DNA of 64,000 bases, from IMG/VR virus record IMGVR_UViG_3300029258_005166, positions 71,445 to 135,444 of that record; one strand, given 5' to 3'. The notes beneath the pieces are model-generated. The model was not told the DNA's origin. It was given only the letters and a program-made list of their open reading frames with translations, and ran no database searches. Source of the DNA: a virus. The translations under genes and the position numbers were made by a program. Below, piece after piece: positions 1 through 64,000 of the stretch; the stretch's first letter is position 1, and the number at the start of each line of letters is the position of its first letter.

Positions 1-294
1 TGGGTAGAATGAATGTATCCTTGCTGGAATTTCTAGATGCTTGCCCAGAAGGTCTATGTCTGCGTAACAGACACTTTTTTCGCCCAATATCTTTTCTGAT
101 CGATTGCAAAAGTAGCAAGATTCATAGAAATCCCTGCCTTGCAAAAATCTATCCCGATAGGCAAAAAACTTGGGTTCTGGTTGGGGTCCTCCTATAGGAC
201 GAGCAACATAAATCTCGGGATGACTATCCAAAATGTGAGCGAGATATGTCGTTCCTGAACGCTGCATGCCGACTATGAAGAAATGTTTTGCCAT
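1..294 (-). CDS. Sulfotransferase family protein (5' part; runs off the window)
   Basis: Not in ORF track. Manual translation from ATG at 294: MAKHFFIVGMQRSGTTYLAHILDSHPEI...PEPKFF...GEKSVCY, with the PAPS-binding RSGTT motif. Start overlaps the upstream stop (TAATG). Confidence 0.85.
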   Translation of the reverse strand, partial: MAKHFFIVGMQRSGTTYLAHILDSHPEIYVARPIGGPQPEPKFFAYRDRFLQGRDFYESCYFCNRSEKILGEKSVCYADIDLLGKHLEIPARIHSFYP

Positions 295-1085
295 TAGTTG
301 GGTCCTTTGGACATGTTTAGTTTCTTTTCTAATGGGCGAAGGTTTGATAAGGCCCAACATTCTAAGAACTGGGAATCTGCCATAGAAGTGTATTTGAATG
401 AATAATGAGGAATTATGTGGTCAATATGCCAAGTACGCCGCTTATCATTAGAACGACCGCCGTAGTTATCCCAATCCATCCAGGGTTCCCAAAGAGATTC
501 TAAGTGTGCCTTCAATTCTTCTATAGAATAAGGAAGATAGTTTCTAATGGACTTTTTTCGCTTGTATGAACCATTGTGTTTCAGCATCCCTCTTATCGAA
601 CAGCTTACCGCATGTCTTAATTTTCGCACCGGATCTTTTCTTTTCCATCTGGAATAGGCCGCTGCATTTTTCCAAAGCCCCGGTTGCTCTGAACGAAACC
701 AACCCTGTTTACAACCGCAAGATTTTTGACCGCTTTTTAAACAACTAGTGGAAATAGATTTTTTGTTTCCACATTCACACTCACAGAGCCAATAAGCGTT
801 TCCATTGCGTGTCTCGGCATATCTCAATACCGTCAGCATTTGGAACTTTTGGCCTGTTAGATCTTTTATGTTGGCCTCAAATGCTCTTTGTTTTTGATGA
901 CATCCGCAGGATTTAGTTCCATTGCTTTTTAAACCACTGTGTCGAATGACAACCTCTTTGCCGCACTTGCACCTACAAAGCCACGCGGATTGTCTTTGCT
1001 TGCCAGTAGGAATGAGGCCTGCATATTTTAATACCTCTAGTTTGCCAAATGTTTGCCCTGTCAAATCTTCTAGTTTTCTAGGCAT
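294..1085 (-). CDS. HNH homing-type endonuclease with two DLTGQxF/CxC repeats
   Basis: Repeats DLTGQTFGKL..WLCRCKCG..SCGC; C-terminal WHIDHIIP...NLRPL...N HNH motif. Confidence 0.8.
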   Translation of the reverse strand: MPRKLEDLTGQTFGKLEVLKYAGLIPTGKQRQSAWLCRCKCGKEVVIRHSGLKSNGTKSCGCHQKQRAFEANIKDLTGQKFQMLTVLRYAETRNGNAYWLCECECGNKKSISTSCLKSGQKSCGCKQGWFRSEQPGLWKNAAAYSRWKRKDPVRKLRHAVSCSIRGMLKHNGSYKRKKSIRNYLPYSIEELKAHLESLWEPWMDWDNYGGRSNDKRRTWHIDHIIPHYSFKYTSMADSQFLECWALSNLRPLEKKLNMSKGPN

Positions 1086-1115
1086 GACCTATAATAGTAA
1101 AACCTCCATCACCAT

Positions 1116-1628
1116 TCAAGCCACAATGCCACTTTCTTTGAGAATTGCGGCCAATTTGATAAGATGTTTACACATTCCTGGGAGGTGTTGAGGATTAGCT
1201 TCCCAGAGATCAGCCCCTTCGTATTTCTTTCTGTTTCTACCGTATAGTGACTTATCTAGAAAGTTATAATGCCTAAAGCGAAAATTGAAATCGTTACATG
1301 CACACTTAAGAAGTACGTTAGTGTTTTTTATCGAAAACCGATCTAGAATGTAGGCCTTTCCATCACTAGCCATCAGAGAAACAGTATTGGGCTGTGCCTC
1401 TTCATGATAATTAACTTGCTTAAAAACAACAATGGGTGCATACGCTTTATGGTTGCTTTCCGCAAGGCCTTTAACAAACAATGTCTTCATGCCTAGAAAA
1501 GGAATCCATTGAAGTGAAGAGATAGTGATTGGATCTATAGCATGTTGTCGTTTCGTTGTGTTAGGAAACGCAGCCACAGTATTTTGGTAAAGCTCTTGTA
1601 AAGAGGATTCTAGCCATAATTTAGCCAT
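1116..1628 (-). CDS. SWIM-type zinc-finger phage protein
   Basis: CACNDF...MCKHL (CxC..CKH) motif; start moved to MAKLWLE (1628), 4 nt after TAGATA. Confidence 0.6.
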   Translation of the reverse strand: MAKLWLESSLQELYQNTVAAFPNTTKRQHAIDPITISSLQWIPFLGMKTLFVKGLAESNHKAYAPIVVFKQVNYHEEAQPNTVSLMASDGKAYILDRFSIKNTNVLLKCACNDFNFRFRHYNFLDKSLYGRNRKKYEGADLWEANPQHLPGMCKHLIKLAAILKESGIVA

Positions 1629-1759
1629 AATGTATCTAGAATTATTAAGCAGATGCCTATATAAAACAAGAGCGGCGAAGAAAACTTCGTCGCTCTCGGG
1701 CAATTCGATTTAACTCGAATTAAGGCAACTAGAAAGTCAGTCTAAAGACTGTTGATTTT

Positions 1760-1790
1760 AAGCCGCTCGCCCCTGCGGGGCGAGCGGCTT
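1760..1790. repeat. Perfect 14-bp palindrome with 3-nt loop (triloop hairpin family, terminator-like)
   Basis: AAGCCGCTCGCCCC-TGC-GGGGCGAGCGGCTT followed by TTT. Confidence 0.85.
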
Positions 1791-1801
1791 TTTGTATTTA
1801 A

Positions 1802-2137
1802 TTAGGCATTGCCTGTCTTAACGACAGCCCACATAACATGGTCGGTTCCCGTACCGGCGATTGCGAATGATTCGAAATTTCCATCGGAATCATCGGTTTT
1901 TGCGGAAACACTGGCCAAATTGGTAGCTTCTGGAGTCAAAATGACGGCATAGTTCGTTTCACTGCCATCGAGGGCGGTGGGGAACGTAACCGTTGCAGCA
2001 CCAGCGGCTAGCACAACCGTACCAGCAGCGACAACGTGGGGAGTCAAGAGAGGCACAAATTGGTCACGGCCATTACCCGGACCTTTATTCCCATCAGCGG
2101 CTCCAGGGCCGACACCTGTGACAGAAGTAGCTCCCAT
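1802..2137 (-). CDS. Small virion structural/decoration-like protein
   Basis: Gly/Ala/Thr-rich beta-type sequence, AAAGGAG RBS, TAGATA motif upstream. Confidence 0.5.
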   Translation of the reverse strand: MGATSVTGVGPGAADGNKGPGNGRDQFVPLLTPHVVAAGTVVLAAGAATVTFPTALDGSETNYAVILTPEATNLASVSAKTDDSDGNFESFAIAGTGTDHVMWAVVKTGNA

Positions 2138-2237
2138 TGTATCTCCTTTTAATTGATTTTAAGGGTCTTCAGGAATATCTAGATCTATCATTTCCTTTTT
2201 AGGAGTATTTTGGAAAAAAATTCCTCCGAAGCTATAT

Positions 2238-2816
2238 ATGGGTATGACGCATATAATTAGTCCCAAAGTGAATAACAGACAGAAAGATTTCATTATCGGC
2301 ACGATTTTGGGTGGATCATCAATTGTAAAGCCATCAAAAGGCAAAAATTGCTATCTATCAATGCGAAGCAAGAACATTGAATGGTTGCGATTCAAAGCCA
2401 CAGAATTGGTCCATTTGGCTTCTAATGCTCCCATTACCAAAGAGAAAACAAATCGATGGCATTCGATTTGCTATCCAATTTTCAATGAATTTAGGGAGAT
2501 GTTTTATGATAACAGAGGCCGTCGAAGGTTACATTTGGACAACTTGAGTTTACTGAGGGACATGGCTTTGGCCGTTTGGTTTGGCGATTGTGGCACTTTT
2601 TCGCGAGGTCATGCAATCATAAATACCCATATCTGGAAGAAAAAAGGCACAGAAACTATCCATGAGTATTTCACTTGTCTAAGCTTTGATTCTTCGATCA
2701 TTAAGCAACGCAACAACTATAGGATCAAGTTAGACCAACACTCCTCAGAGAGCCTTTGGAGGCTCATTGGTCCTCATATGCCTACGTTTATGCCGTTTGC
2801 TAGCCACCAAAGATAA
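2238..2816 (+). CDS. LAGLIDADG-family homing endonuclease
   Basis: FIIGTILGGSSI and LAVWFGDCG double-motif pattern. Confidence 0.7.
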   Translation: MGMTHIISPKVNNRQKDFIIGTILGGSSIVKPSKGKNCYLSMRSKNIEWLRFKATELVHLASNAPITKEKTNRWHSICYPIFNEFREMFYDNRGRRRLHLDNLSLLRDMALAVWFGDCGTFSRGHAIINTHIWKKKGTETIHEYFTCLSFDSSIIKQRNNYRIKLDQHSSESLWRLIGPHMPTFMPFASHQR

Positions 2817-3345
2817 CGCACCAATATCGCACCCCATTGTTATCTTCGGCTATTCCTGCACCCGCGTGCGAATAATGTGGATTTACAATATTTTTGTGGT
2901 GGTCAGCGGATCTCATCCAAGCATCCATGGTTTTCTTGCCGTCGTTATAGCCAAAGGCAATGTTTTCACCGACGTATTTCCAATTACCACGTACTCTATG
3001 CCCTACAGTTGCACCGTTAGCGTCCTTGTGGGTAAGTGTTCTTATTCTTGCCATCCATTCCGCTTGTTCTTGGGCGGCTCGGGTGAGTTCTTGACTTGTC
3101 CTTAAAGCTCCAAGTCGTTGATTGTAGCGAATGACGTTGTGTTCTCTTATCAAACCATCTCTTTCGACATCTCGATAGGAGTATCGTTCATCATACCAAT
3201 CATAAATGCCATCATCATAATAATGGTGGGGCCGCTCATAGTCATAGTGATGTCTGGGCGGTTGGTATGGATACGGTTGATACTGCGGATTCTGGCATCC
3301 GACAAAAACAATCGCAATCAAAAGTGCTAGTGTAAGATATCTCAT
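2800..3345 (-). CDS. CAP/SCP-domain lipoprotein
   Basis: Signal peptide with lipobox FVGC; HNxxR, GENIA, WMRSADHHKNI, YWCVIFG motifs. Confidence 0.85.
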   Translation of the reverse strand: MRYLTLALLIAIVFVGCQNPQYQPYPYQPPRHHYDYERPHHYYDDGIYDWYDERYSYRDVERDGLIREHNVIRYNQRLGALRTSQELTRAAQEQAEWMARIRTLTHKDANGATVGHRVRGNWKYVGENIAFGYNDGKKTMDAWMRSADHHKNIVNPHYSHAGAGIAEDNNGVRYWCVIFGG

Positions 3346-3400
3346 TTTGCCTCCTCTTTTTCTATTTAGGTAGATCGGTGAAAAAACACTCTCTTAATGC

Positions 3401-4210
3401 ATGGCAACTTTACTACGTCCCCCGGTGAAATATCATGGTGGCAAATACTATTTATGCCGCTGGATTATCGAGCAAATGCCCAAGCATACGATCTATGTCG
3501 AGCCGTTCGGAGGAGCAGGTTCGGTCCTATTGAATAAGAGTCCAGCCAAAACAGAAGTTTACAATGACTCTGAATACAGCATTTACAACCTGTTTCGGAC
3601 ACTAAAAGAAGAAGGAAATGCTCTTCTCGCCCGATTACGAGAAGTAAAATATGAGAAAGAGCAATATCTTGAGTTCAGGACTATTTATCGCTCGAACGAC
3701 TTCTACTTGCTCGATCCTCTGGAACAGGCCGCAATCACCTATTCTGTGCGAAGAATGTCGCGTGGCGGTCTCTGCGGGACTTTTTGCTGGTCTTCTCGGC
3801 TCTATGGCGACGGAGTGCCAGGAGAAGTTCATAGTTGGAACACCATGCTGCCCAATTTACCGACCATTTCCGAGAGATTGAAGTTCGTGGACATTTGGAA
3901 CTTTGATTGGTCTGAAATCATAGCTTGGTACGACAGTCCCAATACCGCCTTCTACATCGATCCGCCATATTTGAAGTCTACACGGGTATTCAAAACAGCA
4001 TACTTGGTCGAAATGACCAAAGAAGATCACGAAAATCTTGCTAATACCTTAAATATGGTAAAGGCCAAAGTCATGCTTAGTGGATATCCCTCTGAATTTT
4101 ATTCTCAATACTATGGTGACTGGCGATGTGTCGAAAAGGAAGTGCCAAATCATTCTTCGCATGAAAAGAAAAAAAAGATCAAGCGAGAATGTCTGTGGCT
4201 GAACTTTTGA
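3401..4210 (+). CDS. dam: Dam-like DNA adenine methyltransferase
   Basis: YHGGK, EPFGGAGSV, DPPY motifs. Confidence 0.9.
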   Translation: MATLLRPPVKYHGGKYYLCRWIIEQMPKHTIYVEPFGGAGSVLLNKSPAKTEVYNDSEYSIYNLFRTLKEEGNALLARLREVKYEKEQYLEFRTIYRSNDFYLLDPLEQAAITYSVRRMSRGGLCGTFCWSSRLYGDGVPGEVHSWNTMLPNLPTISERLKFVDIWNFDWSEIIAWYDSPNTAFYIDPPYLKSTRVFKTAYLVEMTKEDHENLANTLNMVKAKVMLSGYPSEFYSQYYGDWRCVEKEVPNHSSHEKKKKIKRECLWLNF

Positions 4211-4211
4211 A

Positions 4212-5666
4212 ATGAGAATCCTGTATTTATTGAGTCATCTTCAACGAAGCGGCGGCCACGGCATAGTCGATTTCATTATACAGAATTACGACAACATTCA
4301 TTTCTTCAACGACTGCACTCCAACATCTTTGAAGGGAAAAGGTCCGTGTAAGGGAATAAAGAAGGGCCAGCGAGTCCATGCAATTGTGTCGTTTGAAAAC
4401 ATACCTCCTTCCGCAATCAACAATCCTCCGATTCTTCGAAACTTCGATTATGACCTATTGTTGAAGATTGTTCTGCTAAGAGATCCTTTTAATTGGTGGG
4501 CTTCTAGTCAAGCCGATCCTCAGTGTCGAAAAAAAAGAAAGCCGTTATTGTGGAAGCAATTTGCAAAAGAATATTTGAATCCTGGTGATTGGATTCCTAT
4601 CAATTTCAATAGATGGTTCACAGAGGAACAATATCGAAAAGAAGTGGCAGAACGACTCCATCTAAAGAATTATAATCTCCCGCCAGAACAGCGACTATGT
4701 AAGGCGGGTCCTGGCAGTAGCTTTCAAAAGCACACAAGGCCCCAAGATTTGGATTTGCTAAATCGTTGGCCAAAATACTTGCAATTGCCTGCTTTCAGAA
4801 ACTTCTCTGGAGATTCCGAAGTTCAAAAATACGCAAACAGCATCTTCGGAATGAAGGTCAATCTGCCAGAAATGGATTCGAAAAAGATTCTTGTTGGTCC
4901 TTTCGTGGGAGAGTTCGGATGGGAATTGATATGGCAGGCTCAAGTTCGAAACCACATTCAAACAACAGAATATGAAAAGATCGTGGTATCGACAAGACCC
5001 GACCGCTTTTTCTTTTATAAAGATTTCGCCACACAATTTGAGCCAATCCTTACACCTGATGGTAAGGCCGATAAAATGCAATGCAATGGTCCAAAAACGA
5101 CAAAACTTGTTCAAGAAGTATTGAAGAAATACATGAATCATTATGTTCTTTTTCCTAAAGATAGAAAAAATATGAAATGCAAATATCTTCGTTGGGGTCA
5201 ATACAACGAGGATTTAAGTTTTGACCTATTGATCCATTGTCGTAATCGAATCCACCGTAAATCCGACAATTGGTCACTCGATAATTGGGAAAAAGTGATG
5301 GAGGCTTTTCCAAACCTATCAATAGCTTCAATTGGAACAAAAAAAGCGGCTCTCAAGCCCAAAAGATCTATCGATTTGAGAGACATGCCGCTAGAAAAGC
5401 TGGTAGATATCATGGCATCGAGCAAATTGCTCGTTGGACCTAGTTCGGGACCGATGCATCTTGGCTCATTGTGTGGTATAGAACATATTACATGGTCACC
5501 AAATTTTCACGTTAAGCCACGATATCTAACTTATTGGAATCCTTTTGGAACTTCCGTACACTATTTTAGTACAAAAAATCCTTCCACATCGACTGTCATA
5601 GGCAAGATCAACGAGGTTTTGAAAGGCCCAACTTTCGAACGACAGAAAAGAATTAAGTTTCTTTAG
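4212..5666 (+). CDS. Sulfotransferase-like domain fused to a GT9-like glycosyltransferase
   Basis: N-term LQRSGGH..LRDPFNWWAS; C-term GEFGWEL..NWS..W..DLR..LVGPSSGPMHL. Confidence 0.65.
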   Translation: MRILYLLSHLQRSGGHGIVDFIIQNYDNIHFFNDCTPTSLKGKGPCKGIKKGQRVHAIVSFENIPPSAINNPPILRNFDYDLLLKIVLLRDPFNWWASSQADPQCRKKRKPLLWKQFAKEYLNPGDWIPINFNRWFTEEQYRKEVAERLHLKNYNLPPEQRLCKAGPGSSFQKHTRPQDLDLLNRWPKYLQLPAFRNFSGDSEVQKYANSIFGMKVNLPEMDSKKILVGPFVGEFGWELIWQAQVRNHIQTTEYEKIVVSTRPDRFFFYKDFATQFEPILTPDGKADKMQCNGPKTTKLVQEVLKKYMNHYVLFPKDRKNMKCKYLRWGQYNEDLSFDLLIHCRNRIHRKSDNWSLDNWEKVMEAFPNLSIASIGTKKAALKPKRSIDLRDMPLEKLVDIMASSKLLVGPSSGPMHLGSLCGIEHITWSPNFHVKPRYLTYWNPFGTSVHYFSTKNPSTSTVIGKINEVLKGPTFERQKRIKFL

Positions 5667-6799
5667 ACATCTCGAAATCCCAATTCGTAATCAATAAATT
5701 CTATATCGAGATTGCTCATTTTCTCACTCTTCCACTCCAATGCTTCTGTGTTTTCCAGAATCCGCTTTCTTGCGATTCCAGATTTAAAGAAGTTTTCAAA
5801 GGGAGTTTTGACAGATCGTTCACAAACAACATTTGCCCCAACGTTGTTAAACCACTCCAGATAAGTCGTATCAGTCAGGACTTTTTGGACATTATCTAAG
5901 TCAACACCTTGGGCCGTAAGTTCCTGAGGAGTAAAGATCAGATGGGCATAGGCCAAATTGAGTTGTCTATAACAATGCCCTCCATGTCTGCTAATCCAAG
6001 GATGACAACGCACTTTGACAATTGTGTTGGCTTTACACACAGATTTTACTTGTTCAAGCAACTTAAGAGGATCATCGGCATGATCCAATACGTCGAAGAG
6101 AAGAATACAATCATAAGGGCCGAGATCCTCTACTTGTTCAAAATTACTTGTTAAAGTCAGATTGTCTTGAGTATGGAAGGTGATCTTGGGATCATAACCA
6201 ACAGATAGGGCAGCCTGTTTTGCGGCAACTTGGGCCATATGCCCTTCTCCACATCCGCAATCTAGGAACGTCATATTCTTAAGATCAATGTCTAGGTAGC
6301 TTTCAATGATTTCCGTTGCTCTCGTAGTCTTCTCTACTTCCGAAGCTGCATCGCAAATCATTTCAGGAGCTATGGCGTGTGGCCATTCGTCGTTGAGATC
6401 ATTCAAAATCGCTAATTCTTCATTTGCCGTCAATTGCTTGCGACCTTCAATAAGTTGAAGGGATTCTGAGGTTCCGTCTAGTAAAGTAATCTCCAAGAGA
6501 TACAGTGGATCATATGGATCGGCATAAGTCGAAAGAGATTGTCGATCCGCGAAATATAAGTCGAATGATTGATCCTCTTGGGAGGGTTTGACCACAATGT
6601 CCCAACAATCATGTCTTGCTGGATACTCCCAATAATTACCTTTAGGTTTTGCATCCTCCTTATCTTTTAGAACGATGCGATGTGGGAAATCCGCAACCCC
6701 TTCAAGTTTAACGTGAAGATCGGTAGCTTCTTTCGCTCCGTGATCTCTAAATCGACTAGTATACTTGGTCTCACTAGGACCCATCAAATATGCCTTCAT
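5663..6799 (-). CDS. Class I SAM-dependent methyltransferase with extra N-terminal domain
   Basis: FLDCGCGEG motif I; YDCILLFDVLDH. Confidence 0.8.
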   Translation of the reverse strand: MKAYLMGPSETKYTSRFRDHGAKEATDLHVKLEGVADFPHRIVLKDKEDAKPKGNYWEYPARHDCWDIVVKPSQEDQSFDLYFADRQSLSTYADPYDPLYLLEITLLDGTSESLQLIEGRKQLTANEELAILNDLNDEWPHAIAPEMICDAASEVEKTTRATEIIESYLDIDLKNMTFLDCGCGEGHMAQVAAKQAALSVGYDPKITFHTQDNLTLTSNFEQVEDLGPYDCILLFDVLDHADDPLKLLEQVKSVCKANTIVKVRCHPWISRHGGHCYRQLNLAYAHLIFTPQELTAQGVDLDNVQKVLTDTTYLEWFNNVGANVVCERSVKTPFENFFKSGIARKRILENTEALEWKSEKMSNLDIEFIDYELGFRDV

Positions 6800-6850
6800 G
6801 TGGTCTCCAATTTCTGTTTTATATTAGTAATGCTGCTGCATTTATAAAGT

Positions 6851-7201
6851 ATGCATGGTTTTTTAGACTTTTTAAAACGGAAACTAGCCTGCGGTTGTGG
6901 AGACCCCTATGAAGCGGGACCCAGCAAGATTCATGGCCATGGCGTCATTATTACTAGACCCGTCAAAAAGGGTGCGTGTCTTGGAATTACCCATAAACTT
7001 TTGGACAATGGGATGTGGGAGATGCTCAAGCCATTGGGCGACTACAACCATTCATCCACAAAAGAAAATGCCATTGTGCTAAAGGGTCCAACAGTGAGAA
7101 AGATTTATGTCTTGAGAGATATGTCGCCGGGAGAAGAAATGTTGGTTGATTTTCGAAAACAAGCAGATTTGGAGCAGCCGCAAGAAGGGTGGCTAGAATA
7201 G
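6851..7201 (+). CDS. SET-domain protein (putative lysine methyltransferase)
   Basis: SKIHGHGV, NHS, GEEMLVDF correspond to SET motifs. Confidence 0.75.
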   Translation: MHGFLDFLKRKLACGCGDPYEAGPSKIHGHGVIITRPVKKGACLGITHKLLDNGMWEMLKPLGDYNHSSTKENAIVLKGPTVRKIYVLRDMSPGEEMLVDFRKQADLEQPQEGWLE

Positions 7202-7202
7202 A

Positions 7203-7400
7203 CTAACAAACAACTAAGGCTCCGAGATTCCACTCGCTTTCATAGTTCCAATGAAATGAATGCTCTTCTAAGACTTCCAAAACGATAGCTCGCATCACAG
7301 GACTATTTCCCGTGATGATTCTCAAAGGCGGCTCGTTTAACAAGACGAAATTCTCTACCAATCGACTTGCCCGTTCATGCCTTGTGCCATGTAAATCAAG
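7203..7400 (-). pseudogene. Smr-domain protein, interrupted; first three codons lie at 8209-8201
   Basis: Not in ORF track. Reads LDLHGTRHERASRLVENFVLLNEPPLRIITGNSPVMRAIVLEVL; LDLHG and IITG are Smr motifs. Deleting 7401-8200 gives ATG GAA ACC CTT GAT in frame (68 aa). Confidence 0.8.
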
Positions 7401-8202
7401 GGTTTAAAACAGTTGCCTTAAAACCTGCGGAAATCTAGGAGAACCTAAGCAAAAACTTTCCTTAATTTGAGAAAATGTTGGATAACCCCAATGCCAGACC
7501 TGAATATGCTCGTTCAACTGATGCGAAACGAAGATTGCTTCAAGAACCTTCACAACACGAAAACTGCCAAGCAAACGATCCGCAAGGTAATCACTGATTG
7601 GTGGAACTTCCGAAAGGCACTGAAGGCGTACAATAAGGACTCAAGCGGTTTCAAGAGGAAACCTAAACCGCCCAAGTACAAAGAGAAGATGGCACAAGTC
7701 ATTTTCTACAATGAGACGATCAAAGGCGGTCAGTCTAAGAAGAAGCAACTTGAAACCATCACACCTACAAACAAGTGTTTTTCAATTCGTAGCGATCGCA
7801 AGTTTAAACAAGTGATTATTACTCCGAAGACATTTGGATTTGTGATCGAGGTTCAATATGAACATCCACTGAAAAAAGGACGGAGTAAAGCGAAAGACAC
7901 AAGCAAAGCCAGTTTCCTTGACCATGACCCAATACCTGCTTATGATGAAAACGCTGAGTCGCCACAATTTAGTGGTAGCCGAGTGGAACGAGGGCTTTAC
8001 AAAACATTCAGACCCATTCACGCAGACGTGAATGGCAGTTTGAACATAGGGAGAAAAGTAATCGGAGATAAGGTTTATGCCTTCTCCGATAGGAGCATTG
8101 CCGCAATGCCAGTACGAGTCAATCCATTGAAGGTTTCTGCGTAGAACGGCAGAAACAGGTTGATTTCGTCAAACCTAGATTTCCTTAGATTTCTGGGAAC
8201 GG
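7401..8202 (+). mobile_element. Non-autonomous IS607-family derivative (about 800 bp)
   Basis: GG(TTT) at both junctions (7401-7405, 8201-8205); right end ...GAACGG; subterminal AAATCTA/TAGATTT repeats; internal truncated tnpB; no serine-recombinase tnpA. Confidence 0.75.
7467..8144 (+). pseudogene. tnpB: Internally deleted TnpB (IS607-type)
   Basis: Keeps KPPKYK, TSKASFLD, RVERGLYK, HADVNGSLNIGRK; lacks RuvC-I GIDxG and RuvC-II segments. Confidence 0.8.
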
Positions 8203-8709
8203 TTTCCATGTTCGTATTGTATACTCCACAAGATCAAACTTCTCATGTTTTTCAAGCGTTCTTCTCTTCCATTTCCACCAATTGATTTTTGGGAAATGAG
8301 TATCTCCCTTATGTTTTCCGAAAACCTGACTTACAATAATCCGGTCTACAAGACCCGATTTCATTGCTGTTTCATATACCATCCCACCACCAATAATGAA
8401 AATTTCATTCGAAGAATGCAGACAAGCGATATGGATGGCTTCCTGAAGATCTGCGGCGAGATATATGGGAGATTTTCTCGTCAGGTGCCCGCCTGGAATT
8501 TCTACCAATCCATTAGAGATAACAACGTTGATCCGTCCCGTCAAGGGCTTCTTGGGCAAACTATCCCAAGTTTTTCTTCCCATGATTACGGGATGTCCCA
8601 TTGTTCTTTCCCGAAATAGAGAAAGATCCTCGGGAATATACCAGGGTATTTTTCCCCGATTTCCGATTATTCTTTTACCATCAAAAGCTACAAGAATTGT
8701 AATCATCAT
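8185..8709 (-). CDS. folA: Dihydrofolate reductase
   Basis: IGNRGKIPW, EDL..F, IMGRKTWDSL, IIGGG, GDTHFP; last codons come from the IS end. Confidence 0.95.
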   Translation of the reverse strand: MMITILVAFDGKRIIGNRGKIPWYIPEDLSLFRERTMGHPVIMGRKTWDSLPKKPLTGRINVVISNGLVEIPGGHLTRKSPIYLAADLQEAIHIACLHSSNEIFIIGGGMVYETAMKSGLVDRIIVSQVFGKHKGDTHFPKINWWKWKRRTLEKHEKFDLVEYTIRTWKPFPEI

Positions 8710-8714
8710 ATAAA

Positions 8715-9290
8715 CTATGGATTATTTTTATGTTTCTTTTTTCCCTTGTGCTTCTTTCTCATGCTTTCTTTAGTTTTGCAATTTCTCCAGGGGAACGGCT
8801 TGTTAGGAATTGGTTTATCCAAAAATTTGCAAAGCGGAGGCCATCCAACACCATCACAGAGATGGTATATTAACACTCGTTCGTGTCTAGTTTCATCACC
8901 GAAATATTCCAGGGCTTCGGAATAATGGCGATAATGCGATTCTCTATACTTTTTCTCAGTGATATGTCTTTTGTTTCTGTTGTGCCATTTAGCACTTCTG
9001 ACCCAAGAATCTACATCTCTCATTGTAAGAATAAATTGACTGTTTGGGTATTGTATATCTAATTCTCGGTAATATTTATGAAGTAAACTATCCGTAAATG
9101 CTTGATATGGTAATCCTTCAACTAATCCCTGACCTAATCGAAGATTTTTCAGTATTATTGGATTTTGCTTTCGAGGCCCATCGATAGTTTTAAATCCCAA
9201 AATTTTGAGTGCTTTTGATAAACTCGTTGTTCCTGTTTTGAAAAGACCTATCCCGAAAATCATGCCATATTTAGATTTGTCAAACCGCAA
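8715..9290 (-). CDS. Sulfotransferase family protein
   Basis: [31 protein letters not shown]...PFP motifs. Confidence 0.85.
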
Positions 9291-10074
9291 TTGGGGCCCG
9301 AATTGCAGAATGACATCGGTAGTTTTTAATTACAATGTCATCATATTCAAAGTCATCAATGTTTTTAATCTCTTGATTCAAAAATAAGGTCGGCAAATCG
9401 AACCATGTTCTCCCTAATTGCTCATTGACTTGATTTAGATGATTTTGGTAAATATGTACATCAATTCCATGCCATACAAATTCTCCAGCCGGGAATCCGG
9501 TAACATGAGCCATCATACATGTCAACAAAGAATACGATGAAATATTGAATGGTACTCCGAGAAAAAGATCACATGATCTTTGAAACATTGAGCAATTTAA
9601 TTTGCCGTCCATTACGTTAAAAATAAACGCAAAGTGGCATGGAGGCAAGGCCATATTTGGCAATTCTCCAACATTCCAAGCAGAAACCAATAATCTTCGG
9701 GAATTAGGATTTGCTTGAAGCTGGGTGATTACATTTGTGATTTGATCGATTTCCTGCCAATTTCTCCACTGTACGCCGTATACAGGCCCGAGATCTCCTC
9801 TCTCGTCAGCCCATTCATCCCAAATTGTCACATGATTTCGCTGGAGGTATTCAATATTTCCGGTTCCCTTCAAAAACCAGAGCAATTCATAAATCACAGA
9901 TTTCAAGTGAACTTTCTTGGTTGTCAATATAGGGAACCGATCCGACAGATCAAACCGGAGCGTTCTGTCAAATACTGCAAGTGTCCCCGTCCCTGTCCTA
10001 TCTTTTTTCTCTACCCCATTTTCTAACACGTCACGCAAAAGATCCAAGTATTTAGGATCGACATCGTTCTTCAT
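9280..10074 (-). CDS. thyA: Thymidylate synthase
   Basis: DRTGTGT, ELLWFL, LPPCH, QRSCD, PFN, HIY; start at MKNDV after GGAGG. Confidence 0.97.
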
Positions 10075-10141
10075 AGCAACACCTCCAGGAAATACTATAG
10101 ACAATCGTCCCAAAAAAATCTAGGCAAACCTCATATAAAGC

Positions 10142-10885
10142 ATGGATAAGATCCACGTCTATTCGCCGTGCTACAACGAAGAGAAAATGTTGCCGTACTA
10201 CCTGCGGCATTACGAAACAATAGCAGACAAGATCTTCATCTATGACAATGAATCCACCGACCAGTCAGCCGCAATCATAGAGAAACATCCGAAGGCTGTT
10301 TTAAAACATCTACCGTATCAAAAAAATCTTCCTTTAAACCGGATTCTCGACAAAGTGAGAAACCATAAATGGAAAAAAAGCCGAGAGCAAACTGAGTGGG
10401 TAATTGTCTGTGACCTGGATGAGTTTTTGGTTCGTCCCAAATTACATTGCTTCCTAGATAAGTGTGCAGAGCAAGGGACAACGATTCTTCGTGCCAAAGG
10501 ATTTAACATGTATTCCGAGGAATTTCCGCAAACTACAGGACAAATTTACCATGTTGTCAATCAGGGAGTTGCTAGTGTTTGGTATGACAAGAAGGCTATT
10601 TTCAATCCCAACAAGGTTACAACTATGCAATTTGGTCTAGGGTGCCACCATGCCCGCCCAAAAGGGGATGTAAAAATAGGAAGAGATCGATTGTTGAATC
10701 TCCTGCATTTTAGATATTTAGGTGTCGAATACACAAAGGAACGAGTGCAAATCGGTGGTTCCCGAAGAAAACTTGATCGAGCCCAAGGAATGTCTCGACA
10801 CTTCATTTTGTCAAAAGCTCTCAAGATGGTGAAACCACCAAACAAAACAAAAAGACCTCCTTGCTTAGAAATGCGATTGATGTAA
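10142..10885 (+). CDS. Glycosyltransferase family 2-like protein
   Basis: YNEE..LPYYL, DNESTD, WVIVCDLDEFL (DxD). Confidence 0.85.
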   Translation: MDKIHVYSPCYNEEKMLPYYLRHYETIADKIFIYDNESTDQSAAIIEKHPKAVLKHLPYQKNLPLNRILDKVRNHKWKKSREQTEWVIVCDLDEFLVRPKLHCFLDKCAEQGTTILRAKGFNMYSEEFPQTTGQIYHVVNQGVASVWYDKKAIFNPNKVTTMQFGLGCHHARPKGDVKIGRDRLLNLLHFRYLGVEYTKERVQIGGSRRKLDRAQGMSRHFILSKALKMVKPPNKTKRPPCLEMRLM

Positions 10886-10916
10886 CTCTTCTATTGATGA
10901 AAGAAAGGAGGGTAAG

Positions 10917-11735
10917 ATGAAGACACTTATCATTTTAATTGCACTGTTGTTCGTTCCCGCCGTATGTTGGGGTAAAGAAGTTCAAGAACCACCTGTTACA
11001 ATTCCAAATGCTACCAAGCCCGTAGCAGATCCCGTAGCACAGGCCATTGGATTGGAACCCGATAAGGCCGTTCCACACGACGATTCGAAAACCAAGAAAA
11101 AGAACGCCGAAAAGAAACTGTTCGCCATCTCATCTGTTACTTATCCCGGCAACAATTGGATGGGACATGGTTGGCATCAGGGATACGGAGGATATGGAGA
11201 TGGTTGGGGTGATTACCATCACGCTAGCACAGCAGGAGAAGGGTATTTGTCCGGTTATGGTCGCCTATATCGAGGCTACGGACAATATCTTGTAAGCAGA
11301 GGGATGTATCTCAATCTCTATCAAGATGCTCGTCATAGAGCCATCGTTAATCATCGCGATGCAGTGCATACTTGGTGGCAACTCAAAGACGAATATAAGG
11401 AACGATTTAGGAGAGATAATCCAACATACCTAGAACGACAAGAAAGACGTTTTGATACAGCCATCAGAGCCCATGAGATCCAAGAGAAAGAAAAGAAACT
11501 AATCGCGGCGGGCATTTTGCCGCCAAGAGAACCTAGTTCTTTCACATACCAAGGCATAACGTACCCCAGCTATAAAGCATTCAAAAGTTCGCCCGGCTGG
11601 ATCAATATGAAAATGGAATCCATGCAAAACATAGCGGACAGAAAAAGACAAGCCCAAGAACAAGAAGAGCGATATCGCCAAGCCCTTCAGAAGTTTGAAG
11701 AATCTCGAAATACTGTCAAAGGCTCGACCTACTAA
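10917..11735 (+). CDS. Exported protein with G/Y/W-rich segment and HHASTAxEG motif
   Basis: Signal peptide, GGAGG RBS; motif resembles a family recalled from Planctomycetes (unverified). Confidence 0.6.
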   Translation: MKTLIILIALLFVPAVCWGKEVQEPPVTIPNATKPVADPVAQAIGLEPDKAVPHDDSKTKKKNAEKKLFAISSVTYPGNNWMGHGWHQGYGGYGDGWGDYHHASTAGEGYLSGYGRLYRGYGQYLVSRGMYLNLYQDARHRAIVNHRDAVHTWWQLKDEYKERFRRDNPTYLERQERRFDTAIRAHEIQEKEKKLIAAGILPPREPSSFTYQGITYPSYKAFKSSPGWINMKMESMQNIADRKRQAQEQEERYRQALQKFEESRNTVKGSTY

Positions 11736-11753
11736 ACTTGGGATCAACCACCT

Positions 11754-11788
11754 AAGGCACCGCTCCCGCGAAGCGGGAGCGGTGCCTT
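11754..11788. terminator. Perfect 16-bp palindrome, GAA loop, between convergent genes
   Basis: AAGGCACCGCTCCCGC-GAA-GCGGGAGCGGTGCCTT + TTT. Confidence 0.85.
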
Positions 11789-11790
11789 TT

Positions 11791-12075
11791 TCATTTATAT
11801 CGAAGTTTTACGATATAGAAATCGGCATCTTGACCAATTGACGTAAATTCAACTTTCGTGAATGTCCATTTCTTCATTGGAACCCAGACAGTGATCCACA
11901 TTGGTCTTTCAATCCGTTGAAGCACCACACTATCCTCAGGATCGTACTCTCGTTTTATTGTAAGCATTGGATTGCATTTTTTTAAAAAGAACAATGTGGT
12001 TTCTTTTTTGTCTTCATCAACAATTGCATTCGAACAATGTTGCCCATCAAATTCGTATTTACGTCCGTATGACAT
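11791..12075 (-). CDS. Hypothetical protein
   Basis: ORF adjacent to and co-oriented with the upstream minus-strand run. Confidence 0.6.
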   Translation of the reverse strand: MSYGRKYEFDGQHCSNAIVDEDKKETTLFFLKKCNPMLTIKREYDPEDSVVLQRIERPMWITVWVPMKKWTFTKVEFTSIGQDADFYIVKLRYK

Positions 12076-12076
12076 T

Positions 12077-12865
12077 CTATTTCTCCACTTTCTCTAGTTT
12101 ATCTCTTGGTCCCACCCAATGCACTATGTAACTTTCTGGGTGGTCAATTCGTATGGCTTTCAATCTTTCTTTCGGGTCAGAAATTAAATATTGTTCACGT
12201 TCATGAAACTTGCCACGCATCTTAAAGTTCGGGGGAGTGTTGTATTTGATATCCAACAGAATCAAGTCCGTTTTCCCCAGAGTGTTCACGGCATAACAGA
12301 GCATGTCTTGATCGCAAGTTTTGGTTTTTTCTCGCAGGATTGGGTTGGAAGTCACAAAGAACGTGGTGGCGGCCCACAAATCTATGATTTCATTTCCCTT
12401 ATTCCAACCCACCACTCCCGAATTGAGAGGCACGATTCCTGCACTTGGGCAACATAGCCGACCGAGCAGTTCCAAACTGGCGGCCATATCGGGGCTCGTA
12501 AACGGAAAGACAAAGAAGGCTTCCTGTCGGTCCAGGACGTTGAACATCTCGTCCAATCCTCTTAACGGAACAGCGTCGGCATCAATCCAAATGGTTTGAT
12601 CGAAAGGACTTTGCAGACACTTGAATGGCTTTTGGTAGGCCTCGATTGGGATCTTCCGTGTTGATTTCCCCTGACAGAGAAAGGGGTGCATAGGTATCGG
12701 ATCGAGCCAAGTCACATCATATGATTCCAAGAGTGCCGCATATTCTTCGCACAGGCCATCATCGAAAACGGCAAGTTCTATTCCTTGTTCTTGACAGGAC
12801 AAGGCGAAAAGCTCTAGGGTGGGGATGTATAGATCGGCAGCCCCAGTAATGATTCCCTTAGACAT
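12077..12865 (-). CDS. GT-A fold glycosyltransferase (GT8/nucleotide-diphospho-sugar transferase-like)
   Basis: KP..SPFDQTIWIDAD, NSGV, DQD, HW motifs. Confidence 0.75.
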   Translation of the reverse strand: MSKGIITGAADLYIPTLELFALSCQEQGIELAVFDDGLCEEYAALLESYDVTWLDPIPMHPFLCQGKSTRKIPIEAYQKPFKCLQSPFDQTIWIDADAVPLRGLDEMFNVLDRQEAFFVFPFTSPDMAASLELLGRLCCPSAGIVPLNSGVVGWNKGNEIIDLWAATTFFVTSNPILREKTKTCDQDMLCYAVNTLGKTDLILLDIKYNTPPNFKMRGKFHEREQYLISDPKERLKAIRIDHPESYIVHWVGPRDKLEKVEK

Positions 12866-13280
12866 CTTTTTTTAAAGCCCAACAATCATAGTGTTTTTTT
12901 GTGACACGGAAACCACATTTCTCATAGAATTTTTTAGCACGATACACAAAGGCAGTCTCCACAACAACTTTGGATTTGTTCAACCTTTTTGCCTTTTTTA
13001 TTGCTTCTTGAATCAACTTAGTGCCAACACCTTTTTTCCGACTCCCTGCTTTCACTATCAGGGCGGAAATATAGATGCTGTTTCGTATAGGTGTCAGTAC
13101 AATTGTTCCAACAATGATTTCGTTATCGATTGCAATTTTAATTTCATGGTTTTTGATAGCTGCATCGATAGCTGCGAGTCTCGCATATTCAAGACAGATA
13201 TCTTTGCCAATTTTGTTTAAGGAGCAAAATAAGCCCAAAAGAGCCTTTCGATCCTGATGTCTAGCAGATACGGTTTTCAT
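12858..13280 (-). CDS. GNAT N-acetyltransferase
   Basis: RKKGVGTKL acetyl-CoA motif; AKKFYEKCGF. Confidence 0.85.
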   Translation of the reverse strand: MKTVSARHQDRKALLGLFCSLNKIGKDICLEYARLAAIDAAIKNHEIKIAIDNEIIVGTIVLTPIRNSIYISALIVKAGSRKKGVGTKLIQEAIKKAKRLNKSKVVVETAFVYRAKKFYEKCGFRVTKKHYDCWALKKDV

Positions 13281-13696
13281 TTATTTCCCTTAAAGGGATT
13301 CGCCCCTAAATTCAAGATCATCTGGAAGCTTTTCATACGAGGGGCAGGCAACTCAGTCCACCGAAACCAATGCCAACATTCGCATTTGTTGGGTTCCATT
13401 ACTTTTGCTTCGCCTGAAATCCAGTCGGCCACCATGAAGATCGTGACGTAGTGTTTGTTTTCATCAAAGTATCTGGCATTCGCTATCGTCCAAAATTCGG
13501 GATGAGTTACATTTAACTCTGGGCCCGCTTCTTCGTGCATCTCGCGAATGGCTGCATTGGCAAATGTTTCCATAAACTCTAGGTGCCCACCTGGAAAAGC
13601 CCAGGTGCCATAGCAATGGTTGCATTTCCTCTTGTGCATTAGAACTTTGTCTTCACGTCGAATCGCTAGACAGATCCCTACTTTCGGTCTTTCCAT
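13277..13696 (-). CDS. Nudix hydrolase (MutT/NUDT15-like)
   Basis: Nudix box GGHLEFMETFANAAIREMHEEAG; EPNKCECWHWF. Confidence 0.92.
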   Translation of the reverse strand: MERPKVGICLAIRREDKVLMHKRKCNHCYGTWAFPGGHLEFMETFANAAIREMHEEAGPELNVTHPEFWTIANARYFDENKHYVTIFMVADWISGEAKVMEPNKCECWHWFRWTELPAPRMKSFQMILNLGANPFKGNK

Positions 13697-14035
13697 TGGC
13701 CAAGCCTTTCTTTAACACCTCAAAGCTATAGTTGTGTTTAAGATAGTGAGCAATATCTGTATCAGTATAGCCCAAAGCTAGACCTAATGCAATGTCGAAT
13801 TTAACCGTGGTTTCATCAAACTTTCTACCTCTATCTTCGTAAGGATACAAATCCCAAGCCGCCGAGACCGCATCGAAATCTTCTTCGTAACGGTAGACGG
13901 CATACTTAGCCATGTTGGGTGGTCGTTTGGCTAATTTAGGGATGCGTTTCATTTTGATGTAACCTGTTTCCACGTAACGGTTTGCGGCAAGCCAAGCAAG
14001 CTCCTCTTTAACAACAGCAATAGGTTTTTTGCCAT
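13653..14035 (-). pseudogene. 3' part of a 147-aa hypothetical gene interrupted by the IS605 composite
   Basis: Joins in frame to 16258-16318 when 14036-16257 is removed (...KDLA/DGKKPIAV...). Confidence 0.75.
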
Positions 14036-14073
14036 CTGTGACGCACCACGGGGCAAGCCCCGTGGCTTCGTGC

Positions 14074-15263
14074 CTATCTAACCGATGCAAGTTCGGTTAG
14101 GGCTAAGCATTGTTTTTTCTTGGCTCTACGACAAGCACTGTCATTATCTGACTGTAACCTCTTATCATCCCCAAGCGTAAATTCCCGTGCGTCCCACGGT
14201 ATATTTTTCATCGCTATATTCTTAATGTTGATAGCGGCATTTAAGTCTCTGTCCATCTTCATTCCACATTGTTCACAACAGAATGTTCGGTCTTGAAGCA
14301 TTTGGTCTGTGTCCTTCCATCCACAACAATGGCAAGTCTTACTGCTTGGCTCAAATGTCCCTATTTCAAGAAACACTTTGCCACTCCACTCTGACTTATA
14401 CTTCAACTTTTGCTTAAAACTATACCAACCAACATCGGCTATACTTTTGGCAAGATTGTGGTTTTTCATCATGCCTTCAATGTTCAGTGTTTCCAAAGCA
14501 AATCCATCATATTTGGCTATCATACGACTTGTGATTTGATGTTGGAAATTACTTCTTGATGAAGTCTCGCAACCTTGATCCGTTGTTTGTTTCTGTTCTG
14601 CCCGCCTTTCTTTCTCCGAGAAAGTATACGTTGGGCTTTATTCAACCTTCTTTCATGCTTTCTTAATACTCGTTCGTTTCCGATTGTTGTCCCATCGGAC
14701 AATGTAGCAAATGTTTTCAGACCTACATCTATGCCAACAACATTGTCTGTGTTTGTATTTGGTCGTTTGATTTTTAGTTCGCACAAAACTGAACAATACC
14801 ACTGGTCGCCATCTTGTTTAACAGTGATACTTTTGACTTTACCTTTATATGGTCTGTGTTTAACCCATTGAACTTCGCCAATCTTTGGAATGAATACAAA
14901 CCTTTTGTTGAGACGAAACTTCTGTGGAACAGTTAAACCATCTTGATATTTCTTTTTCTTGTGTTTGGGAAACTCACGGATGCCTGCAATGAAGTCTTTT
15001 AATGCTCTATCAAAAAACCTGCCCACTTGTTGAAGTGATTGGCTAAACGTGAGTCCGAGAAAGTCATGTTCTTTTTTGAGTTTAGGGATGGAAGTAATGA
15101 GTTCGTGAGCAAATACGAACTTACCTGTGGTTTCATACTGCCGCTGGTTCATATCAAGAAACCTATTCCAAAGGAAACGGCAGTTTCCACATTGTTGTTT
15201 TAATTGTTGTTCCTGTTTTTTCGTTGGATACAACCTATATCTGTATGCTCTTAATATCTTCAC
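14074..15263 (-). pseudogene. tnpB: TnpB split by a frameshifting deletion near 14555
   Basis: N-part AYRYRLYPT, VGIDVG (RuvC-I); C-part ETLNIEGM, SSKTCHCCG, CEQCG, DRDLNAAINI; frames switch at RLHQ/RSNFQHQITSRM. Confidence 0.9.
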
Positions 15264-15691
15264 TCTTCCTCATCAAACTCTTTTTGCTCTTGAATGTATC
15301 CTTTAATTGTATCAGCACTGACAAACCCAATCGTGCTAATGAATTTTCCTTCTGACCACAATGAACCGCAACGTGAGTAGAAATTTTTGAGTGCATAGAA
15401 ATTCTTAAACAACTCAATGGCTGATATACTCTTGAAAGTTCGCACAATATCTGATGGGGCAACCGTTGGTTTTGCACCTATGAAAAGATGCACATGGTCA
15501 GGCATGACTTCCATCTCTATAATTTCATACTCATACTTCTCGGCAATTTGTTGGAAGATTTCTTTCAGTTCTTTTGCTACATCACCTTTCAACACTGAAA
15601 ATCTAAACTTTGGACACCACACAAGATGATATTGGCAAAGATAGACACAGTGGTTAAGTGCTTTGTATTTCTTCTTGCGTTTCTTGCTCAT
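15260..15691 (-). CDS. tnpA: IS200-type Y1 (HUH) transposase TnpA
   Basis: YHLVWCPK, MPDHVHL (HUH), LWS, YIQEQ. Confidence 0.95.
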   Translation of the reverse strand: MSKKRKKKYKALNHCVYLCQYHLVWCPKFRFSVLKGDVAKELKEIFQQIAEKYEYEIIEMEVMPDHVHLFIGAKPTVAPSDIVRTFKSISAIELFKNFYALKNFYSRCGSLWSEGKFISTIGFVSADTIKGYIQEQKEFDEEE

Positions 15692-16066
15692 GGAGTTCGT
15701 ATTTCTCCTGCACCGCAGTCCTAATTAGGTCTTGGTAGGAGAGGGTCTTTTCTTCTTCCACAGAGAAAATGCGAGCCAGCCGTTCCAACTGTCTCTTCCA
15801 ATCCTCTGGACCTATTCTATTATAGTAGCATCCCTACTATATCTATACAACAAAATGTAATTTTGATGGAATTTTTGGAGATTTCACCAGACCATCAACA
15901 GACAACAATATACTAAATAGAATTGAGCGTAGTCAATAATTCATACTATGGCGGCTTACATCCACGACCCAAGGGCTGGCACTTTCGTTCGTTTCGCTCC
16001 GCTCAACTCGCTCTCAGTGCCAGCATTTTTGCGTTGCAAAAATGTCATGGTTTTACGCCGCCGATT

Positions 16067-16257
16067 ATAACGCTGCGAAAAATATCGCAGCACGGGCTGC
16101 ATCAACCAGCCTATTGTCGTCCGCTAAGGAACTGTCAAAAGTTGCTTAGAATTGGAATGACAAGCCCCTACAATCCGAAGGATTGTTGGGTCATAAAGCG
16201 AACGAGCGTTAGCGAGTGAAACTATGACTCAACCTCTTTAGGGTAGGGGTAGTTGAC
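16067..16257 (+). mobile_element. Remnant of a second IS605 element: tnpB C-terminal codons, omega-RNA region and right end
   Basis: Reads (DY)NAAKNIAARA.., then CAAG-CCCCTAC...GTAGGGG-TAGT-TGAC with matching guide/cleavage pair CAAG/TGAC. Confidence 0.75.
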
Positions 16258-16318
16258 CTGCAAGATCCTTGATTGGCTCTGGTAAGGGCTGTACCTTTTT
16301 CCCCTTTTTTTTAGACAT
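16258..16318 (-). pseudogene. 5' part (MSKKKGKKVQPLPEPIKDLA) of the IS-interrupted gene
   Basis: GGAGG RBS upstream; in-frame join to 14035. Confidence 0.75.
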
Positions 16319-16393
16319 AAATACCTCCGAAATGAGTTTTAAGGTGTGAAAATTAAGGTGTGATGCTATAGAAGAGTATGAAATTCCAAAAAA

Positions 16394-17173
16394 TTACATT
16401 AACCAAGTGGGCTGAAGTAATCTGCGATGAAGTTCGGCATTTTTCTCCATAAAAGGAATTGTCCATTCAATACCTGTCTTTTTTATTCGACTCATTACAA
16501 GTGCCATTTCCGAAAGTCTTGATTGAAAACGTTTTCTTGAAACTGACCTTTGCCATATTCGTTGCATTTGGCCGACAGACGCAATGGTTCGATTCGCTAC
16601 ACTCAGAAGTGCCCTGATTCTGGCCGATTTGATTCTTTTTGCATGATTTCCAAAGGAAACGTGATGAAGCAAAAGCTTTTGAAACTTAGGTGTATTTTGA
16701 ATTATGGATTTTCGAACCGCAAAGTTACATGTCCTGAAAGACTTAAACCCATATTTTGTTCTTGGGTTGTCTGTGAATGCCATATTCCAATGAATTATGG
16801 CCGCACTTTGGCTCGAAAGCCGAGAAGCAAGTTTTGGACTGATCCAATCATCATCATCTATAGGCACAATGTAGGCATCCTCCTCATTCTTCTTGCATTC
16901 CTGTTTAAGAGCTTCGAAGCCTTTAACCACCTTGACTCCTACAAATGTCTCTTCGGCAAGCTCCTTGACTCTCGCCCGAAATGTGAAATAGTCTATTTGA
17001 AAAATTTGATTCCACAAATCAAAAAATATTTTGTTTGCTTTAAACCATTTCAGAATAGCCTTCCCTTCGGTCTCTCTCCCTCCAGGGCCGAATCTGGGAT
17101 TTTGGCTCATAAATTCCTTCATCGTCATATCCGCCCAGTCAATATTATGTCTGACAAATACGATGGTTTCCAT
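16394..17173 (-). CDS. Putative glycosyltransferase-like protein
   Basis: IVPIDDDDW motif; start moved to METIV. Confidence 0.45.
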   Translation of the reverse strand: METIVFVRHNIDWADMTMKEFMSQNPRFGPGGRETEGKAILKWFKANKIFFDLWNQIFQIDYFTFRARVKELAEETFVGVKVVKGFEALKQECKKNEEDAYIVPIDDDDWISPKLASRLSSQSAAIIHWNMAFTDNPRTKYGFKSFRTCNFAVRKSIIQNTPKFQKLLLHHVSFGNHAKRIKSARIRALLSVANRTIASVGQMQRIWQRSVSRKRFQSRLSEMALVMSRIKKTGIEWTIPFMEKNAELHRRLLQPTWLM

Positions 17174-17242
17174 TAAAGTCCTCAGAGAGTCCCGCCGATA
17201 TTTATTGTAACTAATTAACATTCTAAAACGGAGAAACCTGAA

Positions 17243-17689
17243 ATGACTATCGCAACAAAAGTAAATCCAAATCATGTCTGCCAAAATGACCTCATGGCCT
17301 TTATTTACTTCGCCCGAGTGGAGAAAAATGATCGGGGAGAAACCCTAAAGGTATATGATCTAGACAACCAGAAGGAAATGTGAGTCTCTGGACCACAACT
17401 CATCGAAAATTCGTTTTCTGCGGATCGGTATGAAAAAGAAGAAAGGGTCGCAAAAATGAAGGCCGCTGAAATCCTGGTCAACGCTTATCACCGACCTCTG
17501 ACCGTCTGCTTCGTCAAGAACGATGGCACAGAAAGAACCTTGAGGGGCCGACTCGTCAAACCAGAACCACTCCTGGGACGCAGCACTGTTGAAGATCTCG
17601 ACGTAACCAATGGAAATCGTCTGCGTCTGGTCGATCATCGAACCATCAAATGGATAGTCGTGGATGGTACTAAGTATACGGTAAAATAA
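17243..17689 (+). pseudogene. WYL/Sm-like SH3-barrel phage protein with one in-frame TGA (17381-17383)
   Basis: GGAG RBS + ATG 17243, same frame as ORF 17456-17689 (TVCFVKNDGTERTLRG...RLVDHRTI). Confidence 0.6.
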
Positions 17690-17740
17690 GAGCCTTTGCG
17701 GCAAAAGGCTCTTTGCCGCTTTGCGGCAAAAGGCTCTTTG
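17688..17740. repeat. Rearranged triloop hairpin with 22-bp direct repeat
   Basis: CTTTGCGGCAAAAGGCTCTTTG at 17694-17715 and 17719-17740. Confidence 0.8.
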
Positions 17741-17757
17741 TCCATCTACATATAGGC

Positions 17758-18369
17758 ATGAAGCGATTTGTTTTGCTCAACAAGTTGATTAAAGCCAATC
17801 AGTATCGGAGTTATCTTGAGATCGGTACGGCCAAACATGAAACTTTCCGAAGAATTGCGTGCGATATAAAAGTGGGAGTTGATATATCCAACAAATACAG
17901 TCCTACTTATCACATGTCATCGGACGTTTTTTTCCAGAAACCGTATCAATTTAAACCCAAGAATTTCGATCTTATTTTCATTGATGGATTACATTTACAA
18001 GATCAAGTAATGCGGGACATCCTAAACTCACTTGCTGTACTCACGCCAAACGGTACTATTGTCTGCCACGACATGAATCCTGCCACCCAAAAAACTCAAT
18101 TGCCCAAACATCCCAAACGACGAGGAAGCTGGCATGGAGATTGTTGGAAAGCCTGGGTGAGCTTGCGAAGATCCCGAAAGGACTTGCAAATGTTCGTTGT
18201 GGATGCAGATTCAGGTTGTGGGGTTATCAGAAGAGGCTGTCAAACCATTTTGAGCGACAATGAAGAGTTAACATGGGAGAATTTTCGAAAGTATCGCAAA
18301 GAATGGCTCAATCTAATCACTATTGAAGAGTTTCTTTTACGGCTCAGATATTCGGCTTCTTTTCTATAG
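17758..18369 (+). CDS. Class I SAM methyltransferase (Methyltransf_24-like)
   Basis: YLEIG, FDLIFIDGLH, GTIVCHD, WHGDCWKA. Confidence 0.85.
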   Translation: MKRFVLLNKLIKANQYRSYLEIGTAKHETFRRIACDIKVGVDISNKYSPTYHMSSDVFFQKPYQFKPKNFDLIFIDGLHLQDQVMRDILNSLAVLTPNGTIVCHDMNPATQKTQLPKHPKRRGSWHGDCWKAWVSLRRSRKDLQMFVVDADSGCGVIRRGCQTILSDNEELTWENFRKYRKEWLNLITIEEFLLRLRYSASFL

Positions 18370-18892
18370 GAATGTAGGGAGGAGCATTTTCATCTTTTGC
18401 CGATAGAATATACCCTCCTGGTGGCTTTCGAATTTCGGCCTCGGGCCATTCTATTCCAAATGATTGGTAATGCCAATCCTTCTCTACGCCGGGTTGATAA
18501 GTTTGGTCTTTTAGATAAACCATCACCGTGGGCTCCTCGGCAGCAAAGAAGCCATGTCCACAACCTTTAGGAATAAAAACTTTCATGGCAAGGTGCCCAG
18601 ATAACCATATGCCCTCCCATTCCAAATAAGTCGGGGAATCGGGACGTAAGTCTACGATAACATCAAATAGACTGCCTGTCACACATGAGACAAATTTGTT
18701 GTAGGGAGCCCAATGAATGCCCCTGATTACTCCTCGGGTTGATGTGGAACATACTATGTGATTCCATTTTGCTTGGATTTTCGAATCCACCCAATCTTCA
18801 CTATAGATCTCTTGTAGAAACCCTCGATAATCTTCATATTTCTGTGTCTTAACCGTATAACAATCTCGTATTTTTGTTGGTGTAATCTTCAT
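18344..18892 (-). CDS. rmlC: dTDP-4-dehydrorhamnose 3,5-epimerase-like protein
   Basis: DYRG, RGIH, DVIVDLRPDSPT, IPKGCGHGF, LSAKD. Confidence 0.9.
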   Translation of the reverse strand: MKITPTKIRDCYTVKTQKYEDYRGFLQEIYSEDWVDSKIQAKWNHIVCSTSTRGVIRGIHWAPYNKFVSCVTGSLFDVIVDLRPDSPTYLEWEGIWLSGHLAMKVFIPKGCGHGFFAAEEPTVMVYLKDQTYQPGVEKDWHYQSFGIEWPEAEIRKPPGGYILSAKDENAPPYIPIEKKPNI

Positions 18893-18894
18893 TG

Positions 18895-19242
18895 TTATCT
18901 AGAATGACTTGGATTTCGCCATTCTTCTATACATCGAGGGCATGTATACCCATGTCTCTCATTAAATTCTTCACAAGCGGACGATCCCCCGTGATGGAAA
19001 CAAAAGTGTGCGTAAGGCAATTCGGCCTCTTTGACAGCAATGTGTGTGCCTAAACGATGCCACCAACCTTTTCCGACGTATTCATAGGTATTCCCCTGAT
19101 GGCCTCCGCAATGTTCGTTCCTTCCACAGTGACATATAGTTCGCCATCTGTAATGGTAGTTCCCCAGTGGACATCGGATCAAAAGCCAAGGAAAGTATTT
19201 AACACATAGACGATGGAACCAAGTTGACCTTGCACTAGCCAT
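18895..19242 (-). CDS. Cys/His-rich hypothetical protein
   Basis: ORF preceded by ACTCTGTTA-N4-ATG motif. Confidence 0.55.
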   Translation of the reverse strand: MASARSTWFHRLCVKYFPWLLIRCPLGNYHYRWRTICHCGRNEHCGGHQGNTYEYVGKGWWHRLGTHIAVKEAELPYAHFCFHHGGSSACEEFNERHGYTCPRCIEEWRNPSHSR

Positions 19243-19255
19243 GTCTTAACAGAGT

Positions 19256-19282
19256 AAGCCCGCTGGCTTTGCCAGCGGGCTT
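19256..19282. repeat. Perfect 12-bp palindrome, TTT loop
   Basis: AAGCCCGCTGGC-TTT-GCCAGCGGGCTT + T-run on + strand. Confidence 0.85.
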
Positions 19283-19285
19283 TTT

Positions 19286-19669
19286 TTAGTTTTTGCCTCT
19301 ATCTACTACGTTCATTTGAACACGATCCGCTTGCCAAAACTTCCTGCCAAATTCAACAATGACATCAGGATCAAATGGCTTACAAGAAAATAGATTAAAC
19401 AAGACTAATCCAGTTGCCAAAGCATGGATAACAATGTTGCTTGTTTTAATCCATTGAAATACACTTATTCCTTTAAGATGAGGTTCTGTGGCCTCCATAT
19501 CCACCCAAAAGATTGGCTCGCCATGAGCCTCCATATCTGAAAGTTTGATGACTTCATCGAGAAAAACCCTCAGATTTTCCGTGGTTGCCTTGGCAACGTC
19601 ACAACCATGAAAGTCAATTACGGCCTCTAATCCGTAATTCCCAGTCGAAAAATGTTTGTTGTATGTCAT
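19286..19669 (-). CDS. S-adenosylmethionine decarboxylase-like proenzyme
   Basis: IDFHGCD, GIS....TSNIVIH, NLFSCKPFD pattern. Confidence 0.75.
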   Translation of the reverse strand: MTYNKHFSTGNYGLEAVIDFHGCDVAKATTENLRVFLDEVIKLSDMEAHGEPIFWVDMEATEPHLKGISVFQWIKTSNIVIHALATGLVLFNLFSCKPFDPDVIVEFGRKFWQADRVQMNVVDRGKN

Positions 19670-19710
19670 TCATGGGACCTCCAATAGATTAACTATTTAG
19701 AAGAGTAATT

Positions 19711-19980
19711 TCAAATTTTAGTAAGATCAAAAGAGGTCCATTTGAATGGATTTTTAAGTCGGGCTAGGTCCTTTGGATCGGCTATGCCGGGACGAACCAT
19801 TTTCAAAGGTTTTTGGCTGTATTCAATGTCGTAATATGTTACAAAATCGGCAGCGGTAGGCGTCACGGCCAGAGGAGGATAATTGCCCAAAGTATCCCCA
19901 ATGTCGGTGTATAAACCAAGTCTTGCACCGGTTCTAGTATCGTTTTCAGTTAGCCACAATCGAAAATTAAGGAATTTCAT
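19711..19980 (-). CDS. Small putative internal head protein
   Basis: N-terminus MKFLNFRLWLTE, capsid-targeting-like. Confidence 0.5.
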   Translation of the reverse strand: MKFLNFRLWLTENDTRTGARLGLYTDIGDTLGNYPPLAVTPTAADFVTYYDIEYSQKPLKMVRPGIADPKDLARLKNPFKWTSFDLTKI

Positions 19981-20513
19981 ATCATTTTTTGGAGATCGTT
20001 CAAAGCTCCATGACCTCCACCTCCCGGAGCCGAAGGCCCAGTAATTAAATATCGTTTCTGTAAATCTGGATCAGTTGTACCTATCGCTGCATCTATATCA
20101 ACAGGCTGAATGCCTACATTTCTTAAACGATCAGAAATGTCTTGCAAAACACTTGGGTTCACCGGCCACTGATTGTTTTGGGCTAGTCTTTCAAGATCGA
20201 AGATAACCTTTTGAACTATATCGTTTTTGTCTGTTCCCTGAGGAGGTATAGCAGTATCATCGGGACCATAAATTGGTCCTGATGATACCTCGTTCCTTCT
20301 TTTTAACCATTCTGAAAAAGTAACAAACCATTCGTTTTTTTTGCGTGGGAGGCCTTTTCTTTTTGTTTTAGCGAAATGCCGAAGTTGTTTTGCCGACATA
20401 CTGTTATACATTTGTTTTGCTGCACCATATAAACTTCCTGGATCGATTTCTCCACGTTTGGCTGCTAAAGCCATTGCTGCTGCCTTTTGTTGTTGTTTTG
20501 ATTCTGCTGGCAT
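19977..20513 (-). CDS. DUF3008-like N-terminal domain protein
   Basis: MPAESKQQQKAAAMALAAKRG...GAAKQMY..MS..QL..FA.TKRKGLP. Confidence 0.7.
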   Translation of the reverse strand: MPAESKQQQKAAAMALAAKRGEIDPGSLYGAAKQMYNSMSAKQLRHFAKTKRKGLPRKKNEWFVTFSEWLKRRNEVSSGPIYGPDDTAIPPQGTDKNDIVQKVIFDLERLAQNNQWPVNPSVLQDISDRLRNVGIQPVDIDAAIGTTDPDLQKRYLITGPSAPGGGGHGALNDLQKMI

Positions 20514-20520
20514 GATGTTC

Positions 20521-21060
20521 CTATTTTCGTTGAAAAAGAGAAATGGTTGTCTTTGTGCCGTCCTTTGAACTAAAAATTATCTGGTTGATTTTTATGGAGT
20601 TATTGTCAAAAGGATCAAGGCCATCATATTTCTTACCCCTTCCTTTCTTGACGTAAGCAATAGTTACATGAGGTTTGTAGATTGGATGACTGCTGGTATA
20701 CTTTAAGCTATCTCTTAGTTTCGCATTCAATTTGTGCAAATCAGGACTACGAACATCAATTTTAATTACATCATATTCATCATCTGAAAACAAAGATATT
20801 TTTCCCAATTTTATGTTTATGGGCTGAATACTCTTTAAGAGTTTTTTGACGGCATCCGGCTCGGAATCGTGGATTCCGTAAAGAACCGTGGCATGAATTT
20901 CATCTTCTCTTCCGAGTTCATGTAATTCATTATCTGGAATGTGAACCTTTCCCCATTTGATGATTTTATTTGCAAGAGCATGGGGTAAATTAACTTGTGT
21001 CGAGGAAAAGTCGTAGTTTGTGTTCTTCTTTTCTTGTAAAAATTGCTGCCAAGTTTTCAT
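20521..21060 (-). CDS. 2H phosphodiesterase, T4 gp57B/Acb1-like
   Basis: Two HxT motifs (HATVLYG, YKPHVTIAYVKKG). Confidence 0.8.
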   Translation of the reverse strand: MKTWQQFLQEKKNTNYDFSSTQVNLPHALANKIIKWGKVHIPDNELHELGREDEIHATVLYGIHDSEPDAVKKLLKSIQPINIKLGKISLFSDDEYDVIKIDVRSPDLHKLNAKLRDSLKYTSSHPIYKPHVTIAYVKKGRGKKYDGLDPFDNNSIKINQIIFSSKDGTKTTISLFQRK

Positions 21061-21072
21061 ACATTTATATAG

Positions 21073-21103
21073 GCACCTTTTCGCCCTTTGGGCGAAAAGG
21101 TGC
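21073..21103. repeat. Perfect 14-bp palindrome, TTT loop, between divergent genes
   Basis: GCACCTTTTCGCCC-TTT-GGGCGAAAAGGTGC. Confidence 0.85.
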
Positions 21104-21122
21104 TTTTTTAACTAAATAAGAT

Positions 21123-21473
21123 ATGGAATTTTGCAAATGGCTAGAAAATACAGAGTCCATTCACCCGACATTGGAACGGATTACGCAAGATATGTGCAAA
21201 GGAGGAATTTGCACTCCTTGCGAACTCAATAGCGGTTTGTGCGATCAATGGGCAAATGAGGTTTTCGAAAGATTAACCGAAATGGGTATTGATGCCGAGA
21301 TATGGTCCACCGTCTGGGAAAGATCTTATGCGGACCACATGTTTGTTAAAATCGGAAGTAAGTTTTATGACGCAGAAAATATAGATGGAGTAGATGACTA
21401 TATGGAGCTTCCCTTTTTTCAGCGTTCTTTTGCTAAACGTGGCGTCCGAGAACCAGTCCACCGAATTATTTGA
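21123..21473 (+). CDS. Small protein with possible Cys-His-Asp (papain/transglutaminase-like) triad
   Basis: NSGLCDQWA, HMFVK, FYDAE; N-terminus MEFCKWLE. Confidence 0.5.
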   Translation: MEFCKWLENTESIHPTLERITQDMCKGGICTPCELNSGLCDQWANEVFERLTEMGIDAEIWSTVWERSYADHMFVKIGSKFYDAENIDGVDDYMELPFFQRSFAKRGVREPVHRII

Positions 21474-21479
21474 TTGCTG

Positions 21480-21677
21480 CTATTTTTCTTCCTTCTTTTT
21501 TTTCTCTTCATCCTCTTTTTCTTTCAAAAAAGAAGAGAAAGAGCGACCCCTACCTCTACCCTTGCCTCTGCCCTTACCTCGACCTCCTCGATCTAGATCA
21601 TCTTCTCCGCATGGGCCTATTCCTCTTCCAGTACGAGGGCCTTCTCCTTCGGGACCAGTTTTGTCAAATCCAGGCAT
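21480..21677 (-). CDS. DUF5320-like Gly/Arg-rich protein
   Basis: MPGFDKTGPEGEGPRTGRGIGPC + GRG repeats; AGGAG RBS. Confidence 0.7.
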   Translation of the reverse strand: MPGFDKTGPEGEGPRTGRGIGPCGEDDLDRGGRGKGRGKGRGRGRSFSSFLKEKEDEEKKKKEEK

Positions 21678-21760
21678 GTTATTCTCCTTTTAGTTTATTC
21701 ACAAATAGTTACCTTAAGTACATATCCCAACCTATTATATTTAATTGTATTTGTTTTTTC

Positions 21761-21794
21761 TTCTTGAAAAAGCCAAATTCTTGAAAAAGCCAAA
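21761..21794. repeat. 17-bp tandem duplication
   Basis: TTCTTGAAAAAGCCAAA x2, intergenic. Confidence 0.85.
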
Positions 21795-21855
21795 CACCAT
21801 CACTACTGTAGAAGTAGGATGAAATGGTAGAATTTGTGGAACACGGGAGATTCAG

Positions 21856-22032
21856 ATGACATATTTAGACGAGTTCTGTGAATGGTTGAAGAACCATCCA
21901 AACCATGAACCATTGCCACAAGCAATCGGAGAAGCCCTTGGTCATGGCTGTGGAACCGATGATCCCGATTGGCAAAGGCTTGTAGAGCTTTGGAAGAAAC
22001 GACACGAAACCCAGTGCAATTGTGACAAATAG
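21856..22032 (+). CDS. 58-aa hypothetical protein (below ORF-track cutoff)
   Basis: GGGAG RBS; MTYLDEFCEWLKNHPNHEPL... Confidence 0.5.
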   Translation: MTYLDEFCEWLKNHPNHEPLPQAIGEALGHGCGTDDPDWQRLVELWKKRHETQCNCDK

Positions 22033-22068
22033 AGGAATGAAAAGAAACAATTTCTTTCCTCGCCTAAA

Positions 22069-22362
22069 TTAAGCTGTTCCCTTGATGAAATCGTGAAATC
22101 TTTTAATGGTGCCCTTCAATGTGGGTGTTACATTATAAGCTCGGTGTGTGTTAGTTACATACCATGTTTTACCATTTATTGTTGATTTCCAAACTGCTGG
22201 TGTGAGATTTCCTTCAGAATGATGCCATACTGCTTTGGATCGCATTACTTGTTCTCGTTCTTCGGGAGTTAATTGTTTGCGGTTTTTCTTGAGTGTTTTG
22301 AAATTAGGTTCCTTTCGACCATCATGTTTTTCTTCTATTATCCATTCGTAGAAACTTCTCAT
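22069..22362 (-). CDS. Putative internal head protein
   Basis: [12 protein letters not shown]-terminus; TATATA-N5-ATG. Confidence 0.55.
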
Positions 22363-22396
22363 GATTTTATATATGCTTTATTTGAGAAAGAAATTT

Positions 22397-22717
22397 TTAC
22401 CTGAAGTTTTCGTTCATTTCATCGGCTTCGGCTTGACTCTTTAGTAGTTTATAAACCACATGTCCTGAGTTCATTGCCCATGCAAGTGCTTCTTTAGTTC
22501 TTCCTGATTCCCATAATTCTGCCACTTGTGTGGCTTGACCTTCGATGACTTCTGCTAGTATGGGATCGTCGAAAGCAATTTCATTCAATGTTGAGGTGAA
22601 GAAATTATCATCGACTCCGTGTTCTAATGATACACCAAGGGAAATGACCGTTTCCCTTTTTAGCTTCGGCAATCTGATTTTGATTATCGGCTTTTTGTTT
22701 CTTCTGTTTTTTTTCAT
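22397..22717 (-). CDS. Hypothetical protein
   Basis: ORF in co-oriented run. Confidence 0.55.
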   Translation of the reverse strand: MKKNRRNKKPIIKIRLPKLKRETVISLGVSLEHGVDDNFFTSTLNEIAFDDPILAEVIEGQATQVAELWESGRTKEALAWAMNSGHVVYKLLKSQAEADEMNENFR

Positions 22718-22738
22718 GGTATTTCTAATGATCTAAAA

Positions 22739-22948
22739 TTAAGTTTCTATCCACTCAAACCATCTATCTATCTCCCATCCAAGCCTGGGATTGAAGTTGA
22801 AAGCGGCTCTGTTTACGAGCCGCTTTCGTATGTGATAAAAACCTTTCTTTTTGCCTAGAGTACAGTGTTTAACAACTTCTAAATCCGACTGACCATGAAA
22901 ATGGTGGCCCGCCGTATTGCCGATGGCTATTTTGTTTTTCTTGTTCAT
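22739..22948 (-). CDS. Hypothetical protein
   Basis: ORF in co-oriented run. Confidence 0.45.
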   Translation of the reverse strand: MNKKNKIAIGNTAGHHFHGQSDLEVVKHCTLGKKKGFYHIRKRLVNRAAFNFNPRLGWEIDRWFEWIET

Positions 22949-22989
22949 TTTTATGCGAGATATACTATATTAGTTATAGTCAATAACAT

Positions 22990-24153
22990 ATGGAGCAAAT
23001 AATGTATCTACAAGACATAGATGGTATTTTACCAGCCCAGAAAGTAAAAATCAAGTATGATTGTAACGGCGGTTACGAGCGGTGCGGCAAGGAGTGGATG
23101 CTGAAGCTCGAAAACGCACAAAAGAACTTCGCCAATAACGACGGCAAGCATATTTGCCGATCCTGCCAAATCAGTAAAAAGAATCCCATGCGGGACAAAA
23201 AAGTACAGGAGAAGATCAAGGAAACCACCATGAAGAGGTATGGGGTATCTTGTGCCCTGAACACTCAGGAAAATATTGAAAAGCGAAAAAAGCTTTTTGA
23301 AAATGAAGAAAGAAAGACCGAGTGGAATCGAAAACGTCGAGAGACTTGCAGGAAGAAATATGGAGCCGACCATGCCGCCCAGTCGGATCAAGTTAAAAAG
23401 AAACAACGGCAGACCATGATGGAAAACTATGGTGTCGAGTTTCCATATCAGTCCGAAGAAATCATGGCAAAGATGAAAAAACACAATATGGAAAAGTATG
23501 GTGTTGAAAATGTTGCCCAGCTTCCAGAAGTTCAAATTAAGATGGCAAAGACGACTCTTGAAAAGTATGGAGTAGAGCGTTACAACGAATTGCCTGAAAT
23601 GCGTGAATATTTGCGAGAGAATTGCCGTGAATGGCTGGCCGAGAGTTGGGCGAATCCTTGGGCCAAGGGGATTACGCGACCGGAGGAGTGGAATCAGAAG
23701 CAGAGGGAAACTGTTGCGGAGCTTGTGGCAAGAGGAGAATGGCACACGGGCGATAAAAACTCAATAAAAGGGCGGTATAGTTCCAAGAAATGCACAAAAA
23801 AAGATCCTTTGTTCAGATCTAGTTACGAACTTATAGTACATATATGGCTTGATGAAAACCGAGATGTTTTGGGCTACGAGTATGAGCCATATATGATTGC
23901 ATATTACGATACTGAAGGAAAGCATAGATATTACTTTCCTGACTTTTTGGTGAAATTCAAAAGAAGTCGGTTATTTTTGCTGGAGGTTAAAAATGACTAT
24001 GCATTGAAGTTCGCGATCAATATCAGCAAGGATAAAGCGGCCAAAGAGTATGCATCTCAAAATGACTTGGATTACGAATTGTGGTCTAATCAAAAAATTA
24101 AAGAGCTTGGTATCGATCACTCTAATTTTCAGGAGCGGTACATTCTCTTCTAA
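22990..24153 (+). CDS. PD-(D/E)XK (TnsA-N-like) homing-type endonuclease with KYGV repeats
   Basis: Repeated T..KYGV motifs; FRSSYE..YEYEP..YFPDFLV..LLEVK. Confidence 0.75.
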   Translation: MEQIMYLQDIDGILPAQKVKIKYDCNGGYERCGKEWMLKLENAQKNFANNDGKHICRSCQISKKNPMRDKKVQEKIKETTMKRYGVSCALNTQENIEKRKKLFENEERKTEWNRKRRETCRKKYGADHAAQSDQVKKKQRQTMMENYGVEFPYQSEEIMAKMKKHNMEKYGVENVAQLPEVQIKMAKTTLEKYGVERYNELPEMREYLRENCREWLAESWANPWAKGITRPEEWNQKQRETVAELVARGEWHTGDKNSIKGRYSSKKCTKKDPLFRSSYELIVHIWLDENRDVLGYEYEPYMIAYYDTEGKHRYYFPDFLVKFKRSRLFLLEVKNDYALKFAINISKDKAAKEYASQNDLDYELWSNQKIKELGIDHSNFQERYILF

Positions 24154-24166
24154 TTCTAATTCAAAG

Positions 24167-24201
24167 AAAAAGCCCGCTTGCCTTTGGCAAGCGGGCTTTT
24201 T
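24167..24201. terminator. Bidirectional terminator-like 16-bp palindrome downstream of the major capsid gene
   Basis: AAAAAGCCCGCTTGCC-TTT-GGCAAGCGGGCTTTTT. Confidence 0.9.
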
Positions 24202-24245
24202 TATTTGCTATAAGTCATTATCTGACTTGCACTTACGGTGTAAAA

Positions 24246-25685
24246 TCAGATCACAAAATTGGCAATGCTCAATCTTGCGTAAAACTTCGCTCCCTCCCTA
24301 AGCAACTTTTTGCCGTACCTGGTAAGTATACCCTTTCGAGGACAAAAGCTATCAGGATCAAGGACGACCGGAGTCTGTGTCAGCGGAACGTAAGGACAAT
24401 AAAAATATCCAGAGTCCATATAGCTGTCACCCTTGTAACCCATCAAGATTTGACCTGTTGGGAACAGAGGATCTTTGTAAAGTCGCCATCTGTTGTTCAC
24501 AGTACCGACATATTGGATGCCGAGGCTGCTTGTGAAGGTCTCAGACGGAGCGGGTGCAAAACCGGCAGTTGCGGTCTCGAAGATCGAGGCAACTTCGGGG
24601 CTCGTTACGAGCCAGTTGCATCCACCGCGAAGAGTCTTACGGTGAACAATGTTGGTAACTTCAACGACCTTGACATAGAGGCTTTCATACTTTTCCTTGA
24701 TTGTGTCACCAAGGGCGGTATTAAAGTCCCAAGAAGCAACCGTACCAGCGTTGTTACGAAGGTCGGTCAAAACTTCACGGTCAATTTCCAGGTTGATTTC
24801 TTGAGCCAAGACGGCGGTCAGTTCGGCCTCGGCATCAAGGTTATGTTGTGAACGAAGGTCCTGTTGGGCCTCGTAGCTCCAGACAGCCTTGAGCTTTCTT
24901 GTCTTAGCAGCGATTTCTTCACTTTCAACAACCAGATTGATTTCTGGGAGATCTTGGTTGCATTCCATGTTGTATTCATACGACATGATGCAGTAGTTCT
25001 CACCAGGGGCACCGTTCCAGGTCAAGGTCATCTCGCCTGTGGTTAGGTCGAGAGTACCGGCAGTAACCTTAGGAGCCGGGGCACCAATGTCCGTGAAAGT
25101 AAAGTTGCTATTTTCGTCAACGACGAAGGTTTGAACTGCCACTCCACCATCATAGATGGTTCCAGTGATTGTTCCAGCCAAAATTGGAGTGTGTTCCAAG
25201 GGGCTGTAAACAGAGAGAACATCAGCACCATCATCTGTAGATGTGGTTTCGTTCTCAACCAACTGGTGGGAGTAGTAAATCGACAGATTGGCATCACCAG
25301 AAGCCAACTGTTGGAGGGAGTTAGCATCATCGCCAGGGAATCCAGCGTTGTTGTCGGCTCCTCTCACGTCGCCCTTGTTAGTCGAATAACGGAAACGCAG
25401 ATAGTAGACCAAACCAGTTGGGCCGAGCAACGGTTGAACCGAGACGACCTTATTGGCGATCAACTGCGGGTAAATTCGTCTAACCAAAGGAATTGAAATT
25501 CGCTTAAACTGAGCGATGTCGCCTGTGTCTGTTGAAACTTCGTTCATTAGACGCTGATTTTCTAGAAGAACGGCGGTGCAAGAACGAGTGTAACGATCTT
25601 CAATGCCGTTCAGCAAACCAGTCTCGCCCCAACGACTTTCCATGACGGCGGCTTCATTCAGAAATTTTGCATTTGCTGATTGCAT
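24246..25685 (-). CDS. Major capsid protein, T4 gp23-like
   Basis: LLENQ, IPLVRR, VQPL.GPTG, AKTRKLKA.WS.E..QDL, EINLEIDRE, FYCPYVPL, TRYG. Confidence 0.97.
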   Translation of the reverse strand: MQSANAKFLNEAAVMESRWGETGLLNGIEDRYTRSCTAVLLENQRLMNEVSTDTGDIAQFKRISIPLVRRIYPQLIANKVVSVQPLLGPTGLVYYLRFRYSTNKGDVRGADNNAGFPGDDANSLQQLASGDANLSIYYSHQLVENETTSTDDGADVLSVYSPLEHTPILAGTITGTIYDGGVAVQTFVVDENSNFTFTDIGAPAPKVTAGTLDLTTGEMTLTWNGAPGENYCIMSYEYNMECNQDLPEINLVVESEEIAAKTRKLKAVWSYEAQQDLRSQHNLDAEAELTAVLAQEINLEIDREVLTDLRNNAGTVASWDFNTALGDTIKEKYESLYVKVVEVTNIVHRKTLRGGCNWLVTSPEVASIFETATAGFAPAPSETFTSSLGIQYVGTVNNRWRLYKDPLFPTGQILMGYKGDSYMDSGYFYCPYVPLTQTPVVLDPDSFCPRKGILTRYGKKLLREGAKFYARLSIANFVI

Positions 25686-25699
25686 TTTTCTCCTTAGTG

Positions 25700-26605
25700 T
25701 TATTTATCTTTTTTAGTTCCCGCGAGGACCTGCATTTGAGCAAGCACGGCAGGATCTAAAGTCTCTACTAACGTTTTATCGGCCTGTGGCTTTTCTTCTG
25801 GAAGCTCTTCTTTATGCTCCTGGATGAGTTCACCATCGGCTGTTCGTCCTCTCCCCGTTGCGTTCTTCGCTTTCTGCTCTCTTTCTTGTCTGTTCTCGGT
25901 AGACTCAGTGAGCATTTGCTCTTGTTGACGGCAAACCTCATTGAGCTTTCCATTCTCTGTGCCAAGTCGAATATTTCTGGCTTCTAGGATCTTTACTTGG
26001 CTTCTCAGATCCTCAATAGCTTGTTGTGCTTCCTCAAGTTTTGCGTTGCAAACACTGTTGTAGTCGTCATCGGAAAGATAAGTAGAAACACTATCGATAA
26101 CCTTATCCAGAACGACCTTGTGTTCAACTAGACGCGGGTCACTTAGAACATCACGACGGACGCTTTCAGCGATTTCGGGTCCTTTATACTCCAAGAACTG
26201 GTGAATCTTGTTGATGAAGTATTCACGCATCTCCTGCAACTTGGTATTGAACTCTTCATACATATCGACATCGAGATTATCATTCTTTGCCTTTTCGGCT
26301 TGAAGCATCTCGAAAGCCTCTTGGTAGCCATCATTCATCGCAGATTCAAATTCTTTCTTCTGCGTTTCAAGACGACCACGAAGGTCCTTAATAATTGCGT
26401 AAGCTTCTTGGTATCCCTGCTCGCCGGTTTGTTCAGCTTGCTTAAGCTCTTCTGTAAACTCTTGATAGGCTTCATGAAGCTTTTCGGTATACTCCTTCTC
26501 CATGTCAGTCTTCGCTGTTTCCAGTTCGCTTTGCACGGCCTCGGTAACCTCCGCGACTTGCTCTTCAGGAAGTAATTTGCTCAACGCTTCAACGATTTTT
26601 TCCAT
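25700..26605 (-). CDS. Prohead scaffold/core protein (T4 gp22 position)
   Basis: Acidic coiled-coil ORF between protease and MCP. Confidence 0.75.
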   Translation of the reverse strand: MEKIVEALSKLLPEEQVAEVTEAVQSELETAKTDMEKEYTEKLHEAYQEFTEELKQAEQTGEQGYQEAYAIIKDLRGRLETQKKEFESAMNDGYQEAFEMLQAEKAKNDNLDVDMYEEFNTKLQEMREYFINKIHQFLEYKGPEIAESVRRDVLSDPRLVEHKVVLDKVIDSVSTYLSDDDYNSVCNAKLEEAQQAIEDLRSQVKILEARNIRLGTENGKLNEVCRQQEQMLTESTENRQEREQKAKNATGRGRTADGELIQEHKEELPEEKPQADKTLVETLDPAVLAQMQVLAGTKKDK

Positions 26606-27345
26606 TACTTTAACCTCGCTTGAATTTCTTTGGCCTTTTTATGAACAATGCCACCAAGGCAAGCCTTTACCAGTTCTGCATTAACTGTATATAAGCCGCT
26701 GGACTCATTTTTAACAACATCGTCGTGTTGTTCGGGTGACACGTTTTCACGTTTGTTACTAACAATCTGTTTTTGAAAGGCTGCGTTTGTGCTTGGATCG
26801 GCCACAGCATCAAACGTAATTAGCTTGTACGACTCACCAATTACGAGGACTCCATTCTCATTAACCTTTCCATTTCCAACACCGCGACTACTGATACCAA
26901 CTCTTACTCCATCGTTGAGCAAAGACTTGATAATTTTTCCCGCTGGTGTGTTAAGGATTATTCCCTCACCCATCAGAGTCTTGCCATCCCACCAGAGTTT
27001 TGTGATCTTGTGGCAGGCCTTCTCAAAATGGATAATAGAGTCCGTTGGGTGATCCAGTTCACCGACTAAACCGCCGTTTTTAATAACTTCATCGAGTTTT
27101 TGAACGTTCTTGTTTAGTACCGCATACGGATACATCCTCTTGTTTTTGTTGACCGCTTCGGCTTCCTGGAATTTGCCCCTGAATTTAAGGGAACTTCCAA
27201 CCTCGGTCGATTCGTGAAGTACCATCTCATTCAAGATAGCACCCACTGTTCCTCCTAGAATTAGTCGATCCTCATAGATCGTTCCGGGAGTCACATCATG
27301 CTCGATAAGCAATTCCATAGAACCTCCCATTAGATTACTGGTCAA
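26605..27345 (-). CDS. Prohead protease, T4 gp21-like
   Basis: NKNKRMY, GELDHP, TPAG, GISSRGVG, FDAVADPS. Confidence 0.95.
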   Translation of the reverse strand: MTSNLMGGSMELLIEHDVTPGTIYEDRLILGGTVGAILNEMVLHESTEVGSSLKFRGKFQEAEAVNKNKRMYPYAVLNKNVQKLDEVIKNGGLVGELDHPTDSIIHFEKACHKITKLWWDGKTLMGEGIILNTPAGKIIKSLLNDGVRVGISSRGVGNGKVNENGVLVIGESYKLITFDAVADPSTNAAFQKQIVSNKRENVSPEQHDDVVKNESSGLYTVNAELVKACLGGIVHKKAKEIQARLK

Positions 27346-29077
27346 CGACTAAGTCTGGTTCCTTGCCGTGATTCATCTTGTACGTTTGAGGAGTCACAGC
27401 AGCGGGACAATAAGGATTTTGCAATGCTGGCCACGTATCACTACCGCCCCAGTGGGCTAGTTGATCCGAGTCCGTTTCAATTGCTTTCTCTCCTTTGATC
27501 TTGTAATCACCAAAAGGTGTTGGGACATATGGATTGTTCAAAGCTGGAAAGACATCAGGTCCACCCAGATTGCCATATGCTCGATTTCTCATGAGGTCTG
27601 CTTCGCCACCCTTGTAACTGGCTCCATCACTGGCAGGAGCAACATCTCCCCAGTCGCCACTAGCATCTGCGGCGGGAGAATACTTCTGACGTGCTTTGTC
27701 AGCCATTGCGGGATGGTCACCACTGACTGTGATGTGTGGTGTGTTGCTGACGTTCCAATCCTTCGTTTCCAGATTGGTTTCAACCAATGTCCACAGCCAC
27801 TCAGCAGCAGATTCCGCAACCTCAAGAGTAGGTTCAACTTCTTGTTGAACGATGGGCAGAAGCTCGTTCAAGTGCATGGCGGCTTCCGCTCTCAGAGGAG
27901 CATTCTTTTGCTCTGTCGCTAATGTGTGAACGTGTCGAAGTGCTTCGTAAAGATCAATAAAAACTTGCATTTCGAGGGTTACGTTCTCATCAAGTGATGG
28001 ATAGAACTGGTCAACGACATTTTTGAAGACCAAGTAAGGATCTTCTGCATTCTCATCGACCCTAGCACCAGCGAGTTTCATCACTTTAGCTACACGATCA
28101 ACAAACGTGTGATGGGCTGTTCGCAGAATGCCTTCGGCCATGAAATCACACATTTGGTCGTCGTAGTTGCTTGCACCGGCCATTTCCAAAGCCGACTTGA
28201 TTGATTCGGAAAGTTCGTCTTGAGTTAAGTAAATGACTTGTGGCCACTTGCCAATAATGTTCTCAAGGGTTTCTTGCAGGCTGTTGTCGTCCGACAAAGC
28301 ATTGTGCCGCTTAAGTTCAGCGACCGCCTGGGCGAATTGAGCGTCTTCCGAAAGCGTCTTTGCATTCATTCTCTTGCAAACACAGTCGGTGTTGAGAGTC
28401 TTCCAATCAAAAGAAAGGAGCTTCATTTCGTTTCTCAGTCGTGTAGTAGGTACACGAACACCAACCGGGTTGCCTCGCTCGTCATATCTGACTCGGGACT
28501 CGTTAATAACGGGTCCATGTTCTTTGTAGTCAATGTACTCGAAAACATGCTGGCATATCTGGCCCCAAGATTGAAGTACGTTCTCCTTACAGGAGAAAGG
28601 CCCACAGGGCTTCTTCTTCTTTTTCTTCTTGGCAATCTTGCCTAGTACCCCGCCTTTCGGGATCTCTATAGCACGTTCTTCTTTCCTTTCAATAAAGGTT
28701 CTGCGAGTTCTTGGGAGAGCTAGATATTCACTAAACAACTGGTTTGCCTTCTCTTCTTTGTCTTCCATCAAAGCATCGAGCATTTGAGCAACAATTTCAC
28801 GTTGCTTTTTGTACTCGGTCTCTTCGTTAAGGACCAGTTCTTCAACATTATCAAATTCAATGTGGTTGTTCTTGACCTGATAATTGGCATGGATGTAATT
28901 GCCATCGCATGTCTCATAAAGAACGTCATTGGGTCCAAAACAATGAAGCTGGGCACAATTCAATTGCAGTGCCTTAGCTAAGATTGGAGCGGCTTCAGCC
29001 AGTTCGACTTCGGCGGACGATAGCGAATCCTCTTCGATTCTCTCAAAAACATCGTAATTGATGAGTTTTTTCTTCAT
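27335..29077 (-). CDS. Large head-module protein (putative core protein)
   Basis: 580 aa, coupled to the protease gene; function inferred from position. Confidence 0.55.
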   Translation of the reverse strand: MKKKLINYDVFERIEEDSLSSAEVELAEAAPILAKALQLNCAQLHCFGPNDVLYETCDGNYIHANYQVKNNHIEFDNVEELVLNEETEYKKQREIVAQMLDALMEDKEEKANQLFSEYLALPRTRRTFIERKEERAIEIPKGGVLGKIAKKKKKKKPCGPFSCKENVLQSWGQICQHVFEYIDYKEHGPVINESRVRYDERGNPVGVRVPTTRLRNEMKLLSFDWKTLNTDCVCKRMNAKTLSEDAQFAQAVAELKRHNALSDDNSLQETLENIIGKWPQVIYLTQDELSESIKSALEMAGASNYDDQMCDFMAEGILRTAHHTFVDRVAKVMKLAGARVDENAEDPYLVFKNVVDQFYPSLDENVTLEMQVFIDLYEALRHVHTLATEQKNAPLRAEAAMHLNELLPIVQQEVEPTLEVAESAAEWLWTLVETNLETKDWNVSNTPHITVSGDHPAMADKARQKYSPAADASGDWGDVAPASDGASYKGGEADLMRNRAYGNLGGPDVFPALNNPYVPTPFGDYKIKGEKAIETDSDQLAHWGGSDTWPALQNPYCPAAVTPQTYKMNHGKEPDLVVDQ

Positions 29078-29236
29078 GGTCGCTTTACTCCTGTTCGACT
29101 AGACTTCATTTTACCCATTCTGTCATGCACAGAGGTTGGATATTCAATGTCATTTCACATCGCAAATGCCTAAATAGAGGCGGATGTAACTATATTTATA
29201 GTATGCCGCAATCGCCAAAAACCGTGGGATTTAATA

Positions 29237-29536
29237 ATGAAAACATTTACTAGCTACATCAAGCTCCTAGAATCAGATGAGCTTGACACCCCAGAAAATC
29301 AAGACGATCTACTTGCAAAGCTTGTCCGACTGGCTTGGAGAAGATACGCACAAGAAACGAAAGACTTCTTTTCCCAATTAGGAAGCAAAGATCCCGATAT
29401 TAAAGATCTCCTAACAAAAGCCGAACGACCCACAGACGAAATGCCTCCAGATCGAGTGCCCGACGATCTGGGTGATGATATGGATGTCGTCGCACCACCC
29501 GCCGCAGATAGTAGTGCGGGATTACAAGAAGATTAG
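29237..29536 (+). CDS. Acidic putative internal head protein
   Basis: MKTFTSYIKLLE N-terminus. Confidence 0.55.
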   Translation: MKTFTSYIKLLESDELDTPENQDDLLAKLVRLAWRRYAQETKDFFSQLGSKDPDIKDLLTKAERPTDEMPPDRVPDDLGDDMDVVAPPAADSSAGLQED

Positions 29537-29543
29537 ATTTAAA

Positions 29544-29576
29544 AAGAGCCGCTCCCGCTTTGCGGGAGCGGCTCTT
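29544..29576. terminator. Perfect 15-bp palindrome, TTT loop, between convergent genes
   Basis: AAGAGCCGCTCCCGC-TTT-GCGGGAGCGGCTCTT. Confidence 0.85.
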
Positions 29577-29579
29577 ATT

Positions 29580-29807
29580 TTATCCCTTTCCCTTTGGATT
29601 TTTACCTTTCTTAAGGTTTTCCTTGTGGATGTCTCCCTTTTTGAATCTCATCGCTAGAGCTTTTCTCCTGGGAGTACAGGTTTTCTTTGTCATTGGTGTG
29701 CAGTATCCCTCATGTTCGGGATCGACAGCCTTTTGAATCCATTTTTTCTTGGCTTCGTCAAGAAGTTCAGGATCGATTTCTTCTAAAAAGTCGTTAAAAT
29801 TTCTCAT
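29580..29807 (-). CDS. Small basic putative internal head protein
   Basis: MRNFNDFLEE...LDE then KKWIQKAV; overlaps the portal stop. Confidence 0.6.
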   Translation of the reverse strand: MRNFNDFLEEIDPELLDEAKKKWIQKAVDPEHEGYCTPMTKKTCTPRRKALAMRFKKGDIHKENLKKGKNPKGKG

Positions 29808-32800
29808 TCTTCCTCGCTGTAATCTACATCTTCAGCGTCTTGCTGTTGACTGTAGTTTTGAATTTCAAGATCAAATCGTTTGATGTCTGCCGTTTCTACT
29901 TCTGGCAATGGTGAAGCACCACCACCCGCACCGGCTTCTGAACCTGGAGGTGTCCCTTCTACCCCCGGTTCACCTGGAGGTGCTTCTTCTGCTCCTGGTT
30001 CGCCGCCACCCAACATCGGGCTAGGTCCACCAGCTTCCGTTCCCATTTCTTGTTCACCGGATGGGGCTCCTGGTACACCGACGCCCATAAGCTGTGGATT
30101 CTGTCCGATGATTTGCAGTTTCAGTTCTTGTAGTTTCTGGATGGTATTGCGGGCGATGATCTGTTGAACCTCATCTTCCGGCATGTTCATAAAGCGTGTC
30201 AGAAGATCATAGTCGGCCATTATCATCGAACCTTTCAAGCTAGTAATGAAGTTCAATCGGGCTTGCAAAACTTCACTTCTACTCATTTCCCTCCAATCCG
30301 AGGGAGGAGTCATCCTAATCTCAAGATCTTGGTAGGATTCCTCAGGATATCCCCTGAGTTCCAGATGCCGTTCACAAACTTCGATAATACCATCCACATA
30401 ATGAGCCTGGATTCTTTCGATCATACGAGCGAATCGCACGTCTTGGGCCGAAAGAGAAATCCTTGTTTGTTGGGGATCGCTGTTGTTAAAATAATTCTGT
30501 GGAAAGTTTAAAGCGGTGAAAAGCTTGTTTCTGAAGTAGAGAGCATCGTCAATTTCACCAAGATTTTGGGCACCTTGGAGGGTGTCGATTCTCGTATTAG
30601 AATTGGGTCGAATCGGTAGCCAGTAATCTTCATCGGCTGCTGGAGCATGCCATCTTTCTTCAACGACATTGGCCCCTTGACCACCGCCTCTTGTTCTGGC
30701 GACTTTCTTTTTACGGAATTGATCTTTCATCTTTTCGATGAAAGCTTCTGCTTTAAATGGCGGAAGTTTTCCAACATCAATGTAGAAAATTCTTCTTTCT
30801 GGGGCTCGGGTATTGTGAACCGGAATCCCATTGGCTATGAAGTTGTGTTCTTTATTGTCTACTGTAATATCGTAGACCTCTTCCCTGCCTGCATGTTCGA
30901 CACTTTCTAGAGTTTCATATTCACCAAGCGGCTTTTTTGAAATATAGACAGCCCAGGCTTTTGTTGGAGGCATCGTCCTTCCAGGTTCAATTTCGTGTCC
31001 TCCATCTCGCTCGCGATATCGTATGTGCCCGCTCGCCAAACCGGCAGAATGCCAAAGTTCCTTGATGTCTTCTATAAGTTGCTTATTGGCCATTTCGAAC
31101 TCGGCAGTCCATAAACCCGAAGGCAAGATCTTAATGGCCGCATCCGCATCTGCAAGACCTTCTAGAAAAGCTATTCTGATATGTTTCGGAGCCGAGAATA
31201 CCCATTCGGGGATTCTTTTTGCATAAGTGCCGGGAATATACCCCATCTTTTTAAGGATTCTGGACCCCACAACAGAATGAACACAGAAATTACCGAGTCC
31301 CTCTGTTTTGCGTTTTCTGCGTTCTTGATTGAAACCAACTTTGCCAAAGTATCTTTTAAGTAATTTGGCATATCTAGAGTTAACTTCGTGATCGGAACCG
31401 GCAGAAAACGCAATGGCATATTCGTTTTTCCTCACACTCCCGTCGCCTATAAGGAATCCGAACAATCTTGCAAAATCGTTGTCTACAAAATCTGGCAATT
31501 TGATTTTTTCTGGTTTAATTTCACCCTTATTCTGAACTTTAAGATTTTCAGGGTTTAGACCGAAAACATCGCAAACTTCAGTGGCTTGGTCATAAGGCAA
31601 CGCTTTTCCTTCGCTATAAAGAAATTGTTTGGTTCTGCCGGGGGTGCTTTGACACAGTCTCATCAATTCGCTTTTATTTTGATATTTTTTCTCGCGAAAC
31701 AGTTTTCTCTGCCCCCGACTGAGTTTAGCCCATTTTTCTCCGACAATTCTTGGAATCGCTACTGGCTTATTGCTCTCTCTCGTTACATTGATTAGTTGGT
31801 CTCGGCCCGGAATCAAATCTTGCACATCAACGTATTGAATGATTCCGTTTCGGCTCACCAATACAGGATGGGTTCCCGTGGCCCGAAGGTCATTGTGTTT
31901 AGATTTTATTCGATAGACATCCTTTTCCCCATTGTTGATAACGGCTCTCACGCGAGATCTTACTGTTCTGTCTTGCTCTTTGGTGAAGGTTATGTCGCCA
32001 ATACGGATATCCTTAATGTACTTCCATCCTTCATCGACTCGGATTCTAGCATCACCAGTCAAACAGAGTCGGTAGACTACCATTGCATCTTCCATCAGCC
32101 TTAATTGATGGGCGGGCCCGCGAGCAGGCTCGATCAAAGATTGTCCATATGGATAAAATGCTTTGCGATCATCTCCAATTCGGAAATGAACGATTTGTTT
32201 TGGAGCAAAGCGAATGGCGGTGGATTGTTGTAGATCCGCCTCCGTTGCTTTTGTTACTTCGTTTCGTGTAAGGGCTTGATAGTCGGGACCATCTTTACCT
32301 TGCTGAAACTCAACCAAGCGACACTTGGTAGTTTCGATTCGGTACATGCTATCCGGTGGTAGTTCCTGTACACCAAGGATTCCGTCCTTTGGATTCTCTG
32401 GGTTGGTCAGAAGTTCATAGAAACCATCACCAAAGATACACAATCTTTTCAGGTAATTCCATGATCTTCGGTCAAGATTGAGCATTCTTCTACTGAACAA
32501 AAGCCACTCTAGTTCCTTCTTGATTTCCTGGCTTTTGCACTTAAGTTCGAATACATGGCCATTGTCCCCAATCTGGCAGTTATGAACGATCCCGGCACTA
32601 TCGGTACAAAAATTCTCATGATCTTTGACCGAAAGGTCATAAACATTAACTTCGTCATGTCGTTCGATATTGACTATTCGTTTGAAATCATGTTTACGAC
32701 TTAATTCCCGATATTCGGCCATCGTAAAGCCAGCCTCTTCAATCCATTTTTTGAATCGATCCCATTTGATGCCCGTGACTCTTTCGACTTCGGTAGTTGT

Positions 32801-33586
32801 TGCTCCATCTTCAAGCAATCGGGCAGCCATATTGACACGACTTTGTCGTTTGGTAACCTCTCCAGTTCGCCATTCATCTATGAACTGTCTTTCGCCTTTC
32901 CATCCGTCTTTGTAGGTGAAAATTCTTGGGAATACGTTTTTGGTTAACTTGTTAACGATGCGATTGGCATCCATTTTGTAAAATGCCTTCATCTCATCGT
33001 ACATCTCGATGCCTCCCATCTCGATCCAGGTTCCATCCATTCGCAGAACTCGGTGGTCATCGGTAGCTATAAGTTGTGTGCCATCATGAAAGGTCACGCG
33101 AATTGTTTTGGCTTTTTTTACGAATCGAGGTTCATAAGCCCAGGCAAGAGTGTAATCGTCTTTGTCAAAATCCCAGGCATATACTAGGAATGGTTTTGGA
33201 TTCTTTTTCCATTCCCTAGCCAGTTTTGCAATTTTTACATAGCCATCCCAAACGGTTGCCACTTTGGTATTAGCCCCCACACAAGCCTCTTCGGCAATTA
33301 CGGTCATTGCCATTTCGATTTCAGCCAGATTTCGTAGACGCTCGTATTCTTTGTATCGAGCCAATCGGTTGGTGACGGTAGATAGGTCAATAAAATCATT
33401 ACTATCGTGAAGTCGGATGCTGCCACGGGGGCCACCACCCCAAGCTTCGCCTCGCAAATCGGGGATCGCCTCAGGCATACCGATACCGGCACCACTTGGT
33501 TTACCCTTGGTTATGTTCCTTTGCTTTTCCAGGGGACCTTGTTCAAAGTTGTAGGTCCAAAGTTTATAAAAATCCCACCACGGCAT
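29804..33586 (-). CDS. Portal protein, T4 gp20-like, with two inteins (607 aa after splicing)
   Basis: QLRLMEDAMVVYRL/TRAPERRIFYIDVG, EDYWLP, IDTL.GA.NLGEIDD, DVRFAR. Confidence 0.95.
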   Translation of the reverse strand: MPWWDFYKLWTYNFEQGPLEKQRNITKGKPSGAGIGMPEAIPDLRGEAWGGGPRGSIRLHDSNDFIDLSTVTNRLARYKEYERLRNLAEIEMAMTVIAEEACVGANTKVATVWDGYVKIAKLAREWKKNPKPFLVYAWDFDKDDYTLAWAYEPRFVKKAKTIRVTFHDGTQLIATDDHRVLRMDGTWIEMGGIEMYDEMKAFYKMDANRIVNKLTKNVFPRIFTYKDGWKGERQFIDEWRTGEVTKRQSRVNMAARLLEDGATTTEVERVTGIKWDRFKKWIEEAGFTMAEYRELSRKHDFKRIVNIERHDEVNVYDLSVKDHENFCTDSAGIVHNCQIGDNGHVFELKCKSQEIKKELEWLLFSRRMLNLDRRSWNYLKRLCIFGDGFYELLTNPENPKDGILGVQELPPDSMYRIETTKCRLVEFQQGKDGPDYQALTRNEVTKATEADLQQSTAIRFAPKQIVHFRIGDDRKAFYPYGQSLIEPARGPAHQLRLMEDAMVVYRLCLTGDARIRVDEGWKYIKDIRIGDITFTKEQDRTVRSRVRAVINNGEKDVYRIKSKHNDLRATGTHPVLVSRNGIIQYVDVQDLIPGRDQLINVTRESNKPVAIPRIVGEKWAKLSRGQRKLFREKKYQNKSELMRLCQSTPGRTKQFLYSEGKALPYDQATEVCDVFGLNPENLKVQNKGEIKPEKIKLPDFVDNDFARLFGFLIGDGSVRKNEYAIAFSAGSDHEVNSRYAKLLKRYFGKVGFNQERRKRKTEGLGNFCVHSVVGSRILKKMGYIPGTYAKRIPEWVFSAPKHIRIAFLEGLADADAAIKILPSGLWTAEFEMANKQLIEDIKELWHSAGLASGHIRYRERDGGHEIEPGRTMPPTKAWAVYISKKPLGEYETLESVEHAGREEVYDITVDNKEHNFIANGIPVHNTRAPERRIFYIDVGKLPPFKAEAFIEKMKDQFRKKKVARTRGGGQGANVVEERWHAPAADEDYWLPIRPNSNTRIDTLQGAQNLGEIDDALYFRNKLFTALNFPQNYFNNSDPQQTRISLSAQDVRFARMIERIQAHYVDGIIEVCERHLELRGYPEESYQDLEIRMTPPSDWREMSRSEVLQARLNFITSLKGSMIMADYDLLTRFMNMPEDEVQQIIARNTIQKLQELKLQIIGQNPQLMGVGVPGAPSGEQEMGTEAGGPSPMLGGGEPGAEEAPPGEPGVEGTPPGSEAGAGGGASPLPEVETADIKRFDLEIQNYSQQQDAEDVDYSEEE
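30812..32065 (-). mobile_element. Intein 2 in portal (418 aa, LAGLIDADG endonuclease)
   Basis: CLTGD...IPVHN|T; LFGFLIGDG and FLEGLADAD motifs. Confidence 0.92.
32579..33283 (-). mobile_element. Intein 1 in portal (235 aa, no intact endonuclease)
   Basis: CVGANT...ATDDH...VYDLSV...IVHN|C. Confidence 0.9.
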
Positions 33587-33645
33587 GTATTACCTCTCTT
33601 TTCTAGTTGCCGTATTTATCTACCGCCTACACTCTTATTTATTAC

Positions 33646-34248
33646 ATGAAGAATGTTGTTTTTATCATGAGCCACTTCGGGTCGGGATCGTTCGATCTTG
33701 TTCGAATGATGAACCGTAATCCCCGAATCACTATCGAAAATTCGGGAGCCAGATATTACCATCCCGATGACCTGGAATGGCTTTTTTCGAAGGAGCATAA
33801 GCTCAAAAATGCGGCTGCAATCTATGGTGACCATATTCTCCTAAATGCTAATTTTGCGTGTGATGCATTGCTAAAAGCCTATAAATTCATCTATGTGATC
33901 CGTTCGGCCAAAATGGCTCTAAATCGGATCGTAACCCAAAGTAAGTTTTCAGAGAAAAACACTCTTTCGTATTACGCATTTCGTCTTACTCGCATCTCCG
34001 AAATGGCAAAAGCTACTCCCGGAGCCGTCCTTCTAACGTGGGAGGATTTGACAAGTGCCACGGGTCTGCCGCTTATAGAAGAGTATTTGGGGCTCAAGAC
34101 ACAATTAGAACCCACAATAGACGAATTTGTGCAAGACGAGACCCAAACACAGTGTAATCTACCTTCAGAGCTAATTCAGCAGGGACAAGAAGCATATGAG
34201 CGATATTTGTACTATTTGAAGCAATTAGATCTCAGGTCTAATCTGTGA
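33646..34248 (+). CDS. Divergent sulfotransferase/P-loop-like protein
   Basis: FIMSHFGSGS, FIYVIR, LTWEDL, IEEYLGL pattern. Confidence 0.5.
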   Translation: MKNVVFIMSHFGSGSFDLVRMMNRNPRITIENSGARYYHPDDLEWLFSKEHKLKNAAAIYGDHILLNANFACDALLKAYKFIYVIRSAKMALNRIVTQSKFSEKNTLSYYAFRLTRISEMAKATPGAVLLTWEDLTSATGLPLIEEYLGLKTQLEPTIDEFVQDETQTQCNLPSELIQQGQEAYERYLYYLKQLDLRSNL

Positions 34249-34576
34249 GGATGTCCATATCCGGTTCTTGGTCCTTGTTCTGGATTTCTCGGATTTTTTG
34301 TTCTTGCTCTCCAATCATCTTGTCGATATTGGCGATAACGTTGTCTCTCTGTTGTGGGTTAAGTGGTGGAGCCATCATCTGACTGCTTTGTAGATCGAAC
34401 TCCCACTTTTGACGAGGGGTCATTTGTGATCCCCTCTTACATCTTCGGTTTTCAACCTTGTCAATTTCGTTAATAGCCCGAAACATATGGTAACGAGCAT
34501 CTCTTAACGCAAAATCTTCAGGTAGAAGCCGGATCGCCTCTTCGATTAGTTTCTTAGTTCTTTCAGTATTGTTTTT
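34238..34576 (-). CDS. Hypothetical protein
   Basis: ORF between terminase and portal. Confidence 0.6.
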   Translation of the reverse strand, partial: KNNTERTKKLIEEAIRLLPEDFALRDARYHMFRAINEIDKVENRRCKRGSQMTPRQKWEFDLQSSQMMAPPLNPQQRDNVIANIDKMIGEQEQKIREIQNKDQEPDMDILTD

Positions 34577-35484
34577 CATATTTCCCTTGAAACGTGTTTC
34601 CACGATCTTCCTTTAATGATATTGCCCGCATTGCCAACGGTGGTTCCCTTAATTTTGGCAATATTGCTTAAAAGCATCCCTTCTGTCCTTAATCTAATTA
34701 TATCTCGTACATCTTCTTCTGTTAGCTTTGTCGCGTTGTTTTGACTGCCGCATTGATTGCCATGGTATTTTCTTTTTGCTTGTTGGAAGCACATTTTGTC
34801 GGACGATTTGTTATTCGCGATCCATTGGTTTTTACACTTGTTGTTGCAAAACCTTTGTCGCTTTTCTTTTCTCACAAACATTTCATGGCATTGCTCGCAC
34901 TGATGTTTCGGGGCCGGTAATCCTGGATAATCTTTGTTTAAGTCTATACCAAGTGCTTTAAGCTCTTTTCTTTGCAAAACAACTAGCGTTCCGGGATAAT
35001 GTTCTTTGAATAGAGAGATTTTTCGTTGGCTTTCTTCGGTAAGCCAGCCTTTGATTTCGACATAGTGATTTTTTTCTATCCAAAAATCAGGCGTGTATGC
35101 TGATCCATTTGGCAATACAAATGTTTCGGGCTCATATTCCCATGTTATGCCTTGATCGGTTAAAAAGTAAGCAAAGGCAACTTCCCAGCGGCTTCTCATA
35201 GAGACCGTAGTTCCATCAGGGCATTTGACCCAATATCTTTTCTTGCTTCTGGATTTCTTACCAAAATTGGGATGATTTGAACCCCGTTTAGATTCGCTAA
35301 TTTTACGCCTATGGTCGGACGAGAATTTGTGTCCTTTTTTAAATCCCGGTTTACGAGTTCGGATTTTGTATTTGTTAATGTATTTGTTGATGGTGCTATA
35401 AGCACAATCTTTAATTTGGGCAATTTCTTGCATTGTTAATTTTTGTTTGGCATACAATTCAATCAATTCTTGTTTCCCAATCAT
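34576..35484 (-). CDS. NUMOD3/HTH PD-(D/E)XK homing-type endonuclease
   Basis: HRRKISES..G..HPNFGK; MRSRWE..WEYEP..YTPDF..EIKG. Confidence 0.8.
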   Translation of the reverse strand: MIGKQELIELYAKQKLTMQEIAQIKDCAYSTINKYINKYKIRTRKPGFKKGHKFSSDHRRKISESKRGSNHPNFGKKSRSKKRYWVKCPDGTTVSMRSRWEVAFAYFLTDQGITWEYEPETFVLPNGSAYTPDFWIEKNHYVEIKGWLTEESQRKISLFKEHYPGTLVVLQRKELKALGIDLNKDYPGLPAPKHQCEQCHEMFVRKEKRQRFCNNKCKNQWIANNKSSDKMCFQQAKRKYHGNQCGSQNNATKLTEEDVRDIIRLRTEGMLLSNIAKIKGTTVGNAGNIIKGRSWKHVSREI

Positions 35485-35485
35485 A

Positions 35486-37378
35486 TCAACAATAATAGAG
35501 TAGACTACCAGCCAAAAACAACCAGTTTATCATCCAGCCGAACTCACGGAGTAATTTATCGTGTTTTCTCTTAATATTAAAAGTAACTGGAGCCAAAAGT
35601 TCATCTGAATCCGGGGCCAAAATAGGATCTTCAGATTCTATGGCAAGCCAATCCTTTTGACTGCCTTCTATGATCTCCTGCTGAATTTCCTTATACATTT
35701 CCGATTTAAAGATTTTAGTCATCTCTTCAGGGACATCGGCCCCAACCGGAATACCCTGCATTTGTTCATCTCGCACACGTAATGCAAAACAGGAAGCCAT
35801 AATGGCATCGTCATGCTTGCCCTTTGTTGCCTCGGCCTTTTTCTTTTGAGGATTGTAGACAAAAGTTTTTAATTCATGAACGAATCTTTGGCTGTTGATT
35901 CTGGCCGTGTTGTTGTGTAGTCGTTGTTGTAGAGCCTCCAAATACAGAGAGCGATTCGTTACTTGAATCTTGATTCCAGGGGTATTGACAACAACTTTTT
36001 TGGTTTCATAGTGAAGGTTTTCGTAGGCCAAATCGTTTTGAAGCATGCTTACTATCGCTCCACCGTAAGAATTGTTTTCTACAACGACTAAAGCAGTATT
36101 ATAGAATTGCCCAAGCTGATGAATAATTTGAGCGTAGATGTATGGTGGCACAAGATTACTGTAAAATTCAGCAACTTGCTCCAAGGTAGATATATCGAAT
36201 ACCTCAAAACATTGGTTGTCGTCGCCTTTGCCCTCCGAAGAATCCACTCCTATTATGTATTCCTGGCCGTCTTGAGGCTCTTTCCAAATCCAAAGGGCTC
36301 CATCTGGCCATTTTTGCTTTTTGGCATCTCTGTTTGTCCATTTTTCAAAAGCGGTTCTAATTGGAGGGCTGGCTTTAGTATATCTGTTTAGTTGACCAAT
36401 GATGTGGGGTGATATAAAAGTCTCTCCAGATCCGAGGAAGTCGCGAAGAATCTCTTGCTGCCACTTTTTCTCGCCAAGGTTTGCTTTTGTAATATCAGCC
36501 CATTCTGGATTGGCATAGACCGGATGTTCCCAATAATCAATGTCGATTACATTGAAAAAGTTTTCGTTCGCTTGGGCACCATGATACATTTCCTCATACC
36601 AGTTACCTAAGCCATTGACTGTGGAAACAACATTGATTTTTCCCCCCGTAGCGACAACTGGATACATAGCCTTCCAGTGATCGTTCATGCCCGGAATGAA
36701 GGCGGCCTCATCAATGATAATTAAACTAGCTGATTTACCACGGGCAGCTTCCGGTGTGTAAAAGCAAATTTTAGAGCCGAGATCATGGAATTGTTTTTCG
36801 TGTTTGCTAATGTCAGCCTTTTCACGGTCATACATCCAAGTTGGGAAATTATCCATCGCTTTCTTTGCGATATCCCCGGCTGCCAGAGCTTCGCGGTCTG
36901 TTTTTGACAGAACGTAGATTTGTTGATCTTTCCTAAACATCGCTTGCCATAGCCCATAGAGTACCGCAACGGTAGTCAAACCCCCCTGTCGGAACTTGGA
37001 GACCATATTGTATTTGTGATTTCGATAGCAATCGATCACTCGCCGCTGATATTTGTAAAGCACGAATGGAATTGTTCCGTGTACCGGATGCAGAATTTTG
37101 ACGTACCGGTGACAGAAGTAGTAGAAGCTTTGCATTATTTTCATCACTTCTTCGACTTGTTTCTCGGGCGAGAAGTAATTTTGGTCGTCTGTTGTTTCGC
37201 CTATTGGTATTTCCAATTCATATTGGTCTAATTCGTAGTAGTTCGAATAGACCTTTTTCCACTCCCGATGTTTGACTAGTTCTTTTACGGAATCAAACTG
37301 GACATAGAAGTCCTCGAAATTCTGGGTTGGGTAAATCAGATCAACAGGCCTTTTGGGCAAAGACTGAAATTCATCCAT
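35486..37378 (-). CDS. Terminase large subunit, T4 gp17-like
   Basis: LYKYQ, KFRQGGLTT, IIDEAAF, STVNG, IIGVD, VVENN, HDD. Confidence 0.95.
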   Translation of the reverse strand: MDEFQSLPKRPVDLIYPTQNFEDFYVQFDSVKELVKHREWKKVYSNYYELDQYELEIPIGETTDDQNYFSPEKQVEEVMKIMQSFYYFCHRYVKILHPVHGTIPFVLYKYQRRVIDCYRNHKYNMVSKFRQGGLTTVAVLYGLWQAMFRKDQQIYVLSKTDREALAAGDIAKKAMDNFPTWMYDREKADISKHEKQFHDLGSKICFYTPEAARGKSASLIIIDEAAFIPGMNDHWKAMYPVVATGGKINVVSTVNGLGNWYEEMYHGAQANENFFNVIDIDYWEHPVYANPEWADITKANLGEKKWQQEILRDFLGSGETFISPHIIGQLNRYTKASPPIRTAFEKWTNRDAKKQKWPDGALWIWKEPQDGQEYIIGVDSSEGKGDDNQCFEVFDISTLEQVAEFYSNLVPPYIYAQIIHQLGQFYNTALVVVENNSYGGAIVSMLQNDLAYENLHYETKKVVVNTPGIKIQVTNRSLYLEALQQRLHNNTARINSQRFVHELKTFVYNPQKKKAEATKGKHDDAIMASCFALRVRDEQMQGIPVGADVPEEMTKIFKSEMYKEIQQEIIEGSQKDWLAIESEDPILAPDSDELLAPVTFNIKRKHDKLLREFGWMINWLFLAGSLLYYC

Positions 37379-37428
37379 ATTTTCTCCTTCTAGTTGCTCA
37401 TTTATATAGGAATCAAAAAGAGGGAATT

Positions 37429-37683
37429 ATGCCGAAGAACTCTGAAAACCCATCTAAAACCAAAAAATTCTTCATTGGTCCCATCGTTGGTACTACTGGT
37501 TTTTTAGCTCTTACCTTGCAAGCCATTTGGTATGCATTGGTTTCTTTTTTCACTGGCCAATGGATCAAGAGACAACAGCGGGGGCAAAAGAAAGAACAGC
37601 CACAAGAGCAAAAAAAAGAAGAAAAAGAAGAAATGGATAATGGTTGGGTTGATCCGTTGAAATCAAGAAAGAGAAAATCATGA
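37429..37683 (+). CDS. Small membrane protein
   Basis: Hydrophobic segment then charged tail; GAGGG RBS. Confidence 0.5.
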   Translation: MPKNSENPSKTKKFFIGPIVGTTGFLALTLQAIWYALVSFFTGQWIKRQQRGQKKEQPQEQKKEEKEEMDNGWVDPLKSRKRKS

Positions 37684-38828
37684 AAAACAATCAAACAACG
37701 ACGATCTTGATCGTCCTGACAGCTTTATTGGCAGTCACCTTTGTGGTGCTTCATACGAAGGTTTCAAACCGAGTAGAATCAACACCTCCACCAAACGAGG
37801 GAATGCCCTATACAACACCTCCACCGATTGAACCAAATTACACATTAGAGGATGCTGTCAATTCAATCACACAAGATGAATGTAAAGAACATCTCTACAA
37901 ACTAGCCGACAACGCATGGGAAGGCAGGATGTCGGGGAAGAGAGGAAATGTCCTGGCGGCTGCCTATATTAAGGAACAATTTGAAAAGGCTGGACTTAAA
38001 ACCGAATATCAGAAATTCGGAATTTCTAGGATGAATCCAGGCCCCAAGAATGAAACTGGTGATGACTTTACCCAAAACATTTATGGCTGGATTGAAGGAA
38101 GCGATCCTGAACTTAAAAATGAAATTGTGGTTATCGGAGCCCATATGGATCATATCGGCTATGGACCCAAAATGTCTCGCACCCCTCAACGTAGGGAGAT
38201 CCACCCCGGTGCAGATGACAATGCATCGGGCACCGTTGCTTTGATAGAAATGGCAAAAGCTTTTGCTATGTTAAAACCAAAACGAACTGTCGTTCTTCAA
38301 GCATACAGTGCTGAAGAAATGGGCCTGATTGGAAGCCGATTCTATTGCGACAATCCAACCTTTCCTAAACATGATCCCGATATAAAGAAACACATCTTTA
38401 TGCTCAACATGGATATGATCGGACACCTGGGTAGCAGGACAGTCTTTGCCGTTTCGTTTCGTGATGGCGAAAGCTCTGTCGATGTTCAACGTTATATCGC
38501 AGAACTCAATGAAAAATATGCCTTCGGCAGAAGAATCACCAGTACGCGAGGAAGTGGCTCAGATCACGTTAGTTTCTACAACAAGAGGATTCCCGTTGCC
38601 TTTCTGCATACAGGATTAACAAACACATATCACACTCCAAGCGATACCGCCGACACAATTGATTGCTATGGAATGCATAAGGTCGCCCAATACGGCTTTG
38701 AATTGGCATGGAAAATCGCAAACAAGGATAAGGCTCCAGCCTTTAATCACGCAAAATTCAAAGAACTAGAATATACTCATGACCATGGACACATGCTCTT
38801 CCATGGTTATCATAAGGAGGCCAAATGA
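37680..38828 (+). CDS. M28-family metallopeptidase, membrane-anchored or exported
   Basis: GAHMDH, GADDNASG, AEEMGL, NMDMIG, SDH, YHTPSD. Confidence 0.92.
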   Translation: MKNNQTTTILIVLTALLAVTFVVLHTKVSNRVESTPPPNEGMPYTTPPPIEPNYTLEDAVNSITQDECKEHLYKLADNAWEGRMSGKRGNVLAAAYIKEQFEKAGLKTEYQKFGISRMNPGPKNETGDDFTQNIYGWIEGSDPELKNEIVVIGAHMDHIGYGPKMSRTPQRREIHPGADDNASGTVALIEMAKAFAMLKPKRTVVLQAYSAEEMGLIGSRFYCDNPTFPKHDPDIKKHIFMLNMDMIGHLGSRTVFAVSFRDGESSVDVQRYIAELNEKYAFGRRITSTRGSGSDHVSFYNKRIPVAFLHTGLTNTYHTPSDTADTIDCYGMHKVAQYGFELAWKIANKDKAPAFNHAKFKELEYTHDHGHMLFHGYHKEAK

Positions 38829-39133
38829 CATTGAGTGAACTTATCAAAACAGATGATTTGCACTGGTGCGAAGAAGACGGCAAATTTGTCCCTCTAAGCA
38901 GAAAGGAAATCAAACGACTTGTTTTAATTTGTGCTGTATGTGGAATCGAAGATGTTTCCTCTGTAACCCAAGTAATTAGATGGGCCGAAAAAACCAGAAC
39001 TGCCGAGTTGATTTTCAAGGGTATTATGGAAAATCGGATCGGCTTTCGATTACTCGAAGACGATCCCGAACCTAGATTTTTCGCTTTGCCGCTTGAAACC
39101 ATGGATGAAATTGACGAAATCGAAAAAATCTAG
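38825..39133 (+). CDS. Hypothetical protein
   Basis: GGAGG RBS, coupled to upstream gene. Confidence 0.6.
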   Translation: MTLSELIKTDDLHWCEEDGKFVPLSRKEIKRLVLICAVCGIEDVSSVTQVIRWAEKTRTAELIFKGIMENRIGFRLLEDDPEPRFFALPLETMDEIDEIEKI

Positions 39134-39144
39134 CGAAATTAGTC

Positions 39145-39173
39145 TTGCAAATACCTAGACAGTCTGCTAAATT
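39145..39173 (+). promoter_or_regulatory. Possible sigma70-type promoter
   Basis: TTGCAA-17 bp-TAAATT. Confidence 0.4.
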
Positions 39174-39208
39174 AGCCCTATCTGAAAAATCCCTATAAGG
39201 AGTTTGTG

Positions 39209-39523
39209 ATGAACAAGTATACTTTGGTTCGAAACCTACCAGTAGCTAGATTCTACTACCAGGGCCATCACACCCACCCAGTTCGCAGGGTTGTTGCAAT
39301 CACCAACGAAACCAGAACTACGTTTACCGGCTACGAATTGAGAGAGGGTAGTGAGTTAAGGACGGGAGATTTGCCTGTCAAGACGTTCCGCAAAGACCGT
39401 GTTGCCGAAATCGGCCAAATTGACAAGCGTAGAGTTCTTAGAAGGAAGACCCCCAAAAGGAACCAGACCCAAACCACGCTGTCTAGGTCGAATCTACAAA
39501 GTCTGGTGATTGACGGCATTTGA
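39209..39523 (+). CDS. WYL-like small protein
   Basis: FYY....RRV....TGYELRE...KTFRKDRV pattern; AAGGAG RBS. Confidence 0.45.
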   Translation: MNKYTLVRNLPVARFYYQGHHTHPVRRVVAITNETRTTFTGYELREGSELRTGDLPVKTFRKDRVAEIGQIDKRRVLRRKTPKRNQTQTTLSRSNLQSLVIDGI

Positions 39524-39592
39524 TCCGCCCAATGGGGCGGAAATGGCACCGTAGAGTGAGATCTGTGTAAAGCAACTGGTGCCTGTTGGAAG

Positions 39593-39623
39593 GCCCCACT
39601 CCCGGCGAAGCCGGGAGTGGGGC
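39593..39623. terminator. Perfect 14-bp palindrome, GAA loop
   Basis: GCCCCACTCCCGGC-GAA-GCCGGGAGTGGGGC + TGTTTTT. Confidence 0.85.
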
Positions 39624-39670
39624 TGTTTTTATGGATTCATTACTACATAATAAAAGTAGGAGAAAACGCT

Positions 39671-40618
39671 ATGACATATTTCTTGAACCCATTTCATGAA
39701 GATTTTTATGGGGTCTGGGTAATAGATGATAGAGCCCATCACCCCACCTTTCCATGCCGCAGAAATGCGGGCCGTGGGCATAACATTGTAGCCGCTTGGC
39801 ATGAGCCCATTGGAGCGGTTCCCAAGACCTACGATCTTTCAGGTAACGACGCAGATGGGAACCCGGTAAAGGATTTGACTCTTCAATTTGCGATAGGCAA
39901 TGATTTTTTGGATTGGATGATACTGACCATCGATTTGACCGACGATTCAAATGTCAGTTTCACCGCCGTTCCCGCAGCAATGCAACCATGGCAGATCGTT
40001 GACATCTTGAATGCCCACGACACATTCCCCTCTTACTTTGAAGCTTCTATCGGACGCTTTGAAGACGAACAGCAGCCGAGGGACAGAATTTTGATTACAC
40101 AAAAGCTCGGTGTTGAAAGAATGAAATTCTTCGTTGTCAAAGGTACGGCAGACGAGGTTCTGGGATTCAATGCTAGAGTCGGTATAGCGGAATTGCCGAC
40201 ATATTTTGCTCGACATACTGTTTTCAATCGAGATGCAACAACAGGTTTGGTTGCTTTTGAAGATGGTTGTAACGTATTGATTGAACTCGATCCTGCTGCC
40301 GCTGGCGGGGCTTCTGTTGTAGATGATAATCTCATCGATAATGCGGTGGATGCAAAAGGTCATAATTTGGGATACGATTCTAGTGTTGTCCGAGATGACT
40401 GGGAATTGGTCCAAGGCCAAAGTTCGACTTTCCTATTTTCCAAGGTTAGTGGGGCTGCTTCGGCTTCTACAACTACGACAATTGAATACCCTGCGGGTGC
40501 GAAAGTGGGCGATTTGGCTAAAAAAATCGTTGAAGAATTTGATGGTGGAGGGGCCTTATTACGGAAATTTATTATGCCTCATACGCTTACGAGCGGAGAT
40601 TTGATAACTCCTCCGTAA
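39671..40618 (+). CDS. Putative virion structural protein
   Basis: AGGAG RBS, TACATA motif, acidic beta-rich composition. Confidence 0.5.
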   Translation: MTYFLNPFHEDFYGVWVIDDRAHHPTFPCRRNAGRGHNIVAAWHEPIGAVPKTYDLSGNDADGNPVKDLTLQFAIGNDFLDWMILTIDLTDDSNVSFTAVPAAMQPWQIVDILNAHDTFPSYFEASIGRFEDEQQPRDRILITQKLGVERMKFFVVKGTADEVLGFNARVGIAELPTYFARHTVFNRDATTGLVAFEDGCNVLIELDPAAAGGASVVDDNLIDNAVDAKGHNLGYDSSVVRDDWELVQGQSSTFLFSKVSGAASASTTTTIEYPAGAKVGDLAKKIVEEFDGGGALLRKFIMPHTLTSGDLITPP

Positions 40619-40703
40619 TTTAGAAAATCCGACACTCTAATAAATTTGGATATCTAATCACATAGATATTGAAGATGCATCAACTCTACAAGGAGTAATA
40701 ACT

Positions 40704-41252
40704 ATGGCTGATGAAGTTAAACATGATGAACTTGTGGAACCGATAACTCTAGAGGATGGCCGTAGAGCAGAAAGAAAGACTGTCAAAACGTTCGATCCAA
40801 AGACACGGGAAGGCATAGAGGTTGTCGAGACAAGCGTAGAACCGAAAGTAAATTTAAGATTGGCTCGGAGAGAAATAACCAAGACTCGTCCTGTTGTACA
40901 CAGACGAGAAACGGAACTTGTTGATGAAGAAAGCGGAGAGGTCCTTCAGAGAGAAGTTGAAAGTATTGATCCTGAAGTCAAAATGGAAGTAAGAGAGCGA
41001 GTAGTTTCGGCTGCTTCACTCCCTGAAAAACCTGAGGTTCCTTTTGTCACTCGCGAGGAATTGCGGGAAGATATCACGCATGCCATGTGTGTTTTTGATC
41101 GAAAGGTAAACGGCGATTACGCTGTTTCTGCTCAAAGCATGGTGGAAGAACGACTGGGCGGCAAATCAGGTACTTCTTGGTTTAATGTTGCTCTTGTTGC
41201 TACCATGGGAGCCTTGATCGCTGGCATTATTTGGGTACTAGTCGCAGCCTAG
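40704..41252 (+). CDS. Protein with C-terminal transmembrane anchor
   Basis: AAGGAG RBS; E/V/R-rich body; terminal hydrophobic helix. Confidence 0.65.
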   Translation: MADEVKHDELVEPITLEDGRRAERKTVKTFDPKTREGIEVVETSVEPKVNLRLARREITKTRPVVHRRETELVDEESGEVLQREVESIDPEVKMEVRERVVSAASLPEKPEVPFVTREELREDITHAMCVFDRKVNGDYAVSAQSMVEERLGGKSGTSWFNVALVATMGALIAGIIWVLVAA

Positions 41253-41354
41253 CTTGTGAAAGTTGGATATTACACAACTTTCCGATTGGGATATTAGTAG
41301 ACTTTGCTCATCAGCCAAAAACGATCTATCGTGTTAGAAACATTCATCAAATGC

Positions 41355-41381
41355 AAAAGCCTGCCAATACGGCGGGCTTTT
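41355..41381. terminator. Bidirectional intrinsic terminator
   Basis: AAAAGCCTGCC-AATAC-GGCGGGCTTTT between convergent genes. Confidence 0.75.
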
Positions 41382-41389
41382 CTTTTTCT

Positions 41390-41494
41390 CTAACGAACGA
41401 TCAGTATCCAAAAGCACCACAGAACGAACAGCGTTGGGCCTATAATCAGAAACAAGAACACTAGTATGCCCAATATCTTCTCAATAATTTCCAT
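41390..41494 (-). CDS. 34-aa single-pass membrane peptide (not in ORF track)
   Basis: MEIIEKILGILVFLFLIIGPTLFVLWCFWILIVR. Confidence 0.4.
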   Translation of the reverse strand: MEIIEKILGILVFLFLIIGPTLFVLWCFWILIVR

Positions 41495-41531
41495 TCAGGC
41501 ATTTTAGCAAACTAGATCGGCAAAAACAAGA

Positions 41532-42188
41532 TCAAATCCCCCACCGATCTCTCAGACTTTGAAGCCAGGATTTCTTTTCTTCCTCAATTTCCTGAGCTTC
41601 TTCTTGAGCAAATTGCCCTCGTTTTTTCAACTCAAGCGGTTTAGCCACTTTGAATAATCTTTCAATCCATTCCTCCCATTCGGAAATTGGTACGTAGACC
41701 ACAAGATTTCCTCTAATTTCTTTGTATACCTCGTAACCCTTGTAGTGGACAGAGAAGATGCTGGTATCATCCATATAGCTGATTTCCAAATGCATCCCTC
41801 GACTTAAGCCGTCAAAATGGTAGCCAATAGCTGTGGGATTGTAGGACCGTTCTTCTGGACTATCTCGCCACTCCCAGGAATCTTCTGGGGCATCTTCGCC
41901 GGTCGGAGAAGGATCGGACCCATCTGGATTTCTAACTCGATGCATAGGGATTCTGTCTCTTAATTCTTCTGGAGAGTTAGAATCCTCGATGGTTTCTAGG
42001 CCATCATATGGGTCATCTAGATAGTAACTATCTACAAGACCGCCGCTCGCACTATCCAGCATGATCGGTTGTCCTAAATTTCTCATGACGATAGCGATTT
42101 TGCCATCTTGGCCAAGATAACTTTTTTGTTCTGCTTGCTCTAGTCGCTGTTCTTGTATTTGTTTTTCGTATTCTTGAGGACTAATCAT
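41532..42188 (-). CDS. Hypothetical protein
   Basis: 218-aa ORF coupled to mscL. Confidence 0.65.
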   Translation of the reverse strand: MISPQEYEKQIQEQRLEQAEQKSYLGQDGKIAIVMRNLGQPIMLDSASGGLVDSYYLDDPYDGLETIEDSNSPEELRDRIPMHRVRNPDGSDPSPTGEDAPEDSWEWRDSPEERSYNPTAIGYHFDGLSRGMHLEISYMDDTSIFSVHYKGYEVYKEIRGNLVVYVPISEWEEWIERLFKVAKPLELKKRGQFAQEEAQEIEEEKKSWLQSLRDRWGI

Positions 42189-42681
42189 TTAAGCAACTTG
42201 TGCATTGAGGACACACAGTACATTGCCAATTGATAACACTCATACAGTATGGGCATTTTTTGGTTTCAATGCACTTGATAGTCGGTTCTTTTTCTTTTTC
42301 TACGATCTTTTTCAGGAAATTATGCCAGATAACGAAGAAAATCACAGCAATCAAAATAAAATCTACGAAAGCCCCGGCGAATTTGCCCAACTCAATATTC
42401 ATGCCTTCAAGAGGAGTCCATACAAATTCTCGCCAATTGGAACCCGTAAAAGACAAACCATAGTTGATGATAGGCATGATGAGGTTTTCAGAGATGGATT
42501 TGACGACGCTGTTAAAAGCCGCCCCCAACATGAAGGCCACGGCCATTTGAACCATTTGTCCCTTAAAGGCGAACTTCTTAAACTCTTCCAGTCTTTTCTT
42601 GCCAACAAGCCCGCCAATTTCCTCTGAAAGTTCATCCTTGGCTCTTTTTATCTCTTCGCCAATGAATTTCTTGTCTTGCAT
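42181..42681 (-). CDS. mscL: Large-conductance mechanosensitive channel
   Basis: EEFKKFAFKG..MAVAF.LGAAF..VV.S...LIMP, F....DFILIA; C-terminal CPYC/CPQC zinc ribbon. Confidence 0.88.
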   Translation of the reverse strand: MQDKKFIGEEIKRAKDELSEEIGGLVGKKRLEEFKKFAFKGQMVQMAVAFMLGAAFNSVVKSISENLIMPIINYGLSFTGSNWREFVWTPLEGMNIELGKFAGAFVDFILIAVIFFVIWHNFLKKIVEKEKEPTIKCIETKKCPYCMSVINWQCTVCPQCTSCLND

Positions 42682-42696
42682 ATTCTATTATAGGAG

Positions 42697-43095
42697 ATGA
42701 ATTACTGCAATTGGAAAGATATCGTAAGAAAAATCATCCGCAAATTTTCCCCTGATTTGGGAAGTCTACCTGAGGGATGTGAGTTCGTCTTGGGAGAGCC
42801 CAAAGGCGAACATTCGCTGTCGGGATGGTTTTCTATAGGCCTGGAAGTAAAACAGCCACAAGAAGCGTGGATGGTTTTGTCGGGCGTTGCCCCTTCGAAG
42901 AGCTACGCTCCTTTCTGGGACGTATATGGCGATGAAAGGTTGCTAAAAGAAGAACTAGAGAAAGCCTGTGATTGGTTGGGAGGGGTATATTCGACCAAGG
43001 ACCTTAAAACCCGGCAACTAGAATATGAAATGGGTCGGTTTGGTCCTACCGACTACATAGACTTTGAGAACTCAAAACGGAGTAAGCATGTTTAA
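42697..43095 (+). CDS. Hypothetical protein
   Basis: ORF coupled to downstream peptidase. Confidence 0.55.
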   Translation: MNYCNWKDIVRKIIRKFSPDLGSLPEGCEFVLGEPKGEHSLSGWFSIGLEVKQPQEAWMVLSGVAPSKSYAPFWDVYGDERLLKEELEKACDWLGGVYSTKDLKTRQLEYEMGRFGPTDYIDFENSKRSKHV

Positions 43096-44479
43096 AGAAC
43101 TGGTAAAAGCTCTATCAATAAACAGAATTGACTATTTGTTTAACGATCCTAGTACGCCGCAACTCAAGGCGTCCGTAGCCATACCAAGTGAAAAGACACT
43201 GAAATTCGGTGTTAAAGGATGGAACGGCAAAGGAACAACGAAAACTAGTTTGCGGGCCGGTCGTTGTTTCGTCACCGTCGCTGATGGCATAGGTTATTTA
43301 CAGGACATTCGTAAGAAGCAAAAAACAAAATTGGTACAACGCTGGCCTGCGACCGCGAAATTAAGCGTAGATCCTGAAAAAAATGCCACAACCCTTAACG
43401 CATACTACAACCGAAAAGCTCTTTGTTTCTTTTCAAAGAATATCCCAGGATTCGGATTTGTCAGTACAGCCGATTCAGTTGATATTGTGGCACACGAACT
43501 GGGCCATGCCCTTTTGGATGCACAACGACCTGATTTTTGGCATGTTCAAGCACTAGAAATTTGGTCTTTTCACGAAGCTTATGCCGACATCACGGCAGTA
43601 GCCACTGTTTTACAGCATAAACAAGTCCGTGAATATGTCATAGCTGAAACAGCGGGAGATATTCGAAAAGCGAATGTTGCTTCGCGATTGGCAGAGCAGA
43701 TGGGTGCGGCAATTTACAGCAGAAGAAGTTCAAGGGGCGGTTACTATCCCGACTGTTTAAGAGATGCTACAATCAAGTTTGCTTATAAACGACCCAGCCA
43801 GTTGCCAAGAAACGCACCCCACAATAAGCTGTGTGCTGAGTGCCATAGTTTTGGTCGCATTTTCCTTGGAGCGTGGTATGAAATAATGGTTGGATTTTAC
43901 GAATTGAATTGCAAGAACGGCCTCAAGGCCCAGATTGCCTTGAGGGATGCCTGCGATACCGCATTTTCTTACTTAGTGAAAGCCCTTTGTCGGGCTCCTA
44001 GAGTCGGTCGTTTTTATCAGGCTATATCCGGTCATTTTCTCTCTCTTTGTTCTGCCAACGAGGAACATTACCAGATTGTGAAAAGAGTTCTTGCTGAATA
44101 CGATCTTATAAAACCAAAAATCATGATGTTGCAAAATAAAGTCTCGGGCTCATTGGCTAATGAGCCGGGGGAAATCCGATATGTTCATGTGGCAAGACAA
44201 AAAACAATAAGACTATCGGACTACTTAGCGGACGACGTGGTTCAAGCTTTTGCGGTCGATACCTTAGCGAATGTGGAATTGGAGGTTCCAAATGATAGCT
44301 ATTACGAGTTTGATGAAAATGGCACCTTAATAGAAGAAATTGGAATCACAGAAACCGAAATTGTTGAAGAAGCCCGATTGTGTGCCGCAATTATTCAATC
44401 GACCCAGCAGGTGGGTCCGCAAGAGGATAAAATGTGGGAAATTAGGGACAATAAGCTCGAAAGAAGCTTTATCGAATAA
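43088..44479 (+). CDS. Zinc metallopeptidase (M4/M36 gluzincin-like)
   Basis: NAYY, DIVAHELGH, FHEAYAD, ECH. Confidence 0.8.
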   Translation: MFKELVKALSINRIDYLFNDPSTPQLKASVAIPSEKTLKFGVKGWNGKGTTKTSLRAGRCFVTVADGIGYLQDIRKKQKTKLVQRWPATAKLSVDPEKNATTLNAYYNRKALCFFSKNIPGFGFVSTADSVDIVAHELGHALLDAQRPDFWHVQALEIWSFHEAYADITAVATVLQHKQVREYVIAETAGDIRKANVASRLAEQMGAAIYSRRSSRGGYYPDCLRDATIKFAYKRPSQLPRNAPHNKLCAECHSFGRIFLGAWYEIMVGFYELNCKNGLKAQIALRDACDTAFSYLVKALCRAPRVGRFYQAISGHFLSLCSANEEHYQIVKRVLAEYDLIKPKIMMLQNKVSGSLANEPGEIRYVHVARQKTIRLSDYLADDVVQAFAVDTLANVELEVPNDSYYEFDENGTLIEEIGITETEIVEEARLCAAIIQSTQQVGPQEDKMWEIRDNKLERSFIE

Positions 44480-44555
44480 TACTTATTAACCAGTTTTCTC
44501 CTAGAATTTGGTCCTTGGTGACTACTATATGACTGATTTTTTAGGAGGACCCTAA

Positions 44556-44744
44556 ATGAACGATGATGGGTGGTATTACGATGACGACGACGAATGGTTG
44601 GACGACATCAACGATCCCGACGATGATTTAGAAGAATTGGACGATAAGCTGGATGATCTAGAAGAAGAAGAAGAAGAAGAAGAAGAAGAAGATTGTTCAG
44701 ATTTGGATGAACCGGAAGACGACTGGGTGGACCTAGATGATTAG
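44556..44744 (+). CDS. Extremely acidic 62-aa protein
   Basis: AGGAGG RBS; mostly D/E with spaced W/Y/L; (GAA)10 tract. Confidence 0.6.
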   Translation: MNDDGWYYDDDDEWLDDINDPDDDLEELDDKLDDLEEEEEEEEEEDCSDLDEPEDDWVDLDD

Positions 44745-44929
44745 ATTCGCCTCTTTTTTCGTTTTCTAGTGGGCGGCAATTTGCCTTCTGGATTTTCAGG
44801 ATCACTTTCTGATTTACCGTGAAAATCTGCAAAACCCAATGAACCCACCTTGGTTGGGTCTTGTTTGGGCGGTGGTTGACCGCCCGTAGATCCCCAAGTT
44901 TCCAACCATTTCTTGAAAGACAATTTCAT
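44741..44929 (-). CDS. Small putative internal head protein
   Basis: MKLSFKKWLE; TAGATA-N5-ATG. Confidence 0.55.
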   Translation of the reverse strand: MKLSFKKWLETWGSTGGQPPPKQDPTKVGSLGFADFHGKSESDPENPEGKLPPTRKRKKRRI

Positions 44930-44933
44930 GACA

Positions 44934-45452
44934 TTATCTAGTCAAAACTGTCTTATTTAAAGCCTCAATTCCCTTAATTTCAACCCAATGAAGAATATGA
45001 ATATAGGGGCCATTCTTGAATTTTGCCTTTCGTTGTTGTTCGAATCTCAGGTATTGCGAGCCATGGTCACCAATATCTCTTAAATTGCCAGGATGCGGTG
45101 GCTTCTTGTTTTCTTCATACCAAGCCTTCTGTTGATCCTTAGACATTTCAGCCCATTCTTCAAGACTCGGTGCGGGTTTTTCTTCCTCTTTTAGTTGAGG
45201 AAGTCTAATAGCGTAGCCTTTGGTAGTTTTTTTAATTGATTTGCTATTCTTTTTGTCATTGATGAGTTGGTATTCACAAAAAACTTCTGAAGCTGGCTCG
45301 GTGCTTTTCCCACTTTTATGTAATACCCAAACAGGAACAGACACTCCCATTGTAATAATTGACTCTCCTTCAATGAGATCGTAGCGTTCTTTTCTGGTTA
45401 AAAAAATATTGTGAAGAACCGTTAGTACAATTTTATTGTCTGGAGCAATCAT
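44934..45452 (-). CDS. Hypothetical protein
   Basis: GGAGG RBS. Confidence 0.65.
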   Translation of the reverse strand: MIAPDNKIVLTVLHNIFLTRKERYDLIEGESIITMGVSVPVWVLHKSGKSTEPASEVFCEYQLINDKKNSKSIKKTTKGYAIRLPQLKEEEKPAPSLEEWAEMSKDQQKAWYEENKKPPHPGNLRDIGDHGSQYLRFEQQRKAKFKNGPYIHILHWVEIKGIEALNKTVLTR

Positions 45453-45478
45453 ATATACCTCCGGTAATAAAGGAAGGG

Positions 45479-46444
45479 GTGTCCATGAAAAAACGATTGG
45501 ATTTCGTCAAAGTGTTCTTCGTGTCGTTCGGCATTACTATTCTAGCTCTATTGCTAATTTTTGGCAATTCGAAAAACGATGAGATCATTGGAAGATGGAA
45601 GCCTCCAACTGAAGACGTTATCGAAATGCCTATTTTGCGTGATAGCAAACCCTCCAAAGCTATCCGACAAATAGCTCCTGAAGAAAATCGAAGTGCAGAG
45701 GTCAGGGAATATCTAGCACCTTCGCTCAAAATACGGGTAAGCAACGCAAGTGGATCTGGCACTATCACTGGATATGACCCCCGTACAGGAGAAGCATATG
45801 TTTCTTCTTGTGGTCATTTATGGGGCGGAAGTAGATCTGCCGAGGAACTTAGAAATAATCCGGTTTTCTGTGAATTTGTTACTTGGTATCACAATAACGT
45901 CAAACTTTCTGAACCAAAAAGATACAAAGCTCAAGTTCTCTTTTGGAGTAATGATCGAGGATATGATTGTAGTCTTCTTAAATTCACTCCTGACTGGGTT
46001 CCCACATTTTTTCCTATAGCTCCGCGAGACTACCAACTTACCCCTGGCATAATGCTGCATTCTTGTGGATGTGATGGCGGAAGAGAAGTCGCACATTATG
46101 ATGTTGAATTTGTCGAATATCGTGGTGTTGACTTGATAACCCGCCGTAATAGCCCCCGACCAGGACGTTCAGGAGGAGGATTGATGTCTTCAGACGGTTA
46201 TTACATTGGCACTTGCTGGGGGACTTCCGATACGAGTTCCGGTGGCGGGGTTGGTTATTTTACTCCCTTGAAGGCAATTCATCATATGTATGCGAAAAAT
46301 GGCTATGATTTTCTGTTAAATATGTCTACCCTTGGACGAGCTAGAACTATTCCAATTCGTGACTGGATGAATCCGAAGCAAGAGTGGGAACCAGAATATA
46401 TTCCTATTCCGGGGCGACCTAGAATCCCATTGCCAATTCGTTAG
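45479..46444 (+). CDS. Trypsin-like serine protease with N-terminal membrane anchor
   Basis: GSGT, SCGH, D in YDCSLL, PGRSGGGL. Confidence 0.8.
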   Translation: MSMKKRLDFVKVFFVSFGITILALLLIFGNSKNDEIIGRWKPPTEDVIEMPILRDSKPSKAIRQIAPEENRSAEVREYLAPSLKIRVSNASGSGTITGYDPRTGEAYVSSCGHLWGGSRSAEELRNNPVFCEFVTWYHNNVKLSEPKRYKAQVLFWSNDRGYDCSLLKFTPDWVPTFFPIAPRDYQLTPGIMLHSCGCDGGREVAHYDVEFVEYRGVDLITRRNSPRPGRSGGGLMSSDGYYIGTCWGTSDTSSGGGVGYFTPLKAIHHMYAKNGYDFLLNMSTLGRARTIPIRDWMNPKQEWEPEYIPIPGRPRIPLPIR

Positions 46445-46689
46445 TTATCAGGTCGAGCAAGTTGTTCTTCCCACCAATCAAGTTCGTCTTTTATGTTGGG
46501 AACATTGTTCATTTTTAGGATTTCTTTAACGGCAATCAGAACTTCTTCTCGGGGCAATTTGTCGAATTGCTCCCAATCATCGGCGGTAGCTTGATTGTGC
46601 ATGACCTTGTAGATCGACATTGCCAAAGGAATTGGCACATCGCCAGGATGAGCAAACATCTCGTTCATGAATTGTGAAAAGCTTTTCAT
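46441..46689 (-). CDS. Small putative internal head protein
   Basis: Start MKSFSQFMNE after GAGG. Confidence 0.55.
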   Translation of the reverse strand: MKSFSQFMNEMFAHPGDVPIPLAMSIYKVMHNQATADDWEQFDKLPREEVLIAVKEILKMNNVPNIKDELDWWEEQLARPDN

Positions 46690-46690
46690 G

Positions 46691-47884
46691 TTACCTCTTA
46701 AATAGTTGTTTGTATTGATCTGCAATTTCAGATGGAACTGGTTTTCCCGCATCAATTGCTGCTCCGATTTGTCGCCAATACTCTTGGTTATTCGCAGTTA
46801 CGTCTGTTTTTCCTTGATTACGTCGTAGTTCCTGATATTGGCCGCGAGTCATTTTCCATACCGGCTTTTCTTCCTCAATCCCCGCCTTTCTTCGAACCCA
46901 TTTGATGGCACTATCTAAGATACCGGGAGTCAACCTACCATATGGTGACGACTCTATTTTGATTTCATGTATTTTACCCTGAAATCTACTTCTACTAACC
47001 AAGAGAAATACTTTGGGCTGTAGTTTGATAACCTCGCCTTCAACTGTTCTCGGGCCTTGATTTTCGGGCAAGCCGTAGTAGACGTTTCGACCACTGTAGA
47101 GTCGTTGAAGTCCGTTTTGAGATAAGTAGACTTCAACAGCAGATCTTTTCATCCCCACACCTTTTTGTTGTTTGCGTTTAGGTGGAGCTTTGAAACTGAT
47201 TGAACGATAGCCAAATTCGCCTCCGATGCCGAACATCCTTCGTGTTGCAATATTGCCCTCACTCAATGGATAGAAATAGGTAATCCAGCCTTCTTTCCAG
47301 TTTTCTTTTACAATTGCAGCGACAATATTAGTCGGATAAGTAGCATTATCCATCTTCATGGTTTTTTTGATGAGATCTATGACCCCTTCAAAATTATCTT
47401 TGCCATATTTTCTCATACTACGAGTCATTTCGGCACTCCCTATAGAAGCATCCGAAAACCTAAGCAAAGTAAATGGAAGTCTCTCGGTTTTCTGTCTTAG
47501 AACAAATTGAAAATAGCCAAGATCTACAATTTGCTGGGCGAATGTTTCTATATCGCTTTCCGAATAGCTTTGAGCCCCCATTCGGGCTCCGGGAGTTGGG
47601 GAAATGGGGGGACTCACATGAGACACCTCCCCGGCTCTTGGTAGTTGTTGTCCTATGAATTGGACCAATCTTTCATAGGCATTTGCTATTTTCTTAAATT
47701 TAGATACCGCCTCAGGTTCGCCCGGATTAAGATCAGGATGCCATTTTTTAGCAAGGGCCCGATAAGCTATATCGAGAGTATCCTTATCTAAATTTTTACC
47801 AGCGAGATTTTCGAGACCCATGTGTTGCATGGCCTCGTAGGGGTCCATCTGAATTGCTGCTTCAAACCATTTTCTGAAATCCAT
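46691..47884 (-). CDS. J-domain (DnaJ-like) fusion protein
   Basis: AYRALAKKWHPDLNP..FKKIANAYERL; MDFRKWFE N-terminus. Confidence 0.85.
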   Translation of the reverse strand: MDFRKWFEAAIQMDPYEAMQHMGLENLAGKNLDKDTLDIAYRALAKKWHPDLNPGEPEAVSKFKKIANAYERLVQFIGQQLPRAGEVSHVSPPISPTPGARMGAQSYSESDIETFAQQIVDLGYFQFVLRQKTERLPFTLLRFSDASIGSAEMTRSMRKYGKDNFEGVIDLIKKTMKMDNATYPTNIVAAIVKENWKEGWITYFYPLSEGNIATRRMFGIGGEFGYRSISFKAPPKRKQQKGVGMKRSAVEVYLSQNGLQRLYSGRNVYYGLPENQGPRTVEGEVIKLQPKVFLLVSRSRFQGKIHEIKIESSPYGRLTPGILDSAIKWVRRKAGIEEEKPVWKMTRGQYQELRRNQGKTDVTANNQEYWRQIGAAIDAGKPVPSEIADQYKQLFKR

Positions 47885-47892
47885 ATAGGTAT

Positions 47893-48711
47893 TTAGCCGC
47901 AGCCGAAACTTTTGCCCTTCATCAAATTGGGGGGTAACTTAGGTTTATTGATGAATGGGCAAATCGATCTATACTCACAGCGGTCACAGTGCCTTCCTAT
48001 TCGCCCCCAGACCTTATCAGGGTCGTGAGCCTCTATTTGCTTATACCCCTCGCGTAACTCGTTCTCAGCGGCTTCTAGGGCCTTCTGAGAGTATGTGGCA
48101 CCGATTAGGTTTCCGCCTTCCACATAATACAGGGCTGCCTTGATCTTATCGGCAGGAACATCGAAGAGTTTCTGCACTACCCGCGAGTAGCAGCGTAATT
48201 GAAGGTCCTTTTTAATAGTTTCTTTGGTTTTTCGCCATCTCCCCCGCTTAGTGGTTTTGTAGTCGATGATGAAAAACTCGTCGCTTTTTTTAATTAGTCT
48301 GTCGATGAGGCCCACCACATGCCTCTCATTGGGGGGATCTAGGTCATATTCAAACGGATATTCTAGGTCGCCGTCAAAACCGATTTGCTCGGTAAGTGTG
48401 TGGAGTGACCTAAGATGACCCTTGAGCCGCTTCTGATAATCGGGCGGCAAAGAAGGGGCTTTTTTCTCAGTCCCACCATAGACCTCGATGGGTATTTTGC
48501 CTTGTAGTACCGCTCCACAGACTTCTTTTAGCTCCTTTTCGCCCTTGGCTCTAATGTATTCTTCTGCTATTTTGTGGAAGATGTTTCCATACACAAAATA
48601 AAAGGGTTCGGGTTCAGGAGATTCTATTTCTAGATGGTAGCGATATTTGTACTTGCAGGGGCATGTTTGGTAGATATCCCATCTACTTACAGAAATGTGG
48701 TCGATCTTCAT
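47893..48711 (-). CDS. PD-(D/E)XK exonuclease (RecB/Cas4-like)
   Basis: S.S....CP.KY, G.IDRL..IIDYKT, QL..Y, C-terminal CxxC..C. Confidence 0.88.
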   Translation of the reverse strand: MKIDHISVSRWDIYQTCPCKYKYRYHLEIESPEPEPFYFVYGNIFHKIAEEYIRAKGEKELKEVCGAVLQGKIPIEVYGGTEKKAPSLPPDYQKRLKGHLRSLHTLTEQIGFDGDLEYPFEYDLDPPNERHVVGLIDRLIKKSDEFFIIDYKTTKRGRWRKTKETIKKDLQLRCYSRVVQKLFDVPADKIKAALYYVEGGNLIGATYSQKALEAAENELREGYKQIEAHDPDKVWGRIGRHCDRCEYRSICPFINKPKLPPNLMKGKSFGCG

Positions 48712-48787
48712 GTTGCCTCCATCAATGTTGACATTTAGATGAAGGCAGTTTATCATATCTAGTGGATAAAATCTAGGGGAAAATGGA

Positions 48788-49843
48788 ATGGCAATAGAAT
48801 TTGAAAGATTTCTTGATTGGGCGGAACGTCGCTTTGGCGATATAGTTGTCAAGGGCGATGAAGTTAAAATCAATTCTATTTTCACTGAAGACCACAAACA
48901 TCATATGTGGTGTAATCCCTATGGCGGAAAGCATGGAAGACCCAACGGAGTTTTTCATTGTTGGAAAACTGATACCAAAGGTTCATTGGTTTCCTTAGTA
49001 ATGCAGGTAGACAATTGCACTTATGAGGAAGCTCTAGATATTCTTGGGGGAGCCGACACTAGGTTGTCGGAGCTAGAAAAAAAGGTCAACGAAATCTTTA
49101 GCAAGAAACCAGACCCCTCCCCTGTTGTTGAAACCAAACCATCCAAAATAGAACTTCCGCCCTTCACTTATCCTTTTGATGAACTGCCCTCCAACAGTTA
49201 CTATCGAGTTAAGGGAGAGGTCTATTTATTTCAGCGTAAACTAAACACAAACGGATTGATGATTTGCACGGCGGGAGAATTTAAGGACAGAATTGTTATC
49301 CCGTACTATGATCGTGAAGACAAACTTGTTTACTTCAACAGCAGATACATTGGCAATTCCAACAAAGTGCTGAGATACCGAGGCCCAGATAAAGAGATAG
49401 GCATTGGCAAGGGTGATGTTCTCTTCATGCCGAAATGGCCCAAGGAAAGGCAACGTGTTTTTCTCGCGGAAGGCGAATTTGATGCTCTCTCCATTCAGCA
49501 GTCGGGCCACATGGCAGCCGCTTTTGGTGGTAAGGCTTTGACCGACGAACAAATCGTCATTCTACGGAATAATCTAATTACGCCAATTATTTGTTTGGAT
49601 TCCGACAAAGCCGGAAAGGTTGGATTGAGGAGAATGGCCGAGATTCTTTTGAAGGCCGGATTTTCCGAATTTGGGTTTATCAGATCTCCCAAGGAACACA
49701 AAGATTGGAACATCCTCTTGCAGAAATTTGGGCCCAAAGTCTTATTCCATTACATTCAAAAAAACGTCAAATTTTACGAAGGCAGTCACCACCGAACGGA
49801 TGGGGAATGGACCAACATGGCTTTGGAATATCGGGATCTGTAA
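48788..49843 (+). CDS. DNA primase (DnaG/TOPRIM)
   Basis: FHCW, RIVIP, EGEFDA, DSDKAG, KDWN. Confidence 0.88.
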   Translation: MAIEFERFLDWAERRFGDIVVKGDEVKINSIFTEDHKHHMWCNPYGGKHGRPNGVFHCWKTDTKGSLVSLVMQVDNCTYEEALDILGGADTRLSELEKKVNEIFSKKPDPSPVVETKPSKIELPPFTYPFDELPSNSYYRVKGEVYLFQRKLNTNGLMICTAGEFKDRIVIPYYDREDKLVYFNSRYIGNSNKVLRYRGPDKEIGIGKGDVLFMPKWPKERQRVFLAEGEFDALSIQQSGHMAAAFGGKALTDEQIVILRNNLITPIICLDSDKAGKVGLRRMAEILLKAGFSEFGFIRSPKEHKDWNILLQKFGPKVLFHYIQKNVKFYEGSHHRTDGEWTNMALEYRDL

Positions 49844-49855
49844 CTCTTCTAAGAT

Positions 49856-50323
49856 ATGGAAGAAAAAGCCATACTACCACCAACGAAGAACTTGCTTAGA
49901 CCATTCATAGGGAAGGTTTGCACAATCTTTACCGTCCCAATAAATCGCAATTTCAAAGAAGAGAATCCGGGCACCTTTACCGAACAAGTATTCAACTACT
50001 TTACTGGCAGAGTATTAGAAACAGATGCAGAAGGAGTTTTGCTTGAGCAGCTTACACCCGAACGCTTGAGAAGCTATTTTTGCAAGCAACATATTATCGC
50101 AATCTGTCAAGAAGAAGAGCTAAATCCCAACAATCCTGAACATGCCAAGAAGATAGCTGAGTTAAAAAAGGAAAGCGTAGCAAAAACAGAACTTAAAAAA
50201 CAGGCTCAAGCAAAGTTGGCAAAAGAGGCAGAAATCCCACCATCCGGTCAGTTCATGGATATAAATGCCATGAATGCTTTTTCAGAACAAATGCAGAATC
50301 AATCTCGCAATAGCAATAAGTAA
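49856..50323 (+). CDS. Hypothetical protein
   Basis: ACTCTTCTA-N4-ATG. Confidence 0.6.
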   Translation: MEEKAILPPTKNLLRPFIGKVCTIFTVPINRNFKEENPGTFTEQVFNYFTGRVLETDAEGVLLEQLTPERLRSYFCKQHIIAICQEEELNPNNPEHAKKIAELKKESVAKTELKKQAQAKLAKEAEIPPSGQFMDINAMNAFSEQMQNQSRNSNK

Positions 50324-52680
50324 TAGGTCTTGTGGAATCTTGAAGGCAAATATTGCAATATATCGTGTGATTCAGCTTGTTTAAACAAAGCGGGCCTTCC
50401 CGTTTTCCTACCCCTTTCTTTTTCTGCTAAGGTCAGTATCTCGTCTAGGTAATGATCGAGATCGGCCAAACTTGCCTCGCCTTTCTCGATTTGGGGCCTA
50501 ATTTGATCGACTAAACTCGACACCATACCCTTTAGGTCGTCTTTTCGCGGCGACGGTTTTAATTCATCAATTTCGTCCTTGACCTTTTCGAGTTTTTCCT
50601 CGGTTTCGGGAGGTATTTCAATTTCCTCTTTAGCTTTTTCAGATTTTGGTTTTCGCTTGGGTTTGGCTTTGGGCTTAGGTTTTTCTGGCAGTTTCAAAAC
50701 ATGTTGTTTATAGAGACCTTCAAGCTGTTTCTCCGCATTTGTCTCAGGAGACCATGTGGGTCCTGTTCCTTTTTCAATAGCTCTCAACAAGCCATCTACC
50801 ACCGTAGCTAGCATCTTATCGCCTGCTGTTCCGCCCGCCGCCGCCACTTTTTTGATTTCTTCAGCCATTTTCTCTGGTGTGGGACGTTCGCTCGGTGCTT
50901 CGGCTTTGCGTTCCGGCTTTGGTTCTGGCTTTGGTTCTGGCTTGTCCTTGGGTTTTTCTCTGGCTTCTGCTTGCAGTTTCTTAATTTCTTTGCGAAATTC
51001 TTCGATGCGATTTGTGTAATGTTGAACTTTCGCATCTTTCAAAAGAGGAATATATCCTGGCTCAAATTCTGCCATCCCCTGGAGCGTTTTTCGGTAATGT
51101 TCCAATCTACCGACTAATCGATCTTGCTTTTCGCTTACAGGCAACTTATCGGCCTGCTTCATAAGTTTTTCGATTTCCTTTCCAAACAATTCCTCAAGTC
51201 GCCTTCCCTTCTTTCTCAATTCCTCTTGTTCCTCTGGCGATGTTTCGGGCTTGGGAGCAGGAGACGGGGGTTTTGGTTTCGCCTCTCCAGTTGGAGCGGG
51301 CTTGCTTGGTATTGGTTTTTCAACAAAGAAGTTCCTAAGATTAAGAAGATCATCGCCTCCTGGCACCCAACCCAATTTTTGAAGGTTGTTTTTAACGTAA
51401 TTAAAAGCTTTTTTGTCGGCCAAGTTTGTAATGCCGAGACGATCCAAAAGATGACCCAACACATTACCCGAAATATGTACCGCTATGCTCTTTGGATGCT
51501 TCTCTCGTTCAGCAGAAAGATTGGTCACTTCCTCAAGAGCCTCTCGCACCGCCTGCTTGTCAAGAATATTCACGCCCTTGTGGATCAGCCAACGTAAGAC
51601 ATCGACGTGTCGTTCAGTACCGCTCTTTTTTGACAACCAGCCGCCCAAAGATGGATCTTTTTCGACCCTTTGGGGTTTCGTTTTGGTTGCCCAACGATTA
51701 AACCAAGTTAATTCCGGTGTTGGTGGTGTTGTGGTTAAATCAGGATTTTCGAATTTTTCTTTGATGGTCAATTTGCTAGGCTTGACTTTGGGTTCGGCTT
51801 CCGCTGCTGCCGCCTCTTCTTCTTCTCGTTTTTTTATATCCGCAGCAATCTCCGCATCTGTTTTTTCTTCAGGCTCGGTTTCTGCTTGCCCAGAAACATC
51901 AATCTCTCCCGGAGTGGGGACATCGGTAATGTCACCGATTCCAGTGGGTTTCGGTGTCCCAGGAGGAGCTTCGGGAGGGAAAGAAACGCTTGAAGGAACT
52001 ACACCTCTGATTCTTTCAATAGCTCGTCGGGCTTTGCGGATCAAACCTTTAAGAGCATTTCTAAATCTGTTGAGTATACTTCTAAGTCTACGAGCAATTC
52101 GTGCCTCAGAATAAACATGCTCCGACAATAGATCGTCTATAATCTCATCCGCTAGTAGATCCATCTGTTTTTCAAACTCAATGTATTCCCTTAGAGTTAA
52201 GCGAGGAATCGGGCCTTCCGTTTTAGGTTGTCCATAAATACCCCATCTCAAAGGCCCTTTTAGTTCTTCGGAAGGTTTTGGTGTAGGAGCAGGTTCTCTT
52301 GGAGGTCTTCCTTCTCTAGCACTAATCGGAGTCGGAGTAGAAGGTCTTTCTCTAGTACCAAGAGGAGGACGAGATGGCTCTTCCTCTGAACCACTCCAAA
52401 GCCACTTCAATAAACCTTTGATTCCTTTCCAACGAGGTTTCTTTTTGGGGGCTTCTCTCGCAGCCCTTTCGGCATCCTGCCAACTCATGCCGGTTACTTG
52501 GGGATACCTAACACCTCCGGGTCTTGGTTGTGTGGGTTCGACCTCCACTTCTGGTCGCCCTGCCCTTTCCCGGAAGTATTCCCCTAATTCATCCCGTAGT
52601 TTATTGACGAGATCATCAACCTCAGTTTCTAGATCCTGTAGGACTTTTACAGCCTGTAGTTGTTCTGCTGATAATGCCAT
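50299..52680 (-). CDS. 793-aa Pro/Glu/Lys-rich low-complexity protein (putative internal virion protein)
   Basis: PKPE repeats; TATATA motif and RBS upstream. Confidence 0.6.
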   Translation of the reverse strand: MALSAEQLQAVKVLQDLETEVDDLVNKLRDELGEYFRERAGRPEVEVEPTQPRPGGVRYPQVTGMSWQDAERAAREAPKKKPRWKGIKGLLKWLWSGSEEEPSRPPLGTRERPSTPTPISAREGRPPREPAPTPKPSEELKGPLRWGIYGQPKTEGPIPRLTLREYIEFEKQMDLLADEIIDDLLSEHVYSEARIARRLRSILNRFRNALKGLIRKARRAIERIRGVVPSSVSFPPEAPPGTPKPTGIGDITDVPTPGEIDVSGQAETEPEEKTDAEIAADIKKREEEEAAAAEAEPKVKPSKLTIKEKFENPDLTTTPPTPELTWFNRWATKTKPQRVEKDPSLGGWLSKKSGTERHVDVLRWLIHKGVNILDKQAVREALEEVTNLSAEREKHPKSIAVHISGNVLGHLLDRLGITNLADKKAFNYVKNNLQKLGWVPGGDDLLNLRNFFVEKPIPSKPAPTGEAKPKPPSPAPKPETSPEEQEELRKKGRRLEELFGKEIEKLMKQADKLPVSEKQDRLVGRLEHYRKTLQGMAEFEPGYIPLLKDAKVQHYTNRIEEFRKEIKKLQAEAREKPKDKPEPKPEPKPERKAEAPSERPTPEKMAEEIKKVAAAGGTAGDKMLATVVDGLLRAIEKGTGPTWSPETNAEKQLEGLYKQHVLKLPEKPKPKAKPKRKPKSEKAKEEIEIPPETEEKLEKVKDEIDELKPSPRKDDLKGMVSSLVDQIRPQIEKGEASLADLDHYLDEILTLAEKERGRKTGRPALFKQAESHDILQYLPSRFHKTYYLLLLRD

Positions 52681-52722
52681 ACCATATCCCCTTTTAGCTT
52701 ATATAGAAGCCCCAAGAAGATA

Positions 52723-52965
52723 TTAGATGTTCCTGTGATCTTGAATTTTTTTGAGAGACATGATGCAAGCATCAAAACGATGGAACTCACTTCGCAAATA
52801 TTCCAATTGAAGAGTTTCAAACTCCTCCACCTCGTTTCCTGAGATTTCAAATAGGATATCCTTGCCGTGCCTTCCCACAACCTTGTAGCCATGCATTAAG
52901 AGGTAAGCTCCCGCTCCTAAATCACTTACGGATCGGGTGATGGTATCGGTATCTGTATCTGTCAT
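52723..52965 (-). CDS. DUF5659-like small protein
   Basis: SDLGAGAYL...GY...ILFE...SLK pattern. Confidence 0.5.
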   Translation of the reverse strand: MTDTDTDTITRSVSDLGAGAYLLMHGYKVVGRHGKDILFEISGNEVEEFETLQLEYLRSEFHRFDACIMSLKKIQDHRNI

Positions 52966-52986
52966 GTTCTTTTCCTTCATTCTGAG

Positions 52987-53019
52987 GGCACTCTTCGCCG
53001 CTTTGCGGCGAAGAGTGCC
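52987..53019. repeat. Perfect 15-bp palindrome, TTT loop, no T-tail
   Basis: GGCACTCTTCGCCGC-TTT-GCGGCGAAGAGTGCC. Confidence 0.85.
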
Positions 53020-53040
53020 ATTGTGTATGAAACTAAACTA

Positions 53041-53478
53041 TTAGTCTAAGACCGCTAGTTTCCTTAAATAAATAAGTTGTCCTTCAAGAATTTTTGCATC
53101 ATTTAAGATATTTGATGCCTGTTTTCGCATATTCGCTATTCGTTCTTCGATCATGTCAAATGTCGTTTTTTGCTGGATTTTGGCGACTCCTGCTAAAGCT
53201 AGCACTTCCTTATAGGTTTTGCGGGAAACCTCCTTTTCCTCCAAACTCACAATATCAGGGGCCATTACACGGACATATTCCAAACCCGAATCATATAATT
53301 CTTTCTTTTCACCAATTGTTTGATGAAGCACACGAACATTTGCCATAGGGACATCAACATAATCTTCGGGATTGACGGAGTCGTGGAAGGGTCCATGACA
53401 TTTAAGATCATCCTCGATTTTGTTTCTTACCCCTTTTTCGTATTCTTTAAAACAATCTCTTTCTAGTTGCTTACTCAT
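53041..53478 (-). CDS. Hypothetical protein
   Basis: AAGGAG RBS before MSKQL. Confidence 0.6.
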   Translation of the reverse strand: MSKQLERDCFKEYEKGVRNKIEDDLKCHGPFHDSVNPEDYVDVPMANVRVLHQTIGEKKELYDSGLEYVRVMAPDIVSLEEKEVSRKTYKEVLALAGVAKIQQKTTFDMIEERIANMRKQASNILNDAKILEGQLIYLRKLAVLD

Positions 53479-53489
53479 TTTTCTCCTTA

Positions 53490-55604
53490 TTAGGCATGTT
53501 CTGCGGCTATCAGGCAACCTCTCGCCACAGAATAGAGAGGTTCCTTCGGCCTGATGACACTGCCAATTTTGATTGGCAGTTTGGCCCCCTCTAGTTCCTT
53601 TTTGAACAGTTGAGGGAAGCCCTTGGGAGAACTCGTTCCCCCAGCGACCACAATATCAACAGGGTCATCCAAAGGCCTCTGCTGACACTGTTCAAAGCCT
53701 TTTTTGATACCCTGAACAGTTTTGTGGATCATGATTTCGTATTGGCCCTTAATGGCTCTGTGGACGTATTCAGAACTGTCACCCGACAAGTCAATCTTTT
53801 CCTTCTCTCGATTGACGTAGCTAGTGGTTTCTTCGCCAATGGCTCTGGATGCTTGCTTATCGATCCAGTCGCCACTGTTGACAAGAGAGAACTTAAAGAG
53901 CGGGGCACCGAACATCGACATGCAAACGTTGACCATGCCAGCACCGCAATTGTGAATAGTTAATTGTGGACCTGAAAACGAATGGTCTTCTTCAACAACT
54001 AAATCATAGACGATTCCTGAATATTCATTCGTTTCTAATTTTGTTATTCGCGAGCAACAGAAACCATTTTCTATGAATATTTTCTCCATAAATGTACTAT
54101 TATCGCAAGTAATAGTTCTAACTGCTTCTAAAAGTGAAAGAAAGCACTTTTTCCCACTAGCGATAACTGACCACTCTTTTTTCTTGCCATTTATTGTTCT
54201 ACCATCTATTGTTCCTCCTTGACGCGGAGGTCTGGAACTTAGACTTGCAGCGAATCCAATTCTAGAAAGACATTGTTTCGCCAATAAAATCAGCGACGTA
54301 TTGGTGTTAGCAAAACAGAGAGTTCCATCTTCTATCCACCCATCAGAACGAACCAAACCGGCCAGCAAATTAAAACAATCGCCATTGCTAATTCTTTCTA
54401 AAGACCAAGGATACCTTTTCCTTTTAAATTCATCATAGCAATGATTTTTAAACCAATTCATGAGTCCTTTGCTATAACACTTTAGTCGAGTTGTGTTTTC
54501 ATCTTTTCTCGTTCGGTTACTGGCTTTCCCGAAATTTTTCTCCAGGATACGTTCAACATCTTCTAAGTTCTCAATTTCGGTTGAAGCAAAATCAAATTGA
54601 ACACATGGCTCTGATTCGCTAATACTACCGTCACCCATAAAATATCCTATTAGTCTTTGCACGTCTTGAGACACTTCTATGTGTTTTTTGGAATATTCTT
54701 TTGAACATGTGATTCTTTCGCATAGGGTAATTGTTGGCCTCCCTTTAGATCGATTTCGATCAATAATTGGTTCTCCTACAATATCTCCAACACGAACTTC
54801 TTCACAACCAATCCATTGCCACACATCATCTTTTTTGACATAAAGTTCATGATTATCAACAAAACGATAAAAATTATCTTCGCCTGCATATCCGGTAATG
54901 TGAACATCTGTTTCCAAGCCGTCAAAATGTTTTGTAATGACTTGGCTAACTGGTCGCCATCTTCCCTTATGCGTTAAAACCTCATCTCCCTTTCTAACAT
55001 CTTCTATCTTTATGATTCCTCTTTTTGTATAGATTTTAGTTCCAGGAACCAAACAAGAAATTCCAATGCCCGTCCATTTTTTCTCCTCAAGTTCGGCGTA
55101 AACTAAGGCCAAACCTTCATTGATTTCGCTTAGTTTCAACCTCATATTGCCCTTTTCATCTTCCATTCCCTGAAAGATATTTCTAAGGATCATGCTGTGG
55201 TAATCTGCATCTGTTTCCTGGTTAATAGCGTTTGAGGGAACACTGTAGAATAGCGTATCCTTAGGCTGAACACGATCTAGCATCCCGTAGATCATGTCGC
55301 TCATGATCTCTTGGGCTCGCCTTTCCTTAGGATTGAGGCATCCGTCTTTCATAGGCCTACGCAGTTGCAGGGTATTGATTGAATGGGCCATATTTACGGC
55401 GGCCTGCCCACAGGCATAAAATACCCCTCGCTCTTTGTCTTCAATCAAGGGGGCACCTTTTTCGTCCATCATGTTGAAGACATAGTCGTCTAACTCTAGT
55501 TCCAGAAAAGCATTTACCTCTTTTTTGTAGGCAATTTTGCCGTCTGGTTTCCGAAAAGCACAAATCATATTGTACGTTCCAGCATCAAAACCAAAACAAG
55601 CCAT
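53490..55604 (-). CDS. Actin-like ATPase (volactin/MreB-like) with intein; 335 aa after splicing
   Basis: GFDAGT, RRPMKDG, INEGLA, GIS|CGAGMVN, GDWID, VVAGGTS, PLYSVARG. Confidence 0.88.
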   Translation of the reverse strand: MACFGFDAGTYNMICAFRKPDGKIAYKKEVNAFLELELDDYVFNMMDEKGAPLIEDKERGVFYACGQAAVNMAHSINTLQLRRPMKDGCLNPKERRAQEIMSDMIYGMLDRVQPKDTLFYSVPSNAINQETDADYHSMILRNIFQGMEDEKGNMRLKLSEINEGLALVYAELEEKKWTGIGISCLVPGTKIYTKRGIIKIEDVRKGDEVLTHKGRWRPVSQVITKHFDGLETDVHITGYAGEDNFYRFVDNHELYVKKDDVWQWIGCEEVRVGDIVGEPIIDRNRSKGRPTITLCERITCSKEYSKKHIEVSQDVQRLIGYFMGDGSISESEPCVQFDFASTEIENLEDVERILEKNFGKASNRTRKDENTTRLKCYSKGLMNWFKNHCYDEFKRKRYPWSLERISNGDCFNLLAGLVRSDGWIEDGTLCFANTNTSLILLAKQCLSRIGFAASLSSRPPRQGGTIDGRTINGKKKEWSVIASGKKCFLSLLEAVRTITCDNSTFMEKIFIENGFCCSRITKLETNEYSGIVYDLVVEEDHSFSGPQLTIHNCGAGMVNVCMSMFGAPLFKFSLVNSGDWIDKQASRAIGEETTSYVNREKEKIDLSGDSSEYVHRAIKGQYEIMIHKTVQGIKKGFEQCQQRPLDDPVDIVVAGGTSSPKGFPQLFKKELEGAKLPIKIGSVIRPKEPLYSVARGCLIAAEHA
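53949..55055 (-). mobile_element. Intein (369 aa, LAGLIDADG) in the actin phosphate-2 loop
   Basis: CLVPGT...TIHN|C; LIGYFMGDG, LAGLVRSDG. Confidence 0.92.
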
Positions 55605-55852
55605 TATTCCTCCTCTACGGTTTCTCCGAATTTGATCTTTCTATTTTTGGAAGAGAAATTGGGAGGAACCCAGGCGGGCCTCTCCGCATCGTCTTCCTGT
55701 TTGTCGGGCTGAGTGCCCTTGCTGATTGACAAGCCATCCGAGTTAAGATTGACATTTAACTCCAGGACGATTGGATCGAAGGTAATGTGAATTGCACACT
55801 CGCCCTCTTTAGTGACAAATTTCGTCTCATTTGGTCTTATTAGAAAAGGCAT
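55604..55852 (-). CDS. Hypothetical protein coupled to the actin gene
   Basis: TAATG overlap with actin; TATATA upstream. Confidence 0.5.
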   Translation of the reverse strand: MPFLIRPNETKFVTKEGECAIHITFDPIVLELNVNLNSDGLSISKGTQPDKQEDDAERPAWVPPNFSSKNRKIKFGETVEEE

Positions 55853-55889
55853 ATCACTGTATATAGGAAAAATTCTTTGCTTTTTGTTA

Positions 55890-56831
55890 TCATCGAGGCC
55901 ATTTCTGCAACATCTTTTCAACACCTTCCATAATCATGTCGGTCGTTATTTCTGTGAGACAGGGCTTAGGAACAGTTTTTGTTTTAGGACAGATGGGCCA
56001 GTAATAACATGGACCACAATCCCAATCTCCGTTGTCTCTATGCTTTTGCACCAGAACGAAATCGTAGTACCGGCCATATACCTTTCCATCTGCAAACGTG
56101 AAAATGCCCGTAAGAGGTTTACCTACGCCGCCTGCATAATGAAAACCCGCTGTATCGACAGTTATCACATAATCAGCGACCTCTATTGCTCCCATCCACT
56201 GTCGGATAGACAGATCATGCCACACCGGCACCGGCAAATGAGGCATAGGTTTGTGGTGAAGCACGTAGACAAAGAAATCTATCTTTCGAAGCTGCTCAAT
56301 GAGCGAAAGCTGCTGTTGTTCCGTTAGGTTCTTGACAATCATTGCCGACATCGGACACAGAACTATCGCGGGCTTACCGCCACGTACTGCATCAAGTCGT
56401 TTTCTCGCGGATTCGATGTATTCGGGTTCTAATCGAATATGCATATTGTGTCGAGTCAATTCGACACCGCAATGATTGGCCCAAATATCGCTTCGATGTT
56501 TTTGCGAGAAAGGAGCCATGGACATTTCGTACCGAGTACAAGCACTCGTCGTCGTGTAATAGGCAACGTATTTCCTAGCATCTACTTTCTGGGAATCCAG
56601 CACCTCATCAATGAAAGGGTGGTCCTCAACGGCACTGTGATATTTGGTGGGGCAAGCAAAAACAACTTCTATGTCGGGAGCGAGAAGCTTGAAATCCTCA
56701 AACATCATTCTGTGCATCAGGATGTCGCCCAAACCACCGGTTTCCCGAAGAATCAGGACTTTATTCCGCTTTTCAAAAAATTGTCGTAGCGTAAGTGGTG
56801 GCGGTTTGATTGGTCTGGTTATTCTGGCCAT
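55890..56831 (-). CDS. GT9-like glycosyltransferase
   Basis: GGLGD, HPFIDEV, ITVDTAGFHYAG, C.PC...C. Confidence 0.85.
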   Translation of the reverse strand: MARITRPIKPPPLTLRQFFEKRNKVLILRETGGLGDILMHRMMFEDFKLLAPDIEVVFACPTKYHSAVEDHPFIDEVLDSQKVDARKYVAYYTTTSACTRYEMSMAPFSQKHRSDIWANHCGVELTRHNMHIRLEPEYIESARKRLDAVRGGKPAIVLCPMSAMIVKNLTEQQQLSLIEQLRKIDFFVYVLHHKPMPHLPVPVWHDLSIRQWMGAIEVADYVITVDTAGFHYAGGVGKPLTGIFTFADGKVYGRYYDFVLVQKHRDNGDWDCGPCYYWPICPKTKTVPKPCLTEITTDMIMEGVEKMLQKWPR

Positions 56832-56881
56832 ACTTTAAATGAGTTATGGCCGTTTATTCATATTTAGATTCTAAAAAAAAA

Positions 56882-56908
56882 AGAGCCCTTCGCTGGGCGA
56901 AGGGCTCT
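56882..56908 (-). terminator. 12-bp triloop hairpin with long U-tail on the minus strand
   Basis: A-run + AGAGCCCTTCGC-TGG-GCGAAGGGCTCT. Confidence 0.85.
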
Positions 56909-56933
56909 CCATGATTTACATCATTGATGATTC

Positions 56934-57551
56934 TTAGCTGTTGCAAACAGAGCGGATACTCAAGACAACTTGAACCTCAACAGGACCGGCAGCACCGGAT
57001 TCACTGTTATCGAACTCAATCAGGCTAAGAGAAAGGTCACCGCTGTTAAAGACCTGTGTACTATCAGCAGGCAGATCCATAATAGCTGTGGTTAGACCAT
57101 TCAGACGCATTCTGATATCTTGGGCAGCATGCTTGTTGGTAACTTGGGCAAAGACCGCATATCCACCAGTGTCGCCTGCGATATCGACTTGATTGTCGGC
57201 GTAGGTAGTGCCAGCGACAACGCTCTCGTCGTAAACCTTCGGGTAGACATTTTCACTTGCAACGTCAGAGTAGATGCTTCCGTCGTCAGTGACAACTTCA
57301 ACAATTGCTTCATCCAGAGGGACTTGCGGGTAAGCAAATCGCTTCCAATAATTGCAATCGGTGAAAGTTTCACCATCAAGCAGAAGGCGGTTAATCAAGT
57401 TCGGGCCCATGACCCATACACCACGCTGCTTACTCGGGTCCATTTGATTGCCAAGACCTTGGCCTGTTACGGCACCAGCACTAGCGGTACTTGGATCTTT
57501 GTCGAGCAAACCTTGTTTGCGGTTGTTAAGTTTAACCTTAAATACACTCAT
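56934..57551 (-). CDS. Putative virion structural protein
   Basis: AAGGAG RBS, own promoter motif and terminator, beta-rich. Confidence 0.55.
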   Translation of the reverse strand: MSVFKVKLNNRKQGLLDKDPSTASAGAVTGQGLGNQMDPSKQRGVWVMGPNLINRLLLDGETFTDCNYWKRFAYPQVPLDEAIVEVVTDDGSIYSDVASENVYPKVYDESVVAGTTYADNQVDIAGDTGGYAVFAQVTNKHAAQDIRMRLNGLTTAIMDLPADSTQVFNSGDLSLSLIEFDNSESGAAGPVEVQVVLSIRSVCNS

Positions 57552-57635
57552 CGCATCTCCTTAAGGATTGAATGTGAATCGATCCTTGTCTTCAGGGATA
57601 TATATACAACAACACACACTTTTAAGGTGAGCAAC

Positions 57636-58301
57636 ATGGAAAACATATTCACAGACCACCCTTTGGATCAGGTGGGAGAAGAACACAAGAAGCTTTTGAC
57701 CCGCCATCCAGCAGAAACCGTTGTTGACAATCGACCCCCATATGCGAAAGGAGAGTTTCTCAAGAAGAAGAAAAATGCACCGGAAGTAATAGCGGCGATG
57801 GCTAGATGTCTTTTGCCGTTGAAATACTACAGTGTGGTTGATCTCGGGTGCAATGCGGGGACCAAATCACCATATTTATCGGCTTGGGGCTGCAAGAGCT
57901 ACCTGGGTTTGGAAAGGATACCAACGGCAATAGATGTGGCGAAGGAACTAAGGGAATGTGGGCTATGTAAGTTTCAGGTCTGCGATATTGCCCTGGACGA
58001 ATGGCCCATATCGGAGGTCGATGTTGTGGCCCTCTTGCATGTTTTTCAGCATTTGCCGTGGAGTTGGAAGCTCAGGGTACTTGAAAAAGCAAAAAAGGTG
58101 CGTCCTAAGGCCATTCTCTTTTGGGACGAAGGCCTACTTGATCTCTCCGAGAAAGAGTGCATTAAAAAGCACAATCCTGCGGTGGTAAAGGTGCCATTTC
58201 CTTTGGGGAAGCTTGATGAAGTCTTGTCTGGATACGAGAGGACAGAAGAAGCTCACCATTTCTGGGTCTACAGAGATGACAGATGCTCCAGAGATTTTTG
58301 A
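57636..58301 (+). CDS. Class I SAM methyltransferase
   Basis: VVDLGCNAG, YLGLE, VFQH; start moved to MENIF. Confidence 0.75.
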   Translation: MENIFTDHPLDQVGEEHKKLLTRHPAETVVDNRPPYAKGEFLKKKKNAPEVIAAMARCLLPLKYYSVVDLGCNAGTKSPYLSAWGCKSYLGLERIPTAIDVAKELRECGLCKFQVCDIALDEWPISEVDVVALLHVFQHLPWSWKLRVLEKAKKVRPKAILFWDEGLLDLSEKECIKKHNPAVVKVPFPLGKLDEVLSGYERTEEAHHFWVYRDDRCSRDF

Positions 58302-58663
58302 AGCTCGGATTCCATCAAAAAACATTCTATTGGGTCGCTGTTCGCGTCATATCGTAAGTCCCGAAAATAACCGAACTTTTTCTTGAGTTTGGGGATTTCC
58401 GATTCCTTGATGATTCTTTCTTCATTTTGAACTAAATAAAACAGATCATCTCGACAACCTATATGAATTTCGATGCCCGGCAACTCTTTTCCAATAAAAG
58501 GCCGCACTGCGACGAGACGAATCAAGTGTTGTTTAAATGGTCCCAGGTAGCAGGCACAGAACTTGTTTTTGACTTTTGCATACTGAGAAAATGGTATCAT
58601 GGCTAAATCCAACAATACATGGAAAAGCAAACAAATCGTAGGTGCCTTTAGTGCTTTTACCAA
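58268..58663 (-). CDS. Hypothetical protein (start uncertain)
   Basis: ORF track; overlaps the alternative + ORF 58599-58841. Confidence 0.4.
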   Translation of the reverse strand: MVKALKAPTICLLFHVLLDLAMIPFSQYAKVKNKFCACYLGPFKQHLIRLVAVRPFIGKELPGIEIHIGCRDDLFYLVQNEERIIKESEIPKLKKKFGYFRDLRYDANSDPIECFLMESELQKSLEHLSSL

Positions 58664-58725
58664 ACAGTTTGGTGAGTTAGACGATCATAGTAGAGTCGTT
58701 TTGGAAATTATTTTGGAGGAATTAC

Positions 58726-59100
58726 ATGGCAGACGAAAGGGCTTACCTGTATTTGGCACGAAGAAACAGACGGGGAGTCAGAGTGCTACTGAGTTTCCCT
58801 GCAAAGGAGAAGATTCACGGGACGAGGATGTCGGATATTAGGATGTTAGGTCTTGATACGAGTCTAGAAAGAGACATTTTGTTGCTTATTTATGACAATA
58901 GAATGCTTTGGGAACCCTGGATTGAAACAGCACTGGGCTATGCTGATTTGGTTCGGTCATTAAGAAGAAGGGGATTTCACAGAATCCCCCACGCAGCGAA
59001 TCCTATATTTGAGGTCAAGTCATGGAGAAGGATGCCAATTACAAGGGCGATTCCTAAGAAGCAAACCATGCTTAAAAGAAGGCCCACTAGGCCCTCTTAA
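58726..59100 (+). CDS. Hypothetical basic protein
   Basis: GGAGG RBS. Confidence 0.6.
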   Translation: MADERAYLYLARRNRRGVRVLLSFPAKEKIHGTRMSDIRMLGLDTSLERDILLLIYDNRMLWEPWIETALGYADLVRSLRRRGFHRIPHAANPIFEVKSWRRMPITRAIPKKQTMLKRRPTRPS

Positions 59101-59380
59101 CGTAATTTCTAGGAATAAAAAATGCTCCCGAAGCTACTTCGATAAGAAAGTTTTTCCCCTCCACAGCCAAAATAGTCCCACCATTTTTGCGGAAGTCAAT
59201 AGCTAGCTGAACCTTTTCTCCCGCATCTACGATCATGTTTTCAACAAGTCGTTTGCTGTTTACTTTCGATTCTACGGCAGTACCCGTCAAATTGAGTTTG
59301 GTTGCTTTGGGTTCTTGGTCTTCTTGATTCTTCATCCATTTTTTGAAGTCATTGAGACTGAAAATGGGTTCATTATCCAT
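59087..59380 (-). CDS. Hypothetical protein
   Basis: GAGG RBS; coupled; FSLNDFKKWM segment. Confidence 0.6.
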   Translation of the reverse strand: MDNEPIFSLNDFKKWMKNQEDQEPKATKLNLTGTAVESKVNSKRLVENMIVDAGEKVQLAIDFRKNGGTILAVEGKNFLIEVASGAFFIPRNYVKRA

Positions 59381-60233
59381 TGTTTTCCTCGGTAAAGAAC
59401 TCAGCCAACTTATCCAACTCTATATATTCAGCATGACTATACTTTATTCCGTTTCCATAGTATCCAATTTTGATTCCCTTCTCTTTCAGCCAATAGAGAA
59501 ACCCATCAACAATTTGTTGTGATGCAATTTGTTGAGGATATGACCAAAGATCATTGTCGAGTTTTACGGCGGCGGCCCGGCGATCTTCAAAAGAGCTATC
59601 GCAACAAAAAAGAAGAAGTCTTCGGACCCCAAAAAGAAAAGCCAGCGAGATAGCTGCACCTATGGGATTTCTACAATCATCAAGATAAGGACGCAGTTTT
59701 GGCATGGCTCCTGAGAAGTGTTTGATGGGCGAAGGCTGATAAAAAAGAACTGAGCCCTTGTACTTCTGAACAAATTTTGGATTTGTTCTTATTGAAGCGA
59801 TGCAATTGGGATAATAGGCATATTCAGTTGGTAGGAATTGGGCACACTCTATGTAAGGGTTGTTGACAACATAGTAAGATATCACTCGTTCAACGACCCC
59901 ATTTTCCCGTATCATTCTCCACTTAGCCAATGCCCCATTCACCGCTATGATCTTAACTTTGTTTGGCAACTTGGCCAGTTCAAACTGTAGTTTTTTGAAA
60001 TTATAGCCATCCGAAACAATAACCATGTCAGAACAATGAACACGATCTGGTTCAAAGGCACCACGCTTGATTTTCAGGTTTTGTAACTCATTATTGAACA
60101 ACATTTTGGATTCGGTATTCGAATACAATTTGTTGATATCATCATACGGACGACCGGGTTCGCAAAAATTGCGGACCCAAACATTTGCATCACTAAGGAG
60201 GTAGTGGTTGTGTTTTCTTTTTTTGATTCTCAT
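59373..60233 (-). CDS. DUF115/MptE-like (Maf-type) Rossmann-fold protein
   Basis: VIVSDG, IIAVNGA, AISLA..FG....L...D pattern. Confidence 0.5.
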   Translation of the reverse strand: MRIKKRKHNHYLLSDANVWVRNFCEPGRPYDDINKLYSNTESKMLFNNELQNLKIKRGAFEPDRVHCSDMVIVSDGYNFKKLQFELAKLPNKVKIIAVNGALAKWRMIRENGVVERVISYYVVNNPYIECAQFLPTEYAYYPNCIASIRTNPKFVQKYKGSVLFYQPSPIKHFSGAMPKLRPYLDDCRNPIGAAISLAFLFGVRRLLLFCCDSSFEDRRAAAVKLDNDLWSYPQQIASQQIVDGFLYWLKEKGIKIGYYGNGIKYSHAEYIELDKLAEFFTEENNG

Positions 60234-62395
60234 TGGGTTGGATTGCAGGGCACCAACTGAAAACAGGGGCCCTCGCCGCTGCTATTCATTAGAGTTTGTT
60301 TGCCAAATTCTATAGGAATTGGGCCACCTTTATAGACCAGCGGGACTTCCAGGTTTTCGGGAACCTCTAATTTAGCAACAATTTCTGATGGTATATCGAC
60401 TTTGATGGAATCCGGGAAACCGGTCACCTTTACTTCCGTTGGCATATCTTCAGCATTTAGCTTGAGTTCTGTCGGAAAATTGCTGGCTGGTTCTAATCGC
60501 AAAGCAGTTGGAATGGCAGTCGCATCAATTGGAATAGCTGCGGGGATTTCGGTAGCCAAAAGATTGATTGTGGTTGGAATTAAATTATCACTGACAAATC
60601 TGATTTCGCTCGGCAGAGGTTCGCCAATCCATTTTGCTTCAATAGTTGGAATTGCTGGAACTTCCAAAGAAATTGAGCTTGGTAAATTGTGAATCAGTTT
60701 TAATTCAGGTATTTCGGGAGCTACTAAGCTGATTTCTGAGGGGATACCAAGATCAAGAATGTTTTCTTTTTTTTGTCGATAGTTTTCTCGATATTTTTGA
60801 GCAGCCTCTTCTTGCGGAGGCTGCATCGAAATCGTGTCATTCAATCCCAATTTTTTGATAACTTCGGTAACAACAGGAGAATGCTGGACTGAATCTGCAT
60901 AAACTGCGAAACTAGGTGTTGGATTGGCACAAACGACTTCTACCGAAATTGTGCAATCACAGCTTATTGTGGGAACTGTTCCCCAAGAAATTTCAATAGA
61001 AGGAATTGTTCCCCAAGAAATTCCAATTTCACTCGGCCAGTTTACAAGAGAGATTTCGCTGCACATGCAGATAAGAGAGATTTCGCTGCACAGGCAGACA
61101 AGAGAGATCTCGCTGGGGTAATTGACCAACGAAATATTATCCGGCCAATTGACCAACGAAATCTCACTACAACAATTAACCATTGAAATTTCGCTTGGGG
61201 CATTGATTAGCGAAATCTCGCTGGAACAGCCCACAATACTAATTTCGCTTGGAATGTCATCAATTACGGTGATGACATTTGGGATATCTTCAACGATTTC
61301 TATTTGAGTTGGTATATCGCCAACGATTTCTATGACGCTTGGTTCGATTGTGATAACGCTTGGTTCGATTGTGATAATGCTTGGAATTTCCGGCTCAATA
61401 ACAATGAGAGTGGGAATTTCAGGCACAATGGTAATTATTGTGGGAATCGGAGGCACTATCTGTATTATGGAAGGAATTTCGATGTTGATGCCGCTAAGAA
61501 TAAAACTAGGAATTTCAATTCCAGGCACAACAATCTGGGGTAATTCTATATCCACATCACAGGAAATCGGTGGAATACTTGGAACTGGAAAAGTTGGAAC
61601 CTCTGGAATTGGAAGCAACCAGTTGGGTGGATCTGCGACGGTTGGGGCCACAGGCCGGTCTGTTGTTCGGGATGTTGGACTTTGGGCGATAGTACAATTT
61701 TCACTCGCTACTCTAACAATGGGATCTACCCTTGTGTTCGGGGGATAGGTGTGTGTGCCCGTTAGTGAAGTTGATGTTTGCCCATCACCAAAATCAAGTT
61801 CAAAGGTGCTGTAGTTTCCAGTAATCTCTATAGCGTATTGATATGTGGTGCCCTCACAGGGATCGGGCTCTGTAACTTCCTTAAAGCTAAAATCGATTTC
61901 GGGGCAAGGGACATCATCTGGGCACGGTGGTTCATCTATCAAGTCTTGGGCACAAGAATCCACCACTGTAAGAAACTGCTCAGTGGCGATTGTGCAATCC
62001 ACGATTTGATTGTGGTGTTCGGCAATAACCATCCCTCGGACCCAGACCCCCTTTTCCTTGCAGGGACAACCAGGAGTGGGTACAGTAGAAGCTTTGTTGA
62101 ATTTAGTAGGTTGGCCTCCCAAGTTTCGGGCACATCTTTTTAGTTTATCGACCTTGCCATATTCGTTTTTTTCTACTGCATCATAGTAAAAAAGCTCGCC
62201 TTCAAGATTTCCAAAACCATTGTCAGCCCATATCTCTGGCTCGTCAGGACCCACCGGATAGATCTCTATTTCTTGGGCCCAGGCTGCATTATCGGCTGCC
62301 AAGCGAGCTTCGCCAGTGTTGTAGACCAAGAACAGGGTATAATTTGAGTCTACTGCTTGGGGGTATACTGGCTGTGGTGGGAAACCGACACTCAT
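60230..62395 (-). CDS. Virion structural protein with PKD-like domain and P/C-S-E-I-S-L repeats
   Basis: LDFGDG...HTY; about 20 tandem 7-11 aa repeats. Confidence 0.65.
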   Translation of the reverse strand: MSVGFPPQPVYPQAVDSNYTLFLVYNTGEARLAADNAAWAQEIEIYPVGPDEPEIWADNGFGNLEGELFYYDAVEKNEYGKVDKLKRCARNLGGQPTKFNKASTVPTPGCPCKEKGVWVRGMVIAEHHNQIVDCTIATEQFLTVVDSCAQDLIDEPPCPDDVPCPEIDFSFKEVTEPDPCEGTTYQYAIEITGNYSTFELDFGDGQTSTSLTGTHTYPPNTRVDPIVRVASENCTIAQSPTSRTTDRPVAPTVADPPNWLLPIPEVPTFPVPSIPPISCDVDIELPQIVVPGIEIPSFILSGINIEIPSIIQIVPPIPTIITIVPEIPTLIVIEPEIPSIITIEPSVITIEPSVIEIVGDIPTQIEIVEDIPNVITVIDDIPSEISIVGCSSEISLINAPSEISMVNCCSEISLVNWPDNISLVNYPSEISLVCLCSEISLICMCSEISLVNWPSEIGISWGTIPSIEISWGTVPTISCDCTISVEVVCANPTPSFAVYADSVQHSPVVTEVIKKLGLNDTISMQPPQEEAAQKYRENYRQKKENILDLGIPSEISLVAPEIPELKLIHNLPSSISLEVPAIPTIEAKWIGEPLPSEIRFVSDNLIPTTINLLATEIPAAIPIDATAIPTALRLEPASNFPTELKLNAEDMPTEVKVTGFPDSIKVDIPSEIVAKLEVPENLEVPLVYKGGPIPIEFGKQTLMNSSGEGPCFQLVPCNPTQ

Positions 62396-62413
62396 GTTTT
62401 TCCTTTTTCCTAT

Positions 62414-64000
62414 TTAGTAGATACCCATTAGGAATTGCGAGCCCGAAGGTCGCACTCCCGCATCATTAAACGTTGCATTGGTGCTGTTGAACTTAATGAA
62501 GGCTCGCGGACTATAGTCGAAACTTAGGTAAGCAATGCTGTCATTATCTGAGGCAGCCAACAGAGTGTTTGAGGTATCGTTGAATCCTGAGACAGTTGTA
62601 TCTTGTAGGGATCTAAATGATACAGATTGTACACTTGGTCCACCGACCTCCCAAACCTCGGAAGTCTCATTATAGGCCAAAATCTCACTAGAATTATTAA
62701 AGAAATACAAGCCATCACTCAAAGTAACCAGTTCGCCTTCTGTTTTCTGAGTTGCTCCGGTCATTTCCTGTAGTCTTGTCATTCCCTGAAATGGCTCTAA
62801 TACAGATCCCAATGTCTTAAAAAAACTATCTATTCGGAAGAACTCGTTGACCGCACTATTCCGCAACAAATACCCTGTCGAATCTTTCCATGTTCCTCGA
62901 TATGTGGCAAAATAGCCATTAGTTGGTACGCCGCCATCGTAAACGGACGGGTGGGTTAGAAGCGTGTCGGCTCCATTTGTGAAATCCGAGGGCGTCAGAG
63001 TAACACGACCGCCACTTAATGTCGAGAGTGAATACGATAGCAGTTCAGGATTAGAGGGATTTGTATTAGGAGCAGCAACATGTTCTTGTGTGCCAAATAC
63101 AAAGAATGCATCATCAGAGGAAATTAAAGCTGTCCAATTCCAAGGCCTTTCTTTTATTGAGGTTTTTGATTCGTAAGTGTCTGCAAAGCCATTGTGTTCT
63201 TTAACGGCAATTTTTTGGTTGGCCACATCACTTCCACCTATAGCCCAGAACAATAAAGCGGTTCCTGATATTCCCGAAGGATCAGTTCCTCGCCTTGTGA
63301 ATGCCGTGTTGCGTGAAAATTCTCTTTTTGCCCTAGCTTCTGCGTCTGGGTCGTAAGGGGGATTCGCTAGATAGTCTAAGAATGAATCGTCTCGATTGAC
63401 AACTACTTCTGTACCGGCTGCTTTAAAAGTCTCGCTTGCTAGTCCGAACTCATATGCCCGTGCAGTGGGACTTTGGTTCATCCACAACCAAAGATTTTCC
63501 TCTTCAACGATATCCATTGTGTTTTCATATGTCGTAATGCGATAAGAGCCAAATTGTGTATCGACCCTGAGGGCGAGATCGTATAAACCTCCAATACCGA
63601 AAGAAGCCTTTGTTGTTCTTTGGTTTTCGTGTTCTAAATCATCGGCAATATTCCATGTGTAGGTTATAATAGGATCGATTGGATCACCACAGTTATCCAA
63701 CAATTCCCCAGCATAGGATCGACCCGGAGTATTGGGATTCTCTCCTTCGGGAATTTGAATCTGAATAAAGGTATCTGTGGGCGAACGAATCACAGGTGGC
63801 GTAGTATAAGGTCCTCCCGAAGGGATTCCAGGAGTAAGATCTTGGGTAGCTTGAGGGTCGTAATCAATAACGGCTACGTCGGGAGCCTCGATTCTAGCAT
63901 CGATGATTTCGGAAAAAACAACTGTGTCTTCACCAAACTGATTGATGACTCTCAATGATACATTATATCTGTTGGGTATTGTGTAGCACTTCTTGATTGA
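62414..64000 (-). CDS. Large virion structural protein (5' end probably outside the window)
   Basis: At least 513 aa, PKD-like YTW..D segment, S/T/G-rich. Confidence 0.55.
   Translation of the reverse strand, partial: SIKKCYTIPNRYNVSLRVINQFGEDTVVFSEIIDARIEAPDVAVIDYDPQATQDLTPGIPSGGPYTTPPVIRSPTDTFIQIQIPEGENPNTPGRSYAGELLDNCGDPIDPIITYTWNIADDLEHENQRTTKASFGIGGLYDLALRVDTQFGSYRITTYENTMDIVEEENLWLWMNQSPTARAYEFGLASETFKAAGTEVVVNRDDSFLDYLANPPYDPDAEARAKREFSRNTAFTRRGTDPSGISGTALLFWAIGGSDVANQKIAVKEHNGFADTYESKTSIKERPWNWTALISSDDAFFVFGTQEHVAAPNTNPSNPELLSYSLSTLSGGRVTLTPSDFTNGADTLLTHPSVYDGGVPTNGYFATYRGTWKDSTGYLLRNSAVNEFFRIDSFFKTLGSVLEPFQGMTRLQEMTGATQKTEGELVTLSDGLYFFNNSSEILAYNETSEVWEVGGPSVQSVSFRSLQDTTVSGFNDTSNTLLAASDNDSIAYLSFDYSPRAFIKFNSTNATFNDAGVRPSGSQFLMGIY

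What the first reader, a model, noticed from the sequence alone, without database searches (positions are those of the whole stretch)
15950..16257. Two different IS605 end hairpins carry the same kind of inserted module with tandem G.A pairs (possible ssDNA priming signal)
Seen: the left-end hairpin of the minus-strand IS (CCACGAC-CCAAGG-[69 nt, 15975-16043]-GTCATGG) and the right-end hairpin of the plus-strand remnant (CCCCTAC-[62 nt, 16172-16233]-CTCTTTAGG-GTAGGGG) each have an insert beside the apical loop. Removing it gives an ordinary IS hairpin. The two inserts differ in sequence but share one design: a short triloop hairpin plus a 9-11 bp stem, extended by 2-3 bp blocks alternating with GA/GA steps. 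They read GA-GC-GA-GTT-GA-GC-[GGA]-GC-GA-AAC-GA-AC-GA and GA-AC-GA-GC-[GTTA]-GC-GA-GT-GA. In both, the GA-rich version is on the strand TnpA would excise. Known: IS200/IS605 move as ssDNA circles, sheared tandem G.A pairs and GNA triloops are stable DNA motifs, and a similar GAGCGCAGCGAG tract lies in the ColE1/pBR322 primosome assembly region. Inference: either IS ends carry a priming or protein-loading module for the excised circle, or a REP-like micro-element targets IS end hairpins.
Basis: partly seen in the sequence, partly recalled or inferred. Interest (0 to 1): 0.85.

Follow-up and report, generated by a model that had tools for sequence, protein, structure and literature searches.

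The report
Stable DNA fold inside transposon hairpins
A group of small jumping genes that live in giant phage genomes carries a conserved extra two-hairpin DNA fold, built from unusually stable G-A pairs, inside the left-end hairpin that their transposase grips; what it does there is still unknown.

Summary
Both inserts lie at the stated coordinates and share one design: a triloop hairpin, then a 9-11 bp stem continued by 2-3 bp Watson-Crick steps alternating with tandem GA/GA steps. The stem is capped by C(GNA)G, the sequence motif of the very stable DNA "mini-hairpin".

I found 19 distinct IS-end hairpins with this module, almost all in fragments of very large phages. 16 are left ends, one is the window's right end, one is a left/right hybrid and one is ambiguous. 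Thirteen right ends and 13 left ends of module-free TnpA relatives are plain hairpins.

On 15 distinct sequences, 92.9% of cells pair, against 34-42% when partners are slid. 20 of 31 pairs change on both sides. The module diverges together with its host end (r = 0.74). It was not found outside IS ends in 744 kb of four phage records. It therefore looks like an inherited, top-strand-specific expansion of the left-end TnpA hairpin, not a REP-like micro-element.

Function is untested. My best guess is a single-strand DNA fold that keeps the left end folded and free of SSB. Priming remains possible.

The scan had not noted this module on other DNA; related GA-capped hairpins were noted elsewhere.

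The parts
15962..16050 (-). Left-end (LE) TnpA hairpin of the minus-strand IS605-type element, including the module. The outer stem is CCATGAC/GTCGTGG, and the apical remnant is C-CTTG-G.
   Evidence: sequence. Covariance model R1 scores 33.7 bits, E 4e-7. DNA fold -18.5 kcal/mol, z -3.4.
15975..16043 (-). The 69-nt module of the LE. It has hairpin 1 (ATTTTTGC-AAC-GCAAAAAT, 16025-16043) and stem 2 (GCTGGCACT/AGTGCCAGC, 15975-15983 with 16016-24). Stem 2 is continued by GA-GC-GA-GTT-GA-GC-[GGA]-GC-GA-AAC-GA-AC-GA. The apex GCGGAGC lies at 15996-16002.
   Evidence: pairs covary across 15 distinct copies. (apex and GA contexts).
15950..15961 (-). Inner flank of the LE (ATGTAA-GCCGCC on the top strand). 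GCCGCC is complementary to GGCGGC at 16057-16062.
   Evidence: The same flank occurs in L003, L011, L016, L021 and L310. Related flanks occur in the other LE copies.
16051..16070 (-). Outer flank of the LE (ATCGGCGGCGTAAAAC on the top strand) and the target TTATA. The IS terminus lies at about 16065/16066.
   Evidence: 5 of 5 left ends carrying this 16-mer follow TTAT[A/G]; the other LE copies have TT[T/C]A[T/C] 5-8 nt further out.
15907..15936 (-). Sigma-70-like promoter (TTGACT-18-TATATT, 10 of 12) downstream of the module. The element's own transcript would therefore not contain the module.
   Evidence: This is a consensus match only.
15260..15691 (-). tnpA, a Y1 HUH transposase of 143 aa.
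   Evidence: PF01797, E 3.5e-39.
14074..15263 (-). tnpB in two overlapping frames (247 + 149 aa), probably frameshifted. The 94%-TnpA relative L310 has one 403-aa frame.
   Evidence: (PF12323, PF01385, PF07282).
14036..14069 (-). Right end (RE) of the minus-strand IS: GAAG, a plain hairpin CCACGGGGCTTGCCCCGTGG (14046-14065), then TGCGTCAC. It has no module.
16066..16149 (+). Remnant of the 3' end of another tnpB (..YNAAKNIAARAASTSLLSSAKELSKVA*), cut by insertion of the minus-strand IS after TTAT(A).
   Evidence: A close relative with the same C-terminus is in L438.
16161..16257 (+). Right end of the plus-strand remnant: CAAG, hairpin CCCCTAC...GTAGGGG with the module, then TAGTTGAC.
   Evidence: R1 scores 93.5 bits. 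The flanks are of RE type, as.
16172..16233 (+). The 62-nt module of the RE. It has hairpin 1 (AATCC-GAA-GGATT, 16172-16184) and stem 2 (TTGGGTCATA/TATGACTCAA). Stem 2 is continued by GA-AC-GA-GC-[GTTA]-GC-GA-GT-GA. The apex GCGTTAGC lies at 16206-16213.
   Evidence: The apex equals the St-1/alpha3 mini-hairpin sequence quoted in PMC13037366.

Best explanation
Shown: the two inserts are copies of one conserved, self-folding domain. It belongs to the left-end TnpA-binding hairpin of a clade of IS200/IS605 elements (tnpA+tnpB, tnpB-only and gene-less mini forms) found in fragments of very large phages.

The domain sits in the 5' arm of the host hairpin, after its 7th base. The host helix can therefore still close around it. 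It consists of a triloop hairpin plus a 9-11 bp stem. That stem is extended by short Watson-Crick steps alternating with tandem GA/GA steps and is capped by C(GNA)G. This full fold can form only on the GA-rich top strand, the strand that reads left end to right end. The domain is inherited with the left end. The window's right-end copy is a rare secondary transfer, in a family where left and right hairpins do recombine (single-hairpin hybrid L438b).

Inferred, not shown: the domain acts at the DNA level on single-stranded DNA. It would be a hyperstable nucleus that resists SSB and nucleases. It would make the left-end hairpin fold fast and stay folded, so that TnpA can find and hold the left end. 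On a lagging-strand template the left end is exposed before the right end, so it has to persist until the right end is exposed.

The confidence given (0.5) blends about 0.85 for the identity statement with about 0.3-0.35 for the inferred function.
For: Recurrence. I found 19 distinct module-bearing IS-end hairpins. 16 have left-end flanks, 1 is a right end (the window), 1 is a hybrid with a left 5' flank and a right 3' flank (L438b), and 1 is ambiguous (L438a).

Plain right ends. There are 13 distinct ones. These include 7 of 7 elements that had downstream sequence.

Plain left ends. 13 distinct module-free TnpA relatives have plain left ends. Of 106 loci encoding TnpA relatives (26 viral, 80 metagenomic), only L310 (94% identical TnpA) hits the model.

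Structure. On 15 distinct rows, 92.9% of cells pair, against 33.9-41.6% with slid partners. 20 of 31 pairs change on both sides. The covariation score is 0.553 against at most 0.105, and 0 of 500 shuffles reach it.

Strand. The reverse strand scores 15.7-18.7 bits against 102-110 bits.

Not dispersed. In four phage records (744,038 bases) all 8 strong hits are IS ends. The 2 weak hits lie on plain right-end hairpins.

Co-divergence. Module identity against host-end identity gives r = 0.74, and 0 of 2000 Mantel permutations reach it.

DNA-level reading. The apex is GCGNAGC in 13 of 18 full copies, CCGNAGG in 3, GCGTTAGC in 1 and decayed GCAAAGC in 1. GCGNAGC and GCGNNAGC are the mini-hairpin DNA motif. 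That motif is reported to survive 7 M urea, resist nucleases and bind SSB poorly (passages of PMC13037366). A promoter-like site lies downstream of the module. No Rfam family matches.

Position. 6 of the 7 plain left-end hairpins printed have one unpaired base at position 6 or 7 of the same arm (my reading of that output). This is a place where the helix already tolerates an interruption.
Against: No call tests function; the stabilising role is inference.

The argument that the left end is exposed first rests on recalled replication-fork geometry and on recalled IS608 work.

The alignment used for the pair counts was fitted to the model's structure. Five B-type rows are near-identical, which inflates cell counts and the Mantel correlation.

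Nearest-neighbour DNA folding gives only z = -2.3 to -3.4.

TnpA was found in only 1 of the 4 phage records, so most copies may be immobile.

Module-like two-hairpin GA elements also occur outside IS ends in other phage contigs (L133, L161). This could mean the unit has a general role, such as priming, that is not tied to TnpA.

Confidence: 0.5

Rival explanations
1. Single-strand initiation signal. The module recruits a primase or primosome, or another loader, on the top strand or on the excised circle. The single-stranded transposon would then be converted to duplex or copied.
For: The apex motifs GCGNAGC, GCGTTAGC and CCGAAGG are the ones described at the primase-dependent complementary-strand origins of G4, St-1 and alpha3 and at RSF1010 ssiA (passages of PMC13037366). 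ColE1 carries GAGCGTAGCGAG near its origin region. A module-like two-hairpin GA element lies in a 2-kb non-coding, AT-rich stretch with tandem repeats in contig L133/L391.
Against: Nothing links the module to a primase. On the linear template, a primer laid at the extreme left end would copy only about 40 nt of the element. Peel-and-paste transposition needs no second-strand synthesis before integration (established IS608 model, recalled). Other GA-capped hairpins lie in ordinary intergenic gaps, for example between scaffold and capsid genes in L096. No call mapped the ColE1 tract to the primosome site.
Confidence: 0.15
2. Tolerated expansion segment. The insert arose once at a permissive point of the left-end hairpin. 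It persists because any insert there must fold out of the way, and it has no positive function.
For: Plain left ends are the rule in TnpA relatives, so the module is dispensable for the family. Selection merely for staying out of the way would also give covariation. A different insert of about 85 nt sits in the same arm in L312.
Against: The GA steps and the C(GNA)G cap are kept across lineages whose TnpB proteins are only 23-41% identical. An ordinary Watson-Crick hairpin would fold away equally well. The one copy with a decayed apex (GCAAAGC, L438a) sits in an element whose tnpB is broken into three frames.
Confidence: 0.15
3. RNA-level element. The module would be part of a transcript, acting as an insulator or terminator against read-through into the IS, as a small RNA, or as part of the TnpB guide RNA.
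For: The GA-rich strand is also the sense strand. Tandem G.A pairs are stable in RNA too. The window's right-end copy lies where omega-RNA scaffolds are encoded.
Against: 16 of 19 copies are at the extreme left end, upstream of the promoter-like site and far from the omega-RNA region. No T-run follows the fold on the top strand. No Rfam match at E up to 1. The cap loops are GNA or GTTA, which fit the DNA mini-hairpin rule and not the stable RNA tetraloop classes (the latter recalled).
Confidence: 0.08
4. REP-like or PATE-like miniature mobile element that inserts into IS end hairpins.
For: Filled and empty versions of the same right-end hairpin exist (window against L039, L036, L037). The insertion point is the same, after ..AC and before CC, in different hairpin types.
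Against: No copy lies outside IS ends in 744 kb. The modules have no shared termini (listing). Module and host end co-diverge. The insertion point does not follow the family's TTAT-type target.
Confidence: 0.07

Closest known systems
Subterminal imperfect palindromes of IS200/IS605 elements (IS608, ISDra2), the hairpins bound by the Y1 transposase TnpA
   Same: The ends have the same layout. There is a hairpin near each end, a target 5' of the left end (TTAT-like here), Y1 TnpA and TnpB genes, and top-strand specificity.
   Different: Here the left-end hairpin carries a 55-70 nt self-folding two-hairpin domain in its 5' arm. I know of no described IS200/IS605 end with this. Searches found none, but the library is limited.
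Mini-hairpin DNA d(GCGAAGC)/d(GCGNNAGC) (Hirao and colleagues; review PMC13037366, passages read)
   Same: The cap of the long stem is GCGNAGC, GCGTTAGC or CCGNAGG in 17 of 18 full copies.
   Different: The cap is the tip of a much longer stem with repeated tandem GA steps, and it sits inside a transposase-binding hairpin. Its stability was not measured here.
Single-strand initiation signals: G4/St-1/alpha3 complementary-strand origins, RSF1010 ssiA, ColE1 ssiA (n'-pas)
   Same: They are hairpins on single-stranded DNA carrying the same cap motifs. ColE1 carries GAGCGTAGCGAG.
   Different: No priming evidence exists for the module. There is no overall sequence similarity. The location at a transposon end is new.
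REP/RAYT elements and PATE-type gene-less IS200/IS605 derivatives
   Same: They are hairpin DNA handled by Y1 HUH enzymes. Gene-less mini forms of this very family exist (L128, L412b, L437).
   Different: The module is not itself dispersed and has no ends of its own.
IS200 left-end stem-loops (a transcription terminator and an RBS-occluding hairpin; recalled)
   Same: It is extra structure at the left end of a family member.
   Different: Those act in RNA and lie within the transcript. This module lies outside the element's promoter-like site and has a DNA-type cap.

Membership tests
IS200/IS605 family (the host elements) | Y1 HUH transposase TnpA | tested here: met
   PF01797, E 3.5e-39, for window 15260-15691(-). 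TnpA is absent from G001-G003, whose elements are tnpB-only.
IS200/IS605 family (the host elements) | TnpB (OrfB_IS605 and Cas12f1-like TNB domains) | tested here: met
IS200/IS605 family (the host elements) | Subterminal hairpins at both ends and insertion 3' of a short conserved target | tested here: met
   Hairpins at the left and right ends. TTAT[A/G] lies directly 5' of 5 of 5 ends carrying the 16-mer. Strand transfer itself is not testable here.
Mini-hairpin DNA (GCGNAGC / GCGNNAGC) | Sequence motif: two G-C pairs closing a GNA or GNNA loop | tested here: met
   The exact motif occurs in 14 of 18 full copies. 3 copies have CCGNAGG and 1 has decayed GCAAAGC. The motif definition comes from PMC13037366.
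Mini-hairpin DNA (GCGNAGC / GCGNNAGC) | Extraordinary thermal, urea and nuclease stability; poor SSB binding | not testable with these tools
   The ViennaRNA DNA parameters have no term for it.
Tandem sheared G.A pairs in DNA | 5'-GA-3' opposite 5'-GA-3' in a pyrimidine-GA-purine context (rule recalled) | tested here: inconclusive
   GA/GA steps next to the apex occur in 18 of 18 copies. In a crude count, 49 of 75 GA dinucleotides in the arms have the Y-GA-R context. That count also includes GAs that sit in Watson-Crick stems. Pair geometry is not testable.
Primosome assembly site / single-strand initiation signal | Primase- or PriA-dependent priming on single-stranded DNA | not testable with these tools
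   Only motif resemblance is available.
REP / MITE / PATE-type mobile micro-element | Dispersed copies at many unrelated sites, with defined ends | tested here: not met
   0 of 8 strong hits lie outside IS ends in four phage records. No shared termini.
TnpB omega-RNA scaffold | Encoded at the 3' end of tnpB and the right end | tested here: not met
   16 of 19 copies are at left ends, and 13 right ends lack the module.
Any Rfam 15 family | Covariance-model match | tested here: not met
   No match on the module at E up to 1 in window 12000-20000.

The most novel reading that the evidence does not exclude
The module is a transposon-borne single-strand DNA signal. It would be a primase, primosome or other protein-loading site, or an SSB-excluding landing pad, that a clade of IS605 elements acquired for life inside giant phages. 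The left end or the excised circle would then have its own complementary-strand initiation, turning peel-and-paste into a replicative 'peel, copy and paste' pathway. The same two-hairpin GA unit would serve as an initiation signal in non-coding control regions of other phages (L133, L161).
Probability: 0.12. Interest if true: 0.85.

Novelty: new variant of a known kind. Interest (0 to 1): 0.6.

Why it matters
IS200/IS605 ends are the model for how an enzyme recognises DNA by its folded shape. These elements also carry TnpB, the ancestor of Cas12.

A conserved, covarying domain built only from DNA-specific stability motifs, placed inside the transposase's hairpin and almost only at the left end, suggests that folding or persistence of the left end on single-stranded DNA is a limiting, selectable step. 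This may matter most in giant phages, which have their own replication and SSB proteins.

The idea can be tested directly with oligonucleotides, purified TnpA and excision assays.

The module also gives a natural example of long helices held by repeated tandem G.A steps capped by the mini-hairpin. That could be useful for DNA nanostructures and for engineering single-strand transposon ends.

Tried and rejected
- Rfam: nothing matched on the module.
- TnpA-based loci from IMG/VR: 26 loci at 36-67% identity, none with the module.
- Scan of genome contigs with a left-end pattern: it stopped at 120 rows. I recognised 0 of 120 as a module. Host organisms therefore remain unknown, and this says nothing about absence.
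Only L128 is an IS end. 15 have a flanking stem of 7 bp or more. tblastn with TnpA and TnpB hit only L128.
- The MAFFT alignment of all copies (A1) misaligned the apex. I built the model from three well-aligned copies instead (A3).
It did yield L437 and L438. L488 is a different GC-rich hairpin.
- The 98-aa ORF 15923-16219(+) across both modules has no Pfam hit. I read it as an artefact of the GA-rich repeats.
- I considered that 15950-16062 might be a right end of another element. I rejected this because its flanks match 16 other left ends that precede tnpA or tnpB.
- The look-up of sequencing runs, read laying, structure prediction and complex prediction were not used. None bears on a DNA fold.
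Full report
**Setting.** The window is bases 71445-135444 of a 135-kb IMG/VR virus record that CheckV rates 25% complete. The finding lies at the junction of two IS200/IS605-type elements.

On the minus strand there is a complete element:
- tnpA at 15260-15691 (PF01797, E 3.5e-39).
- tnpB in two overlapping frames at 14074-15263 (PF12323, PF01385, PF07282).
- A plain right-end hairpin, GAAG-CCACGGGGCTTGCCCCGTGG-TGCGTCAC, at 14036-14069.

Its left end lies at 15950-16065. It abuts TTATA inside the remnant of the 3' end of another tnpB on the plus strand (16066-16149). That remnant is followed by its right end, CAAG-hairpin-TAGTTGAC, at 16161-16257.

**Check of the observation.**
- Top-strand reading of the left end: CCATGAC, then hairpin 1 (ATTTTTGC-AAC-GCAAAAAT), then stem 2 (GCTGGCACT...AGTGCCAGC) enclosing GA-GC-GA-GTT-GA-GC-[GGA]-GC-GA-AAC-GA-AC-GA, then CC-TT-GG-GTCGTGG.
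- The right end reads: CCCCTAC, then AATCC-GAA-GGATT, then TTGGGTCATA...TATGACTCAA enclosing GA-AC-GA-GC-[GTTA]-GC-GA-GT-GA, then CCT-CTTT-AGG-GTAGGGG.

With the insert removed, each host hairpin equals a plain hairpin seen elsewhere. These are the element's own right end and the right ends CCCCTACC-CTTT-AGGGTAGGGG and CCCCGACCT-CTTT-AGGGTCGGGG in related phage contigs.

DNA folding of about 100-nt pieces gives -18.5 and -15.5 kcal/mol on the GA-rich strands (z -3.4 and -2.3). The complements give -15.4 and -12.2. These parameters ignore the special stability of G.A tandems and of the cap.

**More copies.**
- A third copy lies at the very start of the same record (L003).
- The 16-mer of the left-end flank found four further true ends among 27 IMG/VR matches.
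- Looking upstream of every tnpB in four related phage records showed the module at the left end of three quite different elements. Their TnpB proteins are 41% and 23% identical to one another.
- A left-end pattern scan of IMG/VR returned 14 loci, 12 of them module-bearing left ends.

In all I count 19 distinct module-bearing IS-end hairpins.
- 16 have left-end flanks: window B, L310, L016, L021, L408, the truncated L023, L003=L011, L128=L406, L413, L073, L412a, L437, L071, L409=L411, L412b and L407.
- 1 is a right end, window 16165-16249.
- 1 is a single hairpin with a left-end 5' flank and a right-end 3' flank (L438b).
- 1 is ambiguous (L438a, with a GAAG 5' flank).

The contigs are 18-527 kb. 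For those with a CheckV estimate, completeness of 6-25% implies genomes of a few hundred kb. G001 is a complete 527-kb record.

**Filled against empty.**
- Right ends are plain in 13 distinct cases: window B, L070, L073=L039, L071, L036, L037, L408, L409=L411, L412b, L413, L128, L310 and a B-like end in L438.
- The closest relative of the window's plus-strand remnant (L438, nearly the same TnpB C-terminus) has a short, degenerate right-end hairpin with no module.
- In an unbiased sample of 106 loci encoding TnpA relatives (26 viral, 80 metagenomic), the model hits only L310, whose TnpA is 94% identical.
- Thirteen distinct relatives at 38-69% identity have plain 20-23-nt left-end hairpins in the same layout: target GTTATA, outer arm, GAAAA, hairpin, ATGAA, outer arm.
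- By my reading, 6 of the 7 hairpins printed carry one unpaired base at position 6 or 7 of the 5' arm. The module sits after position 7 of that arm.
- One relative, L312 (72% TnpA), has a different, GC-rich insert of about 85 nt in the same arm. It contains a long stem capped by GA-GCC-GAA-GGGC-GA.

**Structure.** I built model R1 from three copies with a hand-written structure. It found all other copies at 33.7-109.6 bits, while reverse strands scored 15.7-18.7 bits.

On the resulting alignment of 15 distinct rows:
- 92.9% of 450 cells form standard pairs, against 33.9-41.6% when partners are slid by 1-3 columns.
- 20 of 31 pairs show changes on both sides.
- The covariation score is 0.553, against at most 0.105 for slid partners. 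0 of 500 shuffles reach it.
- Hairpin 1 has 4 of 5 pairs with double changes. Stem 2 has 8 of 10. The Watson-Crick step between the two GA steps has 2 of 2. The cap's outer pair switches GC to CG once.

Caveats: the alignment is fitted to the model, and five B-type rows are nearly the same. The 9-row version gave the same picture.

The GA/GA steps next to the apex are present in all 18 full copies. The cap is GCGNAGC in 13, CCGNAGG in 3, GCGTTAGC in 1 and GCAAAGC in 1. The last is in an element whose tnpB is in three pieces.

**What the cap is.** I read passages of the review PMC13037366. It defines mini-hairpin DNA as GCGNAGC or GCGNNAGC. It reports that the motif stays folded in 7 M urea, resists nucleases and binds SSB poorly. 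It lists occurrences at the primase-dependent complementary-strand origins of G4 (GCGAAAGC) and of St-1 and alpha3 (GCGTTAGC, the exact cap of the window's right-end copy). It also lists RSF1010 ssiA (CCGAAGG, the cap of L437 and L438b) and N4 early promoters. The rule that tandem G.A pairs are sheared and stable in a pyrimidine-GA-purine context is recalled. A crude count gives 49 of 75 GA dinucleotides in that context.

**Mobile micro-element or part of the end?**
- In the four phage records (744,038 bases) the model gives 10 hits at E up to 1. The 8 strong ones are all IS ends, and the 2 weak ones lie on plain right-end hairpins.
- The modules share no termini (listing).
- Pairwise identity of modules correlates with that of their host ends: r = 0.74 over 91 pairs, and 0 of 2000 permutations reach it.

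I therefore read the module as an inherited part of the left end.

The right-end copy in the window is best explained by exchange between left and right hairpins, whose arms are identical in this lineage. That such exchange happens is shown by L438b, one hairpin with a left 5' flank and a right 3' flank. It is also shown by L437, a left end followed after 8 nt by the last 12 nt of a right end.

**DNA or RNA?** A sigma-70-like site (10 of 12) lies at 15936-15907, downstream of the module. CTATATA-like boxes lie downstream of the module in other copies. The module is thus outside the element's likely transcript. No T-run follows it, no Rfam family matches, and the cap obeys the DNA rule. I conclude, as an inference, that it acts on single-stranded DNA of the top strand.

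**Mechanism (inferred).** The insert leaves the 3' strand of the host hairpin continuous. Seven base pairs below and 1-3 above it can therefore stack into the usual TnpA hairpin, while the module projects from one side.

A nucleus that folds at once, excludes SSB and resists nucleases would make the left-end hairpin form and last. On a lagging-strand template the 5' (left) end is unwound first. It must stay unreplicated and folded until the right end, 0.3-2.1 kb further on, is exposed. This would explain the left-end bias. The geometry, and the dependence of IS608 excision on length and on the lagging strand, are recalled and were not tested here.

I give this function about 0.3-0.35. I give the identity statement (a conserved left-end expansion domain) about 0.85.

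**Rivals** are priming or loading (0.15), a tolerated expansion segment (0.15), an RNA role (0.08) and a micro-element (0.07). Leads for priming:
- The occurrences of the cap at known single-strand origins.
- GAGCGTAGCGAG in ColE1 at 1332-1342. PMC3167613, read in passages, confirms that ColE1-type origins have ssiA but gives no sequence.
- Module-like two-hairpin GA elements in a 2-kb AT-rich non-coding stretch with tandem repeats (L133/L391) and in a hairpin-rich intergenic region (L161).

Against a uniform replicative role, other GA-capped hairpins sit in ordinary gene gaps, for example between the scaffold and capsid genes of L096.

**Novelty.** Searches of the paper library listed no paper describing such an insert in IS200/IS605 ends. 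I saw only listings and abstract starts for the IS608, TnpB and Meers et al. papers. The library lacks most subscription journals and ISfinder.

Earlier notes of this scan mention GNA- or GA-capped hairpins in other HUH-type mini-elements of CPR bacteria and archaea (unchecked). The cap may therefore be a recurrent device of single-strand mobile DNA. The scan had not noted this module on other DNA.

**Verdict.** This is a new variant of a known kind of element. It is real, conserved and directly testable. Its function is open.

Noticed in passing
window 15692-15830 (-); L310:1990-2169: A small ORF lies just upstream of tnpA and overlaps its start. In L310 it is 59 aa (MSKNIQINVALPEDWKRQLERLARIFSVEEE...). 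It is conserved in TnpA relatives at 55-72% identity. It matches RHH_1 only weakly (E 0.014, below the cut-off). The window's copy has lost about 41 nt, including the start codon.
   Followed up: partly
window 14074-15263 (-): tnpB of the minus-strand element is split into two overlapping frames (247 + 149 aa). The L310 relative has one 403-aa frame. The window's copy is probably frameshifted.
   Followed up: partly
G000:C1:1-140 (L003) and G002:C1:50627-50769 (L011/L072): Two contigs from different samples end at the same base, about 139 nt inside the same left end. This fits a multi-copy or polymorphic insertion that breaks the assembly.
   Followed up: no
window 16051-16149; L072 (G002 end): In both places an element of this family has inserted after TTAT inside the 3' coding end of another tnpB. 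In the window the target lies in the codons for D-Y-N of the conserved ..DYNAAKNI.. motif.
   Followed up: no
L438:6460-6600; L437:5380-5560; L128; L412:2600-3000: Gene-less derivatives of the family. L438b is a single hairpin with a left-end 5' flank and a right-end 3' flank. L437 is a left end followed by a right-end tail. L128 and L412b are mini-elements of about 350 nt with a filled left end and a plain right end.
   Followed up: partly
L312:2060-2200: The left-end hairpin of a 72%-identical TnpA relative carries a different GC-rich insert of about 85 nt in the same arm. It includes the stem GACGACAT/ATGTCGTC capped by GA-GCC-GAA-GGGC-GA. The covariance model does not detect it.
   Followed up: partly
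L133/L391:1490-1800; L161:11490-11960: Two-hairpin GA modules of the same design lie outside IS ends. One is in a 2-kb AT-rich non-coding stretch with 15-mer and 10-mer tandem repeats, which looks like an origin. The other is in a hairpin-rich intergenic region next to rightward genes.
   Followed up: partly
L087, L092, L093, L095, L096, L134, L136, L154, L157, L183, L445: Single hairpins have Watson-Crick stems that continue into GA-NN-GA-GCGNAGC-GA-NN-GA tips. They lie in intergenic gaps of unrelated phage contigs, for example between the scaffold and capsid genes in L096. This looks like a wider class of GA-capped hairpins.
   Followed up: partly
L067, L068 (G002, G001): The same phages also carry IS607-type elements, with a serine recombinase upstream of tnpB. 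These lack the hairpin ends and the module.
   Followed up: no
window 14036-16257: Both outer boundaries of the composite are right ends on opposite strands, and the only left end is internal. I did not test its claim that excision restores a 147-aa ORF.
   Followed up: partly
L403 (ColE1 NC_001371) 1300-1370: The tract GAACGACCGAGCGTAGCGAGTCAGTGAGCGAGGAAGCGGAA contains one GAGCGNAGCGA motif, where 0.01 is expected by chance. No call showed that it is the mapped ssiA site.
   Followed up: partly
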